A DNA stretch of 64,000 nucleotides, from positions 293,560 to 357,559 of the IMG/VR virus record IMGVR_UViG_3300044701_000569; one strand, written 5' to 3'. Below are positions 1 to 64,000 of this stretch, piece by piece. Within the stretch, counting starts at the first letter, position 1. The number at the start of each line of letters is the position of its first letter. Under the pieces are notes generated by a model, which had not been told where the DNA came from, ran no database searches, and saw only the letters and a program-made list of their open reading frames with translations. The translations under genes and the position numbers were made by a program.

Positions 1-278
1 CGTTCAATTCGTTCACTAGCCTTAGGCTCTGCATAACTCACAGGCAAGTCGTTTACTTCAACGATACGAGCTTTACGGATTCTACGGAAGGGAAATTCTG
101 GGTTGCCTGTAGTAAGTCCAATTTCATCTTCTGCAAACCACTTATGGCGAATCACAGTGCCTGAGTATACATTAAACTCCTGTGTAACAACGCCCTGTGC
201 ATAGAGGTGTCGTTTGTCCCACAGAATGTTCTGTACACGGATTGTAACAGTATTACCCTCTTTAAGCAGTTCGCTCAT
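1..278 (-). CDS. hypothetical phage protein (runs off the window start)
   Basis: ATG at 278 with GAGG upstream, open to base 1 (MSELLKEGNTVTIRVQNILWDKRH...). Not in the ORF track. Downstream of the promoter at 308-335. Confidence 0.7.
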   Translation of the reverse strand, partial: MSELLKEGNTVTIRVQNILWDKRHLYAQGVVTQEFNVYSGTVIRHKWFAEDEIGLTTGNPEFPFRRIRKARIVEVNDLPVSYAEPKASERIE

Positions 279-307
279 GATAAACCCTCGTGATTGACTA
301 TATTATT

Positions 308-335
308 AGTATAGCATCACGAGGGCGTTTGTCAA
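308..335 (-). promoter_or_regulatory. sigma70-like promoter TTGACA-N16-TATACT
   Basis: Read directly; the -35 box contains the TGA stop of ORF 332..550. Confidence 0.8.
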
Positions 336-550
336 CCAGAAATTTTGGCAAATAATGCTTCTGCGTCTGGATAAGTCTTCATTTTGGACACTTGTTGGTC
401 CCAAACTTCCATCATAATCAGTTCAAAAATTGTTTCAGCTTCTGAACCGTGTTGTTCTATCACTTCGCTTACTTCACTCATAGTATCACAGTTCCAAAGT
501 AGATCTGCTAGTTCTACTTGACGTGGGGACAGTCCGCTAAGAGAAATCAT
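332..550 (-). CDS. hypothetical protein
   Basis: 72-aa ORF; start overlaps the upstream stop. Confidence 0.7.
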   Translation of the reverse strand: MISLSGLSPRQVELADLLWNCDTMSEVSEVIEQHGSEAETIFELIMMEVWDQQVSKMKTYPDAEALFAKISG

Positions 551-795
551 AGTTCTACCTTTTGTACACGATCGTATCTAAAGCTGCGCCAAGCACCTGC
601 ATTGGTATCCCAAACATTCACAGTACCAGGCTTACCTTCTTTTTCAGTCTTTGGACGACTGCTTTCTGGAATCACGTCAAATGACTTAGTACAAGTCATT
701 ACTCTCTGTTCACCGTCCAGTTTTAGGAACGTCACTATTAGAGTCTTGCTTCTCAGCATCTCCACTAGTTCCGCTTCCGTTGGAATTCCCTTCAT
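547..795 (-). CDS. SH3/WYL-like beta-barrel protein (DUF2693-like)
   Basis: TFLKLDGEQRVMTCT...VWDTNAGAWRSFRYD pattern. Start uncertain (ORF track gives 885). Confidence 0.65.
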   Translation of the reverse strand: MKGIPTEAELVEMLRSKTLIVTFLKLDGEQRVMTCTKSFDVIPESSRPKTEKEGKPGTVNVWDTNAGAWRSFRYDRVQKVEL

Positions 796-901
796 CTCTG
801 CGATCTTTGTTTCCAAAGATTCTGTCATAGTTACTTCTGTATGCATCATCATCTGCGCCTTTTCTTTTTGAACTACCTTTTCCACCGTGCCATTGGCTCA
901 T
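710..901 (-). CDS. small conserved phage protein (GGKGS...Y..N.DRIFG type)
   Basis: ATGA coupling to the upstream stop at 898; motif recurrent in phage small proteins; 3' end overlaps the next gene. Confidence 0.55.
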   Translation of the reverse strand: MSQWHGGKGSSKRKGADDDAYRSNYDRIFGNKDRRDEGNSNGSGTSGDAEKQDSNSDVPKTGR

Positions 902-1089
902 ACCAATTCCTCAACAACACCTAAGATTTCTGCTCCAATCAGCAGTACACCACCTGCCACAAGCCAGCCTGCGCCAGGTATGATATATCCTGCGGCAACA
1001 ATACTGCTGCCTGCTATCATTCGTAAACCACTCTTAACAAGGCTAACATAAAAGTGACCTTTACTAGGATCCTTTGGTTGAATTTCCAT
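898..1089 (-). CDS. small membrane protein
   Basis: 63 aa with two hydrophobic segments. Confidence 0.7.
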   Translation of the reverse strand: MEIQPKDPSKGHFYVSLVKSGLRMIAGSSIVAAGYIIPGAGWLVAGGVLLIGAEILGVVEELV

Positions 1090-1210
1090 TTTGTTTCTTC
1101 TTTTCTAATTCTCTAGTTAGTTTGCAAGGACCCCAGGTACAATTGGGGTCGTATTTTTGTCTACAGAGTATACATAACTGATCCTTAGGAATATCTTCCT
1201 TTTGGGTCAT
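1064..1210 (-). CDS. small Cys-rich protein (possible Zn finger), 48 aa
   Basis: Hand-translated MTQKEDIPKDQLCILCRQKYDPNCTWGPCKLTRELEKKKQNGNSTKGS; fills the gap; GGAG upstream. Confidence 0.55.
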   Translation of the reverse strand: MTQKEDIPKDQLCILCRQKYDPNCTWGPCKLTRELEKKKQNGNSTKGS

Positions 1211-1211
1211 G

Positions 1212-1904
1212 TCACTCCTTTCGACCACCAAACAACTGTAAGAGGTTAATGAACAAGTTAATAAAGTCCATGTATAGAGTTAATGCACCTCGAACTTCTG
1301 CAACACTATTTGCATCCACTGAGAGTTCTTCGCGGATCTTTTGCGTGTCATATGCTGTCAGTCCTAGAAAGATAATAATAGCCAGTGCTGAAATTACCAT
1401 CTGCATAACTGTACTGCCAATAAAAATGTTAACAATACTAGCAATGATAATTGCAATCAATCCCACAAACATAAACTTGCCCATGCTGTCTAGACTCTGT
1501 TTAGTAAAGTAGCCATAACCACTCATAACACCAAACAGAATAGCTGCGCCCATAAAGGCACTAACAATTGAGCCCATAGTAAACACAGCAAAGATTGTAG
1601 CAAAGCTCAATCCCATTAGTGCTGCAAATCCGTGTAAGCATAATTGTGCTACACCCTTGCTAGGATTATTACCTAGGATCATAGCAACCCCAAAGATTGC
1701 CACCAGCGGTGAAAAGATTACAATCCATTTCATCACACCTGTGAAAAAGAATGCCAACAACTCTGGGCTAGTGCCTACAAAGTAACTAACAATCATTGAC
1801 ACTAGAACAGCTAGGCTCATATGTCCGTAGACACGACCCATTGCTGAATTAATTTCATCAGCAGAACGATAGGACATTCCACCTGTATAACTTGTTCCAA
1901 ACAT
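1212..1904 (-). CDS. Bax inhibitor-1/YccA family membrane protein
   Basis: Seven hydrophobic segments, LTAYDTQKI and ALTLYMDFINLF motifs; AAGGAG before ATG 1904. Confidence 0.92.
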   Translation of the reverse strand: MFGTSYTGGMSYRSADEINSAMGRVYGHMSLAVLVSMIVSYFVGTSPELLAFFFTGVMKWIVIFSPLVAIFGVAMILGNNPSKGVAQLCLHGFAALMGLSFATIFAVFTMGSIVSAFMGAAILFGVMSGYGYFTKQSLDSMGKFMFVGLIAIIIASIVNIFIGSTVMQMVISALAIIIFLGLTAYDTQKIREELSVDANSVAEVRGALTLYMDFINLFINLLQLFGGRKE

Positions 1905-1914
1905 ATTTGTCTCC

Positions 1915-2502
1915 TTAACGTTGATCAACAATTTTATCCACTAGCCCGTAAGCCAGTGCTTCTTCTGCACTCATAAACGTGTCACGATCCATATCACGTT
2001 CAAAGTCCTCGTAGGTCTTACCTGCTGTGTTGTGCTTAACATACAGCTCAGTAAGACGCTTCTTCCAGTACATGATTTCCTTGTAGGAAATCTCAATGTC
2101 TGAAGCCATACCTCTTGCACCACCCGATGGTTGGTGAATCATGTGTCGTGCATTAGGCAGCATCTTGCGCTTGCCTGGCGCACCTGCCTGTGCTAGGAAT
2201 GAACCCATTGAGCAGGCTTGACCCATGATAATAGTCTGCACATCAGGCTTGATAAACTGCATAGTGTCATAGATAGCCATGCCAGCTGTGATTACTCCGC
2301 CTGGTGAATTAATATAAAAATAAATGTCTTGTTCTGTTGCCTGTGACTCTAAGAAGAGCAACTGTGCGACAATTAAATTTGAGCTGTTGTCGTCTACTGG
2401 ACCGTTTAACATTACGATCCTATCTTTGAGTAAGCGACTGTAAATGTCGTAGGATCGCTCACCGCGAGCTTCCTGTTCAATTACCATAGGTACTAAGGGC
2501 AT
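1915..2502 (-). CDS. clpP: ATP-dependent Clp protease proteolytic subunit
   Basis: [18 protein letters not shown]; catalytic Ser (QACSMGS), His (MIHQP), Asp (RDTFM). Confidence 0.97.
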
Positions 2503-2505
2503 ATA

Positions 2506-2742
2506 TTATCTTCTTCCTGTATATCTAATTGTTTCTTTAGGACCAGAACTTGTAAATTCTACTCCCGCCATTGCACCAACATAGGTTCTACCATTGTGCT
2601 TTAACATTAGTTTAACACTTTTATTTAAACTTACAACCAGTGACTTGCCTGGTTTGTATTCTAGCACATCAGCATCTACTTCAATGTCATTGTTGGTGTT
2701 TTTTAACTTGCAGGTATCTGCAAATGTAGAATTACTCTGCAT
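2506..2742 (-). CDS. hypothetical protein
   Basis: 78-aa ORF in a packed operon. Confidence 0.65.
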   Translation of the reverse strand: MQSNSTFADTCKLKNTNNDIEVDADVLEYKPGKSLVVSLNKSVKLMLKHNGRTYVGAMAGVEFTSSGPKETIRYTGRR

Positions 2743-2989
2743 CTTGTGAGCCTCTTAATCTTACATTAGCAACATAGTTTTCTACCAATAGTTTGGTTAT
2801 AGTTGCCATAGCCACTGCTGCAAAGTTTTCTTCGGGCACAGTCTGCATCTGATCAATTACATTAGCAGCCATTGTCTTATAGGCCTCATCTCTACTGATG
2901 CCTACAGCTTTCCAGTCAATTGGCTGTGCTAATTGTCCTTCCATAGCTAATGCTGCTAATTGGTTTACTATCTGTTCTTGTTCTTCCAT
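2732..2989 (-). CDS. hypothetical protein, paralogue of 19791..20033
   Basis: GGAG SD; shared PIDW...AY..MA..V...KLLVEN. Confidence 0.75.
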   Translation of the reverse strand: MEEQEQIVNQLAALAMEGQLAQPIDWKAVGISRDEAYKTMAANVIDQMQTVPEENFAAVAMATITKLLVENYVANVRLRGSQDAE

Positions 2990-2997
2990 AAGTTCTC

Positions 2998-3204
2998 CTA
3001 GTGTACTCTAACCTCTGTTACTTTTTCGTTTGGATCAAAGTGAAAATGCTCAATACACAACTTGGCTATGTTATCCGGAATGACGTTTTGATCCTCACCG
3101 TCTGGTATCCAAATTCCTTTTACTGTTCCATCCTTACCAACAATCAAACCGTAATCGTCTTTGGCTAGGGCATTCTCAAATTCTAATTTTACTCTGTTAG
3201 ACAT
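2998..3204 (-). CDS. hypothetical protein
   Basis: 68-aa ORF in operon. Confidence 0.65.
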   Translation of the reverse strand: MSNRVKLEFENALAKDDYGLIVGKDGTVKGIWIPDGEDQNVIPDNIAKLCIEHFHFDPNEKVTEVRVH

Positions 3205-3805
3205 CTTCTTTTACCTTTTTTAGGATTGTTTTGTGAATACCTGGGTTAACACGTAGTACGTGAGGCATCATTTCGTGTCTGATATAGTTTCTAGTATACT
3301 TGATATTTCTGTTACTGTCATCCTCTAAATACTCTACATTATTTAAGTTGGCCCAAAGTTCTAGGTCTCGTTTGCGAGTTAGACGAAAAGGACGAACTAC
3401 ATTCTGCCTAGTGTGAGGAATAAGTTTTGGAGTACCGTGCATTGAGCTCCAAACCCACGTTTCAACTACGTCGTCTAAATGATGACAGGTTACTACAGTG
3501 TGTCCCCGCCAATACGGACCGTTAAACCACTCATAACGTGCTTCACGCCACCATTCTTCCATGCTCATACCTTTGGGACATTCACCCTCTAATACGTGCT
3601 CGCGATAACGAACGTCTGTGTACTTGGTTCTGCACTGTTCACGCAGCCAAGCGGCAGCACGAATGCCGTGATCCGTTCTGTGATTGAAGTGTGCTACAGT
3701 GACACGATGATTTCTGCGCAGGAAGTCTAGAGCTGCCATTGAGTCAACTCCGCCTGAGCAAGCCAGTACAATGTCTCTGGGCAGTTTGCCCTGCATCTTA
3801 ATCAT
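3197..3805 (-). CDS. tilS: tRNA(Ile)-lysidine synthetase-like PP-loop ATPase (catalytic domain only)
   Basis: ACSGGVDSM PP-loop, HFNH, REARY, HHLDDVVET, RNYIRHE. Start at ATG 3805 coupled to the upstream small ORF. Confidence 0.88.
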   Translation of the reverse strand: MIKMQGKLPRDIVLACSGGVDSMAALDFLRRNHRVTVAHFNHRTDHGIRAAAWLREQCRTKYTDVRYREHVLEGECPKGMSMEEWWREARYEWFNGPYWRGHTVVTCHHLDDVVETWVWSSMHGTPKLIPHTRQNVVRPFRLTRKRDLELWANLNNVEYLEDDSNRNIKYTRNYIRHEMMPHVLRVNPGIHKTILKKVKEDV

Positions 3806-3900
3806 TGGAACAACAGATGCAGTACCCAAAGGGTACCCACTCCAACAAAAAATCCAACACCAAAAATTACTTTATTAAGTTCTTTTTCATCATCGCTCAT
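3802..3900 (-). CDS. small single-TM protein, 32 aa
   Basis: MSDDEKELNKVIFGVGFFVGVGTLWVLHLLFQ; ATGA overlaps at both ends. Confidence 0.65.
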   Translation of the reverse strand: MSDDEKELNKVIFGVGFFVGVGTLWVLHLLFQ

Positions 3901-4241
3901 ACAATTACCTGCTTTTGGGTTGCTGATTTAAAAATACTATTACCTTTTTCTCTAATCAAATCCACTAGATACTGAGGTGTATCCTGTGCAATTTGCATTA
4001 GATCTTCTTGTGTGATTTCACCTGTAGTAGTAAACAACCAAATCTCAGGTGAGCGTTGTGGATTGAACTGTGCTCGCAGAGTCATAGCATGCAGATTGAG
4101 AGGGTGTTCAAATCGCTCGCCCTTAATGTCTGCCAGCAGTTTCTTGTTTTCGTAGCCAGTGATGTCTAGGATAGTTTCAAACCCTAGGCAGTCCCAGTAG
4201 GCAATGAATGTGCGTTCTTTATTTGGCATTGAGTAGCTCAC
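3897..4241 (-). CDS. hypothetical protein
   Basis: 114-aa ORF. Confidence 0.7.
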   Translation of the reverse strand: MSYSMPNKERTFIAYWDCLGFETILDITGYENKKLLADIKGERFEHPLNLHAMTLRAQFNPQRSPEIWLFTTTGEITQEDLMQIAQDTPQYLVDLIREKGNSIFKSATQKQVIV

Positions 4242-4470
4242 TGTATTTCATGATAAAGAAAGTGCGTTTCTTTTCTGAGTAAAAATCCAACATTACGCAG
4301 TCTTTGTAATTGTGTGTTTCTGGATCAAACTCTCTGTGATTGCGATTAACAAACCCTAGCCTATCTTTCATCCGTTCACGAATTAATAATACACTTATAG
4401 GATAGTCCTGCAATAGGTGCCAGCAAACACTTTTCCACTGACTGTGAGTTAATTCAATTGGCTTACTCAT
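4219..4470 (-). CDS. small protein of the F-x-L/M-K-W/Y-S C-terminal family
   Basis: FYSEKKRTFFIMKYS. Confidence 0.7.
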   Translation of the reverse strand: MSKPIELTHSQWKSVCWHLLQDYPISVLLIRERMKDRLGFVNRNHREFDPETHNYKDCVMLDFYSEKKRTFFIMKYSELLNAK

Positions 4471-4852
4471 AATTACTCTGTACCAGAGCCAGCAGTGTTT
4501 GATACTTTTCGTAGGCAGCTCTTACCGCTGAATTTTCTTGACGTATTCTGCACTCACGTTCGTGTTCCACAATTATGTTACTTACTCTAGACACGTTATT
4601 AGAAAAATGGCGATTGTCATGCAATCCAGCACGTTCTACCCAGTCGCCATGTTCTAGTAGAGCACGGAAGCGATCCTCTGGCATGTGGATTTCCACACAC
4701 TTGACATCTTCAACAGGAATCTCCTGGAAAATATCTGGATCACTTTCGCTCCACAGCTGATAGGGCATACGCCTAACCCTACGTTGCATGCGAGAGCTAG
4801 GCTGCACGTATGCATCGTATTTTCTGCAGAATTCATCCACTTCATGCTTCAT
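4463..4852 (-). CDS. hypothetical protein
   Basis: 129-aa ORF. Confidence 0.7.
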   Translation of the reverse strand: MKHEVDEFCRKYDAYVQPSSRMQRRVRRMPYQLWSESDPDIFQEIPVEDVKCVEIHMPEDRFRALLEHGDWVERAGLHDNRHFSNNVSRVSNIIVEHERECRIRQENSAVRAAYEKYQTLLALVQSNYE

Positions 4853-4860
4853 AATTGTGC

Positions 4861-5073
4861 CTATGAATATTTTAGAGCGAAAAAGGTTGCATAGTGTTCT
4901 TTGTAAAATTTAAAAACAGTATGAGAAGGAACGTCTCCTACCATTTCATCCCAGCGTCTTTGATGGAATGCAAAGTCAAAGTCTACACCCTGCACCCAAC
5001 CCTGCTGTCTTAGCTGTCTAACAATGTTCATCACACTGTCAGCTGAACGATTCTCAATCGTTATCTGTACCAA
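4861..5073 (-). CDS. small protein of the F-x-L/M-K-W/Y-S C-terminal family
   Basis: FKFYKEHYATFFALKYS. Start uncertain (TTG 5073). Confidence 0.6.
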   Translation of the reverse strand: MVQITIENRSADSVMNIVRQLRQQGWVQGVDFDFAFHQRRWDEMVGDVPSHTVFKFYKEHYATFFALKYS

Positions 5074-5566
5074 AGCGAGCTCTGAAGCCTTCTGGATCAT
5101 CTTCGTATTCAGTGATGAAGTTCCGTAACGCTTCTTCAACTAGTTCGTTTAGAGTCATGTCACGTTCATGAGCCAGTGTCATCAATTGAAACAGCTCATC
5201 ACGATCCATGTCCAACGGAACGCTTACTCGTTCATCGTATTCTTCACCTGCGATAATAGCCTGTGCCTTTTGGATGAAGTCATCGTCTGATTCCAAATCA
5301 ATGTAATTTACTTCGTCCCAAGCCTGCTTATCTACCTTTAGCTCTGAATCATAGATACGATAGGCTCTATCATTAGCATAGTCGCAGAGTTCAACGCAAT
5401 ATACTCGTTGGTTGTCTCGCGGGGCAAAAATAATGTTTAACGAGTAACCATCCTGTTTCTCATTCCAGCTGGTTAAACAGTAAAGGTCTGAAATATTACC
5501 AAAATACTCACTGCCTTCAGTGATACGGCAATCTACCAATTCCATCCATTCTTTTAGAGTAAGCAT
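5054..5566 (-). CDS. hypothetical protein with C-terminal ribbon-helix-helix-like segment
   Basis: LMTLAHERDMTLNELVEEAL; AGGAG SD; promoter upstream. Confidence 0.7.
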   Translation of the reverse strand: MLTLKEWMELVDCRITEGSEYFGNISDLYCLTSWNEKQDGYSLNIIFAPRDNQRVYCVELCDYANDRAYRIYDSELKVDKQAWDEVNYIDLESDDDFIQKAQAIIAGEEYDERVSVPLDMDRDELFQLMTLAHERDMTLNELVEEALRNFITEYEDDPEGFRARFGTDND

Positions 5567-5591
5567 TAGAGTTCTCCTGTTGTGATAGTTT

Positions 5592-5619
5592 ATTATACTA
5601 TACTAGTCAAATTTGTCAA
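5592..5619 (-). promoter_or_regulatory. sigma70-like promoter TTGACA-N16-TATAAT
   Basis: Read directly. Confidence 0.8.
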
Positions 5620-5622
5620 GTG

Positions 5623-5653
5623 AAAAAAAATGGAGCTCAGCGGCTCCATTTTT
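5623..5653. terminator. intrinsic (possibly bidirectional) terminator
   Basis: A8-TGGAGC-tcagcg-GCTCCA-T5. Confidence 0.75.
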
Positions 5654-5658
5654 CATAA

Positions 5659-6324
5659 TTAATTTAAAATTTGCATTCCCGGATTCTCGTTTATTCTTAC
5701 AATCTTTCCGTTCATGTCAGCTGTATGTGTTAATACATAGTCATAAATTTTGTCTAGTGTAATTTGGCAGTTGTCAGTTTTAGAATAATCAAATCTAGGG
5801 GCAATACTAGATACAATAATTCCATTACTATTGTGATAAGCAAGTCCTAGCATTAAATGGTTTTGATATGCCTTTGATCCTGCATACCCTGCCATTTGTG
5901 TGTTTACAGTTCTGTTAATATCTAAAGACATACTAGTAGTCATAAAAATAATTTTAGATCCAGCTTTCATCTTAGACTGACATTCAAGTGCCAACGCATG
6001 CGGATATACAACATGAACTTTAATTGATCTAAAATAGTCTTTTTCTCTAACAGGTGATTGTAAATCAACTACGTTGTTAGGATAAGATCCTGTATTTGTA
6101 TTATAAATTAAAATATCAATGTTATCAAATCTTTGAGTTGCTTTTTTGAAATCGTTTAGAAAAGTTTCTAATGTTGAAAAGTCTGCAATAAATTGATTTG
6201 GATCATTAGACTGATTTGCTTTATGTGATACAATAATTACATCATGCCCGTTGTGTCTTGCTTTAAGAGCAAAATCATTTCCAAACTTCTTTTCAGTTCC
6301 ACCACCTACAATAACAATATTCAT
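5659..6324 (-). CDS. short-chain dehydrogenase/reductase (SDR)
   Basis: N-terminal Gly-rich IVIVGGG, IDILIYN, catalytic YAGSK. Confidence 0.75.
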   Translation of the reverse strand: MNIVIVGGGTEKKFGNDFALKARHNGHDVIIVSHKANQSNDPNQFIADFSTLETFLNDFKKATQRFDNIDILIYNTNTGSYPNNVVDLQSPVREKDYFRSIKVHVVYPHALALECQSKMKAGSKIIFMTTSMSLDINRTVNTQMAGYAGSKAYQNHLMLGLAYHNSNGIIVSSIAPRFDYSKTDNCQITLDKIYDYVLTHTADMNGKIVRINENPGMQILN

Positions 6325-6339
6325 TTAGTATCCCTTTAA

Positions 6340-6960
6340 TTATTTTATATACAAAGAAAGTTGTGTTTGAGCAGTTAATCTTGGAGTGTCTTGCTCTACA
6401 TTTATATCATGTAAAGAACCAGCTGTATTCATAAAGATAACTCCGTGTCCTTTTGTTCCAGGACATGAGTATATAAGTTTGTTGGGGTCTTTATGATCCC
6501 AAAATTTTGTGCCTTCTTTATTTTCTGTTAGATTTAAAATAGCTGCAAAAACAGTTCGTCGATTATCTAGATGCTTACTCATTTTGTGACCGTTTTGATC
6601 ACAGACAATATTTGTAAAAGACGTTACTCCGCCAATATTCCCTGGAAGCATCCAGGGCCAATTATTAGTAAAACTCTTTTGTAAATCTCCGCTGAATCCA
6701 TCTATTAAATTTACAAAAAGAGAGTGAATGGATTTTGTATATTCTTCAACCCACTCACTCTCTTTTTTTAGGAATGAACGATGTTGATGATCATTCCAAT
6801 TTTTTCTAGTAGTATTTGCTGAACCAAAACTGTCAGACTCTTTAAAATCGTTTGGTATCTCTGTATCCAAAAGATTAAAGTTCCAAATCCAGTGCTTATA
6901 ATAACTAAGCACTGGACCTTGGTTTAGATTTACTAGTTCAGGAACAGATAGTTGTATCAC
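6340..6960 (-). CDS. 2OG-Fe(II) oxygenase-like protein
   Basis: HLD...GTKF...SLHDI...RLT (HxD..H..R). Confidence 0.7.
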   Translation of the reverse strand: MIQLSVPELVNLNQGPVLSYYKHWIWNFNLLDTEIPNDFKESDSFGSANTTRKNWNDHQHRSFLKKESEWVEEYTKSIHSLFVNLIDGFSGDLQKSFTNNWPWMLPGNIGGVTSFTNIVCDQNGHKMSKHLDNRRTVFAAILNLTENKEGTKFWDHKDPNKLIYSCPGTKGHGVIFMNTAGSLHDINVEQDTPRLTAQTQLSLYIK

Positions 6961-7784
6961 TTGCCGTCGTCAATTTGAGCGTTCACAGCCTTAACTAATG
7001 CAGCCAAACGCTTGAGGTCATCTTCACTGAGCACACTGGCAGTAGGAGTTGCAGTAGCCTGGACGCTCTGAGCAAAAGCTTCATCGGCCTTTTCCTTGTC
7101 AATTTCATCCACAACTTCGTAACGGCATGCACGACCCTTGGAATCGTTGTAGTCGTTTGGAATGCTCACTACGTCACGTGGATTAATCTTAACGATTACA
7201 ACACGCTCACCACCAAAGTGGTTGAGGTAATCACGTGAGCAGAAGTGCAAGCCAGTTGAGCAGGTACGATTCTGATCGTCGTCTACGCGGTTACGCTCCA
7301 TCTCAACCACACTGCCAACACTGTTGTTCATAGTGCCAGTGTAGCAGTCCTTGTAGTCATTCTTTACCTTCTTGTAGGCAAGGAAGTGTCCATCTGGAGT
7401 GATAGGCAGGCTGTTCTTTTCCAAGAAGCCATACAGTTCAGTTACAGCTCTCTTACTAGGATTCTGCATGAGATTCTCCATGAATTGGATCATAGGCTCA
7501 ATTGGAAATCCATCCTGTAGCATCTGGATCATGCGATTGGAAAGAGCATTGTGCATTTCCTCGCCCTTCCAGAACAGCTTGTCACCCTGTACAGCTACAT
7601 TGCCCTGTCCATAGTCCAGAACAACCTTCTTGGGTTCAATTACGTCTTTAACAGTGTCCCAGTCACTGGCCTTGATAGCATCAACTACTCGCTGATAGGT
7701 GATATGGGTCTTGTTGATGGTGTGTGGCTTGTTGTCAATTACGACAACAATGTTATTGCCTTGGATTAGAAACGGATATGACAT
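6957..7784 (-). CDS. rIIB: rIIB-like protein
   Basis: NPSKRAVTELYGFL, DGHFLAYK, CSTGLHFCS, KGRACRYEVV; directly downstream of rIIA. Confidence 0.9.
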   Translation of the reverse strand: MSYPFLIQGNNIVVVIDNKPHTINKTHITYQRVVDAIKASDWDTVKDVIEPKKVVLDYGQGNVAVQGDKLFWKGEEMHNALSNRMIQMLQDGFPIEPMIQFMENLMQNPSKRAVTELYGFLEKNSLPITPDGHFLAYKKVKNDYKDCYTGTMNNSVGSVVEMERNRVDDDQNRTCSTGLHFCSRDYLNHFGGERVVIVKINPRDVVSIPNDYNDSKGRACRYEVVDEIDKEKADEAFAQSVQATATPTASVLSEDDLKRLAALVKAVNAQIDDGK

Positions 7785-7785
7785 G

Positions 7786-9942
7786 TTATTCACCTTTGTT
7801 TGCAGAGTCAATTAGGTTGATGTATTCAGCAATAGCAGTGCTATCGCTACGGTAACCGCTCACAGCCTTTAACAACGGATAACGATTGAGCACTTCGTTA
7901 ACCTGAGTTTGGTACTTTTCAACCAGTGCGTCTGGACTGAAGTTTGCATTGGGTGCAAAACGCATGAACAGTCGCTTTACGTTGAACGTACTACCCCTAA
8001 ACTTTTCAACTTCCAGCAGTTCCTTAACAAACATCTTGTAAGGGCTGTTGTCGCCAATCAATCCAAGGATCGTATTGTTATTATACTCGTAAATGCTGCC
8101 TGTGTCAAGACTAGATTTCACCATTCCCAACATAATTTTGGAAATGTCTTTGCCGTTGAGCACAGTGGCAACATGTTCTTCAAAGTTCACCCAGTTTTTG
8201 CGAGCACGGATGGCTTCAATATCACCCTTGCGAACACCGTAGATTTCACCAGTGAACAAACCAGTGAGTGCGGTTACGTCATCATACAGTTCCTTGCCGC
8301 TGGCATAGCCTTTGGAGCTCTGCATGCTGAAACCGCTCAGTGGAACATAGTAGTAGGTTTGATTGGCATCAAACGAGTCAGCCTTGCCTGCATCGCGCCA
8401 CACCATTTCATCACGACGGCTGTAACCGCCGTTGTCACGACGCTCCAACTTCATAATAGTCACATTGCGAGCTACACCCTGACGATCCTTCTTCTTCAGT
8501 GTGCTGGCTTGAAACTGACGTTCTGCGGGCGGATTATAGATGCTCTTGAAAAATGCCTTAACATTCATAGGCTTAGAGCGATCCGCAGGCTCCAAAATCC
8601 AAATAGTACGGCTGTCGCTGTCAGTTTCGCGATAGTGGAACTTAACACGTTCTGCGGCACCTGTCTTGAGGTCGCTCACAACAAAGTGGCTATAACCGTC
8701 CACAGACAGGTGCCAAGCACGGAAGGTAATGCGATGTCCGTCTTTGTCCAGCTTATCTGAATATTCCAAACTGTCCTTGAGGGTAGTTAAGCCCTTCTTG
8801 CCACGGCTGACTTGTAGTCCCTTGAGTTGGACATTGAACTTGCGAGCCAGTGTCTCAGTGTTTAGGATAAACGTCTGCGGACGCTGATAGCTGTCTGGAT
8901 TATAAGTAGCCAGTTTGGTGTCAACAGCATACTTCTTAACAGCAGCCGTCCAAAGACTGTGATCCTTCTTCTTGTACAAGAAGATAGCACGATCCCAAAG
9001 ATTCTTGATAGCATCTGCTTCATCTGCAAGACGAATGCTCAACTGAGCGTTCAGTGCTTCCAGTTTACGCTTGATACTGTCAATGGTTTGCGGAATATAG
9101 CTCAAACCCTCGCGGCTGGCTTGGAAGTCCAATTCACCAATAGCAAAATGGATTTCAAGTCCACAGCTCAACAGTCCACGGAGTTCTCCCAGTGTAGACT
9201 CAGCGTTGGGCACATCAATTGGATATGCAATATTGCCCATAATAGCGTAACTGTTGCGAGTGTTTGAATACGCATGAATGCCCTGCACAATATCGCGGCT
9301 TTCATACTGCGGATCTTCAAAGGCAAAGTTAGTGCCGTCTACAACAGGACGCAGAGCAAAATACTTGTAGACTGTGCGAGCTTCCTGACGGAACTTGTCA
9401 AAGTCCCAACGATCGTTCACAGCGAACTTGATCTCAACACCGCTAGGCTCATCCGTTTCATCCTGGCTCATCAGTGCAATACTGGGCACACCTTCATTGT
9501 TGATAAAAGCGGTGTAAACACCCTTGATGCCATCACGGATTGCCACCACAGTAAAATTGTCAGTGTAGCTGAACGGGCTCTTAGAACCCAAACCTAACGC
9601 ACCAATAAACTCGTTTGAGTTAGTTTTGGTGCTTTCAAAATAGGTAGTATAGATGTTGGTAACCTGCTCGTGAGTCAAGCCTGTGCCGTAGTCACGAATA
9701 CGGAAGGTAGGATCCAAACTGTTGGGAAGGTGTACATCAAACGGAGTGCCAGTCTTGCCTGCGGCAGCATGACTGTCCACAGCATTACAGGAAAGCTCAC
9801 GGATGATAGCGCGGATCTTGTTAGCATACAAGCCGCTGGAAAGAATGTTGAACGCTTTGGCTGAGTTGCGAATACGGAATTCGCCAATCTGGCCTACGTT
9901 GGAAAGGATAGCTTCGTTTTGGGGAGCAGTATTAAGAATCAT
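7786..9942 (-). CDS. rIIA: rIIA-like protein (GHKL ATPase N-terminus)
   Basis: LYANKIRAIIRELSCNAVDSH, IRDYGTGL, GALGLGSKSPFSYTD, ASREGLSY. Confidence 0.92.
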   Translation of the reverse strand: MILNTAPQNEAILSNVGQIGEFRIRNSAKAFNILSSGLYANKIRAIIRELSCNAVDSHAAAGKTGTPFDVHLPNSLDPTFRIRDYGTGLTHEQVTNIYTTYFESTKTNSNEFIGALGLGSKSPFSYTDNFTVVAIRDGIKGVYTAFINNEGVPSIALMSQDETDEPSGVEIKFAVNDRWDFDKFRQEARTVYKYFALRPVVDGTNFAFEDPQYESRDIVQGIHAYSNTRNSYAIMGNIAYPIDVPNAESTLGELRGLLSCGLEIHFAIGELDFQASREGLSYIPQTIDSIKRKLEALNAQLSIRLADEADAIKNLWDRAIFLYKKKDHSLWTAAVKKYAVDTKLATYNPDSYQRPQTFILNTETLARKFNVQLKGLQVSRGKKGLTTLKDSLEYSDKLDKDGHRITFRAWHLSVDGYSHFVVSDLKTGAAERVKFHYRETDSDSRTIWILEPADRSKPMNVKAFFKSIYNPPAERQFQASTLKKKDRQGVARNVTIMKLERRDNGGYSRRDEMVWRDAGKADSFDANQTYYYVPLSGFSMQSSKGYASGKELYDDVTALTGLFTGEIYGVRKGDIEAIRARKNWVNFEEHVATVLNGKDISKIMLGMVKSSLDTGSIYEYNNNTILGLIGDNSPYKMFVKELLEVEKFRGSTFNVKRLFMRFAPNANFSPDALVEKYQTQVNEVLNRYPLLKAVSGYRSDSTAIAEYINLIDSANKGE

Positions 9943-9987
9943 TGTGTGCCTTTCGTGTGCCTGTGTGTTTAACTAACCTACATATAT

Positions 9988-10015
9988 AGTATAGCACCGT
10001 AGCGAGATTTGTCAA
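9988..10015 (-). promoter_or_regulatory. sigma70-like promoter TTGACA-N16-TATACT for rIIA
   Basis: Read directly; -35 overlaps the stop of the upstream ORF. Confidence 0.8.
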
Positions 10016-10266
10016 CCAGAATTCTTAATTAGATAAAGAGTCATGTCTCGTTCATCCAATTTTACCAAATCGTTTGGATACTTATTGGATCCAGAATCCA
10101 AACGCTTGCCTGTGGGCACCTTAATAACCTTAATCATCTTGTTATTAAGTTTGATAACTTTACCAAATTGGAGACTGTTATGACTTGGGTAAGCCACGTA
10201 GTCATCCAATTTGATAGGACGCCCAAGTTTATCCCTGTGATCAGGAACAGTTTTGGGCACCGTCAT
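10012..10266 (-). CDS. hypothetical SH3-like protein
   Basis: DKLGRPIKLDDYVAY; TAATG coupling at 10266. Confidence 0.7.
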   Translation of the reverse strand: MTVPKTVPDHRDKLGRPIKLDDYVAYPSHNSLQFGKVIKLNNKMIKVIKVPTGKRLDSGSNKYPNDLVKLDERDMTLYLIKNSG

Positions 10267-11348
10267 TAGAACGCATCCCAATGATAAGAGCGTTCTTTCA
10301 CTTTGCTCAGTGTCACTCTGTCACCCAAATCGTTGATAAAGATGAACTTGCCTGAGCCAGCATCAACCTGCTTTAGGTCTTCTGGTCCAAAACGAGCACA
10401 CTCCCAATCAAAGTCCACTTCGCCATCCTCATCCACAGCTTCTGGATTTGGATTCTTGTAGTCCAGGCTTAGACGCTGTGTCAACGGATTACCGTGCCAT
10501 TCTGTGCTTTCTAGAAGCTCTTCTGAAATGTCCAAACCTTTGGGCTGTAGAGTAACCTTGTAGCGAGTTTCTGAGCTGAACTCTGGACGAGCGTTCAACA
10601 TTTTCATTACCTGCTGAGGAGTCTCATTGTAACGGTTCATTTCTTCAACCATTGCCTTGAGCATGTCAAAGTTGAACTGATCAAACATTGTAGAAATCTT
10701 GCAAACTGTTTGAATGTGTGTCTTGTTCTTGAGATTATCTTCGCAGTACTCTACAATGAAATCCTGTTCAAGACCTTTGAAATCCAACATGTAGTAAATG
10801 CGTCCAGGACGGTTTCGCATGTGTTCATTTACACGCCACTTGTCGTTGCAGGTGATGATAAACATCTTCTTTGAAGGATATACACCGTCAAGAAGAGTCA
10901 GCATCTTTTCCTGGTCATCACGATCGTAGACTTTTTCAAACTCATCAAAGAGAATGACTGTGGGCTGTTCAATCATCTGCATAAAAGCATTAAATCCTTC
11001 GCCGCACCAAGGTTCATTAATTACAATAGTGGGCACACCCTCTGCCTGTGCATCAAGTGACAGCATCTTGGCTAGCAGTGTCTTGCCTGAACCTTTTTCA
11101 CCAGTGAGCATTACACCAGTTGAAGCTGTGCGATCCTTAAAGGTATTAAAAATTCGCTGAGCGTTGCGCTTTGTGTCGCCATAGATCTTGCCCTTGATTT
11201 CAAATCCATCAATCTGCTCAAGATAGAATACTGAGTTCATCTTGTCAAATTTAACTGTATATGTGCCTGCAGGTAGAGCATCATGGAGATCCATGGCTTC
11301 TTTGGTGCTGACATTGAAGCGAGTACCAGATTTTAGAAAGTATGTCAT
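10266..11348 (-). CDS. AAA+ family ATPase
   Basis: Walker A GEKGSGKT, Walker B ILFDEFEK, LLDG, NRPGR. Confidence 0.92.
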   Translation of the reverse strand: MTYFLKSGTRFNVSTKEAMDLHDALPAGTYTVKFDKMNSVFYLEQIDGFEIKGKIYGDTKRNAQRIFNTFKDRTASTGVMLTGEKGSGKTLLAKMLSLDAQAEGVPTIVINEPWCGEGFNAFMQMIEQPTVILFDEFEKVYDRDDQEKMLTLLDGVYPSKKMFIITCNDKWRVNEHMRNRPGRIYYMLDFKGLEQDFIVEYCEDNLKNKTHIQTVCKISTMFDQFNFDMLKAMVEEMNRYNETPQQVMKMLNARPEFSSETRYKVTLQPKGLDISEELLESTEWHGNPLTQRLSLDYKNPNPEAVDEDGEVDFDWECARFGPEDLKQVDAGSGKFIFINDLGDRVTLSKVKERSYHWDAF

Positions 11349-11357
11349 GTCTTGCCC

Positions 11358-11561
11358 TTAATCTTTGTTTGTTACGTGAGTTTTAAACAACAGTCCAGCT
11401 AGGATCAAAATACCCCATGCCTGCATCCAGCCAATTTCGTTGACACCATTAATGGCACCAACTAGACAGTAATTCCAAAGTAGCATTACTGGAAGGCTGA
11501 GAATTAGACCAATCAGAACAACTAGTCCAATTGCGGCTGTTACAAGTCCTAACATTTTCAT
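11358..11561 (-). CDS. small membrane protein
   Basis: Two TM segments, LWNY...IGWMQAWG. Confidence 0.75.
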   Translation of the reverse strand: MKMLGLVTAAIGLVVLIGLILSLPVMLLWNYCLVGAINGVNEIGWMQAWGILILAGLLFKTHVTNKD

Positions 11562-11631
11562 AGAGTTCTTTCTTTGTTGTTTATAGTTTTATTATAGATA
11601 GAAATAGCTGTTTTGTCTACCTCTAAATAGC

Positions 11632-12096
11632 TCAGATCTCTTTATTTTTTTCTTTTGTTAGAGCTGCCACCAGCAAGAATCTTTCATATGACTTGCGCAC
11701 AGTTGGATTCTCTAACAATTTTTCTTGTTCTTCCATCATAGCGTTGACTCCTGCTTCAGCAAGGTCGCGAGTGCTGGCGAACTCTAGGCTAAAGAACTCA
11801 TCACCAAAAGCAGCTTTCATTTCTTCCCAGGCAGCACGTTGTCGTGGAGTAATTGGACGTTCTTTTGGTTTGGCTTCACTAGCAGCATATATTGCTTTTG
11901 AAATAGCATCTTCGGCTACTCGGCCTGCGGCAATCATTGGAGCATAAGCAGGATCAATACCATAGCGACGTGAAGAGCCACCAGGATACACACAGACTAG
12001 ATGTGAACCCTTTGGAAAACTATCCATAAGTTCGCTGTCGTATTCAGCTACAGGCTTGTAGCGACGACCTTCTTTAATGTAGTACAGCTTTTTCAT
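11632..12096 (-). CDS. hypothetical protein
   Basis: ATGA-coupled start MKKLYY. Confidence 0.7.
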   Translation of the reverse strand: MKKLYYIKEGRRYKPVAEYDSELMDSFPKGSHLVCVYPGGSSRRYGIDPAYAPMIAAGRVAEDAISKAIYAASEAKPKERPITPRQRAAWEEMKAAFGDEFFSLEFASTRDLAEAGVNAMMEEQEKLLENPTVRKSYERFLLVAALTKEKNKEI

Positions 12097-12350
12097 GATG
12101 ACCACTTTAAAATGAACATTGTAGCATCTTTTGACGATTCAAACAACCACACCAAGCCCATTGTTTCAAACGGTCCACTGATATAGTTTGATACCCAATC
12201 ATCAATAGCAGCACCTTGCTCCCATGTCATTGGTTTGAGAACAACACGAGTCCAACCTAACTCGCACAGCATGCTGGCAAGAACTTCGAAGTCAATCTCT
12301 TTGGCAATCTCACTAGCCATTCTTTCAGCTAATTGATCTTGTAAATTCAT
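12093..12350 (-). CDS. small protein of the F-x-L/M-K-W/Y-S C-terminal family
   Basis: WLFESSKDATMFILKWSS. Confidence 0.7.
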   Translation of the reverse strand: MNLQDQLAERMASEIAKEIDFEVLASMLCELGWTRVVLKPMTWEQGAAIDDWVSNYISGPFETMGLVWLFESSKDATMFILKWSS

Positions 12351-12580
12351 GTCCAACGCATTATAAAATGGGTTAGAGTTCTGTCATCATCTATTTCAAC
12401 AGTCATGCCTTGAACTCTAGCCCGTAGGTTTTTCTTGCACCAATCATCTAACTCATCAGTGTGGTTAGCCCAAAACTGGATATCAGTGAGTACAATTAAA
12501 TGCTTTGCATCACTGGTTAATGCATAATCAGCAACTATGAACTTGTTACGTTTCCAGTCTGCAAACAGATCTTCCGTCAT
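12347..12580 (-). CDS. small protein of the F-x-L/M-K-W/Y-S C-terminal family
   Basis: IDDDRTLTHFIMRWT. Confidence 0.7.
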   Translation of the reverse strand: MTEDLFADWKRNKFIVADYALTSDAKHLIVLTDIQFWANHTDELDDWCKKNLRARVQGMTVEIDDDRTLTHFIMRWT

Positions 12581-13413
12581 ACTTCAATACAGATATTTGG
12601 ATTCCACCCTGTTTGCTCATAACCACTATAACCTCTAGGATTACAAACAACTCTAGTCTCGCCAATTACGTAATCAAAGCAGTGATGAGTATGACCGTGT
12701 GTCCACAGTTTAATCTGTGGTCGATCAGCAATAAAATTTCCTAGTTCACTGTGATAGCCACCGTTCATAATTCTGTCATTCTTATATTGTTCGTGACAGC
12801 TTTGGAAACTGGGGCTGTGATGTCCAACAACTACGTACTTTTTTGAGGAGTCACTGTCCACAGTCTTTCTAATAAACTCTAACGTTTCGCGATGACGATG
12901 CACTGTAGTAGCAGGTTTTAGTTTACTGTAGCCCTTAGTGTCATCTCTAATCAAACGAAAGTCATTGATCATATTAGTCAAAGAATGTAACGTTACTGGA
13001 TCACCCCTGTTGCAGTCAGTCCACAGTGTACCTCCCACAAATGTAACATCGTCAATTTCTTTTAGATCTCTTTCTAAGAAGTAGACATTAGGAAACTTAG
13101 AACACTCATCTCTAAGATGCTGAATACTGCCTTCCCATCTACCATGATAGAACTCGTGATTACCAGCAAGATAAATCACATGCGGAAACTGAAACGAGCA
13201 TCGCTTTAAGAAATCACGAAATAACTGTGCTCGTGCCTGACCATGAACCAACTGTCTTAGTTCTAAGTGACTATATTTTGTTTCGGGATGACTGTGTAGA
13301 TCTTCAGCAACCATAATGTCGCCTGAGAGGATTAACACATCACAAGCTTCGTTGTTTGTGATGTTGATATCAGCAAACTCTAAATGAAGGTCTGATACAA
13401 TTTTAATTCTCAT
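12577..13413 (-). CDS. calcineurin-like metallophosphoesterase
   Basis: SDLH, LSGD, AGNHE, GHHSP, HGHTH, NPRGY. Confidence 0.93.
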   Translation of the reverse strand: MRIKIVSDLHLEFADINITNNEACDVLILSGDIMVAEDLHSHPETKYSHLELRQLVHGQARAQLFRDFLKRCSFQFPHVIYLAGNHEFYHGRWEGSIQHLRDECSKFPNVYFLERDLKEIDDVTFVGGTLWTDCNRGDPVTLHSLTNMINDFRLIRDDTKGYSKLKPATTVHRHRETLEFIRKTVDSDSSKKYVVVGHHSPSFQSCHEQYKNDRIMNGGYHSELGNFIADRPQIKLWTHGHTHHCFDYVIGETRVVCNPRGYSGYEQTGWNPNICIEV

Positions 13414-13703
13414 TATGTTAACATCCTTATTAAGCCGATAGTGTCAATAGTTGTTAGAAGCAGGTAGTTAGCCAGCATGCCAAATGATTTCCTAGTATAA
13501 CTAGCCCAAGCATACATAGCACAACCAAGAATCCAAATAGGATACAACACAAGTAAAGGAGGATTGGGGACGGTGACCGCCATAGTGATTGAACATCCAA
13601 TCGATATAGCCCATGCGACAACCTCCACCATAAAACGGAACGAGTTAGATCTCCAATCATCTTTGATCCATTCAAGAGTAGGTCTAAATATTTCATTAAT
13701 CAT
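13413..13703 (-). CDS. membrane protein
   Basis: Three hydrophobic segments. Confidence 0.75.
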   Translation of the reverse strand: MINEIFRPTLEWIKDDWRSNSFRFMVEVVAWAISIGCSITMAVTVPNPPLLVLYPIWILGCAMYAWASYTRKSFGMLANYLLLTTIDTIGLIRMLT

Positions 13704-13899
13704 TGTGATTATACTTTAAAATTTCAATTTCACCATCCGCCTTCTTGCGATGACGTAGGTAACCATCTTCACAGAGGCTGTCGATAGTCTTTTCAATAGA
13801 GTGCAATACAATTGACTTATAAAAAAGAACAAAAGTTGCAATACTTCCAATAATATATGCTAGAAACAAATAGCCCCAGCCTGGCATCATGTCAAACAT
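13696..13899 (-). CDS. small membrane protein
   Basis: N-terminal TM helix. Confidence 0.7.
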   Translation of the reverse strand: MFDMMPGWGYLFLAYIIGSIATFVLFYKSIVLHSIEKTIDSLCEDGYLRHRKKADGEIEILKYNHND

Positions 13900-13900
13900 C

Positions 13901-14164
13901 TTACTTTCCTTTGTCTATAGTGCTGAGCAGTTTAATATTCTCTAGTTCCACTTTACGTTTAGCTTCGTCCCACATGAACCAAACGCCTAATCCGCCAAAA
14001 TAAACTACGAACCAGATTGGTGTGCGCAGTTCCTTATCAACTGTAAAGTAGTCTAGTACTAGATTTAGTACTAACATACTTATGATTACACCGCAAAGAA
14101 AAATCAATCCCTTGCCTATATAAGTCAAAAAGTATCTCCATACTCTTGGAATTTTTAGTAACAT
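13901..14164 (-). CDS. membrane protein
   Basis: Two TM segments; start at ATG 14164. Confidence 0.65.
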   Translation of the reverse strand: MLLKIPRVWRYFLTYIGKGLIFLCGVIISMLVLNLVLDYFTVDKELRTPIWFVVYFGGLGVWFMWDEAKRKVELENIKLLSTIDKGK

Positions 14165-14165
14165 A

Positions 14166-14849
14166 TTACACCTTAAAAAGTTTAACATAGTTGAGGCGAG
14201 TCTCATTTACGTCAAAGGAACGATTCTTTACCTGAGACTTTATCTTTGCTTTGATCCTCTTGCGCTCACCTACTTCAAGTCGATCCTTAGTCATAAAACT
14301 CACAAGATTACCTGTGAGGTCTGCAACATAGTTATAGCTCTGCCACTGTTCAGAAAAGAAGCGAGAAAGTATTTTAGCAACACCCTCTACATTATCCTTC
14401 TCCTTGCCAATATATTGACTATCTCTGTATTCTGTGCGTAGCAGTTTCTTAAAGGCAGCGTCTTCAACTTCACGACGCACTAGTTCTGGAACATAAGCTA
14501 ATAGGCCTACTTTCTGAAAGTCTACTGTATCGCCACTCACAACCTTGAATACATCCTCTTGAAAGCCTGTAAGTTGACCTCCAATTACTCCTAGGGTATA
14601 ACGACGGAAGTGCTTGAGAGCAACATCCACAGCATCGTAGTCAGCTTCTGTAACTTCTAGCTTGTTATAATCTGATGGCAACCAATTCGCAGCATCTTGG
14701 AAATGATACTTTACCAAATCCTTGTTTGCATGAATGGTTTGATTATTGGTTTCTGAAAATCTTTGAGCAACTTTTACGTAGCCGCCGTTCTTGCGATAGG
14801 CTGCAAATGCTACTGCAAGAACGTCTTGAACGGGGAATGTTGTTTTCAT
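14166..14849 (-). CDS. hypothetical protein (possible C-terminal OB-like fold)
   Basis: 227 aa with its own promoter; ends ETRLNYVK. Confidence 0.7.
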   Translation of the reverse strand: MKTTFPVQDVLAVAFAAYRKNGGYVKVAQRFSETNNQTIHANKDLVKYHFQDAANWLPSDYNKLEVTEADYDAVDVALKHFRRYTLGVIGGQLTGFQEDVFKVVSGDTVDFQKVGLLAYVPELVRREVEDAAFKKLLRTEYRDSQYIGKEKDNVEGVAKILSRFFSEQWQSYNYVADLTGNLVSFMTKDRLEVGERKRIKAKIKSQVKNRSFDVNETRLNYVKLFKV

Positions 14850-14880
14850 GTGTGCCTCTGTAAGTGCCTATTACACTGTT

Positions 14881-14908
14881 AGTATAACAGAAAGGCACAA
14901 GTTGTCAA
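14881..14908 (-). promoter_or_regulatory. sigma70-like promoter TTGACA-N16-TATACT
   Basis: Read directly. Confidence 0.8.
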
Positions 14909-14911
14909 CCA

Positions 14912-15421
14912 TTATCCAAAAAACCTATCAAATGTAATATCCTGAACTCTAGTCTTTTTATCCATATGACCTTCATCTTTGATATTTCCAATAGGTTTAA
15001 ATCCGTGTTTCACTATATGTTCTTTTATAAACTGTCGTTCAACTTGATTGATTTCAAACTTGTAATCGTTGATATTTTCTCGAGGATAGTCAGTCATGTC
15101 CCATATTTGGATTTTAACGTCATTTTTATTAATTTCTGGAAAATGCTTTATAATATCCAACATGTCGTTACCGGCAGTCTTTTTACTTGGAACAGTAGGC
15201 CATCCAGGAATATGAAATGCTTGTCGATAAATTCTTTCGCCAAAGGTTTTAGTATTAGAATCGTATTGAACACCAAATTTCATAGTTTTTTCGTAATAAT
15301 AAAATGCATATACATAACTCTGTACACCCATTTTACGCATATCGTCTTTTATCTTATATGCGGTAAGATAGCAGCTCAAATCAAATTCAAATGTTGGCAG
15401 TTTATTTGTATCAATAATCAT
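14912..15421 (-). CDS. divergent GIY-YIG-like protein
   Basis: SYVYAF...MKFG...GERIYRQ...VERQFI...PIGN. Confidence 0.5.
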   Translation of the reverse strand: MIIDTNKLPTFEFDLSCYLTAYKIKDDMRKMGVQSYVYAFYYYEKTMKFGVQYDSNTKTFGERIYRQAFHIPGWPTVPSKKTAGNDMLDIIKHFPEINKNDVKIQIWDMTDYPRENINDYKFEINQVERQFIKEHIVKHGFKPIGNIKDEGHMDKKTRVQDITFDRFFG

Positions 15422-15801
15422 TTTGGTAGTTCCTGTTGAATTCTAACAGCAGTCCAAGGTCCTGCGCCATAATCAACGATTGCAATATTATTGTCCTTGC
15501 AAATCATTATAACATAGTCACGCACTTCTTGCCAAGTAGTGTCCATTAGCCATTCAGTCATTCCGGCACCCAGTGTACAGCAACGAAAACGAAAATGACC
15601 TAGAACACTATCCTCAATCCATTTAATGATTGCAGGATCTTCATGATAGCACAGCCAACTATAGCTGGCTTCCCAAAACGGACCGTAAGGAAGCTGATAC
15701 TTGCCTAATCGTCCATTTGGATTACTATTGGTGATACCAGGCTTAGTATGCTGAAGCCCATTAGCCAGAACAATAGGATTGAAAGTATAATACCAAGCCA
15801 T
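15418..15801 (-). CDS. divergent GIY-YIG/T5orf172-like protein
   Basis: WYYTF...KPGITN..PNGRLGKYQ...IEDSV. Confidence 0.5.
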   Translation of the reverse strand: MAWYYTFNPIVLANGLQHTKPGITNSNPNGRLGKYQLPYGPFWEASYSWLCYHEDPAIIKWIEDSVLGHFRFRCCTLGAGMTEWLMDTTWQEVRDYVIMICKDNNIAIVDYGAGPWTAVRIQQELPK

Positions 15802-15802
15802 G

Positions 15803-16906
15803 TTAGAATCCTTGATCCCATTGTCCTAGTTGATCTCTAACTGTTGGAATGCTGATAGTCTTAGCGATATGCTTGAGACCATTGCTTACAACATAGTTAG
15901 AATCCAAAGGTTGATATCCCGGGCGATTCTTATCCAACAGCAAACACGCTTTCTTGATACCCAACTGTGATGCGTTAGCAGTTCCAAAACGTTTTTGTAG
16001 TTCTTTGGCAAGTTTAACAGTGTCCTTGTCAGATACTGTAATACCCGCTTCTTCATTCTCTTGAATAAAGATAGCAAAACTTGTCAGCATACAACCATCA
16101 ATACTTTGATGCTTAAAGTTATTCACTAACCAGGTAAGGCTCTTTTCAAGAAGTCGCCCGGGCTTCTGCTCGTCCTTGTCAAGGTCAAATGTAAGATATA
16201 CTTCATTCAAGTTGTGAATTGCGTATGCAATACGATTGCCTGCTCGTTTGATTTCAACACTAGGTACACGAGTAACTACAGCATCAATCTGAGGTGCAGG
16301 ATAAATGCCTGTAGCAACTTTAATAAAGTGCTGGTCAAAAATATCAACGCCACGCTTGTTGCGAACATTAATAGCAAGAAACAAGTGTCCTGCCATAAGA
16401 AGGGCAAGAGCAAATGTCTTTTCAAAGTCGCCTTGATCTGGAACGTCAGCTACCCAAAACGGCAACTTCGTTAGACCCTGACGGATGCGGTTAGTGGATG
16501 TGTGTGTACTGTCTGCGTTAAGAACAATGTTACCATACTTGGCAGGCATCTTTAGCCCAAGACTAGTCATTGCAAATTGATCAAACCAATCACGCTCTAG
16601 TTTAGCGCAGTGATTTGGAGACGTATCTCTATTAAATGCTGGGTGACTAAAAACATGTTCGACAGGAACATCTTCGTAATAGGGTGTAAGATTAATTAAT
16701 CCAAAATATTGATTAAGTCTGCCCTGCCAAGGACCAACTACTGCATCAACGCCTTTAGCTAGATCAGTTAGCGGGATAAGTCCGTTGGGGTAATTTTCGC
16801 TCATTGCTCTACAGTCAATGAACGCAGGTTCAACTGTAAAGGGTTTATTGTAACTCTGCATGAATGTTTGCAGAGAATTGTGCGCAACAGCGCGACGTGT
16901 AGCCAT
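15803..16906 (-). CDS. hypothetical protein with degenerate ParB/Srx-like N-terminal domain
   Basis: FNRDTSPNH...NADSTHT resembles the Y/FQR...DGQHR arrangement. Confidence 0.5.
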   Translation of the reverse strand: MATRRAVAHNSLQTFMQSYNKPFTVEPAFIDCRAMSENYPNGLIPLTDLAKGVDAVVGPWQGRLNQYFGLINLTPYYEDVPVEHVFSHPAFNRDTSPNHCAKLERDWFDQFAMTSLGLKMPAKYGNIVLNADSTHTSTNRIRQGLTKLPFWVADVPDQGDFEKTFALALLMAGHLFLAINVRNKRGVDIFDQHFIKVATGIYPAPQIDAVVTRVPSVEIKRAGNRIAYAIHNLNEVYLTFDLDKDEQKPGRLLEKSLTWLVNNFKHQSIDGCMLTSFAIFIQENEEAGITVSDKDTVKLAKELQKRFGTANASQLGIKKACLLLDKNRPGYQPLDSNYVVSNGLKHIAKTISIPTVRDQLGQWDQGF

Positions 16907-16983
16907 AATAGTTTCCTTTTCTCTAACCCTGTGGGTTACTAAAATTCGGTTATTTCAGCGAAATGCTCTCTAACCGTAGTACT

Positions 16984-17011
16984 ATTATAGCTTGATTTTG
17001 TTTATTGTCAA
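16984..17011 (-). promoter_or_regulatory. sigma70-like promoter TTGACA-N16-TATAAT
   Basis: Read directly; -35 overlaps the stop of 17008..17532. Confidence 0.8.
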
Positions 17012-17532
17012 CTGTTTAGAAGATCTTTTTCTTCTTTTGTGAGCTTATCTTTGACGTCTCTAGTATCAAATACTTCGTTGCCGGTAAATCCGCGATCATC
17101 AATCCAACGAGTGTATAGTCCAGGTTCACGTCCAAATGCTTCAATTTCCCAAGGAGTGTCCCAATAGTCCATTTCATCCGAGTACAGTTCGCCCTGGAAT
17201 TTAGTGTTACGAGCAGGACGCCACATGTTCTTCATTTCGCCCTTAGCATACTGCTTTACATGCACCATTTCATGACAAAGTGTTCTGAGCTGTTTAGATA
17301 GTTTTTTATCTTCATTACCGATGCGTATGTTAAACTCTTTTGGTCTTCCGCCAAAATCGTTGTCTAGGTATTCGCAGTCACCCTCTAAATCACCCATATC
17401 TGGAACGAAGAATATACTAACAGTAAGAGTATCTGCTAATCGTTTAGTCATCATCTTTTCAGCACAAAAACGAGCTAGGTCTTTGGCTAGCTTCTTCTGC
17501 ATGCTTGTTCCGCCTCGACAGTAGACTTTCAT
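17008..17532 (-). CDS. zincin metallopeptidase-like protein
   Basis: TLCHEMVHVKQY and PWEIEA. Confidence 0.8.
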   Translation of the reverse strand: MKVYCRGGTSMQKKLAKDLARFCAEKMMTKRLADTLTVSIFFVPDMGDLEGDCEYLDNDFGGRPKEFNIRIGNEDKKLSKQLRTLCHEMVHVKQYAKGEMKNMWRPARNTKFQGELYSDEMDYWDTPWEIEAFGREPGLYTRWIDDRGFTGNEVFDTRDVKDKLTKEEKDLLNS

Positions 17533-17561
17533 CGTAGCTCTCCCTTGCTATTCGTACTTAT

Positions 17562-17978
17562 CTACATAAACTGCTTATTTAATAGTAGCATATTATTCTC
17601 AGTCCAAAATACATTTTTAAGCCCAAAACTAGTGATTGCCCGCATACAACCTGCACAGGGTTTAGCCAGTCCTTCTACCCAACTGCTTGATCCATTATCT
17701 GGGTGTTTAATTCTTACAATATAGATGTCGCATTTAGCGAGCTGATCTTGAGTGATTAGACGCAGTGCATTTTTAATTGCGTCAATTTCAGCGTGAAGAT
17801 AGATGCTGTCTTGATTTTTACCCCACTCCCACATCAAAGGATGGGTTTTGTAGCTGTTTACACCAGTGGCGATTAGATGCCCTTTGTACACGATCCCTGC
17901 GGCTAGTTTATACCTACCCCGAACACCGGGATTTTCAGCCGCCAGACGCATTAACATCTGTTTAATTTTGGGATTCAT
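17562..17978 (-). CDS. cytidine/deoxycytidylate deaminase family protein
   Basis: LHAE and PCAGC zinc motifs. Confidence 0.88.
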   Translation of the reverse strand: MNPKIKQMLMRLAAENPGVRGRYKLAAGIVYKGHLIATGVNSYKTHPLMWEWGKNQDSIYLHAEIDAIKNALRLITQDQLAKCDIYIVRIKHPDNGSSSWVEGLAKPCAGCMRAITSFGLKNVFWTENNMLLLNKQFM

Positions 17979-18007
17979 TTTAAAGATCCTAATTGCCTAT
18001 ATATTTT

Positions 18008-18035
18008 ATTATAGCGACAATTTTGGATCTGTCAA
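18008..18035 (-). promoter_or_regulatory. sigma70-like promoter TTGACA-N16-TATAAT
   Basis: Read directly. Confidence 0.75.
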
Positions 18036-18251
18036 TCAGTATCTGTAGACAATTCTGCCTTTGGACAGATCGTATGGACTCATTTCCAATTTAACTCGAT
18101 CGCCCATAATAATACGGATTTTGTTTTGACGCAGTCTTCCGCCTGTATAAGCGATTAACGTGTGTTCGTTGTCTAATTCTACTTTGAACATTTGATTTGG
18201 CAGCACTTCAGTAACAGTGCCGTCAAATTCAATTAACTCATCCTTGGGCAT
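18036..18251 (-). CDS. infA: translation initiation factor IF-1
   Basis: [14 protein letters not shown]...[26 protein letters not shown]. Confidence 0.96.
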
Positions 18252-18429
18252 CGGTTACCTTCGCTATGGAGAGGCCTCCATCTTCCAATACCTTAATGTG
18301 TAGCTTGTCGCCTGGCTTCCATCCCATACGTTCTGAAATTTCAGGGGGGATAGTCATTAGTACATTTTTGTCATCGCCGGGGATATCCTTAAAGATTTCT
18401 TCGGCTTTATAAGTCATCTTTTTTGTCAT
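18238..18429 (-). CDS. AbrB/MazE-type DNA-binding protein
   Basis: [19 protein letters not shown]. Confidence 0.75.
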
Positions 18430-18436
18430 GCTTTAT

Positions 18437-19171
18437 TTACCTTGGTTCATACAGTTCGTAAGAATTTGTCATACTGTAGAGACAGAAATCGTATCCACGT
18501 ACTCGCATTTTAGGCAGTGTGCTTCTAATGCCAATTTCTTTCTTAGAGCTAATATAATTCCAAGCTGAGTTACCCATATCTTTAAAAGGAACAGCAACCT
18601 TTAGAAGATTGTTATTCTTATTACTAAAATAAAAGTTTGCAGACTTTTCATTCTTAGAGTATTTAGAAATTTCTTTTACAAATGTCCAAGCTTCATCAGA
18701 AGTATAAGCACCTCTATCATTTGTTAAACTACTATATTCTTTGAATAGAGAGTCTGTTTCAATACTTTCTTTATAAAAGACCGGAAGTTTGACTAGAATG
18801 GGAAGCCTATCGCTTCTAACTGATCGAGACTCTTCTAGAGTGAGCTCCATCTCTCGCATAAAGTCACTGATGTGTTCGCTCTTAAGTCGACGCATTAGTA
18901 GCTTGTGTTTAAAATACTTGCGTATAAGCTCTGCAGTTCTTAAGGAATCTAGCGACGGATTATGTAGACTAGTATAGTTAACTAAAGCATCATAGATTTC
19001 ATGCGGCTGTTTACCAGCATTAGAATAATCAACCACTACTGCAAGTGAATCAACTGTAAACTCGTGGATACGATAAGATATGTTAGGAATAGAAGTTGTT
19101 GCTTCTTCCTCATCATCAAAAATAAAATTATTACTGTGAGTTGTCGCCAGTATCTGTGCAATGGGTTTCAT
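18437..19171 (-). CDS. hypothetical protein
   Basis: 244-aa ORF. Confidence 0.7.
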   Translation of the reverse strand: MKPIAQILATTHSNNFIFDDEEEATTSIPNISYRIHEFTVDSLAVVVDYSNAGKQPHEIYDALVNYTSLHNPSLDSLRTAELIRKYFKHKLLMRRLKSEHISDFMREMELTLEESRSVRSDRLPILVKLPVFYKESIETDSLFKEYSSLTNDRGAYTSDEAWTFVKEISKYSKNEKSANFYFSNKNNNLLKVAVPFKDMGNSAWNYISSKKEIGIRSTLPKMRVRGYDFCLYSMTNSYELYEPR

Positions 19172-19404
19172 TAAAGATCCTTATCAAACTCTTTTGTTGT
19201 GTAGTAATCTAAAAGTTGACGCTCAATATGTCCTAGAGTAATACCGTAAGATCCCGAAGTAATAAATCTAAAGGGTAGTTTACCCCAACCTCGATTTCTT
19301 AAATATTGCCTGTATGCTTCTCTGTGTTTTTTATTTGTGGCATCAAAATTTACTTCAGGTCGACCTTTATTAAGCATCGTCTTCGTCTTCATTAGCTTCG
19401 CCAA
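19171..19404 (-). CDS. hypothetical protein
   Basis: 77-aa basic ORF. Confidence 0.7.
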   Translation of the reverse strand: MAKLMKTKTMLNKGRPEVNFDATNKKHREAYRQYLRNRGWGKLPFRFITSGSYGITLGHIERQLLDYYTTKEFDKDL

Positions 19405-19789
19405 ACGGCAATGGCAAATCTTCTTCGGCTTCGTCTTCTTCCTCTTCTTCTCGCGAAGCTTTCTTAGTCTTTACATAGTCCATAGGAGTGATGCTTAGTG
19501 TGCGTCCATCTACTCGCATCTGTTCTTCTAGTGTAAACAGTTTAGTAAGACTACCCGGACCTTCCCATACTTCATTCATAGCAGCATTAATATCGTTTAA
19601 CGATACTCTGCTTAGGCGCAGTACACCAAAATAACGCTGTAGGTATCCAAGATAGACTTCCGGAATCAACTTGTGATCGGAGAACTTAAAGGTTCCATTG
19701 AACCCAGCTGGATGCATTGGGTTTTCTGCGAACTCGGGCCTATTGTAAAAAGAGATTTTATCTTCACATGCCTTTTGATAATCAAACAT
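19370..19789 (-). CDS. hypothetical protein with acidic C-terminal tail
   Basis: EEEEEDEAEED...EDEDDA. Confidence 0.7.
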   Translation of the reverse strand: MFDYQKACEDKISFYNRPEFAENPMHPAGFNGTFKFSDHKLIPEVYLGYLQRYFGVLRLSRVSLNDINAAMNEVWEGPGSLTKLFTLEEQMRVDGRTLSITPMDYVKTKKASREEEEEDEAEEDLPLPFGEANEDEDDA

Positions 19790-19790
19790 A

Positions 19791-20033
19791 TTAACGTTTT
19801 CCTAGTAGTTTAAGGTTAAGAACAAAGTTTTCTACAAGTAGTTTAACAATGATTGCCTTGTCTGTCAAGAGGTCATTCTTCATTTCCATAACATGACTAG
19901 CCATCATTGCATACGCTTGTTTTTCTGTGATGTTAAGATCCGTCCAATCAATTGGATCTTCCATCTCCATCTCCATTGCTAGTTCAATTAGCAATGCAAG
20001 ATTTGGATCTGTTGGTTCAAAAATGTCACTCAA
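19791..20033 (-). CDS. hypothetical protein, paralogue of 2732..2989
   Basis: DPIDW...KLLVENFVLN. Confidence 0.75.
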   Translation of the reverse strand: MSDIFEPTDPNLALLIELAMEMEMEDPIDWTDLNITEKQAYAMMASHVMEMKNDLLTDKAIIVKLLVENFVLNLKLLGKR

Positions 20034-20036
20034 TGT

Positions 20037-20774
20037 TTAGTCCCAAAGTGCTTGATAATATTTTCCAAAAAGACGGAAGCCGTTAGTGATACGAGCTTGA
20101 TATTCCTTCATTCCGTCCCAGTCAGTCTCAGCAGTATGGTTTGGTCCGTCTACCATTTGATAAAGTTTGGCAGTACCATCGTCGTTCCACTCAACTACTT
20201 TAGAACGGAGATCGTACTCTCCCTTGCGGAATTGATCTTCCCAGCTTTCATCAAGTTCGGATTCAAATGCAAAAATCATCTGATCCATAACCCAATCCCA
20301 ACGTTTGAAATGATTAGTATCAGTGTCCCATTCGTTTTCTTTTGGAGGAGCACTGGTAGAGCGTAGCTCTTCAGGCACGTCTTCGTCATCAACAAAAGGT
20401 GCGCCGTGCTTAGATGCCTTTAGCTGTTTAAGCATAGGCAGTGCAATAAGAGCAAGAGTATGATCCATGCTCCAGGTATCGTAACGATCAATACGAATCT
20501 TTATCTTGCGCTCACGCTTGCTTTCAACCCACTTTAAAAATTTGTAAAGCCAAGTTTCTGAACGATCATCGCTCCAGCGGTCCACATCAGGATTATCTTT
20601 GGTGGGTCTTGGTACTACATTACCGTGAGCTAACCACTCACCAAAATCATGCACCCAGTTAGGCTTGCTTTCAATGCCAAACTCGTCTTTTACAGGCTTC
20701 GCCCAAAAGCAGAGCAGCTCTGCTAGCTGGTAGGGTCCAAACCAATTCTTGTAGGGTCCAATATAGACTTTCAT
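20037..20774 (-). CDS. conserved hypothetical phage protein
   Basis: IRIDRYDTWSMDHTLA...GFRLFGKYYQALWD. Confidence 0.8.
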   Translation of the reverse strand: MKVYIGPYKNWFGPYQLAELLCFWAKPVKDEFGIESKPNWVHDFGEWLAHGNVVPRPTKDNPDVDRWSDDRSETWLYKFLKWVESKRERKIKIRIDRYDTWSMDHTLALIALPMLKQLKASKHGAPFVDDEDVPEELRSTSAPPKENEWDTDTNHFKRWDWVMDQMIFAFESELDESWEDQFRKGEYDLRSKVVEWNDDGTAKLYQMVDGPNHTAETDWDGMKEYQARITNGFRLFGKYYQALWD

Positions 20775-21121
20775 TTTTCCACCTTTGTATTTCGTTTATC
20801 TCTAAAGAGTTTAACATCCTTCATTGCACTTGTCAAGGCCGTAGCATAATTTAAAGCCTGTTGTTCACTCATGCAAATGGTGGTTTCGTGTTCCAAATAT
20901 CCTTTTGTAAGTAGATTCCAAAACTGTCGCCAGCGAGTTATACTCCAAAAAGGACTTTTCACTGTAACGTGTATGTTTACACTAACACCAGTGTCGTCAG
21001 CTTCTACCCAAAGATGATGTGTATGGTCAGGTTGTCCGCAGCCGCAAACAACATCATAAACTTTTGAGTCTCCCCAATCGTTTACTATTAAAATGCCTTC
21101 TGCTGGTTTTTGTATCTTCAT
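20771..21121 (-). CDS. hypothetical protein (CxC-H motif)
   Basis: VCGCGQPDHTH. Confidence 0.7.
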   Translation of the reverse strand: MKIQKPAEGILIVNDWGDSKVYDVVCGCGQPDHTHHLWVEADDTGVSVNIHVTVKSPFWSITRWRQFWNLLTKGYLEHETTICMSEQQALNYATALTSAMKDVKLFRDKRNTKVEK

Positions 21122-21849
21122 TGTGCTTTTGATTCTATACTGAGATCCTTGCTCTTTAGAGCAAACATATGGTCTCGTAGTTTTTCCATTAGCCCTTGAT
21201 TTCTCAACATTTTAAAAACTAGGTTTTCAACTGAAAACTCTCCGCCTGATTCTAGTCCAGCTTTTCTCATTCTCTTTAAGTCATCCCATTGTTGATTCAC
21301 TTCAACGAGACTGTCTGACTTAAGAACAGTTTTGATTTCGCCACTGTACTGTTTGTATTTTCTTTGTACATCCTGACTGTTAATGTCAACCTGTTCTTTC
21401 TTAGGTTCACTGACCCATTTATCTTTGAGAACACTGTAGATACCTAGACTGTGATGCTCTTGTGCTACATCCTGTACATAGACTTCAACGTCAATGCCTT
21501 TTACTTTGATATCATACTGTGTGTTGTATTGATTCTTCTTAGCATCAAATAATTCTGGAAACTCAGGCTCATTTTCTGGAACTTTAGCTACTATATGTAG
21601 ATCAATGTCACTGTATTTTGTATAGGAATAAGCAGCATTAGATCCGCTCACTGTTATATCAACTAACGATATCTTAACACCTATAAAATCTATAAAGTCT
21701 TTGATTACTTCCAGTAGACCCTTACGTATCGCTGGGTGCATTCTTCCACTGTTATCCCACAGTTTAGGATTTAGATCGTCGTGAAACACTACAGCTGAAT
21801 CCACGCTGACTTCATTTTTTTGCGATACGGTAAACTCTTTAATTAGCAT
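21118..21849 (-). CDS. Pol-beta superfamily nucleotidyltransferase
   Basis: SGSNA...SDIDLH...VEVYVQ; TAAATA 4 nt before the ATG. Confidence 0.85.
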   Translation of the reverse strand: MLIKEFTVSQKNEVSVDSAVVFHDDLNPKLWDNSGRMHPAIRKGLLEVIKDFIDFIGVKISLVDITVSGSNAAYSYTKYSDIDLHIVAKVPENEPEFPELFDAKKNQYNTQYDIKVKGIDVEVYVQDVAQEHHSLGIYSVLKDKWVSEPKKEQVDINSQDVQRKYKQYSGEIKTVLKSDSLVEVNQQWDDLKRMRKAGLESGGEFSVENLVFKMLRNQGLMEKLRDHMFALKSKDLSIESKAQ

Positions 21850-21871
21850 ACAGTATTTAGCGCATCAAAAA

Positions 21872-22090
21872 TCAATTCAGCATAGATCCGCCGCTAAACG
21901 GCTTAACATCGTCTCGGCTTTCAGAAATACGATCAATTATTGCTTCAAATCCCTCAGTATCTAAATAGGTTTTATACATGCTGAGAGCAATAACACTCAT
22001 AATAGCGGCTATTTCCATAGGATCGTAATCTTCTAACATTAGATCTGTAAATGTTAAAAATTTACGATACAATTCATCTTGATCATTCAA
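21872..22090 (-). CDS. hypothetical protein
   Basis: 72-aa ORF. Confidence 0.7.
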   Translation of the reverse strand: MNDQDELYRKFLTFTDLMLEDYDPMEIAAIMSVIALSMYKTYLDTEGFEAIIDRISESRDDVKPFSGGSMLN

Positions 22091-22562
22091 TGAAACGCTC
22101 CTTTAGTCTTTGTTGACGCTCAAGTTCATGTTCGTCGCAAAGTGTACGCATCCAACCGCCTGTGCGCCAGCTTCCAGGAGTTCCGCATTCCTCACAGGTT
22201 GTAGCAGCCATAGCTTCTGCCATACGTACCATGCCGTGAATCTGTTCATCGCCGCCACTGTAGTAAAAACGCAGACCGCCAAACTTTTCCTTAACCTGCA
22301 TAGCAACAACCTGCTCTACATGTGGTGTGCGAGGATAACCTGGCTCGCCTGTTTCTACACCCTTTTCAACTTCCCACTGTCTGCGCTTTTCAACCCAATC
22401 AATATGATGTTGAATACAGGCACAAAGATTGTTGATAATATTGTACCAACCTTCTCCACAACTAAAACCCCAGCACATGGCTGTTTCGTTCATTGGTGAG
22501 TTTCTGTCCCTAAAAATCTTAGGGTACTTTTCGCACAACTGTTTATCTAGTTCTTCTCTCAT
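22083..22562 (-). CDS. conserved phage protein with C-terminal Zn ribbon
   Basis: QVKEKFGGLRFY, CEECG...LCDEH. Confidence 0.8.
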   Translation of the reverse strand: MREELDKQLCEKYPKIFRDRNSPMNETAMCWGFSCGEGWYNIINNLCACIQHHIDWVEKRRQWEVEKGVETGEPGYPRTPHVEQVVAMQVKEKFGGLRFYYSGGDEQIHGMVRMAEAMAATTCEECGTPGSWRTGGWMRTLCDEHELERQQRLKERFIE

Positions 22563-22573
22563 AATACAACTCC

Positions 22574-22993
22574 TTAGGATAGTCCTGCTAGTAACTTATA
22601 GTTATTCCATGCCTTTTGTGCTGCTGGATTCTTAGCAACTTCTTCCTCAGGCGCAAATGTGTCAAGCCAGTAGTAGGGCAAGCGACGCGGGTGAGCACCA
22701 AACTTACGAGGCTGATGGAACTTACCTTGATTCCATAATTCAATGCTTACATTACGAAAACGCTCTTCATCTTCGTCTTTGTAACCAGCCCATTCTGGAT
22801 TAGAACCGCCAAAAAATCCACGCATTAGATTAGCATCAGATCCTCCAGCATAACCTTGCCAAATACCTTGCCACTGCTCATCATTATTGGGATCAAAGTC
22901 TGTTCTAGCCACAATAACCAAAACATCATTAATATCTACGATGCCTTCCACAATATCACGAATGCAACGGCTGTAACTCAATCCAATTTTCAT
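22574..22993 (-). CDS. hypothetical protein
   Basis: 139-aa ORF; TTGACA-N16-TATCAT promoter at 23027-23054. Confidence 0.75.
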   Translation of the reverse strand: MKIGLSYSRCIRDIVEGIVDINDVLVIVARTDFDPNNDEQWQGIWQGYAGGSDANLMRGFFGGSNPEWAGYKDEDEERFRNVSIELWNQGKFHQPRKFGAHPRRLPYYWLDTFAPEEEVAKNPAAQKAWNNYKLLAGLS

Positions 22994-23069
22994 TTTAAGG
23001 GCCTCAATAAAAAACTTTATGCTTATATGATAGCAGATTTAATTTCGTTGTCAACCACTAAATAATAGT

Positions 23070-23510
23070 ATGGAAGATGCTTACACTACAGCATTTTACG
23101 ATCTAGTCAAGGACACTCAAGAGCGTTCAGGTTTCGAATTGCCAGAACAGATTGAGGCGTATGTAGTCATGCTGTTGGCTAATTTTGTTGATCGTCCAAA
23201 CTTTCTCCCAACTCGATCATTTGCAGAAGCATACTTAAAACTTCATCGTCCTGCAGACCTGTCAGCTAAAGAACTAGGTGATACCTGTCTTTTTGTTACC
23301 GGTGTATTTCCTACCTACGGTTCAAACAGAGGCATGAATAGACGCTACTATCAAACTATTGGTATAGGATCTTATGAAATGGTCGCTGAAGTAATGCACA
23401 GAGATTTGTTTATCAATCTTGCAACCCACTTTGAGTTTATCAGCGACTTTATAGAATTAACTGTAAGGAATAAAAATCTAGGGGCCGTAACCCCTAGATT
23501 TGATTTATGA
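23070..23510 (+). CDS. hypothetical protein (late, possibly leaderless)
   Basis: TAAATA at 23059-23064, 5 nt before the ATG. Confidence 0.75.
   Translation: MEDAYTTAFYDLVKDTQERSGFELPEQIEAYVVMLLANFVDRPNFLPTRSFAEAYLKLHRPADLSAKELGDTCLFVTGVFPTYGSNRGMNRRYYQTIGIGSYEMVAEVMHRDLFINLATHFEFISDFIELTVRNKNLGAVTPRFDL
23473..23501. terminator. hairpin between convergent genes
   Basis: aaatctagggg-ccgtaa-cccctagattt. Confidence 0.65.
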
Positions 23511-24011
23511 ATTTAATACCTTAGCAACTGAATTCATAACACTAGCAATACGTCCAATGTCACGAAGCTGTTCAACTGTATAGCCTTCTGTCTTCAGTGT
23601 TTCATAATGTGCCTTAACACAGAAATGACACTTGCCTACAATACTGGCAGCAAGACTAAACGCTTCAAAGTTTGACTTAGTAGTTCCGCCATGACTAGCA
23701 ATAGCGTTCATGCGTAACTGTGCTGGCAATCCTTTCAGCGCAGGATCATCAGCCATCTCAACATAGGGGTACCAGGTATTGTTTTGGGCCATAGTTGATG
23801 CGGCTGTCATTGCTGACTCTGCGTATACTGGAGCATCTGCTAATAGTACAGCAAGTACTTTACCGTTGCCTGTTGAGGCAAGTGCGGCTACAGCACAACC
23901 CATAGCTACATCTGCATCTAGTGTACTACGCAATAGAACAGCGTCAAGATTTAACTTGGTGTCCTTTGCGTAGTCTGGCAACGCAGTTTTAATTGCGTCA
24001 ATGAATGCCAT
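23505..24011 (-). CDS. ahpD: alkyl hydroperoxidase D
   Basis: LPDYAKDTKLNL, MAQNNTWY, LRMN, GKCHFCVKAH. Confidence 0.93.
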   Translation of the reverse strand: MAFIDAIKTALPDYAKDTKLNLDAVLLRSTLDADVAMGCAVAALASTGNGKVLAVLLADAPVYAESAMTAASTMAQNNTWYPYVEMADDPALKGLPAQLRMNAIASHGGTTKSNFEAFSLAASIVGKCHFCVKAHYETLKTEGYTVEQLRDIGRIASVMNSVAKVLNS

Positions 24012-24544
24012 TACAGTGTCTCTCCGCCTACTGCACGATTACATGCACAAAGTTCACCAGTTTGTAGAGCGTCTAGTACACGCAGAGTTTCTTCTGGGCT
24101 ACGACCTACGTTCAAGTTGTTGACAGTAACGTGCTGGATAACATTGTTTGGGTCAACGATGAATGTAGCACGAAGTGCTGCGCCTGCTGGAGCGTAGAAT
24201 ACACCAAGTTGATTGATTAGGCTTAGTTCACCACGCTGTGTGTCTGCGAACTGTGTATGTGTAATCTTAGCAAGATCAGGATGTGCCTTCTGCCATGCTA
24301 GCTTGCAGAACTCATTGTCTGTGCTTCCTGTGAGCAATACTGCATCACGATCCTTAAAGTCGCCTGTTAGCTTGTCGTAAGCAACGATTTCTGTTGGGCA
24401 AACGAATGTAAAGTCCTTAGGGTAATATACAATTACCTTCCACTTGCCTTCAAATGACTCGTCTGTAATGTCAAAGAATTGATCACTACCTGGGTTTACG
24501 CCTGTAACGGCAAATGCTTCTAGCTTATCGCCAACTGTTTTCAT
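24011..24544 (-). CDS. ahpC: alkyl hydroperoxide reductase C (2-Cys peroxiredoxin)
   Basis: YPKDFTFVCPTE, ALRATFIVDP, VGRS, LCAC. Confidence 0.95.
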   Translation of the reverse strand: MKTVGDKLEAFAVTGVNPGSDQFFDITDESFEGKWKVIVYYPKDFTFVCPTEIVAYDKLTGDFKDRDAVLLTGSTDNEFCKLAWQKAHPDLAKITHTQFADTQRGELSLINQLGVFYAPAGAALRATFIVDPNNVIQHVTVNNLNVGRSPEETLRVLDALQTGELCACNRAVGGETL

Positions 24545-24601
24545 GTGTGTCTCCTTATGTTATGAAAAATACTCAGTAGAAGTTTGCTACTTCATTCATT
24601 A

Positions 24602-24630
24602 AGTATACATTTATTTACAATTAAAATCAA
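24602..24630 (-). promoter_or_regulatory. ahpC promoter TTGATT-N17-TATACT with internal TAAATA
   Basis: Read directly. Confidence 0.7.
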
Positions 24631-24650
24631 CTATTATTTGTGGATTTTTT

Positions 24651-24687
24651 ATTGTATTTTTCTATTACTGTAATTGATTAAACCAAT
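24651..24687. promoter_or_regulatory. putative OxyR binding site
   Basis: ATTG-N7-CTAT-N7-ATTG-N7-CAAT versus consensus ATAG-N7-CTAT-N7-ATAG-N7-CTAT, upstream of ahpC. Confidence 0.7.
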
Positions 24688-25292
24688 TACAGACTTAGAT
24701 CTAAAAGATGACGGCCTTCTCGTATTTCGCCTCTTACAAAAGAGTTGAAAGCCAATGTTGTTCGTGTATAATTGTTTCTTGTTGGTGCTACAGAATGTGT
24801 GATCTTGCTAGGAAATAAAACTATGTCTCCTGTATTTACAGGACAAGTTGCCATAGTAGTGTTCCATTGATTATCAGAACCTGCAGGTATATAAATCTGT
24901 TGAAACTCTTTCTTATGAAAGATTATTGCATCATAGTTTCTATTAGCATTTATATATAGACACCCAGATACTAAACTATTTTGATGCTGATGTTCGTGAA
25001 AATACTGTCCTGGGTCTAACCAACTTAACCAGCTTTGAGTAATTTCTATAGTTAAATTATTCTTTGGGGAATAAACCTTCTTAAGATAATTGTCTAGTTC
25101 ATTTTGAACTATGGTCCTAATATTAGTCATCTCTGGTCTATCCAAAACATATTGATCATCGCCCATAAGATTACCTATGTTCTGCATAGCAGTCGTTTTT
25201 TCATTATCAAAGAATTCGAGTTCGCCCTGATGGAAGTTTCTAGGCATTTGACTGATAGAAACAGCGGTTGGGAATATATCTACAATAGGCAT
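24687..25292 (-). CDS. 2OG-Fe(II) oxygenase (TIGR02466-like)
   Basis: HQHQNSLVSGCLY, LFPS..THSV, RTTLAFN. Confidence 0.85.
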   Translation of the reverse strand: MPIVDIFPTAVSISQMPRNFHQGELEFFDNEKTTAMQNIGNLMGDDQYVLDRPEMTNIRTIVQNELDNYLKKVYSPKNNLTIEITQSWLSWLDPGQYFHEHQHQNSLVSGCLYINANRNYDAIIFHKKEFQQIYIPAGSDNQWNTTMATCPVNTGDIVLFPSKITHSVAPTRNNYTRTTLAFNSFVRGEIREGRHLLDLSL

Positions 25293-25391
25293 GGTGTTCC
25301 TTACATTATAGTAGTAGTTATTGTTAACTGTCAGAATTTAAAGGTAAAAGTGGTAAATACATGTAGCGCAGAGCGTGAGGGGCATACAAAT

Positions 25392-25670
25392 ATGGAATTT
25401 CTAAAACTCGTGGGCGAGGTAGGGTTTCCGATTGCTGCTGCTATAGCAGCCGGTTATTTCGTCTTTTTAACAGTAAAATTTATTCTGCAGGGCGTAAACA
25501 GCAGTGTAAACGGATTAAAAAACATTATTAGTGCTCTGGACAATCGTGTCCAGACTATGAACAACGACCTAGTTAAGATTGATGCGCTGTTAAGCTACGT
25601 TATTGGTGTTAGACCTAACGTTGACAGACTAGCAGCTAACGAAGGCAAAGAGGATGCTAGGAGAGATTAA
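25392..25670 (+). CDS. YvrJ-like small membrane protein
   Basis: VGFPI motif, TM helix, coiled coil; GAGG SD and TAAATA upstream. Start reassigned from 25104. Confidence 0.75.
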   Translation: MEFLKLVGEVGFPIAAAIAAGYFVFLTVKFILQGVNSSVNGLKNIISALDNRVQTMNNDLVKIDALLSYVIGVRPNVDRLAANEGKEDARRD

Positions 25671-26014
25671 TGAATACCAATGAATTAGTACAAGCAATTA
25701 ATCAATACGGATTTCCTATTATAGCTGCAATGGGCTTAGGATACTTTGTATATTACATCTGGCAGTGGGCAACACAGGAAATTAAACCAGTGCTTGGGGA
25801 CGCAAGCTCAACCCTAATTAAACTTGTGGATCGTATTCGCATGTTAGACAATGACATGATACGTCTCAACACAAAACTATCAATGGTGCTAGAGTATCGT
25901 CAAGAAATTGAAGCCGCTGCTACACAAAAAGAAAAAGAAGACCTAGAAGAGCTATTGCACAAGTATAAGAGCTTCAGCAAAGGTTTTGATTCTACAGGTG
26001 ATGCTAAAAAATGA
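25670..26014 (+). CDS. YvrJ-like small membrane protein (paralogue of the previous gene)
   Basis: YGFPI...GYFV...DRIRMLDNDMIRL. Confidence 0.75.
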   Translation: MNTNELVQAINQYGFPIIAAMGLGYFVYYIWQWATQEIKPVLGDASSTLIKLVDRIRMLDNDMIRLNTKLSMVLEYRQEIEAAATQKEKEDLEELLHKYKSFSKGFDSTGDAKK

Positions 26015-26154
26015 CAGGACTGTTAAATGCTATAAGCGGTAAAGTTTTTACTGAATGCGACCTAGTCGCAGCACTAGGGGTAGGATTCTTAATTGGAACG
26101 CTCTACACACTTACTGTTTTAATGTTGTTACACAAGCTTCAAGGCGTGTTTTAA
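26011..26154 (+). CDS. possible small membrane protein, 47 aa
   Basis: ATGA-coupled; LVAALGVGFLIGTLYTLTVLMLL; overlaps the 3' end of the convergent gene. Confidence 0.4.
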   Translation: MTGLLNAISGKVFTECDLVAALGVGFLIGTLYTLTVLMLLHKLQGVF

Positions 26155-26698
26155 TAATATCAATCACTGAATCACTGAGTACTACTTCATAGTGATTTAG
26201 CTCTACTTCTACCAGTTCCATATCTTCATGATGCTTCATGCTGTCAATAGTAACTACACCGTCGTTGGGTGCTATCATAAAAGGGCTTTGTCCTCGTAAC
26301 GTAACTACGTTAGTCCACGGATGTTGTATCTTAATTTTATCTGCTTGCCTCATGGGCCAACTGTTGGGACCTATGTCTCTCATTAGTCTAGAGAACGGTA
26401 AAAAATACTGTACATAATTTGCTACTTCTGCTCCGCCGTAGGGCGTACTAAGAGTCACAGCACCCAGCACTTGTTTAGGCATATGATTGGCTAGATGTAG
26501 AGAGTATATACCGCCTAAACTATGTGCTATAAAAAATATATCTTTTGTATTCATTAACGACAGTTTCATTGCAGCTAGATTATTTTCAAATCCGTCTCTA
26601 CTGTCGTAGTCAATGTCTATGCCCCTGCCTAGCTTGCTTCTAATATAATTAAAACTTTCGCTAGTAGCACTAGCACCATGTATGTAAACTAGGTTCAT
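26111..26698 (-). CDS. alpha/beta hydrolase (lipase/esterase-like)
   Basis: YIHG oxyanion segment, AHSLGG nucleophile, NDGVV, NHYEV. Confidence 0.88.
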   Translation of the reverse strand: MNLVYIHGASATSESFNYIRSKLGRGIDIDYDSRDGFENNLAAMKLSLMNTKDIFFIAHSLGGIYSLHLANHMPKQVLGAVTLSTPYGGAEVANYVQYFLPFSRLMRDIGPNSWPMRQADKIKIQHPWTNVVTLRGQSPFMIAPNDGVVTIDSMKHHEDMELVEVELNHYEVVLSDSVIDIIKTRLEACVTTLKQ

Positions 26699-28740
26699 TT
26701 CTCAGTTGCAATCCATTCGCCTTGCCAATCGTCACCTAGGTTCTGCTGTTTCATGAACTGGCAACGTTCAAACCAAATTTCGTAATACTTGTCCATTTGT
26801 CCATTAAATGTTCCCTTCATCATAGCACACATTTCAGCAGCTTCGTCAAACTTTTTCTGTTTGTACCAAGCATGCATGGCATTATGGGTATCACGATCCA
26901 TAATATATTCACGTTCGTTGCCCTTTATTCTCAGCACTGTGTATATGTTGTCAGCAACAGTTTTTCCTTTGGGCTGTAGGTTGTCTAGGTATAGATAGAA
27001 AAAGTCATCTTTGGTTCTGTTGTAGGTTTCAGCACCAATGATAGCCAACACACCATAGGCTTTGCAACGTGCTTCTAGTCGTGCAGCAGTACTAACCATG
27101 TCACCTAGTATGTCATAGCCGTGGCGTTCAGTTGATCCCATCTCACCTATAAATCCAGTGCCTGTGTTACAACCCCATCCCATAGCAGCAGGAGGTAAGC
27201 CCTGTGCTTCCATGTCTGCTGTATAACGATCCACAGCATCCAACATTTCTAGTCCTACCTTAACAATGGTGCGAGCATGATTAGGATCATCAATTGGAGC
27301 ACCATGCATGTGCATGCTAGCGTCACCTACATACTTAATAACCATACCTTTGTTGTTCATGATAGGTATAGTAATAGCATCCATATAGCCATTCATATAC
27401 TTGGCTAAGCCACCTACATCATCTCCATAGTGTTCACCAATTGGTGTGAAGCCACGTAGGTCTGAGAACATAACTGATACATCTTTACGCACACCTCGCT
27501 TGATAAGTTCTGGATCTTTCTGTAGCATCTCTACTACTTCCTTAGAGCAGTAGCCTGCAAACTGTTTCTTGATTGCCTGCTTCTGTAGGAATTCACTTAC
27601 AAACTTAATGCCATAAGTATGCAGAGCCACGAGTACAAAAGTAATCGTGCTTGCCGTCGCGTCTCCCAGGAAGGCTCCGTTATGGAAATAGTAATAAGAA
27701 GCAGCCACAGGGGTAATGATCCCCACAACAGTTGTAACGAGTCCGACATAAGTCCACCTTGATAGTAAAATTATTAGGGCACCTACTACAAGTATAAACA
27801 TGTATTCTGCGCTCTGTGCCCAGTCAGGACGCTGAATATTGCTGCCATTAAACATTGTTCCCAGCAGTGCTGCCTGCACATCTTGGGGATACACTGAACC
27901 CTTTGCTGTGGGTACAGGATTAGATAAGCCTGCGGCACTTACACCTACTATAACCACAGCACCATTAAAATCTTTGGGCAAATCAGCTGCACTAACACTC
28001 TTGTTAGTCTGACTCCAATCAACCCATACTCTACCATCTTGTTCTGTAGAGATAATACCAAATTTAGGTATTCTCAATTTTTCTACACCGTACTCGTTCA
28101 GTTTAATTTGAAAATTAGGATCACCTGCAATTACTCGTAGAGCTTCTAATGAAAGGCTGGGATACAGTACACCATCCACTGCTACCACAAGAGGTAATCT
28201 TCTGGTAACTCCGTCTATCTCAGTCATGGTGCTGACTATACCTACGCCCGCTGCATTCTTTTCCAGTGAAGGAACGTTTGCAATTATACCTTCTGCTGTG
28301 GGTATCTTGTGCAGGTACTCACTGCCCACAATAGCAGCGCCAGGATTCTTAGGTTGATTCTTTGTCTTATCGCTGGGTTGATTAGGTAGTATTACTGGTA
28401 GCTGTGCCAGTGTATTGGCTAAGAAAGCATCTCCGTTGAATCTGTCTTTCTCTGGCATCATCACGTTGAATATTACTAGTCCTGCGTTTCTAGCATACAG
28501 GTTGTGTATTAGTTCTGCATACACAGTTCTAGGAAAAGGCCACTGTCCCCATTTATCAAGTGATGCTTCATCTATGTTTACTGTATAGATATTGTTCTCT
28601 GTAGGTTCCTTAGAAGTAATAAGCCTGTCAAAGTAGTTTAACTTAACAGCTTCTAAGAATACAGGCTGCGACATAAACGTTGCCAGCAGTACGAATAGGG
28701 TTACAAATGCCCATAGTGGGTTGACAAATAGTTTCTTCAT
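26695..28740 (-). CDS. CHASE2-domain class III adenylate cyclase
   Basis: IDEASL..GQWPFPR, DGVTRR (CHASE2), three TM helices, FSDLRGFT, KYVGD, GDMVSTAARLE. Confidence 0.93.
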   Translation of the reverse strand: MKKLFVNPLWAFVTLFVLLATFMSQPVFLEAVKLNYFDRLITSKEPTENNIYTVNIDEASLDKWGQWPFPRTVYAELIHNLYARNAGLVIFNVMMPEKDRFNGDAFLANTLAQLPVILPNQPSDKTKNQPKNPGAAIVGSEYLHKIPTAEGIIANVPSLEKNAAGVGIVSTMTEIDGVTRRLPLVVAVDGVLYPSLSLEALRVIAGDPNFQIKLNEYGVEKLRIPKFGIISTEQDGRVWVDWSQTNKSVSAADLPKDFNGAVVIVGVSAAGLSNPVPTAKGSVYPQDVQAALLGTMFNGSNIQRPDWAQSAEYMFILVVGALIILLSRWTYVGLVTTVVGIITPVAASYYYFHNGAFLGDATASTITFVLVALHTYGIKFVSEFLQKQAIKKQFAGYCSKEVVEMLQKDPELIKRGVRKDVSVMFSDLRGFTPIGEHYGDDVGGLAKYMNGYMDAITIPIMNNKGMVIKYVGDASMHMHGAPIDDPNHARTIVKVGLEMLDAVDRYTADMEAQGLPPAAMGWGCNTGTGFIGEMGSTERHGYDILGDMVSTAARLEARCKAYGVLAIIGAETYNRTKDDFFYLYLDNLQPKGKTVADNIYTVLRIKGNEREYIMDRDTHNAMHAWYKQKKFDEAAEMCAMMKGTFNGQMDKYYEIWFERCQFMKQQNLGDDWQGEWIATEK

Positions 28741-28776
28741 AAAGTATTTATGAAGAAAAAGATTCTAAAAAGGTTT

Positions 28777-30450
28777 TTATTGTCCCTGTGTTACAGTTAT
28801 AGGACCACAGCTTATGTTAGCACACGAATGTGTGATTGAATAGTGCTGCTGTGTTGGTCCTGACTGTGTTACAGTAATACCTGTAGCGCCGCCACTTAGT
28901 GTTATGTTGCTCATGTGTGCTGCACTACCTTGTTGCAGCACATTTACTGTCTTGTTGCCGCCACTAAGAGCTAGTTCAAGGTAATGATTACCACTGTCTT
29001 TCTGTTCAACTGTTACACTGTTATTATTGCTACTAACATTAGCACTAATACCTTTAGTACCACCCGTGCTCTGTTGCGTAATATTCAGTGTATTATTGCT
29101 GCCTGATAAGAACAGTTCACTATAGTTTGTAGCAGATCCTGATGTAGAAGTTTGATTCACTGTTACGTTGTTAAACGAACCTGTACTGCGCACTTCAGCA
29201 TAATTATTTTTAGTACCTAACTGTGTAATGTTAATAGTACTCGAATTACCTATTTGTTCAACAATTACTCTTGTGTCCTGTGAAGCTCTACCTTGAAAAC
29301 CTGTAACTCTATTCACTACACCTGAGTTAGCATTGAATGGTGCGGAACTTCCACCGCAGCAAAGTGTACTAGGATTAGCTACACTACCACTACCTACATC
29401 TGTCGCTGTAGTTGCATTGTTGCTGTCATAATAAAAGGTGATCTCAGCTATCTGCATACTGTCGCAGTTTAGGCCGCACCCGTCGCCAGCTTTGGTTGTT
29501 GGAAAGAAAATGTAATAATAAACATAAGCGGTAGAGTTAGTAACAGTAATCATTGCACTAGTGTCAAACCTATTATTGCTTAGATTTAGATTACCATCCT
29601 GTATCAGTGTCCATGTAGTGCCATTATTTGAGCCGTACAGTTTGTAACTGGTGGGATCTCTACCAGGAAAGTCGTTGGCTGTGGTTAATGTAAAACCCGT
29701 AACTACTCGACCCGTATTTAATTTAACGGTAACTCCCGCATTGTATTTGTCAAAGTTTAGATATTTAGTATAGGGATTATTATCAAAAGCATTAGCTGCG
29801 CCTTCATTTGGCGGACTGTTGTTGCTGGTAGGATAATGATTAGTGATATAAACATTACTACTGTTGTTATAGATAGCTGTTGGTACAGGACTAGGTGCAG
29901 GTGCTGTACTACTAGGTGTTTGTGTAGCAGTTTGTCCCTGTGTTAACGGAACCGTAGAATAATTAGCATCAGCATAAGTGTTTGCTTGTTGTATAGTAGG
30001 ATTAAGTGTACCAGTCCACGATACTCCGCTGGTGTCACTCATGCCTGATGATCCGCTGAATAACTGTCCTGTGTTATTATCATTACCTACAAAGAAGAAA
30101 TAATCAGGACCTATATTAACAATCTTACCAGTGCCTAGTGTACCTGCTACAGTTCCGTTACTGTTGTAAACTTTAGCTTCATAAGGATAACTGGCATTAC
30201 CAGTTAAACTAAATTTAACGTACTGCCCTGTCTGCCAACTCCACTGTCCTGATGTCCAGGGAATTTTGTAAGCTGTACCTGGCTGTTTACTGTAGATTTC
30301 GCAGGTAGTTGTATACAAGCAGGCGCTTACGTTCCATTGGCTGTCAGCAATTTGATATCTGCCAAACTGAATGTCAGTGAGATCAGCCCGTGCTGCCGTT
30401 GACAGGAATAATAGTGCTATAGCAAATAAAAATTTTTTTATCTGTTCCAT
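28777..30450 (-). CDS. secreted discoidin (F5/8C-like) plus curlin-repeat protein
   Basis: Signal peptide; NAFDNN..TKYL, TANDFPGRDP..YKLYGSNNGTTW, MQIAEI; C-terminal QxG/N repeats. Confidence 0.8.
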   Translation of the reverse strand: MEQIKKFLFAIALLFLSTAARADLTDIQFGRYQIADSQWNVSACLYTTTCEIYSKQPGTAYKIPWTSGQWSWQTGQYVKFSLTGNASYPYEAKVYNSNGTVAGTLGTGKIVNIGPDYFFFVGNDNNTGQLFSGSSGMSDTSGVSWTGTLNPTIQQANTYADANYSTVPLTQGQTATQTPSSTAPAPSPVPTAIYNNSSNVYITNHYPTSNNSPPNEGAANAFDNNPYTKYLNFDKYNAGVTVKLNTGRVVTGFTLTTANDFPGRDPTSYKLYGSNNGTTWTLIQDGNLNLSNNRFDTSAMITVTNSTAYVYYYIFFPTTKAGDGCGLNCDSMQIAEITFYYDSNNATTATDVGSGSVANPSTLCCGGSSAPFNANSGVVNRVTGFQGRASQDTRVIVEQIGNSSTINITQLGTKNNYAEVRSTGSFNNVTVNQTSTSGSATNYSELFLSGSNNTLNITQQSTGGTKGISANVSSNNNSVTVEQKDSGNHYLELALSGGNKTVNVLQQGSAAHMSNITLSGGATGITVTQSGPTQQHYSITHSCANISCGPITVTQGQ

Positions 30451-31520
30451 TGTCTCACCGTTACAACTGTGCTGCCGTTGCCCACTGTGCGTGTTTCAAT
30501 ATCATTAGAGTTTACGCTAACATTGTAGGTAACATTATCAAACTTTTCGCCTGTTCTAATACTAATGATATTGCCTCGCAACTCATCCTGTTTGTAATAA
30601 TAGTTACGTCCTTTTTCATTTCCACATTCATTGAAGGGATAACAGGTATTGCCTCCTAGTGTGCCGTCTTCAACTTTGCCTGCTGTGGCTGCGGCAATTA
30701 TCTTTGTTTCAGCAGCTTCCTGTGCTCTCAATGCTGCTAGTCCGCTAGCTCCCTGTTGGTGGGAATTTTTTTCCTCTTGTGTTTCTTTAACTGCGGGGCG
30801 TTTTCTTTCTTCTTGTTCTGTTCTAGCTTCTACTATAGCACCAGGCATTTTAAGGATACTGTCATTACGTGCTACTTGAGATAGATCCATAGGAACCTGC
30901 ACAGGTGGCAGTGGAGGTTGATTAGAATCTACAACGTAAGTAGCCGTGAATGCTTGGTTAAGCACTACACTGCCCAATGCTGTCATAACTTCAATAGAAC
31001 CTGTTATGCAATTTCCTGCAATCTCATATTTCTTCAGTGCTTCTTCAGTTGTACAGCTGGGCAGTAGAACCACCATGCTTCTACCTGCTTCGTCAACTGT
31101 CATTGAAAAATCTGTGCCGCGCACAGCAATAGTGGCTGTGGGAGTTTTTATGTTTACCTGCTGAGGATTATTTTTAGCAATCTGTCCTGAAGCGTATCTC
31201 ACAGAACCCAGTGCTACTTTGATTCCCAGTTTACCTGCGTCTGCATTTTTAGGATCGTACACGAAGTCATCAATAACCAAGCGACTGTTTGCTGTAATCT
31301 TTACATTGGTATTATCTATAAATTTTAACTCAGCACTGGTGTTGGAACCAACTATGATTAAATCGTCACTGAGAATGCCTGTGCTTCTGGTTAGAGCAGA
31401 TTTTTTCTTTGCTCGTTCCAGTTGGGCATGTTCCCCAGTCAGTGAAGTCACACTTCCAATGTTTGCTTCAGCGATACTGGGGATTGATAAACACGCCAAC
31501 AACAACCATAATAGTTTCAT
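30438..31520 (-). CDS. FecR-domain periplasmic protein
   Basis: Signal peptide, IDDFVYDP, KTPTATIAVRGTDF. Confidence 0.88.
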   Translation of the reverse strand: MKLLWLLLACLSIPSIAEANIGSVTSLTGEHAQLERAKKKSALTRSTGILSDDLIIVGSNTSAELKFIDNTNVKITANSRLVIDDFVYDPKNADAGKLGIKVALGSVRYASGQIAKNNPQQVNIKTPTATIAVRGTDFSMTVDEAGRSMVVLLPSCTTEEALKKYEIAGNCITGSIEVMTALGSVVLNQAFTATYVVDSNQPPLPPVQVPMDLSQVARNDSILKMPGAIVEARTEQEERKRPAVKETQEEKNSHQQGASGLAALRAQEAAETKIIAAATAGKVEDGTLGGNTCYPFNECGNEKGRNYYYKQDELRGNIISIRTGEKFDNVTYNVSVNSNDIETRTVGNGSTVVTVRQWNR

Positions 31521-32194
31521 TACTTCCCTGTTGACACAATTACTGTGTTAGAGTTACCGTTGGTGTTGATTGAAACAGTGGTATCAACTATACCATGCTG
31601 TGTAACTGTATGTGTGTTACTGGTGCCTAGAACTGTAGCTAACAAGTGATGTCCGCCGCCTGCACTAGGACCACTCATGGTATTAGTAAAGGTATTGGAA
31701 TCGCCTGTTATAGATATGTTAGCAGTACTGTTACTGGTTTGGATATTTTGTGTAACTGTATTGCTATTGCCTGTAATACCCAAGGTGTTGGTAATGTTAG
31801 CACCTTTGATAGTCTGAGTCACTGTATTCATGTTACCGCTAATGGTTGTAGTAGAAGTAACTGAAGTACAGGCAGTTGTGCCATCACCGCAATTCATTGT
31901 TACGGTGTTGTTGTTTCCAGTGATATTTTTAATTATTGTGTTTGAATCACCTACGACTGTGTAGTCAAGAATGTTTCCATCACCGGTCTGTGTTGCTGTC
32001 ATTGAGTTGTTATTTCCAGTGATAGTAGAATGAGTTGCAACTGATCCTACCTTATTTAGAGCACCAACCTGAGTAATAGTCACAGTGTTACTATTACCGA
32101 TCTGTTCAATATAAACAGCATTGTTTGCGAATGCAGCCTGAGTAAACATCACACTCACTACTGCTGCCGCACTAGCCATTAATATTTTTTTCAT
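31520..32194 (-). CDS. curlin-repeat protein (CsgA/CsgB-like)
   Basis: Signal peptide; IEQIGNSN, ITQVGALN, ATQTGDGN and repeated (I/T)xGxxN; rich in N, T, G. Confidence 0.8.
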   Translation of the reverse strand: MKKILMASAAAVVSVMFTQAAFANNAVYIEQIGNSNTVTITQVGALNKVGSVATHSTITGNNNSMTATQTGDGNILDYTVVGDSNTIIKNITGNNNTVTMNCGDGTTACTSVTSTTTISGNMNTVTQTIKGANITNTLGITGNSNTVTQNIQTSNSTANISITGDSNTFTNTMSGPSAGGGHHLLATVLGTSNTHTVTQHGIVDTTVSINTNGNSNTVIVSTGK

Positions 32195-32268
32195 AATTAT
32201 TGCCCTCTTTGATCCCGTTACTGTTGATAGGACGGATCTTCCTTATATGACATAGCCCTATGTCTATT

Positions 32269-33165
32269 TTATTTTTTTTCTTCTGCCTTTTCTTCTGCCT
32301 TGGTTTCTGCCTTGTTTTGCGCTGCAGGTTGTGTGACTGCTGCATCACCTGGTTGAGGCCAAGGTGCTGCAACTGGTTTAGAAAATGCCCAGTGTCCTTT
32401 ACGAGCACCATCATTGATTAGCTCAATCACTGCCCCGTGAACTGCTAACTGTGTTGCTCTGTTAATGCTTTCATTTGCAGCTACACCTGATTCTAGCTCA
32501 AATGCTTTCTGTCCCAGTTCATAGAATTTGATTACACCCACTCTATCCTGAACTGAAGCTACAGTTTTCTTAACCATTACAGATGAAAGAACTTCACCGC
32601 TGGACACACTAACTGCTCGTAGACTGATAACTACTTCATCCTGTCTGTATTCTGTTGAAGCACCAATGCCCAACAGTCTAGCACCATTACCGCCACTTAC
32701 TGTGTTTGAGTCATAGCCCACAATACCGCCTTCCAGCAGTATTCCTGCGAACACCATTGGAGGTAAAGGCTGTGCTTTATCTCCTTGATAGAGTTCTCTC
32801 ATCTGACGTATAAGTTGACGCTCTTTGATAATGTTGTCTAGTCCCCCACGCTCTACTACTTTGAACCATTGTCCGCCGCCTATGGTTTGTAGGCTTTGAA
32901 TTAGATAGTTGTCTGCGCCCTGTGTTACAGCAGAACTTAGACTGGCTATGTTCTGTACTGATTTTCTTTGTCCTGTTAGGTCTCTAAAGTTGTAGACAGC
33001 CACAGTCAATGCTCCCTGTGCAGGAGGTGCTAGTTGTGGTTCTTTCTTTAGCTCAGGAACAGTTACAACAGGATCATCCCAAGTTCTTAATTTAGCTGTG
33101 TTTATACTGGCACAACCTGAAAGCACTGTTGCTGCTAAAAGTGTTGAAATTAATTTTAGTTTCAT
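32269..33165 (-). CDS. csgG: curli secretion channel lipoprotein CsgG
   Basis: Lipobox LSGC; AVYNFRDLTGQRK, SSAVTQG, WFKVVER, LLEGGIVGYD. Confidence 0.93.
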   Translation of the reverse strand: MKLKLISTLLAATVLSGCASINTAKLRTWDDPVVTVPELKKEPQLAPPAQGALTVAVYNFRDLTGQRKSVQNIASLSSAVTQGADNYLIQSLQTIGGGQWFKVVERGGLDNIIKERQLIRQMRELYQGDKAQPLPPMVFAGILLEGGIVGYDSNTVSGGNGARLLGIGASTEYRQDEVVISLRAVSVSSGEVLSSVMVKKTVASVQDRVGVIKFYELGQKAFELESGVAANESINRATQLAVHGAVIELINDGARKGHWAFSKPVAAPWPQPGDAAVTQPAAQNKAETKAEEKAEEKK

Positions 33166-33617
33166 GGTGCGATCCATCCAAAGTCCCCGATCGGAACTGT
33201 CATTGTTGTAACATTGCCCTGTGCATCTCTAATTGTAATTTCAATTAGATTGCCTGTCTTTGTATATGTTATTGTTCCACCATTAAACGCAAAGGTGCCC
33301 ATTACCTGTGAGCCAGTACCTTCAAATAGCTTTTCAGTAATCTGTCTTGCTAGTTCATTATACACACGACTTTCTAGGTTAGCTATAAATCTAGCCATAG
33401 TTGTGTTTTTAGCATCTAGTTCTTCTTTTAATTGTTCTGCTTTCTTTTCAGCTGTTATAGCTAGTCTTCTACTTAATTCTTGATTGTAAACAGACAGTAC
33501 GTGACTGCTGTAGCCTATGCCTGAAAAGGAAGGATTGTTAAATTGAAATACTATTTCACTTGCATTTGCAGATGATGCAAGAATGGCAAATGTTGCCGCG
33601 GTTATTATTTTCTTCAT
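33162..33617 (-). CDS. csgF: curli assembly protein CsgF
   Basis: Signal peptide then IVFQFNNPSFSG (CsgF FxNPxFGG motif); GGAGG SD; coupled to csgG. Confidence 0.85.
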   Translation of the reverse strand: MKKIITAATFAILASSANASEIVFQFNNPSFSGIGYSSHVLSVYNQELSRRLAITAEKKAEQLKEELDAKNTTMARFIANLESRVYNELARQITEKLFEGTGSQVMGTFAFNGGTITYTKTGNLIEITIRDAQGNVTTMTVPIGDFGWIAP

Positions 33618-33655
33618 CGTGCCCTCCAGAAGAATAGAGATTTCTTCTACAGTAT

Positions 33656-33661
33656 TATTTA
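33656..33661 (-). promoter_or_regulatory. TAAATA late-type promoter of the curli operon
   Basis: Motif recurs upstream of structural-region genes. Confidence 0.6.
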
Positions 33662-33692
33662 AGCACAACTATGAGAAAGTTTAGTATGTAGA

Positions 33693-35333
33693 TTATTTGG
33701 AAGCAATGTATCCAGGAGTAGGAGTCTGCTGGTCATCATTCCAGTTAAATCCTGCACCCATTACTACTGTTTTACCTAGCTTTTTAACTAGGTCACTACC
33801 ATCTTTAATTATTGTATAATCAAGTGTGTCTGTTCTCAAGAACATGATAGTAGTTATACCATCTGCTAGATGATAGCTTTCATAGGCTATTCTTGCATAG
33901 ACCTTGTTCATTTTTTCTACGTCAACTGTGCCATCCTGATTAATTGCTGTAGCAATCAACTTGTCAGAGTTTTTAATCTTGTCAAGATTTAGCACAAGTG
34001 CCTTTATGGTGTTATAGAAAAGTTCATAAGTTTTATTGAAGTCACTAAATGGTTCAAGAATTTCTTCGTTTAGTGCTTGAAAACCTTTTGGATTCCAGTT
34101 GTACTTGTTGCCTAACTTAGCTTTGCCTTTTATTACGTTGTATTGATTACCATCAAATTTATTAAGAGGAACCTTGATTCGATTTCCCTTCTTATCAGTA
34201 CTATAAATTGTAGCGTTATCAGGAGCAGCTGATAAAATAGCATTAATGCCTTTTCTCCATGGTTCCCAACCAGCAGTAGCTTTTGCAATACTCTTACTGT
34301 TTAGTCGACCACCCGTTGACGCACTAGCTTTAATCTCAAGTTCAGTGTCGCCAACCTTGAGATCGCCTTTCTTTGCTTTCTCCGCAGGATTGCCCATCAT
34401 TGATAGTGCCATCTCTCCTGGTCCAATTGCTCCAGAAGTCTTACCAGGACTATAACTAAAAATGTTTTGTTCTACAAAGATGTCAAAAAGTTTCTTGTAC
34501 TTAGGATTAACATTGTCTTTGATGTTACCTCTGTCTGTACCTATCACAGACAACATATTGATAACATCGCCCTTAACACAAGCAGCTAAGAAATCTTTAA
34601 TTTCTTTAGGGTCTACGTCTGCTTCAGATTGAATGTCAACAATTTTACCAAATAGTGCCTGCTTTAAGGTTTTAGTAAATTCCGCTGCGTTAACAGCTCG
34701 TTTAGTTGCTAGTGTTCTTTCTTTAGAAGTCATTGCGCCGAGGTCTTCTTCTTGGTAGCCTTGAACTTTATTGCCAAGTGCTACTAGATAGCTACTAACT
34801 TCTCTTACAAAACTTTCAGCTTCTTTTTGTTTTCCAACAGCAATATCTTTTGCTGATTTAAGTTCCTCAACCTGTTTAGTCAACTGATCAAGATTCTTAC
34901 GCATAGGGGTAATAAATTGCTTCTTAACCTTTTCGTCAATATTTGAAGCTTCAATAGCTTTGATCTGATCCTTTAAAGTTGCAATAGTGCTTAGAATTGA
35001 AGAATCTACTTCTTCAGACTCTCTAATGCTCTCAACAGGTGCAGGTTGTGGTGTAGCTGGTTGTGGCTGTGCAGGTTTAGCAACAGGTGCAGGCTGCGGC
35101 GTAGCTGGTTGTGGTTTTTCTTGTTGTTGTATGTTTGCTTTAGACAAGAAAGCAGCAATACTATCTGACATCTGTTTAAGTTTATTTGCAACAGATGTTT
35201 TAACATTTTGTTTTTCTGGCGGTAGTTGTGAAAGTGCAGATCCAATTACATCAAGATCGTGAATTGCTTTTTGAGCTTCAAGGTCTGATTGCTCAACAGC
35301 TTCTTTAATAACTAATAACTCTCTAAATTTCAT
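33693..35333 (-). CDS. large protein with coiled-coil N-terminus and PD-(D/E)xK nuclease-like C-terminus
   Basis: GPGE...KGDL...LEIKAS; PQPA repeats; TAAATA upstream. Confidence 0.65.
   Translation of the reverse strand: MKFRELLVIKEAVEQSDLEAQKAIHDLDVIGSALSQLPPEKQNVKTSVANKLKQMSDSIAAFLSKANIQQQEKPQPATPQPAPVAKPAQPQPATPQPAPVESIRESEEVDSSILSTIATLKDQIKAIEASNIDEKVKKQFITPMRKNLDQLTKQVEELKSAKDIAVGKQKEAESFVREVSSYLVALGNKVQGYQEEDLGAMTSKERTLATKRAVNAAEFTKTLKQALFGKIVDIQSEADVDPKEIKDFLAACVKGDVINMLSVIGTDRGNIKDNVNPKYKKLFDIFVEQNIFSYSPGKTSGAIGPGEMALSMMGNPAEKAKKGDLKVGDTELEIKASASTGGRLNSKSIAKATAGWEPWRKGINAILSAAPDNATIYSTDKKGNRIKVPLNKFDGNQYNVIKGKAKLGNKYNWNPKGFQALNEEILEPFSDFNKTYELFYNTIKALVLNLDKIKNSDKLIATAINQDGTVDVEKMNKVYARIAYESYHLADGITTIMFLRTDTLDYTIIKDGSDLVKKLGKTVVMGAGFNWNDDQQTPTPGYIASK
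35033..35115 (-). repeat. intragenic duplication encoding PQPATPQPAPV twice
   Basis: Two near-identical caacaggtgcagg...gtagctggttgtgg units 48 nt apart. Confidence 0.8.
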
Positions 35334-35359
35334 GGGCAACCCTAAATCTTATAATATAT

Positions 35360-36055
35360 TTATACTATTTTAGGGAACAGCATGTCTGTACAAAACAGAT
35401 CCACTTCTGCTTCGTTAAGCCCTAGACTTTTCATTACATTAGGTGTATGGGGGTTTTGACGCTGATTGTCACAGTACCAGTTCTGTGCCTTAACAGTATC
35501 TTCTAAGGCTGCTGAATCAGCATAGTCACTGATCTCGTCAAAATAGGCTCGTAGGTTATTAAGTGCTATGTTTATAATTGCTACAGCTTCTTCTTCTGTG
35601 TTGACATTTCCAGCAGCCAACATCTTATCTGTAAAAATATTCTTAGCCCACTGTGGCAGTTCTCTCTGCTTCTTAGGTATAAAATCTTCTACACTATCCT
35701 TGTAGCCTAGAATCATAGGATGATTCGCGCCACCACTCGAAGGACTAAAATCGTGAAACGCACCTGTTATCTTATTCTTACCAGCAATAACATCAAAGCC
35801 GTAGATAGGTCCGCCGTTGGTAAGGCTAGGAAACACACAGACGTGCATCATCCAAAGACCTTTGCTTTCTCTAGCATCTACAACATCAATATGAGCCCTA
35901 CGCACATGTAGATTAGCCCATACACGATTAACCCAGCCCCCGTCGCTCTTATTAAATTGCGACATTCCCGGTTCGTTAATTTCAACTGCGTGTTCTTCAA
36001 ATATCTTGATAATCTCGTCTTTGCAATCAATTAGCTTTTCCCAAATTACACTCAC
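35360..36055 (-). CDS. ferredoxin-dependent bilin reductase, PcyX/PcyA-like
   Basis: RRAHIDVVD, MMHVCVFP, PIYGFDVIAG, RELPQWA..IF, YCDNQRQNPHT; next to heme oxygenase. Confidence 0.88.
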   Translation of the reverse strand: MSVIWEKLIDCKDEIIKIFEEHAVEINEPGMSQFNKSDGGWVNRVWANLHVRRAHIDVVDARESKGLWMMHVCVFPSLTNGGPIYGFDVIAGKNKITGAFHDFSPSSGGANHPMILGYKDSVEDFIPKKQRELPQWAKNIFTDKMLAAGNVNTEEEAVAIINIALNNLRAYFDEISDYADSAALEDTVKAQNWYCDNQRQNPHTPNVMKSLGLNEAEVDLFCTDMLFPKIV

Positions 36056-36585
36056 TCTTTAATCTCCGACATCTGTTGGAATAACTTAGTTGCAAAGTCA
36101 AAACAAATCTTAGCTTCTTCAGCCATGCTATCGTTTAGTCTAGCACGTATTCTTTCTTTCAGTTCTTCAACTGGTTCATTGAATTGATACATCTTTCCTG
36201 AACCCGGTACTCGCTTTGCTAACATCTGTCCACCACTCAAGTCGCCCATATGTCGAACATAAATGTGTGCCATTAACTTGTCCGGATCATCCTGTATCTT
36301 AACTAGATGATCCATGTATTCTTTTACTACGGGCAGCAACGGTGGTTGCTTATTAGTATCTGTCCATAGTTCTTGATAATCTTCGTGTATTGCAGGAGCA
36401 CGTCTTACATCAAGTATACCGTGTACCATTGCAAATACTTCTAGAAGATTATACTGAGGGTGCTGATTAAAAAGGAACGTTGCATAACGTTCCTTTGATA
36501 GGTTACTAGAAAACATCTCACGGACAAATTCTTGCCGTTCAGCAGCTTTATGATGTTCCCAAGTTAGTTCTTTTAAGTTGCTCAT
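36052..36585 (-). CDS. biliverdin-producing heme oxygenase
   Basis: LKELTWEHHKAAE, AHIYVRHMGDLSGGQ, EEAKICF. Confidence 0.92.
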   Translation of the reverse strand: MSNLKELTWEHHKAAERQEFVREMFSSNLSKERYATFLFNQHPQYNLLEVFAMVHGILDVRRAPAIHEDYQELWTDTNKQPPLLPVVKEYMDHLVKIQDDPDKLMAHIYVRHMGDLSGGQMLAKRVPGSGKMYQFNEPVEELKERIRARLNDSMAEEAKICFDFATKLFQQMSEIKE

Positions 36586-36599
36586 ATTATTATATAGCG

Positions 36600-36911
36600 T
36601 TACTCTTGTTCTACTTTCACTTGAAGTGGAAATCCGTGATTCCTACTTGCAGTAATTGTTTCAGCACTCTTCTGTTCTGCTATTTCAAAAAAGTATGTAC
36701 CCACTACAGCTTTACCTTCTGTATGTATGGTCATTGTAATGTGTTCAGCACTTTTCTCAGAATGCTTGTAAATCTGTTTTAGAATTTCTACTACCCAATT
36801 CATTGGGGTAATTTCGTCATTGAACATAATAACATTAAACTTTTTAGGTTCAACTGTCTGCTTCTTAATCTTTTCGTCAATTTTAATATCGATATCTGTT
36901 GCTATACTCAT
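36600..36911 (-). CDS. clpS: N-end rule adaptor ClpS
   Basis: VIMFNDEITPMNWV, IHTEGKAVVG, FPLQVKVE. Confidence 0.92.
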   Translation of the reverse strand: MSIATDIDIKIDEKIKKQTVEPKKFNVIMFNDEITPMNWVVEILKQIYKHSEKSAEHITMTIHTEGKAVVGTYFFEIAEQKSAETITASRNHGFPLQVKVEQE

Positions 36912-36927
36912 TTTGTTCTCCTGGTAA

Positions 36928-36948
36928 GGTGGGGGGATTTCTCCCCCC
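36928..36948. terminator. GC hairpin after hsp20
   Basis: ggggga-tttc-tccccc; no clear U-tract. Confidence 0.45.
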
Positions 36949-36957
36949 TAGACTAGA

Positions 36958-37422
36958 TTACTCGCTGTCTATTGTTAATGCTTCAGCTTTTGAAGGTGCT
37001 GTAATAGCAATCTTCTTAGGCTGTAGCTCTTCTGGTACACGGCGCTTGAGATGAATGTTTAACATTCCTAGCTCAAGTGTTGCACCATCCACTTCAACGT
37101 GGTCGGCGAGAGTGAACTCTCTACGGAAATTGCGTCCGCCGATTCCCTTGTGTAGATATGTCACACTGTCATCTCCTTTTGGAGAAATCCCTTCAATACG
37201 AAGAACATTCTTGTCCTTTGTAATTTCCAAGTTATCCATAGCAAAGCCAGCCACGGCAACGCTGATAATATACTCGTCGTCGTTTAGCTGTACAATATTA
37301 TATGGAGGGTATCCACCGCTTGAATTAGCTGAGTACTGTCGTTCAATTTCGTTAAACAGTCTATCAAAACCAATTGTGGCTCTGTGGAATGAAGGTAAGT
37401 CTAGAGTTGTAAGTCTTGTCAT
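36958..37422 (-). CDS. small heat shock protein Hsp20 (IbpA-like)
   Basis: IGFDRLF, YPPYNI, AVAGF, YLHKGI..RNF.REFTLA. Confidence 0.95.
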   Translation of the reverse strand: MTRLTTLDLPSFHRATIGFDRLFNEIERQYSANSSGGYPPYNIVQLNDDEYIISVAVAGFAMDNLEITKDKNVLRIEGISPKGDDSVTYLHKGIGGRNFRREFTLADHVEVDGATLELGMLNIHLKRRVPEELQPKKIAITAPSKAEALTIDSE

Positions 37423-37476
37423 GTTTTTCTCCTTTAATAAGCAAGAACTTTATAATGAGCCCTAACGGCGCTCATT
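37423..37476 (-). ncRNA. ROSE-like RNA thermometer in the hsp20 leader
   Basis: 5' hairpin plus UUCUUGCU-uauuaa-AGGAGAA pairing the SD with a bulged G. Confidence 0.7.
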
Positions 37477-37477
37477 T

Positions 37478-38587
37478 TTATTTACCAATTGTAGATGACT
37501 CAAAAACACTGTTATGAGTTTGAGTACAGCGTACAAAGGTAGTGCATTTGCTAAGTTGCTTCAGCGTCTTAGCGCCTGCGTATGTACAGGTACTGCGCAA
37601 TCCGCCCAGTATATCCTGCACAGTATTTAGTACCGCTCCTTTGTAGGGTACTAAAACAGTACGGCCTTCTGAAGACCTGTAGTCCTTCAGTCCGCCAAAA
37701 TGTTTGTTGTTGGCACTTTCTGAACTCATACCGTAAAACTGTACAAATTTCTTTTCTTGAATTTTACGTTTACGAGCTGTTAGATGGTCTCCAACTTCGT
37801 ATTCTAATTCATTAGTTTCGTAAAACTTAGAGATAACTTCGCCCCCGCCTTCGTCGTGTCCTGCCAGCATACCACCAAGCATTACAAAGTCGGCACCGGC
37901 AGCAAATGCTTTAGCAACATCACCAGGACAAGTGCATCCACCATCAGCAATAATATGACCGCCCAGACCGTGAGCTGCGTCGGCACATTCAATAACTGCA
38001 CTAAGTTGTGGGTACCCAACGCCAGTCTGGATACGAGTAGTACAGACACTACCAGGACCAATACCAACTTTAACAATATCTGCACCTCGCAGTATTAACT
38101 CCTGTGTCATGTCACCAGTAACAACGTTGCCGGCAATAATTGTATGTAGTGGAAATTCTTTACGAATCTTTGAAACATAGTCAGCAAAGTGTTCGCTATA
38201 ACCGTTAGCAATGTCAATACAGATAAACTTAATATCAGTAAAGTGGGCGCATAAGTCAACTAACTTATCAAAGTCGGCAGCACCTGTTCCGGTAGAAATA
38301 GCAAGATGATTACCGCTAAATGGATAACCCTTACTCCAATCATTATAGTCGTAGTTTTTAACTAAACATGTAAACATTTTATGCTTTGCTAATGCATCAG
38401 CTATAGCAAATGTACCAACACCATCCATGTTAGCGGCCATAATAGGTATGCCAGTCCATGTTTGTTCACTGTGCTTGAACGTATATGTGCGCTCAAGGGT
38501 TACTTCTTTACGACTAGATAGAGTTGACCGCTTAGGACGAATTAATACGTCCTTGTAATCAAGTTTAACGTCTTGATCGATTCTCAT
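37478..38587 (-). CDS. guaC: GMP reductase
   Basis: [44 protein letters not shown]. Confidence 0.95.
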
Positions 38588-38841
38588 TACTTCCTCTTAT
38601 TTGAGTATGGATTGGGGAAATTATCTTCATTTCTTGCCTGCTTTTTAAGCCATCTTGATCTAGCAGCAGCCTTGGCCTTCTTACGTCTTATACTGGGCTT
38701 TTCGTAAAATTCTTTTTCTCTGAGTTCTTGAAGAATTCCAGAATCTTGTACCTTCTTCTTGAATCTTCTAATGGCTCCATTAATGTCTCCATTACGGACT
38801 TCAACTACAAGTCCTCTAAACTCATCATTCACCTTCTTCAC
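38587..38841 (-). CDS. rpsU: 30S ribosomal protein bS21
   Basis: [25 protein letters not shown]. Confidence 0.92.
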
Positions 38842-39229
38842 TGATACCTCCTAGAGCTGATGAAAGAATACTGATGTTGTATATTCTGTTGCTACTTATA
38901 TGATTATAAACAGAGTCTACAGCATTTGTCAACCAATAAGTTTTTGGTTTGGCAATCATAAAACTGAGTAAGTCTTTTATATAAGGTGGACATTGGTCTA
39001 CGTCCACTATAACAATCTGACAAAGATTAAACACAGACAATAACCAATCTATATCGGCAGAAGCATACTGTTGCTTATCATAAAGATATACATTGATGCT
39101 TTCTTTTGTGTTTGGAAAGACTTCATTTTGTATTTGTTGTTGTAAATCTGCACTAGGAAAAATCACTAGCACACCAACAGCATCACTGAATACCTTGTCA
39201 GGCGGTGTAATTAAATTAATGTTTGTCAC
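38825..39229 (-). CDS. hypothetical protein
   Basis: 134 aa, LITPPD N-terminus. Confidence 0.75.
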   Translation of the reverse strand: MTNINLITPPDKVFSDAVGVLVIFPSADLQQQIQNEVFPNTKESINVYLYDKQQYASADIDWLLSVFNLCQIVIVDVDQCPPYIKDLLSFMIAKPKTYWLTNAVDSVYNHISSNRIYNISILSSALGGISEEGE

Positions 39230-40554
39230 TTGTCTCTACGTAGCTTATTAAAGAGTGTGTTTTCATCTTGTTCAGAATTTTGTTTGTAACCAATTTCTTC
39301 TTCCCAAGGTAATTTATCAATCTTCCCTTTTATATATAGAGTCTTGTACATCTTTAGAGTTTGATCTGGATGAGCAGCCTTCCAAGAAGTTTTAGAATTT
39401 TGAAATTCGCTATCTAATTCTTTTGCATCGTATTCTGCAGAGCGACGCAGTTCATCTTCACTCAACGTTTCGCTGTCTGACAGTTCCAAGGACTTTAAAG
39501 GTTTTTTTTTGAGCTCGGTGTCTACTGGGGATTCTTCTTGTTGTGCGACTGGAGTTTCAACTCGTGGTGGCTCTGGGTCTCTTTCAACCACTTCTCTGAC
39601 ATCTGGCTCAGCTTCTTTGGCGGGTTCTTGTGCTGTGTTGACTTGTGGGGTTTGTGTTTGAACCAACTCATTTTGTGTCTCCTTTACAGGGAATGGCCAG
39701 GGAGAAGTAGTTACTGTTGGTTCCTGTTTTAGATTAAGCTCGTATAGATCACTTGCCATTTCTTTTTCAGATTCTTCTTCCTGTCTACGTTTCTTTTCAG
39801 CCTTATGGTAGTCCCAGGTATATTGACTTGCAATTAGTAGTAGAACTGCTAATGGATCAAATACAAAGATTAAAATAACAATGACCCAACGCACTGCTTC
39901 TTCAAGCATATTTTCGTTTGCACGATCACCGTATATAAACTCAGCAATGTATTTGATTGGGCCAACTTCTGCTTCAATTTTACGAATATTTGCTGCAATA
40001 GGCGCACGTTGCTCGTTTATAGATGCTATCTCTTTTTGTGCAGCAGCGATTTCATCAACCAATCGTTTTCTGTCTGCAGCCTGACTTCTACGTATTTGCA
40101 GAGCACGTTCTGCTCCACTTTGAGCAGTTGTGCGACTCATTGTTTGGTTAACTACGTCGTCCAGTTGTTGTATTAGTTTTTGGTTAGCTTCAATAATAGT
40201 TCTTTGATTTCGAATTCTTTCGTCATAGACTACAATGCTTGCTTGTGCGTCACTGCCTACTAGTGTTTGATCAAGGTGCGCTTTTGATAAGAATCCAAAA
40301 ATGCCCATAGAAGTAATAAACATAAGAACAAACACTGCAACGGCTAGATAGGTCTTTAGCCACCATGCTGCAATGCTCCAATATCTATGTAGCCATACTG
40401 CGGTTACTAGCTTACCAACTTCTAGTGCTACGCCCATAACCACAATTGGTACTACAGCGGCAGCGAAAATGGCTGCAAGGCCAGCTACGCTGTAATATAT
40501 TGCTATCACACTAATGCTCAGTGCAGATAGAAAGGTAATTAAGGTCATGAACAT
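39226..40554 (-). CDS. membrane-anchored coiled-coil protein
   Basis: Three N-terminal TM helices, coiled coil, EVGPIKYIA, FVFDPLA TM, acidic tail. Confidence 0.8.
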   Translation of the reverse strand: MFMTLITFLSALSISVIAIYYSVAGLAAIFAAAVVPIVVMGVALEVGKLVTAVWLHRYWSIAAWWLKTYLAVAVFVLMFITSMGIFGFLSKAHLDQTLVGSDAQASIVVYDERIRNQRTIIEANQKLIQQLDDVVNQTMSRTTAQSGAERALQIRRSQAADRKRLVDEIAAAQKEIASINEQRAPIAANIRKIEAEVGPIKYIAEFIYGDRANENMLEEAVRWVIVILIFVFDPLAVLLLIASQYTWDYHKAEKKRRQEEESEKEMASDLYELNLKQEPTVTTSPWPFPVKETQNELVQTQTPQVNTAQEPAKEAEPDVREVVERDPEPPRVETPVAQQEESPVDTELKKKPLKSLELSDSETLSEDELRRSAEYDAKELDSEFQNSKTSWKAAHPDQTLKMYKTLYIKGKIDKLPWEEEIGYKQNSEQDENTLFNKLRRDK

Positions 40555-40615
40555 CTAGTGATTTCTCCTCAGTTAACTATTTAAACTCTTTTCGTATGTC
40601 ATTTATCTACGCAGT

Positions 40616-41047
40616 TTAGTTTCTTCTCATTTGGCTAATTTCTTTAGCCTGTTCATCATTAATAATTGGTACTGCATTGCTCTTGTGCATAGTAGCAATA
40701 CCCTTAATAAGAGTACCAGTATAGCGATTTGGTTCTTTCTTAGCACAAGCATGTTGTAAATCTTTAATCTCAGAATTTAAACTAGGAATACGAGGACCTG
40801 TATCTCTGCGGTATGCAGGTGTTTCTAAAAGTTTAGGAGTAGCTTCTACGGGTTTTTTGCTACGTTTTCCATTAAGATAGTCCGTAAACTCTTCTAGGGT
40901 CATTGGACTTAGACGGATGCTCTTTAAGAATTTATTATGTTCGCGCCAACGTAATTCTAATGCGGCTTGTTTGGCCTTGGTTAGTTTAGTCTTGCGTTTC
41001 TTGTAATTAGTTGTGGTAAGATATGGCCCAACCAAATGCATTGTCAT
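40616..41047 (-). CDS. conserved phage protein (HKSNAVP motif)
   Basis: KGIATMHKSNAVPI; promoter TTGACA-N16-TATAGT at 41079-41106. Confidence 0.8.
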   Translation of the reverse strand: MTMHLVGPYLTTTNYKKRKTKLTKAKQAALELRWREHNKFLKSIRLSPMTLEEFTDYLNGKRSKKPVEATPKLLETPAYRRDTGPRIPSLNSEIKDLQHACAKKEPNRYTGTLIKGIATMHKSNAVPIINDEQAKEISQMRRN

Positions 41048-41112
41048 AAAAATCTCCGCTATAGTGACACGTTGTATTACTATAGCAGAGTTTTGTAATC
41101 TGTCAAGTATGT

Positions 41113-41562
41113 TTAGTTACACCAACTAGTTTTGGCTTCACCGTAATACTCGCGAGCAAATCCATTTTCTATCAGCATTGCTCTCAAACTCTTGCCGTCC
41201 AAAAGAACATCACCTAACACACGCCCGCCGTACTTGTCCCAATCCATAAGAACAACTTGACGTTTGGTAGCCTGAGCGATCATTTTCTTTGTGAAAGCTG
41301 ATGCATTCTGTCCTCGTTGATCTTCTTGAGGACATTTAGCTCTAAATCCCTTTTCTGGAGTATCAACTCCAAAAACTCTAACTGAAAGTTCCTTTTTAAG
41401 AGGATCTGGAAGGAAGGGTGCTTCAAACGCAACTGTATCTCCGTCAATTACTCGCGTGATGTTTGCATCGTATGTTACGCCTGCTTTTTGCTTTTGCGCT
41501 AACACTGGTGTAACTAAAACTAGTGATAAAACTAGAGTTGTTAAAAACTTCATCATATACAT
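41113..41562 (-). CDS. secreted thermonuclease (SNase family)
   Basis: Signal peptide, VIDGDT, GVDTPE, DKYGGRVL. Confidence 0.92.
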   Translation of the reverse strand: MYMMKFLTTLVLSLVLVTPVLAQKQKAGVTYDANITRVIDGDTVAFEAPFLPDPLKKELSVRVFGVDTPEKGFRAKCPQEDQRGQNASAFTKKMIAQATKRQVVLMDWDKYGGRVLGDVLLDGKSLRAMLIENGFAREYYGEAKTSWCN

Positions 41563-41620
41563 ATTTCCTTATAACCTTTTTAGGTTTATCATAATGTATG
41601 TATATTTATGATATGCAGAT

Positions 41621-41647
41621 AAAAAGAAAGGCGCCCTAGAGCGCCTT
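41621..41647 (-). terminator. intrinsic terminator ending the tmRNA transcript
   Basis: AAGGCGC-tctagg-GCGCCTT then TCTTTTT. Confidence 0.75.
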
Positions 41648-41999
41648 CCTCACTGTTCTGTTGCCCGGTAAGTGAACCGCGAACCTGCTGTTTCTTAGGC
41701 AGCTAGCGCAAAGTTGTTGTCATTGACAGCAACGTTTACGAATAGTTCAGGAGTAAAGGTTTTTGTGCCGTTTACTTGATTTTGCTTCTTTTACGGAGAT
41801 CGCCTACCGTGTTGCCGTCTCTACTATCTCACCCAATCGATCCTAGTTCAGCCCCATCATAAAAGGACAATTAGCATGACAGTTACAATGACTGTAAATC
41901 CTACTAAAAATCTTACTAGATCGTCTTCCATAACTATCCTTTTATGGTGGAGCTGGCGGGAGTTGCACCCGCGTCTTGAATGCCTTCGCTTTGAAGGGA
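41648..41999 (-). ncRNA. ssrA: circularly permuted (two-piece) tmRNA
   Basis: Acceptor piece ...GCGGGTGCAACTCCCGCCAGCTCCACCA ends at 41945 and precedes the coding piece, which starts GGGGCTG at 41855. G3:U70 pair present. Tag frame ends NDNNFALAA-TAA at 41695. Outer ends approximate. Confidence 0.92.
41857..41931 (-). CDS. putative 24-aa TM peptide inside the tmRNA intervening segment
   Basis: AAGGA SD, ATG, MEDDLVRFLVGFTVIVTVMLIVLL, TGA. Confidence 0.5.
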   Translation of the reverse strand: MEDDLVRFLVGFTVIVTVMLIVLL

Positions 42000-42012
42000 T
42001 TACAACAATTTC

Positions 42013-42216
42013 TTAAACAGGCTGAATGTTACTTGCCTGTTGTCCTTTTGGACCCATTGTGATTTCAAATCTTACACTCTGTCCTTCTTGTAGGCTTTTG
42101 TAGCCACTAGAAGAAATTTGTGAAAAATGAGCAAACACATCTGCGCCGCCATTGTCTGGAGTAATGAAACCAAAACCTTTAGCTTCGTTAAACCATTTTA
42201 CTTTACCTGTTACCAT
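42013..42216 (-). CDS. cspA: cold-shock protein
   Basis: GKVKWFN, KGFGFI (RNP1), VFAHFS (RNP2). Confidence 0.96.
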
Positions 42217-42224
42217 TTTATTTT

Positions 42225-42285
42225 CCTATGTGTTATATATTACTAATATTTGTTCAGTTCATCTAACTCTTATATAACACACAGG
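42225..42285 (-). promoter_or_regulatory. 15-bp RBS-occluding stem in the cspA leader
   Basis: CCUGUGUGUUAUAUA pairs with UAUAUAACACAUAGG, which includes the SD AGG. Confidence 0.65.
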
Positions 42286-42379
42286 TTACTAACTAGTCTC
42301 AATTTATCTTACTAAAATTTTCGTATAGTGCATTATTGCACAGTTTGTAGATTTGTCAACCTACATTCTATTTAGCTGG

Positions 42380-42511
42380 TTAATCATATGGCTTTAAAAA
42401 ATCATCATTTTTTGAATCTTCTTCAAAATTGCTCCAATCATAGGTTGCTAACTTATAAATCCAAAAAGCATGTAATCCTATTACAAAAGTCAAAAGAAAT
42501 AGATTTGTCAT
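42380..42511 (-). CDS. small single-TM protein, 43 aa
   Basis: MTNLFLLTFVIGLHAFWIYKLATYDWSNFEEDSKNDDFLKPYD; ATGA-coupled. Confidence 0.65.
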   Translation of the reverse strand: MTNLFLLTFVIGLHAFWIYKLATYDWSNFEEDSKNDDFLKPYD

Positions 42512-42729
42512 ATTTTTTTATTCTCATATGTATAAACGAGTTTAGTTACATCATCAACCTTGACTAACCATCCGTCTTTGTTTACTATGTATACATCGCC
42601 AGGTTTGTAGAGTGCGCTTTTTCCGCCTTCTACTCCTTCTCTAGTTACACCCATAACTTCTCCAGGCCATTCGCCTTCAACTCTCCAGCTGGTCCCAGCT
42701 TGTGATATGTTATAATCTACCCACAGCAT
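42508..42729 (-). CDS. hypothetical protein
   Basis: 73-aa ORF in operon. Confidence 0.7.
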   Translation of the reverse strand: MLWVDYNISQAGTSWRVEGEWPGEVMGVTREGVEGGKSALYKPGDVYIVNKDGWLVKVDDVTKLVYTYENKKI

Positions 42730-43383
42730 TTAGACTCCACTGGCTAAAACAATCTTACAGATATGTTCTAACCGTTCAATGTGTTCAAAAGTACGCCACG
42801 GGCTTGTATCTATAGCAACAACCCCATGTCCTTTAATACCTATAATATCATGAGCTATGACACCATTCTTGTCAACACCTAATCTATCAATTGTTTCATC
42901 TGCCAGCTTTTGACTGATAGGCGGCACATCTGGTACATTTGGTGCTACCTTTGTGTAACGTCCTAGTTCTGGAAAGTCCTTTACCAGTTTGTCTAGTTCA
43001 ATGCCCTTGTGCATTGCTGCTACACAATATGTTGGATGAAAGTGCATTACTACTCTAACATCGTTGCTGTGTTGTCCCATTTCTTTTTGCAGTCCAAAAT
43101 GCAACGGAATCTCTCCGCTGGGCTTTAGATTTGCACTGATGTCAGTGTATTCCATTTCCTCCCAAGCATAATTAAACGCTGCTGAACCAACACCACTATT
43201 AATAGTTCTCCAGATTCTAATTTTCTTAAACAGCTCTGGTTGCATTGTTTGCTTACGAATGCCGCTGGGAGTGATATAGAAATGATCTCTATCATGATGT
43301 CGGATACTAACATTGCCGTCGCGGCTAGTAATCCAGTTTCTATTATAAGCCGAAACCATTGTTTCGCATATTGTTTCTAACAT
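42730..43383 (-). CDS. class II aldolase/adducin family protein
   Basis: DGNVS, ITPSG, PSGEIPLH, VMHFHP, GHGV. Confidence 0.9.
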   Translation of the reverse strand: MLETICETMVSAYNRNWITSRDGNVSIRHHDRDHFYITPSGIRKQTMQPELFKKIRIWRTINSGVGSAAFNYAWEEMEYTDISANLKPSGEIPLHFGLQKEMGQHSNDVRVVMHFHPTYCVAAMHKGIELDKLVKDFPELGRYTKVAPNVPDVPPISQKLADETIDRLGVDKNGVIAHDIIGIKGHGVVAIDTSPWRTFEHIERLEHICKIVLASGV

Positions 43384-44549
43384 TAATGTTTACCTATTAA
43401 ACTTGCTATTTCACGAGCTGTGTATGCGCTTAATGTCCATCCTAGGTGCCCGTGACCTGTGTTATACCACACACCTAGGTTTCTTGTGCTTCTAGTAACT
43501 ATGGGCATCATATTAGGAGTCATTGGCCTTAGACCTGCCCAAGGAGTAATTGATTCCATGTTTACTTCAGGAAACAGTCTCTCTGTCCATTCTTTCAAAG
43601 GCCTTATGCGGTCCTGGATAATGTCTGTGTTATATCCATTTAATTCCGCTGTTCCTGCTACCCGTAAACGTCCTTCACCTAGACGAGCAGTAACAATTTT
43701 TGCTTCATCATCTAATAAACTTACCCAGGGTGCTGGTCCTGGATCGTTAATTGTGATGCTGTATCCTTTAACAGGATAGATAGGCAAATCGTCGCCTACT
43801 CTTTTAGCAATGGCTCTGCTGCCTGCGCCTGCACAAACTACAACAGGCCCTGTTTCTAAGAACTGGTAAATGTCATAGTTTTTTATTGTCTTTTGTTTAA
43901 ATTTTACATTGTACTTCGTTTCAAGTACCTTTGATAATTCAACGCAGAACTTGTGTATGTCGCCGGTGAAGTCTTGTTCATTATAAAAACCGCCAACAAC
44001 AGTATCAATGCTGTTCTTTAGAGCAGGCTCAATTGAAAGTATTTCGTCCTTGCCTACTTCCCAACGATTCAATCCTGCTTCTTTGTAAAGTCTGTTTGTA
44101 TCTCTTGCAAACTCTAGTTCTTTTTCTGAACGATAGATATGTAGGATACCTTTTTCAACTTTATCAAATTCAATACCTTCTTCTAGTGCAATCTGTTTAT
44201 AGAGTGCGTGTGCCTCTATAGCCATCTCACAGGTCTTTCTAGTATTGTTTTCTCTATTTTTGATGTGTGTTAAAAACTGAGCAAGCCAGCGATACTTCTC
44301 TAGGCTAGGCTTAGGATTAATCAGTAGTGGTGCATCTTTCTTAAAGAGCCACTTAACACCCTTGTGTACGCTGCGCCAACTATTCCAAACTTCAGCATTA
44401 CTTGCACTGAGCTGTCCGCCATTAGCAAAAGAGGTAGCCATTGCTGGATACCTCTTTTCGTCAACGACAGTAACTTGGCAACGTGACTTTGCCAAATAGT
44501 AAGCGGTGGTGATGCCTGTGATTCCGGCGCCGATTACTGTTACTTGCAT
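43383..44549 (-). CDS. dadA: D-amino acid dehydrogenase
   Basis: GAGITG, TSFANGGQL, YPVKGYS, WAGLRPMTP, TGHGHLGWT; start at ATG 44549. Confidence 0.92.
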   Translation of the reverse strand: MQVTVIGAGITGITTAYYLAKSRCQVTVVDEKRYPAMATSFANGGQLSASNAEVWNSWRSVHKGVKWLFKKDAPLLINPKPSLEKYRWLAQFLTHIKNRENNTRKTCEMAIEAHALYKQIALEEGIEFDKVEKGILHIYRSEKELEFARDTNRLYKEAGLNRWEVGKDEILSIEPALKNSIDTVVGGFYNEQDFTGDIHKFCVELSKVLETKYNVKFKQKTIKNYDIYQFLETGPVVVCAGAGSRAIAKRVGDDLPIYPVKGYSITINDPGPAPWVSLLDDEAKIVTARLGEGRLRVAGTAELNGYNTDIIQDRIRPLKEWTERLFPEVNMESITPWAGLRPMTPNMMPIVTRSTRNLGVWYNTGHGHLGWTLSAYTAREIASLIGKH

Positions 44550-44553
44550 TAAT

Positions 44554-44751
44554 TTACATAGTGTTCTTTTTGTCCTGGATTTCTCCACGACGGGCCTTGG
44601 ATAGCTTACCAAGCTCACCTAGTGCCTTGCGAGCGCGAGCGGCTGCTGCCTTAACGCCCTTACCTTCAAATGCTTCTGATTCCTTAAGATAATTGTTAAA
44701 TGCTAGAACAATTTCTTCGTGTACGGAATTTGTTGTGGTTGTATCAGTCAT
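44554..44751 (-). CDS. histone H1-like (Hc1-type) basic protein
   Basis: FEGKGVKAAAARARKAL...RRGEIQ. Confidence 0.7.
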   Translation of the reverse strand: MTDTTTTNSVHEEIVLAFNNYLKESEAFEGKGVKAAAARARKALGELGKLSKARRGEIQDKKNTM

Positions 44752-45341
44752 GTGTTTTCTCCTGTAATGATATTATATATTTCTTTCCAACTCTTCACCC
44801 TAGGAATCATGGCATCAACATAATCCATGTTATGTCCATGTTCCACAAGCAACGGTTTAAGTCCAACATTGAGTCCTGCTTTACAGTTGTCAATCTTGTC
44901 TTCGATCCACCAGCATTGGGTATCACGATACTGTTCAAGAACCTTGTCCTTGTCTGCACCTGTGTCTAGAAAGATAAAGTGATCAAAAGCTGTCTCACCA
45001 AATAGTTTGCGCACATTCATCTTGCGCAATCGTTGAGCGTTTCGATCTTTGCTTAGGCTGGTGATGCAATGAAAAACATAACCATATTCTTCATGCAATC
45101 TCTTAACGTAATGCTGTGCATCACGTAGTGCAGGAAGGAAACCAATGCTTGCTGATTCGTTAAAAATCTTAATCAGCTTCCTACCCTGTTCGTCATCGAT
45201 GCCATAACGTTTACCAATAGAGTAAACGAATTGTCCACCGTCTTGTTTTCTAAATCCGTGTTCTTCCATCCAACAGTGGAAGGCCCATTCCCAATCAAGA
45301 ATGACACCGTCTGCGTCTGTAAGTATTACTCTGTCTTTCAT
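44748..45341 (-). CDS. HAD-family phosphatase (5'-nucleotidase-like)
   Basis: DADGV, ITS, WIED. Confidence 0.85.
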   Translation of the reverse strand: MKDRVILTDADGVILDWEWAFHCWMEEHGFRKQDGGQFVYSIGKRYGIDDEQGRKLIKIFNESASIGFLPALRDAQHYVKRLHEEYGYVFHCITSLSKDRNAQRLRKMNVRKLFGETAFDHFIFLDTGADKDKVLEQYRDTQCWWIEDKIDNCKAGLNVGLKPLLVEHGHNMDYVDAMIPRVKSWKEIYNIITGENT

Positions 45342-45372
45342 CTGTTCTCTCTTTGGCTATTACTACTTTTAA

Positions 45373-45400
45373 AGTATAGCACAAAGTTTGGATTTGTCAA
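45373..45400 (-). promoter_or_regulatory. sigma70-like promoter TTGACA-N16-TATACT
   Basis: Read directly; -35 overlaps the PAAR gene stop. Confidence 0.8.
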
Positions 45401-46446
45401 GAGTAATATAACTTGAGTCCAGACTCGTAGTTACCTTTATACATTGTGGTAACCTTGCCTCTTTGTTTGGATTTATTTCTATCGTAGCTGAGATGAATCC
45501 AAATTGTGTTGCCGTGCTCAAAAATAATTTGATCGTAATCTATGTTATCTCTTATCCACTGCGCTCTCGGCAAGTAGTCACGTGGTGCTAATCCAGGCCA
45601 CTGTATGTCCATAGCCATTCCGTTGCAGTGTTGGCTTCCGCTTGAACCTTGTCTAAATCCACTATTAATTCTAATTCCGGGATATTTTCGGTTTACTGGT
45701 TCTGCTACATTTTCTGCTAGATATTTTAAGTTACCCATTAGATCCTGTATTGAATAGCCCTTTTGTGACTGCAATTGATGTTTGAAAACACAGTTAAGAG
45801 TAAAGTCTTTTACGGTGTAGTTAGTTGAGAGCCTATAATTGTAATCAATACTTGAGGGTAGATTAGATGTATCTACATCTCTACGCTCAGGAGCATCACC
45901 TTGTCTTCCGCTGTTATCCACTGTAGAGGGAGAAGTTGGAGCACCTGGTTGTGTGCTTCTATCGTTAGGCGAACTATATGCACTAAATCTAGGATTTGAT
46001 CCCCCGCCGCTTGTTGGTGCACCGTCTTCGCCGCCTTCATCATCTTCAGCGGCACCAGCACCTTCATTGACAATGGCATTTGAACCTGCTGCTGAATAGG
46101 GATCAGTAGCTACTAATACTCCTTCTACAAGTACAGCACTACCGTTGCTTACTGAAAGGTCTCCAACAAAAACTGTAGACTGAAGTTCAACCACAGTAGT
46201 TGCGCCACAGATTCTATCATCGTCATGCCTGTGTACAGGGTTGCTATAGACAAAAACAGATGGGGCGCCTTCAGCAGTTTTAGGATTACAATGCGGGCTA
46301 GCAGGGCACAAACTATCCGGCTGGGCGGGATCCTCGTGTTCTATTACAGGGATACTATTAACAAATACTGTTTGGGGATTTTCAGCAATTAACTGACCCC
46401 CACTGTGTGTATTGGGATCTCCTTGTACTGCCCACAACTTGCTCAT
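45397..46446 (-). CDS. PAAR spike-tip protein fused to peptidase M15
   Basis: GDPNTHSGG, TVFVNSIPV, PVHRHDD..CGA; G/D/S linker; SGFR..SQH..GMAMD...WIHLS. Confidence 0.88.
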   Translation of the reverse strand: MSKLWAVQGDPNTHSGGQLIAENPQTVFVNSIPVIEHEDPAQPDSLCPASPHCNPKTAEGAPSVFVYSNPVHRHDDDRICGATTVVELQSTVFVGDLSVSNGSAVLVEGVLVATDPYSAAGSNAIVNEGAGAAEDDEGGEDGAPTSGGGSNPRFSAYSSPNDRSTQPGAPTSPSTVDNSGRQGDAPERRDVDTSNLPSSIDYNYRLSTNYTVKDFTLNCVFKHQLQSQKGYSIQDLMGNLKYLAENVAEPVNRKYPGIRINSGFRQGSSGSQHCNGMAMDIQWPGLAPRDYLPRAQWIRDNIDYDQIIFEHGNTIWIHLSYDRNKSKQRGKVTTMYKGNYESGLKLYYS

Positions 46447-46455
46447 TTCAACACC

Positions 46456-46746
46456 TTAAACCATTTGGATTCCGCTGGTACTTGAAATGTATTGCTTGGC
46501 CATTTCGCCATCGGTCTTGTGTACAAAAACTAAAGTGTTCTTGTTTATTTTAATTCTAGCACTAGGATTAATAGTAAAACTAAAAGGTCCTAGGCCCAGT
46601 CCTTGGTGTGTTGCCATTACAACCATTGGTTTTTCAATCGTAATAGTAGTTGAGTCTTCCTCTACGAAGCGAGCAACAAGTTCCTCTCCTCCAGTAGTTT
46701 TCATAGATACTGCGTCTTGTGATTTGTATGGTGCTTCTATTAACAT
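46456..46746 (-). CDS. Sm/LSm-like fold protein
   Basis: KTTGGEELVAR...IEKP...YISSTSGI. Confidence 0.65.
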   Translation of the reverse strand: MLIEAPYKSQDAVSMKTTGGEELVARFVEEDSTTITIEKPMVVMATHQGLGLGPFSFTINPSARIKINKNTLVFVHKTDGEMAKQYISSTSGIQMV

Positions 46747-46749
46747 AAA

Positions 46750-47010
46750 TTAAGTTCCTATTGTGTGTCCAGTTCCGTTAAATCCGGTTTCATCTATATA
46801 CTTGGCTAGCTGATCGTAGCCACCAATATACTTTTCTCCTAAGAAAATTTGTGGCACTGAACGTGCATCAGGAACTGCTTCAAGTAGTTCTTCCTTAGTG
46901 TATCCGTCGCCAATTTTCTTTTCTTCAAACGGGATATTTCTTGCCTTTAATAGGGCCTTGGCTCTATCACAGTATGAGCAGTTATATTTGCTCCAAATAG
47001 TTGCTAGCAT
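46750..47010 (-). CDS. glutaredoxin
   Basis: CSYC, SVPQIF, IGGY. Confidence 0.93.
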   Translation of the reverse strand: MLATIWSKYNCSYCDRAKALLKARNIPFEEKKIGDGYTKEELLEAVPDARSVPQIFLGEKYIGGYDQLAKYIDETGFNGTGHTIGT

Positions 47011-47037
47011 TTATATGTTTCCTTTATTAACAATTAA

Positions 47038-48138
47038 TTATAGCGCAGGTAGTTCGTCGTAGTCAATAGCATCACTCATAACACCAATGACATAATTAGT
47101 TGACTCATTTTCTTGCAGTGCTGTCTGCTTCTTGCTGGTATCGCTGTGCTTGTTGAACCAAGGAATAGGAGTAGACTTAGGAGCAGGGTTCCAATACTTA
47201 ATACCTATCTGCTTCAGCGCATCAGTTGCAGTGAAGTCTACAAAGTCTTTTAAGATACCTGCATTCAAACCAATAACTGGTCCCTTCTGGAATAGATAGT
47301 CTGCCCATTCTTTTTCTTCTCTAATAACATCCTTGTAAATCTGTATTACTTCTGATTCACAATCTTTAGCGGCTTGAGCAAAGCGATTGTCTTCTTTAAC
47401 TACTTGATTAATCAAGTAGGCAGTCCAACCTTTGTGTAGCAACTCGTCTTGTAGGATCAAGCTAATGATGTTACCATTACCAATAAAGATCTTATTCTCT
47501 ACCATAGCAAGGCTTGTTGCAAATGATACCATAAAGCGGAATGCTTCCAATCCATAACTAGCATGTAGAGCTAGATAGATTGCTTTAACGTGTTCGTACT
47601 CATCAACTGCTTCGCCTAGTTCTTTGCGACAGTTAATAAGATGTAGCTTATCATAATACAAACCAATGCTTGATGCCATGTCTACAATTTCTTGTGTGTC
47701 GTGAATGGTGTTGAACACATCCTTAGGTACATTGTAGATGTTGCGGATGATATGACTGTAGCTCTTACTGTGAATGTTAGTTTCAAAGAAGCCCCAGTTA
47801 TACATCAGTGCTTCTACTTCTGGAAGACTGCACACAGGCGTAAACACCTGCGTTGGACCTCTACCCTGAAGGCTATCCAAAGCAGTTTGGCGAAGTAGGT
47901 TACTAGTAAAAATATGCTTGACAGCATCACTGGCCTCTTTAAAGTCGTTTGCATCTTTGGTTAATGAGATTTCTTCAGGTTGCCAAAAGAATCCACGTGC
48001 AGTGCTATCATAGTCTGCAATCTTTTTGTACTTGACTTCTTCAAAACGCTGAATCGTTACTGGACCTTCGGGATCCAAAAACATTTTACGTGATAGATAA
48101 TCTGTCTTTGTGCTTAGATTATATTGCTGTTTGCTCAT
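47038..48138 (-). CDS. nrdB: ribonucleotide reductase class Ia beta subunit
   Basis: FFWQPEE, LDSLQGR, ETNIHSKSY, DELLH. Confidence 0.96.
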   Translation of the reverse strand: MSKQQYNLSTKTDYLSRKMFLDPEGPVTIQRFEEVKYKKIADYDSTARGFFWQPEEISLTKDANDFKEASDAVKHIFTSNLLRQTALDSLQGRGPTQVFTPVCSLPEVEALMYNWGFFETNIHSKSYSHIIRNIYNVPKDVFNTIHDTQEIVDMASSIGLYYDKLHLINCRKELGEAVDEYEHVKAIYLALHASYGLEAFRFMVSFATSLAMVENKIFIGNGNIISLILQDELLHKGWTAYLINQVVKEDNRFAQAAKDCESEVIQIYKDVIREEKEWADYLFQKGPVIGLNAGILKDFVDFTATDALKQIGIKYWNPAPKSTPIPWFNKHSDTSKKQTALQENESTNYVIGVMSDAIDYDELPAL

Positions 48139-48377
48139 TTATGATTTCCTGTTATTTTTTCAATTTCATTTACTATAGTCTTAAGCGTAGTCATTCTCCA
48201 CTGCCTAGATTCAGGAATTTCAATTTTAAATTCCTGTTCAATTGATATCATTATTTCAGCTAGATCAAGACTATCTGCACCTAATTCATTTATTAAATTA
48301 GAGTGCGGTTTAATGTCACTGATATTAACTCCTAATTGGTCAACTAGAAGAGTTTTAATTCTACTTTCTATGTTCAT
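48135..48377 (-). CDS. acyl carrier protein
   Basis: ELGADSLD phosphopantetheine motif, EQEFKIEIP; ATGA overlaps with nrdA and nrdB. Confidence 0.85.
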   Translation of the reverse strand: MNIESRIKTLLVDQLGVNISDIKPHSNLINELGADSLDLAEIMISIEQEFKIEIPESRQWRMTTLKTIVNEIEKITGNHK

Positions 48378-50716
48378 AGTTTGCAGGATTCGCAATCGTC
48401 GTCTTCAAAATTGACTTCTTGTTGAGGTTGAAACTCTACTTCAGGATGGAATCCATTTATCTTTTCTTCTACTGCTTTACTGCCTGCTTTGTTAATCAGA
48501 CTGTAGTAGAAAGTTTTAATTCCCCATAGTTGACTCTGCATCAAGTTCTTAGCAATTAGTGTTGTAGGAACTTTGCGTTCAGTAAAGTGTGCAGGATTAT
48601 AGAAAGTATTAGTTGAAATACTTTGATCTACATATGCCTGTAGTACAGCCGCTGTCTTTAGATAGCCAGCACAGTCTTTTTGTTCCCACATGAGCTGATA
48701 CTTATTCTTCAACTTTTGATACTCAGGAACAACTTGTGTAAATGAGCCTGCCTTTGATTCTTTAGTACTGATAAGACTCATTGGCATTTCAATACCGTTA
48801 GTGCTGTTAATAACAACACTACTCGATTCTACAGGAGCAATAGCCATTTGAGTTGCATTTCTAACTCCGTACTGTTTCATATCTGCTCGCAGAGTTTCCC
48901 AGTCTAGTTCTGGAGTAAAGTCTGCTAATTCATTAACACCTTGGGCTCTAAGTTCCCAGGGAAACTGTCCCTTACCATAACGTGTCTTGTCGCTATTCAA
49001 ACAGGGGCCGCGCTCTTTGGCTAATTCAACCGTTGCTTCAGTTAGATAGTATGCTTGATGTTCCATCCAAGTCTTAACTTCTTGTAGTGCATCCTTCTCG
49101 CCATACTTAAGGCTGCGCTTTGCATGCCAGTAGGCTAGGTTAGTAACACCAATACCTAATGGACGAATTTCATCATTACTTAATTTACTTTGTATACTCA
49201 AAAAGTCCTGATAGTCAAGAATATTATTAAGGCTGCGATGTAAAATTCTACAGGCTCTGCGCATGTCTTCTGGATTGCGGAATGCTCCCCAATTGATGCT
49301 GCCTAGTGTGCATAGGGCAATACGACCTGCATCGTCATCTAAACGCTTGAAGGGCTTAGTTGGCAGTAGGATTTCGCAACAGAGGTTGCTCTGATAAATG
49401 GTATCGTACTCAGGATCAAACGGACCTTGATTCATAACATTGTCAATAAACACAAGATAGATACGTCCTGTGTCTGTGCGCTCTTTGAGTATGCCACCTT
49501 TGAAAACATCTTCAGCATTCATAGTCTTCTTGCGCAGATCCTTACGCTTCTCATACTTTACATAGAGTTCTTCAAATAGCTTTGCATCTTTATAAAAAGC
49601 CTCGTACAAATCAGGTACTTCGTTTGGATCAAAGAAAGTTATGTTTTCTTTATTTTTAAATCTTCTCCAGAAGAAGGCACTAAGCACAACCCCATAATCC
49701 ATATGACGGACTCTTGTTTCTTCCGTTCCTTGGTTGTTTTTAAGTACGATGAGATCATCAAACTGATGATGCCAAATAGGATAGAATACAGTAGCACTTG
49801 CATTGCGGATACCTCCTTGTGAGCATGAGCGCAGATCACCAAACCATTTCTTCAAGAAGGGTATCATGCCAGTGTGCATAATTTCTCCGCCGCGGATGGG
49901 CGAACCTAGAGGCCTAAGACGACCAATTTCAAGACCAATGCCAGCACGTTTGCTGGCATACTTGGCCATCATCTCCCCACTAGCAAATATGCTATCCAAA
50001 TCGTCGTCACTGCGGATAAGAACACAACTAGAAAACTGTTTAGTAGGAGTCCCAAGCCCAGCCAACACAGGAGTAGCAAGAGTAAACAAACCATCTGAAG
50101 CACAGTTGTAGTACTCTTTGATGAGACGCATACGGGCCGTGTTAGGTTCTTCTTTATGAAATACAGTTGCGGCAGCAACCATATAACGAACTTGTGGTGT
50201 TTCATAGATTTCCTTTGTCGCACGATTGCGTACCAAATATTTTTCAATTAATTGTTCAATGGCAGCATACGAATACATTTCGTCTTTTTCGTGATCTATG
50301 ATCTCGTCCATTTTGTTCCAATCATCTTCCGAATACCATGTAAGAAGATCAGCTGTATATAATCCAACTTCAACATTTCTCTTTACAATGTCGTAGAGGC
50401 GGGGAGGCTCGTATGAGCCATAAACATCCTTTCTCAACATAGAGAGTCTTTGATTACCTGCTACGTATTGATAGTTAACATGACCAATGTCTGGGTTAGT
50501 TTCAACATCAATGAGGTCTACTACTGCTCGAAGTGTTATACCGTCAATCTCTTGTGTAGTAATACCGTCGTAGAAATGAGGTTGTGCTTTGATTTCAATC
50601 ATTGACTGACTAACATCTGCTATTCCGCTACAAACCTTAGCAACCTGTGCCTGCCACTTTTCAATTGTAAGTGGCTCAATTGTGCCGTTTCTTTTAGTTA
50701 CACTTATCTTGTTCAT
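48374..50716 (-). CDS. nrdA: ribonucleotide reductase class Ia alpha subunit
   Basis: ATP cone, QFSSCVL, QSNLCCEI, CTL, KTFYY, C-terminal CESCKL. Confidence 0.97.
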   Translation of the reverse strand: MNKISVTKRNGTIEPLTIEKWQAQVAKVCSGIADVSQSMIEIKAQPHFYDGITTQEIDGITLRAVVDLIDVETNPDIGHVNYQYVAGNQRLSMLRKDVYGSYEPPRLYDIVKRNVEVGLYTADLLTWYSEDDWNKMDEIIDHEKDEMYSYAAIEQLIEKYLVRNRATKEIYETPQVRYMVAAATVFHKEEPNTARMRLIKEYYNCASDGLFTLATPVLAGLGTPTKQFSSCVLIRSDDDLDSIFASGEMMAKYASKRAGIGLEIGRLRPLGSPIRGGEIMHTGMIPFLKKWFGDLRSCSQGGIRNASATVFYPIWHHQFDDLIVLKNNQGTEETRVRHMDYGVVLSAFFWRRFKNKENITFFDPNEVPDLYEAFYKDAKLFEELYVKYEKRKDLRKKTMNAEDVFKGGILKERTDTGRIYLVFIDNVMNQGPFDPEYDTIYQSNLCCEILLPTKPFKRLDDDAGRIALCTLGSINWGAFRNPEDMRRACRILHRSLNNILDYQDFLSIQSKLSNDEIRPLGIGVTNLAYWHAKRSLKYGEKDALQEVKTWMEHQAYYLTEATVELAKERGPCLNSDKTRYGKGQFPWELRAQGVNELADFTPELDWETLRADMKQYGVRNATQMAIAPVESSSVVINSTNGIEMPMSLISTKESKAGSFTQVVPEYQKLKNKYQLMWEQKDCAGYLKTAAVLQAYVDQSISTNTFYNPAHFTERKVPTTLIAKNLMQSQLWGIKTFYYSLINKAGSKAVEEKINGFHPEVEFQPQQEVNFEDDDCESCKL

Positions 50717-50749
50717 TTTTGTTTGCCAGTACTTTCTTATGTGTGATAT

Positions 50750-51175
50750 TTATTGAAGTGACGGCATAGAGAACTTCTGTTGCGAAACAAGTCCATTAGG
50801 TAACTCTCGTTTGTGTACATGTGTGTCCTCTAAGTATCCGATTACTCTATCATCTACATGGAGTAGATAATATATTTTTGATTCAGCAGGGCTGTATTTT
50901 ATATGTATCTCAAAGGTACTCTTTGAAAACATATCTGTTAATTGCAAAGTATAACAAATCGCCAGAATTTTTACGAATGCGCAGTAAGTGTTTTCCTGGA
51001 TAAGTTCCCAAGGTGAAGGCCATGTGCTCCTGTCATAAGGATCACATTGATATCGTACTATAGGAACTGGCTTGAAAAAATTAATAACAGCTTGTAGAGG
51101 ATCCGTATGATCCTCTAATGTGTTTCTAAAACTTCTCCAGGCTGCTAGTCGCTGTTCGTAATTCTTGCTAAACAT
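50750..51175 (-). CDS. hypothetical protein
   Basis: 141 aa, WPSPWELI. Confidence 0.75.
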   Translation of the reverse strand: MFSKNYEQRLAAWRSFRNTLEDHTDPLQAVINFFKPVPIVRYQCDPYDRSTWPSPWELIQENTYCAFVKILAICYTLQLTDMFSKSTFEIHIKYSPAESKIYYLLHVDDRVIGYLEDTHVHKRELPNGLVSQQKFSMPSLQ

Positions 51176-52797
51176 TAACCCTTGGTTCTTACTCTGTAAT
51201 AGAAATCTGCATCATCACTACTAGTAGAGTTTAACACCATCAGAGCTACTGTGTCAAGTATAGTATCGCCATCTTCGTCAAAATTCTGCGCACTAAATTT
51301 TAAGTTTTCTGCAAAATTAACGTCACCGACATAGTCATAATCATCCGAAAGAGTTTGGATGTCGCTGTATGGATCAACTACAATTTTAATTACGCCTGAA
51401 CGATGTGCCTGGACTTGATTACTTCTATAAACATAATCAATTTCTATGCCTTTGATTGAATTGGCTGGGAATTTGGCTATCTTAGTAGTTTCGTTAAATT
51501 CAACCAATCTTACATATTCTGTAAATGAATGCTGTACCACAGCAGGTGTGTCTACTTCTGGTAAGAAAGGAACGTTGAAAAGGAATTCTAGATTGGTACC
51601 TAATTCTTCTGAACGTTGAAACCAATCTCCTTCGCTTACATTGGTATGTTTTAGGAAAGTTACAACAGGGTGTTGGGGGTTTATAGATGATCCGCCTTCA
51701 TTACCTACATTGAAAAACTTGTTGTTTATACTCTTGTTGTAAACACCGTTCGTTATGCGAATAGCTTCGTTGTCAATGTCATCAAACACACAGTTTGTAA
51801 TTAAATTATGTAGTGGTCCTGTTAGCTGTCCGCTAGTGCCAAGTACTGTTGTTTCGCCAAAGCCAAACCCTTCTAGCATATTAGTAAATTTACTGTCTTT
51901 GAATGTGTTATGTTTGACGTCAAATCTAGAAGACACACCGTATGCAAAACCATTAATGTTAACATTCTCAAAGGTGTTATATGATGTTGTTACAGCAGTG
52001 CTCAGAGCGTTCATCTGTATAGCAATGCTGTTGGCTGTAAAGTCAACGCCTGTTAACCAAACACCATTAATATTAATGTCTTTGAACATGCTCTGTGTGC
52101 AGTTTTCTAATCTAAATGCAGGAACATTATCATACACAATGTCAATAGTAAATCTACTCATTGAAATATGTTTAGCTTGATTAGTTTCTGTAGTTATACT
52201 GTCACTAGCAACAGTTGTTATTGTAGTTGCACCATTTACAGTTCTAAATGCAGGTGTAGTTCCTGTGATTCTAAACACAGTCTTTTCAGGTCCTGCCCCT
52301 TCAATAGTTACATAAGGTGGAATATAGATAGTAGAGGATAGTTCATATACACCAGGTTCTACATAAAGAACAACTCTGCTCTGAGGATTAGTTCTATTAG
52401 CATCATTAATGAACAGCTGATATATAGCACGTTGGAAAGCTGCGGTTTGATCAGTGCCGTCGCCTGGACAACCAAACGCTCTGACACTTACTCTGTCATC
52501 TAATCTTGCCTGTAACGTTCTAGATACAGGACTGTTTACAGTAGCACCTGTTTGAATATAAGGAGCATCGTCTCTGTAAGTATAGGTGCTAGCGTATTCA
52601 AAAAGATTTGTATGTTGTGTAAGAACTTCTGTATTTCCTACATAAGGCGAACCTTCGGAAACAGCGCCGTTTCCTATATAAAGTTTTTGTGAATCTACAG
52701 CCCAGCCAAACTCGCCGCTAGCTAGCTGCGGTACGCCCGAACCTTCATTTTCTCGACCTCTACGGATCTGAATACGGCTTATCTGAATAACTGCCAC
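51175..52797 (-). CDS. virion fibre/tailspike-like protein (Mtd-N-like domain plus pectin-lyase beta-helix)
   Basis: IQIRRG..LASGEFGWAVD.KLYIGNG; VSVRAFG..GDG.DQTAAFQRAI; PGVY. Confidence 0.8.
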   Translation of the reverse strand: MAVIQISRIQIRRGRENEGSGVPQLASGEFGWAVDSQKLYIGNGAVSEGSPYVGNTEVLTQHTNLFEYASTYTYRDDAPYIQTGATVNSPVSRTLQARLDDRVSVRAFGCPGDGTDQTAAFQRAIYQLFINDANRTNPQSRVVLYVEPGVYELSSTIYIPPYVTIEGAGPEKTVFRITGTTPAFRTVNGATTITTVASDSITTETNQAKHISMSRFTIDIVYDNVPAFRLENCTQSMFKDININGVWLTGVDFTANSIAIQMNALSTAVTTSYNTFENVNINGFAYGVSSRFDVKHNTFKDSKFTNMLEGFGFGETTVLGTSGQLTGPLHNLITNCVFDDIDNEAIRITNGVYNKSINNKFFNVGNEGGSSINPQHPVVTFLKHTNVSEGDWFQRSEELGTNLEFLFNVPFLPEVDTPAVVQHSFTEYVRLVEFNETTKIAKFPANSIKGIEIDYVYRSNQVQAHRSGVIKIVVDPYSDIQTLSDDYDYVGDVNFAENLKFSAQNFDEDGDTILDTVALMVLNSTSSDDADFYYRVRTKG

Positions 52798-52826
52798 GAG
52801 TCTCTCCTACGCATTATTTTATATAT

Positions 52827-53507
52827 TTATGCGTACTTCTCGTAATAGTCGTATACCCTATTCCACCATTTTTGTTCCCATTCTTCAAATTCATCGGGCC
52901 ACAAATCAAACTGCTGATATTCTTCGTCTCGTGTACACATAAAAACATGTCCTTCACGTATGTTTGTGCCGTGAATTTCATTGTGCGCTAGAGCATAAGC
53001 AGTCATTTGAAGATAGTAATCCTCAATCCACTCTTTCTTTTTAGGCTTGTTGCTCTGCTTAAAGTCCATAATGCAGGCTTGCCCTTTGTAGATACCTACT
53101 AGGTCTGTTGTACCTGCATAAAGTTGCGGGATATACAGAGGAACTTCGCTGCCCCAGATTTCCGTTACATCGTCTAGTGCATGTACTTTAACCCGAGTAG
53201 CCATTGCGTGAGCTTTTTGTGCATAGGGATTGCTGCCGGGAGTAGGCCATACACCTGAAGCAATGTAGTCTTCTAGGTATTTGTGCATGCGAGTTCCAAC
53301 GCCCGCAGCTTCTGTTGTTATCTCTTGAGCTTTGGCTTCACCTACACGTTTGCGCCATTCTATTAGGTGCGTCATGTCCTTGGTAGCTCCAAGGATTGTT
53401 GTAACGCTGGCTACGGGTGTTCCGTTTGGTGTTAGGTATCTTCTCTTGCCGTTTACTTCTGTACGCTGTAGAGGTTCGTAGGTATACTTGTTAGTTATTA
53501 GTGACAT
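52827..53507 (-). CDS. PD-(D/E)xK exonuclease
   Basis: SVTTIL, GTRMH, SEV, YAGTTD, DFKQS, QMTAY. Confidence 0.88.
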   Translation of the reverse strand: MSLITNKYTYEPLQRTEVNGKRRYLTPNGTPVASVTTILGATKDMTHLIEWRKRVGEAKAQEITTEAAGVGTRMHKYLEDYIASGVWPTPGSNPYAQKAHAMATRVKVHALDDVTEIWGSEVPLYIPQLYAGTTDLVGIYKGQACIMDFKQSNKPKKKEWIEDYYLQMTAYALAHNEIHGTNIREGHVFMCTRDEEYQQFDLWPDEFEEWEQKWWNRVYDYYEKYA

Positions 53508-53522
53508 AATAACAATATAGCA

Positions 53523-53843
53523 TCAAAGCGATTTTAAGTCAACCGCATTCTTTGCCATATTACCTACAGTGTCTCCTGGCCTGCCAGGATTGCCAGGTAG
53601 GTTAGCAAGGTCGTCAGTTTCGCTTGATTTTAATTCTATATTGAGTTTGTCAAAGTTTGTGACTAGCTTCTGTAGTCTAGGATCTGCATCGTATGCAGCT
53701 TTGAAGAGATCATAGGTAAAGTTTCCTTTACCCATGTTCTGCATTAGTTTGTCTAGTTTTTCTATTGACAGTTTAAACTTGCCGCCATCTTTCAAATGCT
53801 TAAGAACTTGAAAGATTGTGTTTGCGTCAGTTGTTTCTGTTAC
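53523..53843 (-). CDS. hypothetical protein, probably made as a -1 frameshift extension of 53840..54580
   Basis: Frame open from the A9G run; no ATG/GTG or SD ahead of the TTG at 53795. Confidence 0.6.
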   Translation of the reverse strand, partial: VTETTDANTIFQVLKHLKDGGKFKLSIEKLDKLMQNMGKGNFTYDLFKAAYDADPRLQKLVTNFDKLNIELKSSETDDLANLPGNPGRPGDTVGNMAKNAVDLKSL

Positions 53844-54580
53844 TTTTTTTTTGAACCTGTGCGCTCTACGCTTTCACGTCTCGCACGGCCCATTTCTTCG
53901 TCACCACCAGCTGCTGGTTCAGCAGCATCAGTTGAAGGTGCAACTTCTTCTTCGTCACCTGCAGGTGCTAACTCGTCATCAACTGTAGGTTCCATTTCTG
54001 GTTCTGCGCCCATAGGCTCTACTGGTTCTGCTTCGCCTGTTAGCATGCCTACACCCTGTGTTAGTGTAGAACGTGTTGACTCCATTGCAGCATACATAGC
54101 TTCTAGTGCAGGCTTAACTGTTGATGTAAACTGTTCTGCTTGTGCAGAACCCATTTCATCACGAATAGCGTCGGCTAGTTCAAGCATAGACTCTGTCTGC
54201 ATTTCAGCAGTGTCTTCCATCCAACCAGTAACACGATCAACCATATCCTTAGCTGCCATTACTAGTTCGGCCTTGTCTTCTTCGCCTTCGTTTAGTCTGC
54301 TGATTGCTTCGTCAATTGCTTCTGCTACAGATCCGCGTTCTGATAGTGCAGCATTTAGAACATCTAGGAAGAGCTTGTTCTTTTGGTAATCTTCTTTCTG
54401 TACAGCGTCAAAACTTTCTGTAGTTTGTACCTGTGATAGCTTGGTGCGTATCTTATTGCGAACATCCTGAAGCTGTTCAGTTGTGAACTTGTCAAGATCA
54501 ATTCTAGCTCCAAAACGTTGAGCTAGGCTCTCGTTGAGCTTCTTTGCGGATACTGGTTTTGTAAATTCTCTAATGTTCAT
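53840..54580 (-). CDS. acidic coiled-coil protein, prohead core/scaffold-like
   Basis: MNIREF N-terminus, LNE/TES sites, Glu/Pro-rich tail; TAAATA upstream. Confidence 0.6.
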   Translation of the reverse strand: MNIREFTKPVSAKKLNESLAQRFGARIDLDKFTTEQLQDVRNKIRTKLSQVQTTESFDAVQKEDYQKNKLFLDVLNAALSERGSVAEAIDEAISRLNEGEEDKAELVMAAKDMVDRVTGWMEDTAEMQTESMLELADAIRDEMGSAQAEQFTSTVKPALEAMYAAMESTRSTLTQGVGMLTGEAEPVEPMGAEPEMEPTVDDELAPAGDEEEVAPSTDAAEPAAGGDEEMGRARRESVERTGSKKK

Positions 54581-54619
54581 TGTCTCTTCCCAAATGACTT
54601 GTATGTTTTATTTATGCGA

Positions 54620-55042
54620 TCAGAATATAAATTTATCTAAATCCTGTTTTAAGGCCTTGGATTTAGCTATGGAAATGTCTAACCTGTGTAGTCTAGATTC
54701 TACTACACTTATATCGTCTGTTCTACGGATACGGTTTCTATAGTAAAGAGCATCATTATAGTGCTTTAGTAGCTCTAGATCTACATTCATGATACGATCA
54801 ACGTGATTCCTACCCTCAGCTAGGCTTTTAGCCAGCGCAATAGCAGAGATCTTAAAATTAGTTACTCCAACTCGTGCGTTCTTAGCACAGTCATATACTT
54901 GGTAACCTTTAGAATTCTTACGGATAGCATAACTACCAATACGAATACTGTTACCTCGCTGATAGGGCATAATTATACTGGAGTTTTCAAGCCCAGTTTC
55001 AATTAGTTCCATAAGTTCATCTGCGACAGAGTCAAAGTTCAT
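54620..55042 (-). CDS. hypothetical protein
   Basis: 140-aa ORF. Confidence 0.75.
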   Translation of the reverse strand: MNFDSVADELMELIETGLENSSIIMPYQRGNSIRIGSYAIRKNSKGYQVYDCAKNARVGVTNFKISAIALAKSLAEGRNHVDRIMNVDLELLKHYNDALYYRNRIRRTDDISVVESRLHRLDISIAKSKALKQDLDKFIF

Positions 55043-55235
55043 TTTTCTTCACCATGATTTGATTGTTATAAACAATCTTAGTTATAAGACTTTTCCTAAC
55101 TAGATCGATAATAATGACTCGCTCTCTTTCGTTAAAGCTGGACAAGGGAGCAATGTCATTCATGTTCTCTAATATAGCACGTTCTTCGTTAGTTGTAAAG
55201 ACACTAAATCCCTTGATCAGCTCATTTATTTTCAT
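55032..55235 (-). CDS. hypothetical protein (MKINE N-terminus)
   Basis: 67-aa ORF. Confidence 0.7.
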   Translation of the reverse strand: MKINELIKGFSVFTTNEERAILENMNDIAPLSSFNERERVIIIDLVRKSLITKIVYNNQIMVKKNEL

Positions 55236-55474
55236 ATGTTCTTAACCATTACCTTGTCGCCAGGTTTGATACCTCTATCTACTGTTCCTTTGACCTGTGT
55301 GTCCAATGTTAGGTTGCCGCGGTCGTCTTTGGTTATAGCGCCGGGCTTGCTAGGATCTTTAGGCACTACGGTCTTGACCTGTGTCTTTGGATCTACAAGG
55401 ACTGTTTCCTTATCATCATCGCTCATGATTTGAAGGATTGGACTTTGTTCTAATACAATTTCATTTATTTTCAT
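55232..55474 (-). CDS. hypothetical protein (MKINE N-terminus)
   Basis: 80-aa ORF, AAGGA SD. Confidence 0.7.
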   Translation of the reverse strand: MKINEIVLEQSPILQIMSDDDKETVLVDPKTQVKTVVPKDPSKPGAITKDDRGNLTLDTQVKGTVDRGIKPGDKVMVKNI

Positions 55475-55569
55475 TTTTCTGTCCTTGAAAGACTCTATTT
55501 GAATTTTTCGACAGATGGTGAGTCCGTAAAAAAATCCACGTAATAATATAATATTATTTAGCGTGAATT

Positions 55570-55806
55570 TTAGAACTTCATTAATATTGTAACGACTGTG
55601 GTTAAGAGTCCAGCGACTATTGTTGTAGCTGCGCCAACTATAACTTTGACTAGGCTGTTTTGGCCCTGACGCATGTCTTCATGTATGGTAGATATCTTTT
55701 GTTCTACGCTGGTTAGTCTATCGTCTAGCTGCTGGTAGCGAAGTGCGCACAAGTCAACGTGTGCTTCTAAACTTTGCTTTTCTAAACTTGTGGGTGCAGA
55801 TGACAT
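55570..55806 (-). CDS. coiled-coil plus C-terminal TM protein (XhlA/holin-like)
   Basis: SLEAHVDLCALRY, coiled coil, hydrophobic C-terminus. Confidence 0.65.
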   Translation of the reverse strand: MSSAPTSLEKQSLEAHVDLCALRYQQLDDRLTSVEQKISTIHEDMRQGQNSLVKVIVGAATTIVAGLLTTVVTILMKF

Positions 55807-55876
55807 CTACTTTAATCTCCGTAATAACACAAAAAAGGTTAGTGTGCCTAGAAAATAGATGCCTGAGTGGATTTGT

Positions 55877-56272
55877 TTAACTGATAGTATTTAGTTCAAA
55901 CACTATATTTTTTGTCTGTTTGTTCTTGCTATCAAATACACAATCTTTTAGTTTAATAGTTTCTTGTAGTCCGTTTATTATAGGAACTAAATGAAAATCA
56001 CTGTCCAGCATTTCAACTGTAAGACCACCTTCGTACTCAACATTAAACTCCCCACTCCATACAGTGTGTTCGCCCTTGTAACTTGATCCAAACCTAAAAT
56101 CTTTTACACTAACAGTTTCTGTTTTTAGATTTTCTAAATCAATGTTTACCCGCAGTGTGAGCGTTTGTAGAAATGTTAGATAGTTCTGTTGCTGATGCCA
56201 AACAGGATCAGATTTGTTAAAACGTGCATCCGTTTTGGTTATATCAACTAGGGTATAGAACTTAAATCTCAT
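55877..56272 (-). CDS. hypothetical late protein
   Basis: TLVDITKT...QQQNY; TAAATA 5 nt before the ATG. Confidence 0.75.
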   Translation of the reverse strand: MRFKFYTLVDITKTDARFNKSDPVWHQQQNYLTFLQTLTLRVNIDLENLKTETVSVKDFRFGSSYKGEHTVWSGEFNVEYEGGLTVEMLDSDFHLVPIINGLQETIKLKDCVFDSKNKQTKNIVFELNTIS

Positions 56273-56290
56273 GTAGTTATTTACAGAGAT

Positions 56291-56320
56291 AAAAAAAACG
56301 CCACTATAAAAGTGGCGTTT
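56291..56320 (-). terminator. intrinsic terminator
   Basis: AAACGCCAC-ttttata-GTGGCG-T8 on the minus strand. Confidence 0.8.
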
Positions 56321-56348
56321 CCCTTCCCATCCCTAGGAATATTAGCTA

Positions 56349-56720
56349 TTAAGCTAGTGTGATGCTTGAAGCTTCTGCAACAGTTGTGTCGTTAGCTGCT
56401 ACTGCTGTACCTAGTCCTAGTGCTACTACTAGGTGACGTAGACGAACCTGTAGGCTTGCTGCACTCTGAGCATGACCGTCCATAATCACGTGGATTGTGC
56501 CGCTGTTGTCATTGGTTACGAAAACCATCTGTCCGCCAATTTCACGTAGGATTAGGTCTAGTTCTGAACCGTATGCTGCGTCATAGCTGCGTAGGTCAAT
56601 AGCTGTGTTGCTGTCGTCCTTGATTGTGATCAAGAAAGCCTTGAGCTGAACTGTGCTGTAAATTGTACCAGCTGAAGGTACTGTATTAGCTTTTGGTGTA
56701 AAATCAAAAGTCGCTGCCAT
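56349..56720 (-). CDS. small putative virion structural protein
   Basis: Strong TAAGGAG SD, TAAATA promoter, own terminator, Ala/Thr-rich. Confidence 0.65.
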   Translation of the reverse strand: MAATFDFTPKANTVPSAGTIYSTVQLKAFLITIKDDSNTAIDLRSYDAAYGSELDLILREIGGQMVFVTNDNSGTIHVIMDGHAQSAASLQVRLRHLVVALGLGTAVAANDTTVAEASSITLA

Positions 56721-56809
56721 TTTATATCTCCTTAAATGTCTCTAATGGCAAACTCACTACTCTGTGAGCTTGATATAATTATTTAGTCAAACGGAGAAAA
56801 ATTGGGTTG

Positions 56810-57754
56810 TTATTGCTTATTTTTGGCTCTTTTGTGAAGAGCTCTTAGATTCTGTATATAACCAGGGCCAGCCTGTACTATATCGTCTATCATGTCAATA
56901 ATAGGCATATAAGCTTCTACGTAGGCTGCAGGTATAGTTCTACCTTCTATTGCACTAATTAAAAACTGTCTAGTTAACATGAGTTTATCAGCGCCTACAA
57001 GATATCTATACATTGCGATATCTTTATTAATAATGCTTATATCTGGTTTGCTTACTGTAGGTTCAGGATCAGTAGCAAACTCTTTCTCCATGTTGTTGTT
57101 TGCAGCCCAGTGTTCAAAATCTGTAATGATATCCGAACTGCGTAGTTTTGCTCTAACAGCAAATATTAATCGTGTAGCAACAACTCGCTTGTCCTGTCGT
57201 GTAATATGCTGCCAGTTACCAAGCTCTCTACGTATTTCTTTATAGTCTTTATTTGTTATTCTAAGTATAGTTTCAAGTTTAATGAACAATGCAGTTGGCA
57301 GTGTTGGCTCTTTTCCCTGTGCTAGATCTCTAATGTATCTATTGAGATCTAGCATAGGTATTTTAGTTTTCTTTTTAAGAGCTATAGCAGCATCAGGGTC
57401 TTTTAGTTTTTCTTGAGCACTATCGCTGCCTACTAAGAAATAGATAAAATTGTAGAGGTCGGTACCCATAATACGATAGAACTTGTACAGTTCAAAACCT
57501 GCTGTTTTCTTTGCGTAGTCTCTTACTGTGGCTGCATAAGAAGGATAGCGGCGTAGTGTTTCTAATACCAACAGCATTAGGTATAGTCGTTCACAGCAAT
57601 CTGAATAGGTCAGTTTCTGTGAACTACCGTCGTCTTTGGTCATCCTTGACTCAAAGATATCTTGTAGGAAAGAAAATGGTTTATCTTTGGAAGGTGTAAT
57701 TTCGTGACCCCCTTCCATCAATGCCCACTCTAGTGCTGTGTATCGCTTTTCCAT
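56810..57754 (-). CDS. hypothetical late protein
   Basis: 314 aa; ALMEGGH motif. Confidence 0.75.
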   Translation of the reverse strand: MEKRYTALEWALMEGGHEITPSKDKPFSFLQDIFESRMTKDDGSSQKLTYSDCCERLYLMLLVLETLRRYPSYAATVRDYAKKTAGFELYKFYRIMGTDLYNFIYFLVGSDSAQEKLKDPDAAIALKKKTKIPMLDLNRYIRDLAQGKEPTLPTALFIKLETILRITNKDYKEIRRELGNWQHITRQDKRVVATRLIFAVRAKLRSSDIITDFEHWAANNNMEKEFATDPEPTVSKPDISIINKDIAMYRYLVGADKLMLTRQFLISAIEGRTIPAAYVEAYMPIIDMIDDIVQAGPGYIQNLRALHKRAKNKQ

Positions 57755-57758
57755 TTAA

Positions 57759-58247
57759 TTACTTTGCGTTGTTCTCAATCCAAGTCATTACATCATAGAG
57801 ATCGTTTACAAGTTGATTAGGACCAACTGGTTCACCTTGTCCTAGTTCTGCTTGCTTGCTCTGCTTGCGAATAGCTGCTAAAACATTAATAGCATCGTCA
57901 GCGGTCTTGATGTAGGCTTCACGAATTGTGCTTTCCTGCTCAACAGGATCTTTAGCTTTACGCACAGGACCTGCACTCTTTAATTGTGCCTGCGCCATGC
58001 CCATTAACTTTTGTATTGCCTTTGGATCTAAGCCAGTGCGCTTAACAACATCCATTAGACTATTAGGACCAAATGGTGTACCAAATTCTGTCATTGCACT
58101 GCCTAAGCTGGCCATTTGATTTGATTCAACATCATCTTTGTGACTTGCTGCCATGTCCATTAGAGTGCGACCTAGCTCTGCTAGTTTTGCTTGCTGCGGA
58201 TCAATGCTAGTTTTTTGCATCTCAACCATTACATCTTTAATTTTCAT
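57759..58247 (-). CDS. hypothetical late protein
   Basis: 162 aa; MKIKDV N-terminus. Confidence 0.75.
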   Translation of the reverse strand: MKIKDVMVEMQKTSIDPQQAKLAELGRTLMDMAASHKDDVESNQMASLGSAMTEFGTPFGPNSLMDVVKRTGLDPKAIQKLMGMAQAQLKSAGPVRKAKDPVEQESTIREAYIKTADDAINVLAAIRKQSKQAELGQGEPVGPNQLVNDLYDVMTWIENNAK

Positions 58248-58259
58248 TTTATGTTTCCT

Positions 58260-59354
58260 TTAGTTTGGTGTCCAACGATGACGTGGAACTAATTTTGTTT
58301 TAGAGCCTAGAGCCATATAGCCTTCGCCACCTTGCTCTCCGCCTGTTGATGCTTTTACATCCGCATCAGCTGCATCCAACTGATCAATTAGATCGTTTTT
58401 TACGCTCATAATCTTATTTACTAATTCAAATACAGCAGGCAGTGCGTTAGGATTAGCTTTGTTTAGCTCTGCTATCTTTGCCTGCTTGCCTGCGCTTACT
58501 GTTGATGCCTGTAACCAATTAAAGAATCCATCAGCAGATAAATTGTCTAACTGTTTTGCCTTTGCTGTTTGATTCACAAAGGTATAGATAATGTTCTTCA
58601 TGTCACTCAGCCCTGCCACGGGTGCTAGGAATTGATCAATAGCTTTACCATTCTTAGCTGCTAAAGATCTAATCTCTTTTACGTGGCTGGTGTCAACCTT
58701 AGGCGTGTGAGTTACATAGGTTTGTCCTAGTACTACTGCTTCTGGACTGTTTAGTTCAGCAATGTTCTCAATTGGAGTTCCGTTCTTGCTGCCAAACTCA
58801 TCATACTTCATGTGTACAACCACACCAACCTTGGCTCTTGCTGAACGCTTGCCTAGGTCACTGCTTGGGTCAACTGTATAGGTTACCTTGTTAGGAGTAA
58901 ATTGAATACCTTCTTTGGTAGACTGAAATGGTTTGCCTGGATGCCACAGTAGGTCTCCGTAGACATATCCTCTAAAGTCTGGTGGTGTACTCTTTTCCAT
59001 GATAGTGAAGATGCCGGCCATGTCATTACCAAACTTTTCTCTCCAGTCTTCGCCTTTGCCAGAGCTTTTAATAAAGTTAGCCAGGTCTTCTGGGTTTGTG
59101 CTTTTGTTTCTTCCCCAGCCATTCTTGCCAACAAGAACAAACTTGCCGTCTTCTTCTCTACCCCAATACACAGTAGGATTACCGTCCCACTTGATACTAA
59201 CATCACTGGTGTCTTTGCCTAGCTTGTCTAATACATCTGCTGCTTCGTTAGCACCTGCGGCACCATCAACAAAAACTAAATCTTCAAGGTGCTGATAGTC
59301 TCTACCAACCTTGGCAGCTTCTGTTAACAATGTTTTAAATTCTTGAAATCTCAT
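58260..59354 (-). CDS. KxDG ligase/nucleotidyltransferase-like protein (DUF6267-like)
   Basis: HLEDL, IKWDGNP, YGDLL, FTPN, GEGY, KLVPR. Confidence 0.7.
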   Translation of the reverse strand: MRFQEFKTLLTEAAKVGRDYQHLEDLVFVDGAAGANEAADVLDKLGKDTSDVSIKWDGNPTVYWGREEDGKFVLVGKNGWGRNKSTNPEDLANFIKSSGKGEDWREKFGNDMAGIFTIMEKSTPPDFRGYVYGDLLWHPGKPFQSTKEGIQFTPNKVTYTVDPSSDLGKRSARAKVGVVVHMKYDEFGSKNGTPIENIAELNSPEAVVLGQTYVTHTPKVDTSHVKEIRSLAAKNGKAIDQFLAPVAGLSDMKNIIYTFVNQTAKAKQLDNLSADGFFNWLQASTVSAGKQAKIAELNKANPNALPAVFELVNKIMSVKNDLIDQLDAADADVKASTGGEQGGEGYMALGSKTKLVPRHRWTPN

Positions 59355-60133
59355 CTGTTGAATGCTCCAGAACTCATAGAGCTGTGATTGAGCAGAGCAC
59401 CACTTAGTTCTCTAATACGATTTAGGTGCTTGTCAGCTAGTGTTTCTTTCTGTGGATACTCTTTCCAAGCAGGATCTGCTTTTAGGTCTGCTAGGAACTG
59501 CTGTCCTCTAGTGCCTAATGCTGCAACAATAGATTCTACTGATCCTAGATCCTTTGCGCCTGCGTTTGGTCCTATCAGTGTCTTAGCTATTTCATCTAAG
59601 TCTGTTGATACTATACTATCATCAGCTCTGTTTAGCAAGCCTTTAAACGCACTCCACTTCATATCTTTTTCTTTAGCAAGTTTAGCCATTGCTAACTGTT
59701 TGTTTAATCCCTTATAGGGACTGCCTTTGGGTATATCATGAATGTGAAACTTGCTTACCACTTCACTGTTTGGCACCAGCATTAAATCCACCTGGTGTGA
59801 CTGATCACCTACAGGAACTTTAACGTGTACATTGATACCAATTACCTTAGTTTCAAAGCCTGCTTTCTTAAAGAGATCTTCAAGTGCTTTCTTAGTTGGC
59901 AGTGGCTTGTCTGTGCCCAGTGCTGCCATTACGGCATCTTGGTCTACAATTACATCCAAGTCGCCGCTCTTTTTACCTGGTGTAGGGGTTGCGCCTGAAC
60001 CAATTGGAAAGCCTTTAATCTTGATGTTATCAAGTACTGAATTAATAGACTTTGTTAGTTGAGGAATAACAGCATGATCAAAATCGCTGGTTCCATCAAA
60101 TACATTGCCACCTTCTTTAAGAATTGCCTTCAT
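59351..60133 (-). CDS. Pol-beta superfamily nucleotidyltransferase-like protein
   Basis: IGSG...SGDLDVIVD...QVDLM; EGGNVF near the N-terminus. Confidence 0.75.
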   Translation of the reverse strand: MKAILKEGGNVFDGTSDFDHAVIPQLTKSINSVLDNIKIKGFPIGSGATPTPGKKSGDLDVIVDQDAVMAALGTDKPLPTKKALEDLFKKAGFETKVIGINVHVKVPVGDQSHQVDLMLVPNSEVVSKFHIHDIPKGSPYKGLNKQLAMAKLAKEKDMKWSAFKGLLNRADDSIVSTDLDEIAKTLIGPNAGAKDLGSVESIVAALGTRGQQFLADLKADPAWKEYPQKETLADKHLNRIRELSGALLNHSSMSSGAFNR

Positions 60134-60386
60134 TTCTTTCCTTAGATTCAATTATTTTAGTTATAGCTCTGCGAAACTTACGTGGATCTCCGCTTTTAAT
60201 TGAATTTAAAAAGCGACGCTCAAGCTCTGAAGCAGTTTCTACATCATATGTTGAATGTATTCTGCTCAGTAAATTAATGGAACTTTCAATAATGTTGTTG
60301 GCTGTGGTATCGATAAAACGATCCGCATCACGCTTTCCATAAACACTGTTCAGCTCTTCTAATATACTTCTAGTACGTTTTCTCAT
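60117..60386 (-). CDS. hypothetical late protein
   Basis: MRKRTRSILEEL; SD and TAAATA upstream. Confidence 0.75.
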   Translation of the reverse strand: MRKRTRSILEELNSVYGKRDADRFIDTTANNIIESSINLLSRIHSTYDVETASELERRFLNSIKSGDPRKFRRAITKIIESKERNEGNS

Positions 60387-60531
60387 TGCACTTTCCTATA
60401 TTATTATTTAGTGTAATATAAAGAGATTAAATCTTTTTAGTAAATCCTTGACTTTTATCATGGTTTACACTATATACTAAATACGTAGCTGATGTTATCA
60501 GCAACACAACACACACATATAGAGGAAAAAC

Positions 60532-60675
60532 ATGTTAAGTAAACTATTCAGACGACTGTTTTGTCAGCCGTCAGATCTCGAAGCTTTTATTCTAAGCAAG
60601 CGTCCAACTAATGCAGCCGAAGTAGACTATTGGACAATCCAGTACAATCATACTAACAAGGGAGCATGGTTATGA
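60532..60675 (+). CDS. small protein, 47 aa
   Basis: GAGG SD; MLSKLFRRLFCQPSDLEAFILSKRPTNAAEVDYWTIQYNHTNKGAWL. Confidence 0.7.
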   Translation: MLSKLFRRLFCQPSDLEAFILSKRPTNAAEVDYWTIQYNHTNKGAWL

Positions 60676-60806
60676 AGACGCTCACACACAGATTTTTCAG
60701 CGGACTCTTTTTCTTTTTTGAAGCAATGGGCAAGGCTCGAGCTGCTGCAGAACTTTCACGTATGGGCAAGTACGAAGAAGCTAAACGTATAGTATCTCGA
60801 GATTAA
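60672..60806 (+). CDS. small basic protein, 44 aa
   Basis: GGAG SD, ATGA-coupled; MKTLTHRFFSGLFFFFEAMGKARAAAELSRMGKYEEAKRIVSRD. Confidence 0.7.
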   Translation: MKTLTHRFFSGLFFFFEAMGKARAAAELSRMGKYEEAKRIVSRD

Positions 60807-60807
60807 A

Positions 60808-61017
60808 ATGTTCCATGAATTCAAAACAGTTGATCATAACATATTGGGTTCATGGTGCAATCGTTGGGGCTACGTCACAACTATAGCAACGTTTAACAAC
60901 AACGATATTGTTGTTAAAACCATAACACCATATAAAACCAAATTGATTAGACACTTTGATGATTGGGAAACCTGCGAAGAGTTTATTGATTTGATAGAAG
61001 AAGATAGGAGATATTAA
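60808..61017 (+). CDS. hypothetical protein
   Basis: 69-aa ORF in the plus-strand operon. Confidence 0.65.
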   Translation: MFHEFKTVDHNILGSWCNRWGYVTTIATFNNNDIVVKTITPYKTKLIRHFDDWETCEEFIDLIEEDRRY

Positions 61018-61112
61018 TGCCAAAAACTGAAACAGTATCCAGAATTGGATTCGTTACAAGTCTTTCGCTGATGATAACACTGTATTACAGTTTTCTAATC
61101 AGTGTATTTTAA
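61017..61112 (+). CDS. small TM peptide, 31 aa
   Basis: AGGAG SD, TAATG coupling; MPKTETVSRIGFVTSLSLMITLYYSFLISVF. Confidence 0.55.
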   Translation: MPKTETVSRIGFVTSLSLMITLYYSFLISVF

Positions 61113-61197
61113 CACTTGACAGAACTAAATAAACTGCTATTATTAGCACTGTAATAGAAATATTACAAGTCATACACACACATACAGGAGAAATATA

Positions 61198-61509
61198 ATG
61201 ACTACAGATTTTACAAAGCAAGCACAAGAAATGGCAACTCAGTTTGCCGATCAGATCAAGGCAGCAGTGCCTCAGGTCAAGTTTAATAAGAATGGATATG
61301 AGATCCGCACACAGATGCTAGAAATGGCACAGAATCAAGTGTGGCAGGACTTTCATGCTCGTTGGGGACAGTTTGAGTCTTCAGTTAGCAAGGATGGTAA
61401 GGAAGTGGTAACAAAGGTAGAAATGCCCGCAGTTCCTGGTGCTGACAAGGTGCTAGAAGCTGCTGAAAAGTTCTACAATTTTGTAAATAACACTAACACA
61501 AATAAGTGA
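61198..61509 (+). CDS. conserved hypothetical phage protein
   Basis: NKNGYEIR...AEKFYNFV; AGGAG SD; dual promoter at 61116-61143. Confidence 0.8.
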   Translation: MTTDFTKQAQEMATQFADQIKAAVPQVKFNKNGYEIRTQMLEMAQNQVWQDFHARWGQFESSVSKDGKEVVTKVEMPAVPGADKVLEAAEKFYNFVNNTNTNK

Positions 61510-61573
61510 TGTTAAAAGTATATTAGTAATAAGGGCATAGCCCGTTATTTAAGATGTAATTATATACAGAGCA

Positions 61574-61612
61574 GCCCCTGGAGTAGCAGTACTTCAGGGG
61601 TTAATCTTTTTT
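61574..61612. terminator. terminator between convergent genes
   Basis: gcccctggagta-gcag-tacttcaggggt followed by a T-run. Confidence 0.7.
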
Positions 61613-63170
61613 AGAATATTAAAGCGTAGACGAAAAGATCATCTTGACTTATATTAGAAGCTAGGCGATTGTTTATATCTGTGAGATCACTAATATCTAC
61701 TGGAATAGTTGGCTTGTTTGTTAAGTCTGCGTAACTGCCAGAAAACAGTGTAGGCGTATCGCTAAGGTCGTTGTAACTTGTAACTAGTGTTGGTTTATTA
61801 GTTAGGTCTTCGTAGCTTCCTGAAAACAATGTTGGAAGTCCAGTTAAGTCGTCATAGCTGCCGCTGAACAATGTAGGAAGATCTGTTAAATCATTATAGC
61901 TGACAGTTGTTAAGTAACCTTGAGTTGTTACATAAGTTTCAGTAGCATATCCTGTTAGAGCAGAAATAGTAATAAATCCTGCGTTATTTGTTAAATCTCC
62001 GGTGTCCGAAGGTATTGTTGGTTTATTAGTTAGATCGTTGTAACTGCCGCTGAACAGAGTTGGTTTACCGCTCAACTGGTCATAAGTGATGTTAGGAATA
62101 TCTCTGCCATCAAAATTCAATCGTTTGCCTGTGCCAATGTTTGTCCAGTATTGAGTATTGCTTGTTGGCAAACTTTCGTTATCAAAGTTTGCAACATATA
62201 TGCTGCCATTATCATACACAGCATCCCCTGCAAGATAGCGTGTATTTTCTCCGCCAGGTAACAGTGTATGATTAGCGGTCCATTGCGGGGCAACTGCTAA
62301 CGAAGTTGGTTTATCAGTTAAGTCATTATAGCTGCCGCTGAACAGTGAAGGTAGGTCAGTCAACTGATTATAGCTAGTAACTCCTCCTGAAACTGTTACA
62401 CTTACAATTCCATCAGCATCAATTGTTAGACCAGAACCTATTTTAATTCCGCCCAGTATGCTGTTGGATGCTTTTGGTAAGCTATATCCTGCACCACTGG
62501 AAGAAAGAACATTGTTGTTATCACTAAGTTGGCTGATGTCAGTTGGTATAGTGGGTTTATCAGTCAGTTGAGTGTAACTTGTAATTAGGGTAGGTTTATT
62601 AGTTAGATCGTTGTAGCTTCCGCTGAATCCGTCTACAGTACCATCTGCATTTTTTGTTAGGCCTCGACCAATTTTAATTCCGCCTTTTACAGATCCACTA
62701 GCTTCCGGAACGTCAGTGATAAAACCTCTACCGTTTACAAATGATTCAGTAGCATATCCGGTTAATGCTGTATTTGTAATAAAACCAGCACTGTTTGTAA
62801 GCTGGCTGGTATTTGTTGGTACAGTTGGTTTATTTGTTAAGTCGTCGTAGTTGCCGCTGAATAGGGTTGGCTTGTTTGTTAAATCTGCGTAACTGCCGCT
62901 AAATCCGCTTATAACCTGATTGTTAATTCTAATAGTAGTGCCATCAACTTTAACACCACCTTTGGTTGTTGCCGATGCAGTGGGTAGTGTATAAGTTACT
63001 CCACCGCCTCCATCAGTGCCGCCTGTTGATAACGGAACACCACCAGGAGTTTCACCGTCAGACAGTCTTAGTACGCCGTCTGAAATATCAAAGAAAAGGT
63101 TTCCAACTTCGCCTACGAAAACGTCAATATCAGCATTGACCAAACCGGCTTTAATTTTACGAAACGCCAT
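61611..63170 (-). CDS. repeat-rich virion fibre protein
   Basis: About 13 (LF)SGSYxDLTxKPT repeats, three PxAS...GG(V/I)K repeats, internal W..RYLAGDAVYDNG.IY (CBM5/12-like). Confidence 0.8.
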   Translation of the reverse strand: MAFRKIKAGLVNADIDVFVGEVGNLFFDISDGVLRLSDGETPGGVPLSTGGTDGGGGVTYTLPTASATTKGGVKVDGTTIRINNQVISGFSGSYADLTNKPTLFSGNYDDLTNKPTVPTNTSQLTNSAGFITNTALTGYATESFVNGRGFITDVPEASGSVKGGIKIGRGLTKNADGTVDGFSGSYNDLTNKPTLITSYTQLTDKPTIPTDISQLSDNNNVLSSSGAGYSLPKASNSILGGIKIGSGLTIDADGIVSVTVSGGVTSYNQLTDLPSLFSGSYNDLTDKPTSLAVAPQWTANHTLLPGGENTRYLAGDAVYDNGSIYVANFDNESLPTSNTQYWTNIGTGKRLNFDGRDIPNITYDQLSGKPTLFSGSYNDLTNKPTIPSDTGDLTNNAGFITISALTGYATETYVTTQGYLTTVSYNDLTDLPTLFSGSYDDLTGLPTLFSGSYEDLTNKPTLVTSYNDLSDTPTLFSGSYADLTNKPTIPVDISDLTDINNRLASNISQDDLFVYALIF

Positions 63171-63199
63171 CCCTTAGCCCCCTATACGATATTTATCGG

Positions 63200-63424
63200 T
63201 TACTGTTTAGGAATTGGTTTCTCGTCTTGTGTTAGTTTTTGTATTACAGGACTGATTTTGCCTTGATCAGCTTTCTTTAATTCAATGTCTTGCTGAAGTG
63301 GAGGAACAAACACTGGATTCTGATCAAAGTCTTTTGGATCTTTTGGTGGCAGTTCGTTAGAAGACTCGCCGTCTAGCTTGTCAATAATATCGGCCAAAGC
63401 CCTCATAAATTCTGCTGCTCTCAT
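63200..63424 (-). CDS. hypothetical late protein
   Basis: MRAAEF, FVPPLQQ; TAAATA 5 nt before the ATG. Confidence 0.75.
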   Translation of the reverse strand: MRAAEFMRALADIIDKLDGESSNELPPKDPKDFDQNPVFVPPLQQDIELKKADQGKISPVIQKLTQDEKPIPKQ

Positions 63425-63438
63425 ACTATTATTTACCG

Positions 63439-63861
63439 TTATTCTGTTCTGTCTTTGTTATCTATGGCTCCGCCTGTTACCCAGGCACTACAAGAACGTG
63501 TTCCAGCGCATTTGAAATGGAGGAAATTGCAGTATCCTAAATCTGCTTTGTGTATTGTAGCCATTCCGTCAACATTTGCGTCATCACCTTTGATGCCGTC
63601 TTCCATGCACTTCCACATCTTGTCTGATACATCAAAAGCTGCACAATTACCACATTTCATAGTCTTAGCAGTCTTTTCTGTGATGTTCCAACGACGGGCA
63701 GCATCCTTCCAATATGATTCTGGCTCTTCAGGATTAGCAGGACCGTAGTGATAATCATCTATGGCCTTTTGACGATTCTTTAAGTTAACATCTATGTCGT
63801 AGGTTGCTATAGGACAGCCCTTGTTAGCTGCTTCTACAATGTTGATATACTTGCGATACAT
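63439..63861 (-). CDS. Cys-rich protein (possible Fe-S/Zn binding)
   Basis: CGNC..F, GYC, FKC..RSC.AW; GGAG SD before ATG 63861. Confidence 0.75.
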   Translation of the reverse strand: MYRKYINIVEAANKGCPIATYDIDVNLKNRQKAIDDYHYGPANPEEPESYWKDAARRWNITEKTAKTMKCGNCAAFDVSDKMWKCMEDGIKGDDANVDGMATIHKADLGYCNFLHFKCAGTRSCSAWVTGGAIDNKDRTE

Positions 63862-64000
63862 TAATAAATCTCCCGCCATTGTAGACTAACTCTAGCAGTA
63901 CCATCTGCTGATCCAATATTAGTTACTGCTATCACATAGATTTCGCTGTCTGTGCTGTCATAGTTCTGTACAATGTAGTTCTTTTTAGCACTACTGGGAA
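63861..64000 (-). CDS. C-terminus of a probable structural protein (partial)
   Basis: Open frame ...EIYVIAVTNIGSADGTARVSLQWREIY-TAA. Confidence 0.6.
   Translation of the reverse strand, partial: PSSAKKNYIVQNYDSTDSEIYVIAVTNIGSADGTARVSLQWREIY

What the first reader, a model, noticed from the sequence alone, without database searches (positions are those of the whole stretch)
41856..41944. Protein-coding ORF hidden in the tmRNA intervening segment
Seen: the 89-nt spacer between CCA and G1 is nearly filled by SD (AAGGA)-N5-ATG and a 24-codon ORF, MEDDLVRFLVGFTVIVTVMLIVLL, a single TM helix. Its ends are inverted repeats (AUAAAAGGA / UCCUUUUAU), so the SD pairs with the ORF's last codons. Known: this segment is normally excised and treated as non-coding. 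Inference: a dual-function RNA in which tmRNA folding and peptide translation exclude each other. The peptide resembles type I toxin or regulatory membrane peptides and could report failed tmRNA maturation.
Basis: partly seen in the sequence, partly recalled or inferred. Interest (0 to 1): 0.8.

Follow-up and report, generated by a model that had tools for sequence, protein, structure and literature searches.

The report
Membrane micropeptide gene inside phage tmRNA
The 89-base spacer that is cut out of a giant freshwater phage's two-piece tmRNA precursor holds a conserved 24-codon gene for a tiny membrane peptide, so a segment treated as disposable RNA also works as a messenger.

Summary
A permuted (two-piece) tmRNA gene lies on the minus strand. 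Its 89-nt intervening segment (41856-41944) holds AAGGA-N5-ATG and a 24-codon hydrophobic ORF. The stop codon UGA lies 1 nt before tmRNA residue G1.

The ORF is not a chance product of a U-rich hairpin. Homologous spacers in about 40 viral and metagenomic contigs give 23 distinct sequences. These come from a clade of large freshwater phages with many different tmRNA tags. All 23 carry the same Shine-Dalgarno + ATG + 23/24-codon ORF + UGA arrangement.

- Invariant residues use 3-5 synonymous codons.
- Variable sites by codon position are 17/9/21.
- pN/pS is 0.07-0.41.
- Indels are in-frame or fall in the SD-ATG spacer.

Only the terminal stem, which pairs the SD with the last codons, is conserved as RNA structure.

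Two near-identical relatives (99%) carry a different, also conserved, Cys-rich ORF in the same spacer. Other phage tmRNA lineages carry further spacer ORF families.

I conclude that this is a genuine nested micro-gene, probably translated from the nascent precursor before the stem closes. What the peptide does, whether it is toxic, and any maturation-reporter role remain untested. I found no prior description.

The parts
41604..42037 (-). Permuted (two-piece) tmRNA gene, whole precursor as called by ARAGORN
   Evidence: RF04321 at 41695-42007, 127 bits; RF01850 at 41625-42070, 108 bits.
41945..42007 (-). Acceptor piece: 3' tRNA-like half with T-arm (T-loop UGCAACU), acceptor 3' strand CAGCUCC, discriminator A and encoded CCA ending at 41945
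   Evidence: Alignment to RF04321; sequence.
41856..41944 (-). Intervening segment (IVS), 89 nt, lying between CCA and G1
41937..41941 (-). Shine-Dalgarno AAGGA, 5 nt upstream of ATG, inside the 5' arm of the terminal stem
   Evidence: Sequence. Predicted P(unpaired) is 0.007 in the excised IVS. An SD is present in all 23 homologues.
41857..41931 (-). 24-codon ORF MEDDLVRFLVGFTVIVTVMLIVLL plus UGA stop (41859-41857), encoding a single-helix membrane micropeptide
   Evidence: Family conservation and coding signature.
41931..41944 (-). 5' arm of the terminal stem (UAAAAGGAUAGUUA)
41860..41873 (-). 3' arm of the terminal stem (UAAUUGUCCUUUUA), which is also codons 20-24 of the ORF
41625..41855 (-). 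Coding piece: 5' tRNA-like half starting at G1 (41855), then the mRNA-like domain and 3' hairpins
41695..41733 (-). tmRNA tag reading frame (V)AVNDNNFALAA plus stop
   Evidence: positions 305-343 of the gene.
41624..41651 (-). Intrinsic-terminator-like hairpin plus U-run that ends the transcription unit
42013..42216 (-). Cold-shock-domain gene; its stop codon lies 5 nt before the tmRNA precursor, so it is probably co-transcribed
   Evidence: PF00313, 1.7e-29. The same abutting synteny occurs in 11 related TM-ORF loci, and with a 73-nt insertion in L127/L128.
42332..42359 (-). Sigma-70-like promoter TTGACA-16-(TG)AATAAT upstream of csp; a candidate promoter for csp + tmRNA precursor
   Evidence: 11/12 match; consensus match only.

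Best explanation
The ORF is a genuine protein-coding micro-gene nested in the intervening segment of a phage-encoded two-piece tmRNA gene. It belongs to a conserved family of 23-24-residue peptides. The family has an acidic N-terminus, one basic or polar position, an invariant Gly11, and a hydrophobic helix that runs to the C-terminal V-L-L.

Proposed mechanism:
1. The unit is transcribed as csp, acceptor piece, IVS, coding piece, terminator.
2. The SD and AUG emerge about 65 nt before their pairing partner is made. Ribosomes can therefore load only on the nascent or unfolded precursor.
3. A ribosome terminating at UGA, 1 nt before G1, covers the acceptor 5' strand and the RNase P site.
4. Once the ribosome leaves, the terminal stem stacks on the acceptor stem. 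The precursor is then processed at CCA and G1.
5. The excised spacer is a closed hairpin with its SD buried, so it is translationally silent.

Peptide output is thereby tied to tmRNA transcription and opposed by fast maturation.

Status of each step:
- Shown here: gene anatomy, family conservation, coding signature, conserved SD-sequestering stem.
- Inferred: co-transcription with csp, the kinetic window, membrane insertion.
- Unknown: what the peptide does. My guess is an accessory inner-membrane modulator used during infection. It is not needed for tmRNA function itself.
For: Homologous 87-90-nt spacers:
- They occur in L146 and L176, L258 and L259, L262, and 30 further viral contigs L265-L294.
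- These give 23 distinct sequences, each with SD + ATG + 23/24 codons + UGA 1 nt before G1.
- 29 of the 30 loci L265-L294 are ARAGORN-called permuted tmRNAs, with many different tags.
- The search pattern covered only the last 11 codons, so the intact SD, ATG and first 13 codons were not selected for.

Coding signature:
- Gly11 is invariant across 3 codons.
- Val14 and Val18 each use 4 codons, and Leu16 uses 5 Leu codons.
- Variable sites by codon position are 17/9/21.
- pN/pS is 0.34-0.41 in codons 2-13 and 0.07-0.25 in codons 14-22.
- Among L146, L176, L258 and L259, 6 of 8 variable sites are synonymous, although only 24% of sites are synonymous (binomial P about 0.004).
- Length changes are one in-frame codon or lie in the SD-ATG spacer.

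Other evidence:
- Neutral-drift simulation at the observed divergence keeps an open frame with an equally hydrophobic core in only 0.23% of trials.
- RNAalifold finds only the terminal stem conserved. The interior has no conserved structure (covariation term +1.31).
- The SD is paired (P unpaired 0.007 or less) in four of five family members.
- Carrier loci share 68-79% nucleotide identity with other parts of this phage genome. The ORF has therefore persisted across a diverged clade.
- The spacer can hold real genes. A Cys-rich ORF sits in the spacer of L127, L128, L135 and L136, with pN/pS 0.17-0.3 at pS 0.6-1.0.
- In an unbiased census, 11 of 50 spacers of 60 nt or more have an SD+ATG ORF of 20 or more codons, against 1.8% of shuffles.
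Against: - There is no direct evidence of translation. The metatranscriptome contigs that match come from 90-95% relatives and do not cover a window-type spacer.
- The window's copy is the most divergent member (9-13 of 24 residues identical). Against the other members its pN/pS is only 0.6-0.8, because pS is saturated.
- Conservation of Val14, Val18 and Val22 is partly forced by the search pattern.
- The last 3-4 codons are also constrained by the RNA stem.
- The SD is strongly sequestered in the folded RNA, so translation depends on an unproven kinetic window.
- The peptide matches no Pfam or PHROGs family.
- No cultured phage carries it.
Confidence: 0.8

Rival explanations
1. Non-coding structural hairpin. 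The spacer is only a processing substrate that extends the acceptor stem. A U-rich stem-loop happens to read as a hydrophobic ORF.
For: Nearly all permuted-tmRNA spacers, including 24-30-nt ones without an ORF, begin UAAAxxxx and end xxxxUUUAUGAU and form a terminal stem. The stop UGA comes from this conserved end motif. The fold z-score is -2.7. An ORF of this length arises in 0.4-0.7% of shuffles.
Against: The frame, SD, start and length are conserved in 23 distinct homologues, with synonymous-codon turnover and a 17/9/21 codon-position pattern. The interior has no conserved RNA structure. The drift simulation gives P = 0.0023.
Confidence: 0.04
2. The ORF is translated, but only the act of translation matters. 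It would act in cis like a leader peptide, with ribosome passage timing the folding or processing of the tmRNA precursor, and the peptide would be a by-product.
For: The SD is in the stem and the stop codon is next to the RNase P site. Different, unrelated ORFs occupy the same slot in 99%-identical relatives.
Against: The amino-acid sequence is under purifying selection: pN/pS 0.07-0.41, invariant Gly11, conserved acidic head and hydrophobic helix. tmRNAs about 80% identical work with an ORF-less 62-nt spacer. The Cys-rich occupant also exists as a free-standing gene upstream of tmRNA.
Confidence: 0.08
3. Type I toxin-like module. The peptide would be a membrane-damaging toxin whose mRNA is kept silent by 5'-3' pairing. 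It would be released when tmRNA maturation or an RNA partner fails.
For: The peptide is 24 aa with one hydrophobic helix. The SD is buried by end-to-end pairing, as in hok, tisB and aapA1 mRNAs (the comparison rests on established knowledge).
Against: No antisense promoter stands above chance: 3 promoter-like sites were found against 4.1 expected, and the only plus-strand site near the segment scores 9/12. There is no paralogue or repeat of the module in the genome. The charge layout (acidic N-terminus, no C-terminal basic tail) differs from most type I toxins. The slot is filled by a soluble-looking Cys-rich protein in sister phages. A lytic jumbo phage has no obvious need for addiction.
Confidence: 0.12
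4. Permissive gene slot. The spacer tolerates insertions, so small accessory genes (morons) settle there to ride a strong transcription unit. They would have no functional link to trans-translation.
For: At least six unrelated ORF families occur in spacers of different phage tmRNA lineages. Occupants swap between 99%-identical genomes. ORF-less relatives exist. A 22-codon hydrophobic ORF is inserted just upstream of the tmRNA in L127/L128.
Against: The TM ORF has stayed in this exact slot across tmRNAs with many different tags. The Cys-rich ORF is always next to or inside a tmRNA gene in all 6 contexts examined. Both points suggest more than chance linkage. This reading is compatible with the ORF being a real gene and differs only on functional coupling.
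Confidence: 0.35

Closest known systems
Intervening segment of permuted (two-piece) tmRNA genes (Alpha-/Betaproteobacteria, Cyanobacteria, marine phages; Keiler 2000; Sharkady & Williams 2004; PMC11915505; PMC9004378)
   Same: The gene order is acceptor piece, CCA, spacer, G1, coding piece. The spacer forms a hairpin that extends the acceptor stem and ends in the ...UUUAUGAU motif.
   Different: The spacer is treated as non-coding. The 2025 database paper notes only a tRNA-Ala gene and a repetitive element inside spacers. Here the spacer carries an SD, a start codon and a conserved peptide gene.
Dual-function RNAs (SgrS/SgrT, RNAIII/delta-haemolysin, SR1/SR1P)
   Same: One transcript gives both a functional RNA and a small peptide, and RNA structure competes with translation.
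   Different: Here the peptide is encoded in a part that is removed from the mature RNA. The two products are physically separated by processing, and the RNA partner is tmRNA, not a base-pairing regulator.
Group I introns with homing-endonuclease ORFs in the T-loop of tmRNA genes (PMC11915505)
   Same: An ORF sits inside a segment of a tmRNA gene that is absent from mature tmRNA.
   Different: No intron family was detected here. Removal is by tRNA-type end processing, not self-splicing. The product is a 24-aa membrane peptide, not a mobility enzyme.
Type I toxin mRNAs with end-to-end pairing that hides the SD (hok, tisB, aapA1)
   Same: A small hydrophobic peptide whose SD is sequestered by pairing between the 5' and 3' ends of the RNA.
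   Different: No antitoxin RNA was found. Toxicity is untested, and the charge layout and genomic context differ.
arfA: a non-stop mRNA whose product is controlled by trans-translation (PMC10107115 abstract)
   Same: This comparison is relevant to the sister Cys-rich spacer ORF. That ORF has no stop codon before the RNase P site, so processing would leave a non-stop message. In the window the stop sits 1 nt from the cut.
   Different: There is no evidence here that either spacer product is tagged. arfA is cut by RNase III, not by tRNA processing.
Mixed mRNA-tRNA operons (e.g. E. coli thrU-tyrU-glyT-thrT-tufB)
   Same: Stable-RNA precursors and coding sequences share one transcript.
   Different: Here the coding sequence lies inside a single RNA gene, between its two halves, and overlaps its processing helix.

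Membership tests
Permuted (two-piece) tmRNA gene | tRNA-like domain with the 3' half (T-arm, acceptor 3' strand, CCA) encoded upstream of the 5' half | tested here: met
   RF04321 127.4 bits (cut-off 47) and RF01850 108 bits (cut-off 84). ARAGORN calls 'tmRNA*'.
Permuted (two-piece) tmRNA gene | G3-U70 alanine identity pair and a tag frame ending ...ALAA-stop | tested here: met
   GGGGCUG pairs with CAGCUCC (G3 opposite U). Tag (V)AVNDNNFALAA*.
Permuted (two-piece) tmRNA gene | The spacer is removed, leaving two base-paired RNA pieces | not testable with these tools
   RNA contigs available come from relatives and are assembler contigs. One contig from a relative ends exactly at the CCA position 41945, which is only suggestive.
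Spacer-encoded TM micropeptide family (defined here) | SD + ATG + 23-24 codons between CCA and G1; acidic N-terminus; Gly11; hydrophobic run ending V-L-L; UGA 1 nt before G1 | tested here: met
   The window peptide aligns without gaps to 17 of the 22 other members and with a single one-codon gap to the remaining 5. It shares 9-13 of 24 residues, including M1, G11, V14, V18, V22, L23 and L24.
Type I toxin-antitoxin system | Small hydrophobic peptide under 60 aa | tested here: met
   24 aa. Mean Kyte-Doolittle score of residues 8-24 is 3.0.
Type I toxin-antitoxin system | Antisense or overlapping small-RNA antitoxin | tested here: inconclusive
   Promoter-like sites are not above the shuffle expectation, and the only plus-strand site nearby scores 9/12. 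No strand-specific RNA data cover the spacer.
Type I toxin-antitoxin system | Growth inhibition or membrane damage on expression | not testable with these tools
   Needs an expression experiment.
Dual-function RNA | The same primary transcript yields a functional RNA and a translated peptide | tested here: inconclusive
   Both parts are conserved. Translation is inferred from the evolutionary signature only.
Intron-encoded ORF in a tmRNA gene | Self-splicing group I intron fold around the ORF | tested here: not met
   The Rfam scan of the window returns only the two tmRNA families. The spacer is 89 nt.
Known phage or cellular protein families | Match to a Pfam or PHROGs profile | tested here: not met
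   There were no hits at E of 1 or less for the window peptide or for the three subfamily representatives.

The most novel reading that the evidence does not exclude
The excised spacers of phage two-piece tmRNA genes are a previously unrecognised coding compartment. Several unrelated, selectively maintained micro-proteins are encoded between the two halves of the tmRNA: the TM peptide here, a Cys-rich protein, the MIKW/MFKW family and others. Their SD lies in, or just inside, the processing helix. Their reading frames end at, or run through, the RNase P site. Their synthesis would therefore be mechanistically coupled to tmRNA maturation. For the stop-less versions it would also be coupled to trans-translation itself, giving a built-in gauge of ribosome-rescue capacity during infection.
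Probability: 0.35. Interest if true: 0.9.

Novelty: new variant of a known kind. Interest (0 to 1): 0.8.

Why it matters
tmRNA is one of the best-studied stable RNAs, and the spacer of its permuted gene form has been annotated as disposable. The data show that in a clade of large freshwater phages this spacer holds a selectively maintained membrane-micropeptide gene. Other phage tmRNAs hold other spacer ORFs.

- **Annotation.** Gene callers ignore ORFs under 30 codons, and tmRNA annotation masks the region, so these genes are systematically missed.
- **A natural competition system.** RNA processing and translation compete for the same 14-bp helix and the same RNase P site. This can be tested with simple stem and start-codon mutants.
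- **A testable link to trans-translation.** Because the peptide is made from the tmRNA precursor, one can ask whether phages link small effector peptides to the ribosome-rescue pathway they import.

Tried and rejected
- **RNA evidence.** Four freshwater metatranscriptome runs held only contigs of 90-95% relatives covering csp and the tmRNA pieces. None covered a window-type spacer, so this was uninformative.
- **Protein family searches.** Pfam and PHROGs gave no match for any spacer peptide.
- **Paralogues.** tblastn and blastn of the spacer and peptide against the 357-kb genome found no second copy.
- **Cultured phages.** blastn of the window tmRNA and of an L258-type tmRNA against the GenBank phage set found only acceptor-arm matches. 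tblastn of the MFKW peptide found none.
- **Cellular genomes.** The degenerate TM-ORF pattern gave 0 hits in 185,579 species genomes. A second scan by acceptor sequence gave unrelated taxa plus one contig that is probably a misbinned phage, L262. A sample of 151 genomes of one proteobacterial class gave a single permuted tmRNA, with an ORF-less 53-nt spacer. This is too few for a host baseline.
- **Exact back-translation.** The window's N-terminus found nothing in viral contigs, and neither did a stem-anchored gapped pattern.
- **BFD-like [2Fe-2S] idea for the sister Cys-rich ORF.** This came from memory of the CxC...CGxC motif. It was not supported by Pfam, a PDB profile search, the AlphaFold2 model (pLDDT 70), Foldseek or VIA-align, or the Atlas.

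Full report
**1. What is in the sequence**

The window is the last 64 kb of a 357,559-bp IMG/VR virus record, a jumbo phage with 39% G+C.

ARAGORN finds one permuted tmRNA at 41604-42037 on the minus strand, with tag (V)AVNDNNFALAA. Rfam gives tmRNA_permuted RF04321 at 127 bits and beta_tmRNA RF01850 at 108 bits.

Read on the minus strand, the layout is as follows:
- The acceptor piece ends ...CAGCUCCACCA at 41945.
- The 5' tRNA-like half starts GGGGCUGAAC at 41855.
- The 89 nt between them (41944..41856) are the finding.
- AAGGA is at 41941-41937, followed by five bases, then ATG at 41931.
- 24 codons follow, encoding MEDDLVRFLVGFTVIVTVMLIVLL.
- The stop UGA at 41859-41857 lies one base before G1.

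The spacer ends pair as a 14-bp stem. The whole spacer folds at -21 kcal/mol with z = -2.7. In the precursor fold, this stem stacks on the acceptor stem.

An ATG ORF of this length appears in 0.4-0.7% of dinucleotide shuffles, and in 0.1-0.4% when an SD is required.

**2. The terminal stem is a family-wide feature; the ORF is not**

Scanning IMG/VR for the 5' end of this tmRNA gave 119 loci. ARAGORN called a permuted tmRNA in 78 of them.
- Their spacers are 25-153 nt long.
- Almost all begin UAAAxxxx and end xxxxUUUAUGAU, forming a hairpin that extends the acceptor stem.
- Most short spacers have no ORF.

The stop codon UGA is supplied by the conserved ...UGAU end motif. What is special here is that the 5' arm reads as a Shine-Dalgarno sequence and the loop as a reading frame.

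**3. Nearest relatives carry a different gene in the same slot**

Two viral contigs, L127 and L128, are 98.7-99.5% identical to the window from 38751 to 48989. Both tmRNA pieces are included in that region.

Their spacer interior is replaced:
- It is 135 nt long.
- It begins CCACCA-AAAGGA-N6-ATG.
- It encodes a 41-codon Cys-rich ORF (MVVCSCRDIRDS...CCGKCLEEFLFD) with no stop before G1. In the unprocessed precursor the frame runs on for 27 codons.

This ORF has homologues at 72-77% identity. Its positions are:
- L135 and L136: inside the spacers of divergent permuted tmRNAs.
- L129, L130, L133 and L137: immediately upstream of a permuted tmRNA.

Its pN/pS is 0.17-0.3, with pS 0.6-1.0. It is therefore a real gene, and the spacer can hold real genes.

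**4. Homologues of the window's own ORF**

Several scans found spacers of 87-90 nt with the same architecture:
- A metagenome scan with the acceptor-arm pattern.
- A degenerate-codon scan of viral contigs.
- A genome-collection scan.
- A scan with a pattern covering only the last 11 codons plus GGG.

Together they cover about 40 contigs and give 23 distinct sequences. All have an SD (AAGGAG, AAGGGA or AAAGGA), an ATG 4-7 nt downstream, 23 or 24 codons, and UGA one base before G1.

The subfamilies are:
- MNDDLTxLGIGVVVVLVVFALVLL: 13 sequences.
- MNDEVVKWLFGITVVLVVFAIVLL: 7 sequences.
- MDNEYSALVGFIVVIVVFALVLL: 2 sequences, one from a 353-kb contig.
- The window's peptide is the most divergent, with 9-13 of 24 residues identical. 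It shares LVGF with the third group.

29 of the 30 loci L265-L294 are ARAGORN-called permuted tmRNAs, with many different tags. The carrier loci share 68-79% nucleotide identity with other parts of this phage genome. They therefore form a diverged clade of large freshwater phages (one search places the window in freshwater metagenomes).

**5. Coding signature**

- Invariant Gly11 uses GGC, GGT and GGA.
- Val14 and Val18 each use four codons.
- Leu16 uses five Leu codons.
- Variable sites by codon position are 17/9/21.
- Pooled pN/pS is 0.34-0.41 for codons 2-13, which lay outside the search pattern.
- Pooled pN/pS is 0.07-0.25 for codons 14-22. Here the pattern forced some second-position U and GU, which is an ascertainment caveat.
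- Among the four sequences found without that pattern (L146, L176, L258, L259), 6 of 8 variable sites are synonymous, although 24% of sites are synonymous. The binomial P is about 0.004 by my arithmetic.
- Length differences are a single in-frame codon or lie between the SD and ATG.
- Starting from L176 and applying the observed 27 changes in 60 nt at random, an open frame with a core as hydrophobic as the window's survives in 0.23% of trials.
- RNAalifold on six spacers conserves only the terminal stem. The interior has no consensus structure (covariation term +1.31).

The interior is therefore conserved as protein, and the ends are conserved as both RNA and protein.

**6. Mechanism**

A promoter-like site, TTGACA-16-(TG)AATAAT, lies upstream of a cold-shock-domain gene. 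That gene's stop codon is 5 nt before the tmRNA precursor. An intrinsic terminator follows the tmRNA.

The csp-tmRNA abutment recurs in 11 related TM-ORF loci, and in L127/L128 with a 73-nt insertion between them. The precursor is thus probably already part of an mRNA.

In the folded spacer the SD is paired. P(unpaired) is 0.002-0.007 in the window, L146, L176 and L258, and 0.26 in L262.

I infer three things:
- Ribosomes load only while the 3' arm has not yet been transcribed or while the helix is open.
- A terminating ribosome covers G1 and the acceptor 5' strand.
- After processing, the excised hairpin is silent.

These steps are inferences from anatomy; none is shown experimentally. The peptide's role is unknown. 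It has the size and hydrophobicity of a single membrane helix, with an acidic head.

The ORF is not required for tmRNA function. L149, L223 and L241 have the same tag as L176 and about 80% identity to it, yet they carry a 62-nt spacer with no ORF. The phage has no SmpB gene, so its tmRNA must use the host's.

**7. Wider pattern**

I made an unbiased census of 99 unique spacers. Of these, 50 are 60 nt or longer, and 12 of the 50 carry an SD+ATG ORF of 20 or more codons. One of the 12 is a false spacer that reads into infC. The shuffle expectation is 1.8%.

The further families are:
- MIKWIxxSYNNWMAKKEAEVPKYL... and its longer forms in L190 and L226 (pN below pS).
- An ORF in L181 that has no stop inside the spacer.
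- ORFs in L010/L121 and L096.

**8. Comparison with what is known**

Two-piece tmRNAs in aquatic phages are known (PMC9004378). The 2025 tmRNA database paper lists a tRNA gene and a repeat inside spacers but no coding sequence (PMC11915505).

Full-text searches for permuted, two-piece or split tmRNA together with ORF, small protein or intervening sequence found no report of spacer-encoded peptides. The Sinorhizobium Ribo-seq work concerns the tag frame only.

The closest concepts are:
- dual-function RNAs;
- intron ORFs in tmRNA genes;
- type I toxin mRNAs with buried SDs;
- the non-stop arfA message;
- mixed tRNA-mRNA operons.

It is not a member of the intron class. Membership in the type I toxin class cannot be established.

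**9. Verdict**

The coding interpretation is strongly supported by comparative evidence. Mutual exclusion of folding and translation is structurally plausible and its elements are conserved, but it is untested. The toxin and maturation-reporter ideas are unsupported.

I rate this a new variant of a known kind: a nested small gene in an RNA precursor, in a place where none had been described. Interest is 0.8.

Noticed in passing
L127:3022-3228(-) and L128; corresponds to window 41866-41936: In phages 99% identical to the window, the spacer interior is replaced by a 41-codon Cys-rich ORF (CxC...CCGxC) with its own SD. It has no stop before G1, so RNase P cleavage would leave a non-stop message. 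In the precursor the frame runs 27 codons into the tmRNA.
   Followed up: yes
L127/L128, insertion at window ~42008-42013 (between csp stop and tmRNA start): A 73-nt insertion carries a 22-codon hydrophobic ORF (MKAYQPIVAVLIVIFVLIHVFM) that starts 4 nt after the csp stop. The phages that lack the TM ORF in the spacer therefore have another tiny TM ORF just upstream. No homology between the two is evident.
   Followed up: partly
L129, L130, L133, L137 versus L127, L135, L136: The Cys-rich ORF is always adjacent to a permuted tmRNA. It is either immediately upstream, overlapping the precursor's 5' end, or inside the spacer. This suggests that the acceptor piece and the ORF have changed order during evolution.
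   Followed up: partly
L042, L062, L078, L088, L112, L190, L226 (spacers of 111-177 nt): A second conserved spacer-ORF family (MIKWI.../MFKWL..., 27-47 aa, not hydrophobic) has AGGAG-N6-ATG. It sits in permuted tmRNAs with tags of alphaproteobacterial type (ANENFAPSGYALAA, GNENFAIAA).
   Followed up: partly
L181, L096, L010/L121: Three further single-lineage spacer ORFs (37-50 codons) have an SD. Two of them lack a stop inside the spacer and read into the tmRNA 5' end.
   Followed up: no
window 41961-41967 (-): The T-loop of the tmRNA reads UGCAACU, with G at the position of the usual second U (psi55). The same T-loop pattern matched more than 120 metagenomic tmRNAs, both standard and permuted, so it is a common variant.
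   Followed up: partly
window 42013-42216 (-): The stop codon of a cold-shock-domain gene lies 5 nt before the tmRNA precursor. The same abutting arrangement is present in 11 related TM-ORF loci, so the tmRNA precursor is probably the 3' part of the csp mRNA.
   Followed up: partly
whole genome G000: No SmpB homologue is present in the 357-kb phage genome, although it encodes a complete tmRNA.
   Followed up: yes
L262 (CAZCDW010000126.1): A 7.6-kb contig filed as an uncultured Bifidobacterium MAG carries a tmRNA 74% identical to the window's, with tag VAVNDSKFALAA and a 23-codon spacer ORF. It is probably a misbinned phage contig.
   Followed up: partly
L135:1-2908: In one relative, the tmRNA with the Cys-rich spacer ORF sits downstream of ClpX-like, ribosomal protein S21, Hsp20 and ClpS genes. 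This is a proteostasis and translation module.
   Followed up: no
window 37481-46446 (-): Neighbouring genes include IMPDH/GMP-reductase-like, SNase-like nuclease, class II aldolase, FAD-dependent oxidoreductase (DAO) and a PAAR-motif protein. These are auxiliary metabolic genes typical of jumbo phages.
   Followed up: no
window 41863/41945, run X17: A metatranscriptome contig from a 90-95% relative joins 41945 (the CCA end) to 41863, skipping or replacing the spacer interior. Another contig from that run covers only the coding piece. This is compatible with a relative that has a different spacer, but it is not interpretable as processing.
   Followed up: partly
window 41876-42016 (+): A 46-codon ORF lies antisense to the spacer and acceptor piece. 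Its conservation was not examined, and it has no SD in the expected place by eye.
   Followed up: no

Follow-up and report, generated by a model that had tools for sequence, protein, structure and literature searches.

Coupled genes for a family-X-polymerase-like nucleotidyltransferase and a ligase-like DUF6267 protein, with candidate head-targeting leaders, in a marine jumbo phage

P0001 and P0002, two overlapping minus-strand genes in the 358-kb genome of a marine jumbo phage, appear to encode a polymerase-X-like nucleotidyltransferase (NTase) and a ligase-like enzyme. The reading we favor, to which we give somewhat less than an even chance, is that the coupled pair remodels and seals polynucleotide ends and is packaged in the head and injected. 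The catalysis, cleavage, packaging and substrate of the pair are what we infer; RNA ends and DNA nicks, gaps or ends are judged equally probable as the substrate, and something else distinctly less so. In the proposed mechanism, P0001 would extend a 3′-OH end by one or a few nucleotides via a D58/D60/D116 metal site, and P0002 would take up a nucleotidyl group on K55 before sealing a 3′-OH/5′-phosphate break, its helical insert occupying the place of the accessory domain in other ligases. Each protein would be synthesized with a short leader at its N-terminus that has hydrophobic-x-Glu as its last residues and that the T4-type prohead protease of the phage would trim. The mature proteins inside the head would enter the cell along with the DNA, and would therefore be able to act ahead of phage gene expression. 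The damage that they repair may be host-inflicted or environmental, and a HIGH-motif cytidylyltransferase-like NTase may work in the same functional set.

In the window (the whole 64,000-nucleotide stretch of DNA analysed), P0001 (59351..60133, minus strand, 260 amino acids) lies upstream of P0002 (58260..59354, minus strand, 364 amino acids), and the P0001 stop shares letters with the P0002 start in an ATGA overlap read off the sequence (aacagATGAgattt; 59351..59354, minus strand). The preliminary description had reported an ATGA-coupled pair with GS...DxD...D and KWDG...GD...EG...K motifs, and we recovered both open reading frames, the overlap and the motifs. Because a AAGGAAAG ribosome-binding site is found directly 5′ of the P0001 ATG at 60133, and the P0001 homologues begin at the equivalent position, the start was placed at 60133 and not at the TTG at 60151. 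The same gene string is headed by an 89-amino-acid gene (60117..60386, minus strand), homologous to the "virion structural protein" genes of jumbo phages, which matches phrog_11854 (E = 4e-16) and has tblastn matches in PA5oct-like, Erwinia, Yersinia and Sinorhizobium jumbo phages. Its PA5oct counterpart, gp259, sits among genes annotated as structural and detected by mass spectrometry (MS). A 336-kb relative keeps the gene order (88 amino acids, then NTase, then DUF6267). No match to the region was found among isolated phages by blastn. The two genes had been called late genes, a label not supported by our motif scan, which found no T4-type TATAAATA late promoter upstream of the pair. A tmRNA gene is located about 16 kb from the pair, and nothing ties the two together.

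Judged from its AF2 model (pLDDT 89.9), P0001 is a minimal family-X-polymerase-like nucleotidyltransferase with palm, thumb and C-terminal helices. A Foldseek search of the PDB with the model found Pol lambda (E = 4e-7), and VIA-align gave Z 10-11 for Pol beta, ASFV Pol X, TdT, Pol lambda and Tth PolX, with alignments of 160-180 residues and rmsd of 3.4-3.6. These alignments span the palm and thumb only; P0001 is without the 8-kDa and fingers domains, and so is ASFV Pol X (Z 10.4, with 161 of 176 residues of the ASFV enzyme aligned). TUTases and CD-NTases align over about 100 residues only, all in the palm. Among BFVD models, uncultured phage proteins come top and giant-virus family X polymerases next. 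The predicted catalytic core, G45-S46, D58-x-D60 and D116 (59786..60001, minus strand), was recognized from conservation. It corresponds to the hG[GS]...DxD...D signature of family X and is invariant in our alignment A2; all three Asp residues are unchanged in 36-37 distant fused relatives, and the catalytic residues are retained in gp253 of phage PA5oct. At the sequence level, P0001 has no Pfam or PHROG family: a Pfam search at E up to 1 returned no PolX family, no match to PF10127 (RlaP) and only a chance-level match to DUF4756, a search of PDB sequences gave chance matches only, and tblastn against isolated phages gave no match. The fold agrees with the Pol-beta superfamily membership guessed previously, but the CCA-adding-like or cGAS-like identity proposed with it was set aside, since the structures that P0001 matches best and over the greatest length, palm and thumb, are those of family X DNA polymerases. 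The cyanophage "cytidyltransferase" adjoining DUF6267 was also compared with P0001 as possible kin and is unrelated.

The structural matches of P0001 bear on a DNA-specific version of the injected kit, which we consider unlikely. P0001 would fill short gaps and P0002 would seal nicks or join ends in the 358-kb genome as it enters, where sunlight or oxidation in sea water, or host nucleases, could have caused the breaks; the pair would then be a phage counterpart of ASFV Pol X and its ligase. The resemblance to DNA polymerases including the thumb, the nearly full-length alignment with ASFV Pol X and the place of giant-virus Pol X enzymes behind the phage relatives all favor it, and packaging would place the enzymes beside the DNA. 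Some DUF6267 proteins are fused to a Cu/Zn superoxide dismutase, which hints at an oxidative-damage theme, yet such a fusion fits a "cargo carrier" role of DUF6267 equally well as an enzyme role. Like the ASFV base-excision repair pair, the phage pair has a minimal palm-and-thumb enzyme with a ligase partner in a large DNA virus. It differs in that P0002 has neither an OB/DNA-binding domain nor a sequence relation to the ASFV ligase and that the virus infects a bacterium; nor was an AP endonuclease seen linked to the pair as a partner.

P0002 belongs to Pfam DUF6267 (PF19782; E = 3e-26, 93.1 bits against a gathering cut-off of 27, residues 21-360). On its AF2 model (pLDDT 86.9), it weakly but consistently resembles a ligase-type covalent nucleotidyltransferase with a helical insert and without an OB domain, its residues being those of a ligase and its fold approximately so. 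The match to adenylyltransferase domains is weak (Z 4.2-5.8, below 8; Foldseek E = 0.06; TM about 0.2), but ligases prevail in both the Foldseek and the VIA lists, and RNA or DNA ligases make up 45 of the 50 best re-aligned chains. RNA ligases head the list (Trl1, Z 5.8; Rnl3, 5.4; Rnl5, 5.1; T4 Rnl2, 5.1), with DNA ligases within one Z unit (T4 Dnl, 4.8). These alignments start at K55, and three of them extend to residues 344/345; on the ligase side, the chains start at or next to what we take to be the motif I lysine (e.g., 34..205 in T4 Rnl2). The KxDG-type ligase identity suggested in the preliminary description is therefore in line with the motifs and with a weak fold match.

The residues of P0002 follow the ligase order. 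Motif I, K55-W-D-G58 with the presumed nucleotidyl-lysine (59181..59192, minus strand), is 99% conserved among 141 aligned DUF6267 representatives, and the candidate motifs III (D134 of G133-D134), IIIa (F152/P154/N155/Y159), IV (E344-G345-Y) and V (K354 of K352-x-K354) are collinear and all conserved. Across the 150 representatives obtained by clustering at 50% identity, K55, D57, G58, D134, E344, G345, K354 and R358 are kept in 86-99%. Such conservation goes well beyond chance. An invariant HxED motif is found N-terminal to motif I. In the model, a helical insertion of about 100 residues (225-328; 58371..58682, minus strand) precedes motif IV and packs with helix 23-47; it gives helical-bundle matches and contains the invariant N261 and K319. 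The C-terminal strands carry the motif IV/V-like E344-G-Y and K352-x-K354-L-V-x-R358 (58293..58325, minus strand), as identified from conservation and alignments. The model stops just past motif V, and its sole additional domain is helical, with no C-terminal OB domain or motif VI. A Pfam search with P0002 at E up to 1 found no ligase family (PF01068, PF09414 or similar), P0002 and profile A1 gave only chance matches and no ligase among PDB sequences, and hhalign found no relation between a diverse DUF6267 profile and the DNA ligase of the phage itself.

These features weigh on the choice between DNA and RNA. To our knowledge, an OB domain is present in all known DNA ligases, so its lack in P0002 speaks against the DNA-specific kit, as does the lead of RNA ligases in the structural list, though DNA ligases follow within one Z unit. 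The genome also encodes a canonical ATP-dependent DNA ligase already, and a genome search found no RNA_ligase (PF09414), NAD-ligase or Ku family. An RNA-specific kit, the idea of the preliminary description, seems to us equally doubtful: P0001 would rebuild damaged RNA 3′ ends in the manner of RlaP and P0002 would be an RNA ligase. As tRNA-cleaving defences block translation of repair genes, delivery as finished protein would bypass them. P0002 has the RNA-ligase build (adenylyltransferase plus helical accessory domain, without OB), its best structural matches are Trl1, Rnl3, Rnl5 and Rnl2, and its motif IV is EGY, which is also motif IV of Rnl1 and Rnl2; moreover, the DNA ligase is encoded separately. 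Like T4 Rnl1/Rnl2 and Trl1, P0002 combines the KxDG lysine and collinear motifs III, IIIa, IV and V with a helical domain. Unlike in these enzymes, where the helical domain is appended after motifs IV/V, it is inserted before them in P0002, which also has the invariant HxED before motif I and shows no profile-level similarity to them.

A precedent for the RNA-specific kit is RlaP, an RNA-ligase-associated Pol-beta NTase that extends damaged RNA 3′ ends by 1-2 NMP ahead of their repair (PMC12776372). In operons of RlaP (PF10127) and RNA ligase, as here, a Pol-beta superfamily NTase is genetically tied to a ligase. Those operons are bacterial, whereas the present pair is phage-borne, often fused and equipped with head-targeting-like leaders; P0001 is family-X-like without PF10127, and P0002 has no RNA-ligase profile match. 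P0001 is thus neither RlaP nor CCA-adding-like and resembles DNA polymerases, which tells against an RNA-specific role. So do the lack of a Pnkp-like kinase/phosphatase or RNA_ligase family gene in the genome or the fusions and the lack of a link between the pair and the tmRNA gene. The additional regions of the DUF6267 fusions have no P-loop kinase or HAD motif and no end-healing kinase. The tRNA/tmRNA end repair put forward earlier finds no evidence here that points to tRNA or tmRNA.

On the evidence of gene context, P0001 and P0002 are functionally coupled, because P0001-type NTases and DUF6267 occur as natural fusions and as neighbors. Fusions account for 37 of the 150 DUF6267 representatives (33 NTase-DUF6267 and 4 DUF6267-NTase), and a HIGH motif is also present in 14 of the 150. 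At 80 IMG/VR DUF6267 loci, an NTase is directly upstream in 53, a HIGH NTase directly downstream in 21, the locus is cut in 4, and neither is found in 2; DUF6267 thus adjoins a P0001-type NTase or a HIGH-motif cytidylyltransferase-like NTase in 74 of the 76 informative loci. The 37 fusions recall bacterial LigD, where polymerase and ligase domains are in one polypeptide. LigD joins polymerase, ligase and phosphoesterase for break repair, but its polymerase is of the primase type, its ligase contains an OB domain, and Ku is its partner; the search for Ku in this phage genome gave no match. The complex prediction for P0001 and P0002 scored 0.00, which speaks neither for nor against pairing. DUF6267 comprises 1,623 clusters at 50% identity, with viral sequences only here, and is present in T4-like cyanophages; our literature search found no paper that mentions it. 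Its ligase-like residues and rough fold, together with its near-constant NTase fusion or adjacency, therefore provide a testable biochemical hypothesis for the family.

The HIGH-motif cytidylyltransferase-like NTase, which the preliminary description missed, belongs as a third partner to the same functional set as P0001 and P0002. Phrog_455 covers DUF6267 plus cytidyltransferase, and in cyanophages the DUF6267 gene adjoins a "cytidyltransferase" gene. In the present genome, the HIGH-motif NTase is encoded away from the pair (224780-225871 of G000) and has a leader of the same kind. A language-model search with the C-terminus of P0317 returned only cytidylyltransferase-like clusters (score about 0.82), which we regard as a lead only. 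In one cyanophage, the annotation of the HIGH-motif enzyme reads NMN adenylyltransferase. This annotation and the persistent fusion or adjacency to DUF6267 would suit non-polynucleotide substrates, with the three NTases handling a nucleotide cofactor or signal (e.g., NAD+-related chemistry with an NMNAT-like HIGH enzyme) or nucleotidylating host proteins after injection, as T4 injects the protein-modifying Alt. We regard such substrates as quite improbable: the likeness of P0001 to family X covers thumb as well as palm, and the structural matches of P0002 are confined to ligases.

Virion delivery of P0001 and P0002 is plausible from their N-termini. The P0002 leader MRFQEFKTLLTE (59319..59354, minus strand) ends in LTE ahead of AAKVGR, and the N-terminus MRFQEF...LTE/A (a slash marks the putative cleavage site) resembles the T4 capsid-targeting sequence (CTS), MKTYQEFIAE (PMC8442874). 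T4 Alt is cleaved at ITE-6, with six residues lost, and at LTE-619, in both cases after Glu (PMC5694885). Residues 1-19 of P0002 are disordered in the model, but MRFxEF and LTE/AA are nonetheless conserved, on either side of a linker that varies from 0 to 48 amino acids among homologues; cyanophage DUF6267 homologues have no leader. P0001 has a putative 7-residue propeptide, MKAILKE (60113..60133, minus strand), in which hxE comes just before the invariant GGNxF. Its residues 1-7 have pLDDT below 50, E7-G8-G9-N10 are near-invariant, and some P0001 relatives have a longer MKIxDIL plus basic leader ahead of ..KE/GGN; we infer from these sequences that the propeptide is cleaved. The capsid-targeting-like N-termini reported for both proteins therefore hold well for P0002 (MRFQEFKTLLTE followed by AA) and for P0001 only in the form of the short ...ILKE/GG propeptide. 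In fusions, hxE/[AG] is retained at internal domain junctions within disordered sequence; the hxE[AG] that precedes each domain may instead belong to the domain itself and not mark a cleavage site.

The leader-type N-terminal pattern is found in 16 open reading frames of the genome, a modest enrichment over shuffled sequences (4.7 +/- 2.0). The gene of a T4-type prohead protease (Peptidase_S77, PF03420, E = 8.5e-27; phrog_207, E = 3e-57) adjoins that of a T4-type major head protein in the genome. In PA5oct, the P0001 homologue gp253 (hhalign probability 95%, E = 3e-8) is annotated "structural protein, ESI-MS/MS", i.e., as an MS-detected virion protein. To read the N-termini as leaders for head targeting and cleavage is defensible, given the likeness to the T4 CTS, the T4-type protease and the homologue that is annotated as MS-detected in PA5oct virions. 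As with T4 internal proteins and Alt, a leader of the form M-K/R-x-F/Y-Q-E-F...hxE/ accompanies a T4-type prohead protease, but the cargo here would be nucleic-acid enzymes. We know of no nucleic-acid enzymes described among T4 head proteins, and our literature search found nothing on virion-borne PolX or ligase enzymes in phages.

Alternatively, though we think this improbable, the proteins could be ordinary cytoplasmic nucleic-acid or nucleotide enzymes that are not delivered in virions, their T4 CTS likeness being coincidental or serving another purpose. The cyanophage DUF6267 and cytidyltransferase genes, located between the replication genes uvsX, gp41 and gp61 and annotated as hypothetical and not structural, are consistent with this, as are the missing late promoter and two PA5oct proteins that carry no MS-detected flag, the possible DUF6267-like gp256 and the cytidyltransferase gp177. 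Against it stand the conservation of the leader in spite of disorder and a variable linker, its LTE/A end, leaders of the same type on HIGH NTases and on a member of a virion-structural-annotated family, and the annotation of gp253 as MS-detected in virions. A DUF6267 profile search of PA5oct gave no match. The motif pattern is present in gp256, but the hhalign support is confined to the C-terminus (E = 1e-3, probability 19%), and we treat the protein as no more than a lead; Pfam and PDB searches with gp256 gave no match. PA5oct gp257 and gp258, considered as P0002 and P0001 counterparts from their syntenic position, show no similarity.

If the head-packaged end-repair reading is correct, phages would deliver nucleic-acid repair enzymes as protein, which bears on the survival of sunlight-damaged marine phages and on the evasion of DNA- or tRNA-cutting defences that stop the synthesis of repair proteins. 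A broader view, which is speculative and rather unlikely, is that many large phages (marine, freshwater and enterobacterial/pseudomonad) inject a head-carried set of three NTases that repairs broken nucleic acid before phage expression. The set would consist of a PolX-like end-extender, the DUF6267 ligase and the HIGH enzyme, the latter perhaps regenerating the nucleotide cofactor of the ligase. Such a set would found a new class of machinery that is injected for counter-defence or repair, and DUF6267 would gain its first function.

Downstream of the pair are two close-packed open reading frames of 162 and 314 amino acids (56810..58247, minus strand), with N-termini MKIKDVMVE... and ...ALME/GG, respectively, and no Pfam or PHROG match for either protein. 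The first 25 residues of the 314-amino-acid protein match an internal segment of an 827-amino-acid mosaic protein of a related phage. A Pfam search with an 827-amino-acid neighbor carrying a DxDxT motif gave no match. A further NTase gene, noted previously at 21118, was confirmed at 21118-21849 of the window (minus strand) by an above-cut-off match to Pfam NTP_transf_2 (E = 6e-5).

Both open reading frames of the coupled pair described in the preliminary description are real. The gene for P0001, a 260-aa Pol-beta superfamily nucleotidyltransferase (NTase), lies at window 59351-60133 (minus strand), and that for P0002, a 364-aa KxDG-type DUF6267 protein, at window 58260-59354 (minus strand). 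As read directly from the sequence, the two genes overlap by ATGA; P0001 carries GS...DxD...D and P0002 KWDG...GD...EG...K. A ribosome-binding site precedes the P0001 start codon (ATG, 60133), which agrees with the starts of homologues. Both genes are part of a tight co-oriented string, which is led by an 89-aa gene of phrog_11854 (a "virion structural protein" family) and keeps the same gene order in a 336-kb relative. The genes had been called late, yet a search for a T4-type late promoter for this string found none. The 357,559-bp record, of which the window is the final 64 kb, is rated complete by CheckV and encodes T4-type head genes (major head protein, phrog_138; prohead protease, PF03420 and phrog_207), rIIA, ribonucleotide reductase and a tmRNA. 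A 519-aa protein (window 61611-63170, minus) is made up of one repeat, ...SGSYxDLTNKPT(L/I)..., in many copies and has weak tail-fibre PHROG matches.

P0001 and P0002 belong together, which is the strongest new result here. Among the best 150 DUF6267 representatives, a P0001-type domain is fused in front of DUF6267 in 33 and behind it in 4, and a GxFxPxxxGH (HIGH) NTase domain is found in at least 14. In related IMG/VR loci, the P0001-type gene is directly upstream of DUF6267 on the same strand in 53 of 80, and a HIGH NTase takes its place, directly downstream, in 21; four loci are cut and only two have neither NTase. Likewise, phrog_455 covers DUF6267 plus cytidyltransferase, and a "cytidyltransferase" gene abuts the DUF6267 gene in cyanophage S-MbCM7. 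This phage has its own HIGH-motif, cytidylyltransferase-like enzyme outside the window (363 aa; whole-record 224780-225871, minus; L007 4781-5872), which matches phrog_3041/395 and phrog_455 positions 420-609. Its homologues occur in 557 phage records, including cyanomyoviruses and Rak2/PA5oct-like jumbo phages, and in many phages they are fused to or adjoin DUF6267. HIGH NTase, PolX-like NTase and DUF6267 can also be joined in one triple fusion (DUF6267 proteins noted for fusions are P0278, P0294, P0373 and P0292, and P0278 has an additional DUF2608 match), and Cu/Zn superoxide dismutase-DUF6267 fusions form a 65-member viral cluster in the ESM Atlas.

P0001 has 839 metagenomic relatives by word search, and profile searches assigned it to no Pfam or PHROG family. 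G45-S46, D58-x-D60 and D116 are invariant among its relatives, distant fused ones included. The preliminary description had named CCA- and cGAS-like folds for comparison, and P0001 resembles neither. The AlphaFold model (pLDDT 89.9) best matches family X DNA polymerases, with Foldseek E = 4e-7 to Pol lambda and VIA-align Z-scores of 10-11 for Pol beta palm-thumb, ASFV Pol X, TdT, Pol lambda and Thermus PolX, with 160-180 residues aligned (161 of the 176 in ASFV Pol X). The match to terminal uridylyltransferases, CD-NTases and CCA-adding enzymes is confined to ~100 palm residues. The nearest viral models are uncultured phage proteins, followed by giant-virus family X polymerases. On these structural matches, P0001 is predicted to be a minimal palm and thumb Pol X-type enzyme with a C-terminal helical tail. 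The second NTase reported at 21118 does exist (window 21118-21849, minus; Pfam NTP_transf_2, E = 6e-5; phrog_36119, annotated as unknown function) and is a separate, unrelated member of the Pol-beta superfamily.

P0002 matches Pfam DUF6267 (E = 3e-26), a family with >1,500 relatives by word search and 1,623 clusters at 50% identity by profile search. No mention of it was found in the literature searched; T4-like cyanophages carry homologues labelled as hypothetical proteins, and its structural neighbor clusters in the ESM Atlas are all viral. Across 150 representatives, H22-x-E24-D25, K55-W-D57-G58, G65-R66, D134, F152, P154, N155, Y159, N261, K319, E344-G345 and K354-x-V-x-R358 are 85-100% conserved and follow one another as ligase motifs I, III, IIIa, IV and V do. 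Three parts make up the model (pLDDT 86.9): a beta-rich domain (residues 52-212), a helical bundle (helix 23-47 and helices 225-328) and three C-terminal strands bearing EGY and KxK; an OB domain is absent from it. Foldseek matches are weak (best E = 0.06) and mostly to ligases. An exhaustive aligner places residues 55-212 on ligase adenylyltransferase domains. In a second structural look, ligases made up 45 of 50 rows, at Z-scores that all fall under the aligner's own caution line: Trl1 (5.8), Rnl3 (5.4), Naegleria Rnl (5.1), T4 Rnl2 (5.1), REL1 (4.9), T4 DNA ligase (4.8) and Lig1 (4.8). The alignments begin at residue 55 of P0002, at or adjoining what we take to be the motif I lysine of each ligase chain, and three extend to 344/345 (e.g., T4 Rnl2 residues 34..205). 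No sequence-profile link to any ligase family was found in Pfam, PDB sequences or the phage's own DNA ligase. Because of this and the low Z-scores, the ligase reading proposed earlier has good but not conclusive support.

Pairing a polymerase-type NTase with a ligase is an already known kind of system; here it involves an uncharacterized, widespread phage family. RNA is a possible substrate, at somewhat below even chances: P0002 is built like an RNA ligase, the genome already has a separate canonical DNA ligase, and RlaP (RNA-ligase-associated Pol-beta NTase) offers a precedent. DNA has an equal claim, since P0001 resembles DNA polymerases, thumb included, and superoxide dismutase is fused to some DUF6267 proteins. 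Some other substrate seems rather improbable. Searches of the genome and fusions for a kinase, phosphatase, Ku or RNA_ligase partner were negative. The tRNA or tmRNA end repair suggested earlier gained no backing, as no link was found between the pair and tRNA or the tmRNA gene; that gene (window 41625-42070, minus) is of the permuted type by ARAGORN, with tag VAVNDNNFALAA (Rfam tmRNA_permuted 127 bits, beta_tmRNA 108 bits).

T4 internal proteins are targeted to the prohead by the leader MKTYQEFIAE, which is afterwards removed (PMC8442874). In T4 Alt the cuts fall at ITE-6 and LTE-619, and cleavage by the related proteases always follows Glu (PMC5694885). The capsid-targeting-like N-termini noted previously hold well for P0002, which starts MRFQEFKTLLTE/AAKVGR (slash, presumed cleavage point), and less so for P0001, with only MKAILKE/GGN; some P0001 relatives have a longer MKIxDIL-basic leader with the same site. 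In P0002 relatives, MRFxEF and LTE/AA are conserved around a variable linker of 0-48 residues, and the leader is disordered in the model; cyanophage homologues are without it. HIGH-motif enzymes open with M-x-x-R/K-x-L/I-x-E-A/ (in this phage MRLRQIFEAE/GK, a start resembling the T4 leader), and fusions keep hxE/[AG] (h, hydrophobic) directly before each domain. Sixteen genome ORFs start with M[KR]x(1-2)[EDQ][FILMV], about threefold the level in shuffles (4.7 +/- 2.0), in two clusters (whole-record 223405-226203 and window 55032-63424, the P0001/P0002 region), and may together form a group of proteins targeted to the head. They include a 362-aa pterin-4a-carbinolamine dehydratase-domain protein and several small proteins. 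In PA5oct, gp253, annotated "structural protein, ESI-MS/MS", is a P0001 homolog (hhalign probability 95%, E = 3e-8) with the catalytic residues kept, and 4.5 kb away gp259, the homolog of the 89-aa gene, is surrounded by genes annotated as MS-detected structural proteins. Taken together, leader likeness, hxE sites, ORF enrichment and PA5oct annotations make head packaging of P0001 and P0002 plausible and slightly favored; capsid delivery would be an added feature, one that earlier work has not described for enzymes of this kind. Overall, the observation in the preliminary description is confirmed and its interpretation only partly supported.

Three genes from gp253, hypothetical protein gp256 (L010 8119-9459; NC_071039.1 150524-151864) has the motifs HLDNL...KIDG...GD...IPNxxEY...EGYV...VKIVDK in DUF6267 order. 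hhalign aligns only its C-terminus with DUF6267 (E = 1e-3), and it may be a very divergent member. In a related phage, an 827-aa mosaic protein (L021 8669-11149) has at its start a CTS-like (T4 capsid-targeting) leader and IFDIDDTLF, a HAD-like motif. The protein joins segments encoded as separate genes in the present genome, which suggests polyproteins cut at hxE/G sites; one segment is the N-terminus of a 314-aa gene (window 56810-57754) downstream of P0002. The linker of some DUF6267 leaders contains a Cys-rich or basic insert, WVCGKC..PC in one form and KYKRSINCSNPKGFSQRAHCAGR in the other. This second form is similar to Pfam DUF3008, found as well at the C-terminal end of a 220-aa protein of this phage (L007 2540-3202).
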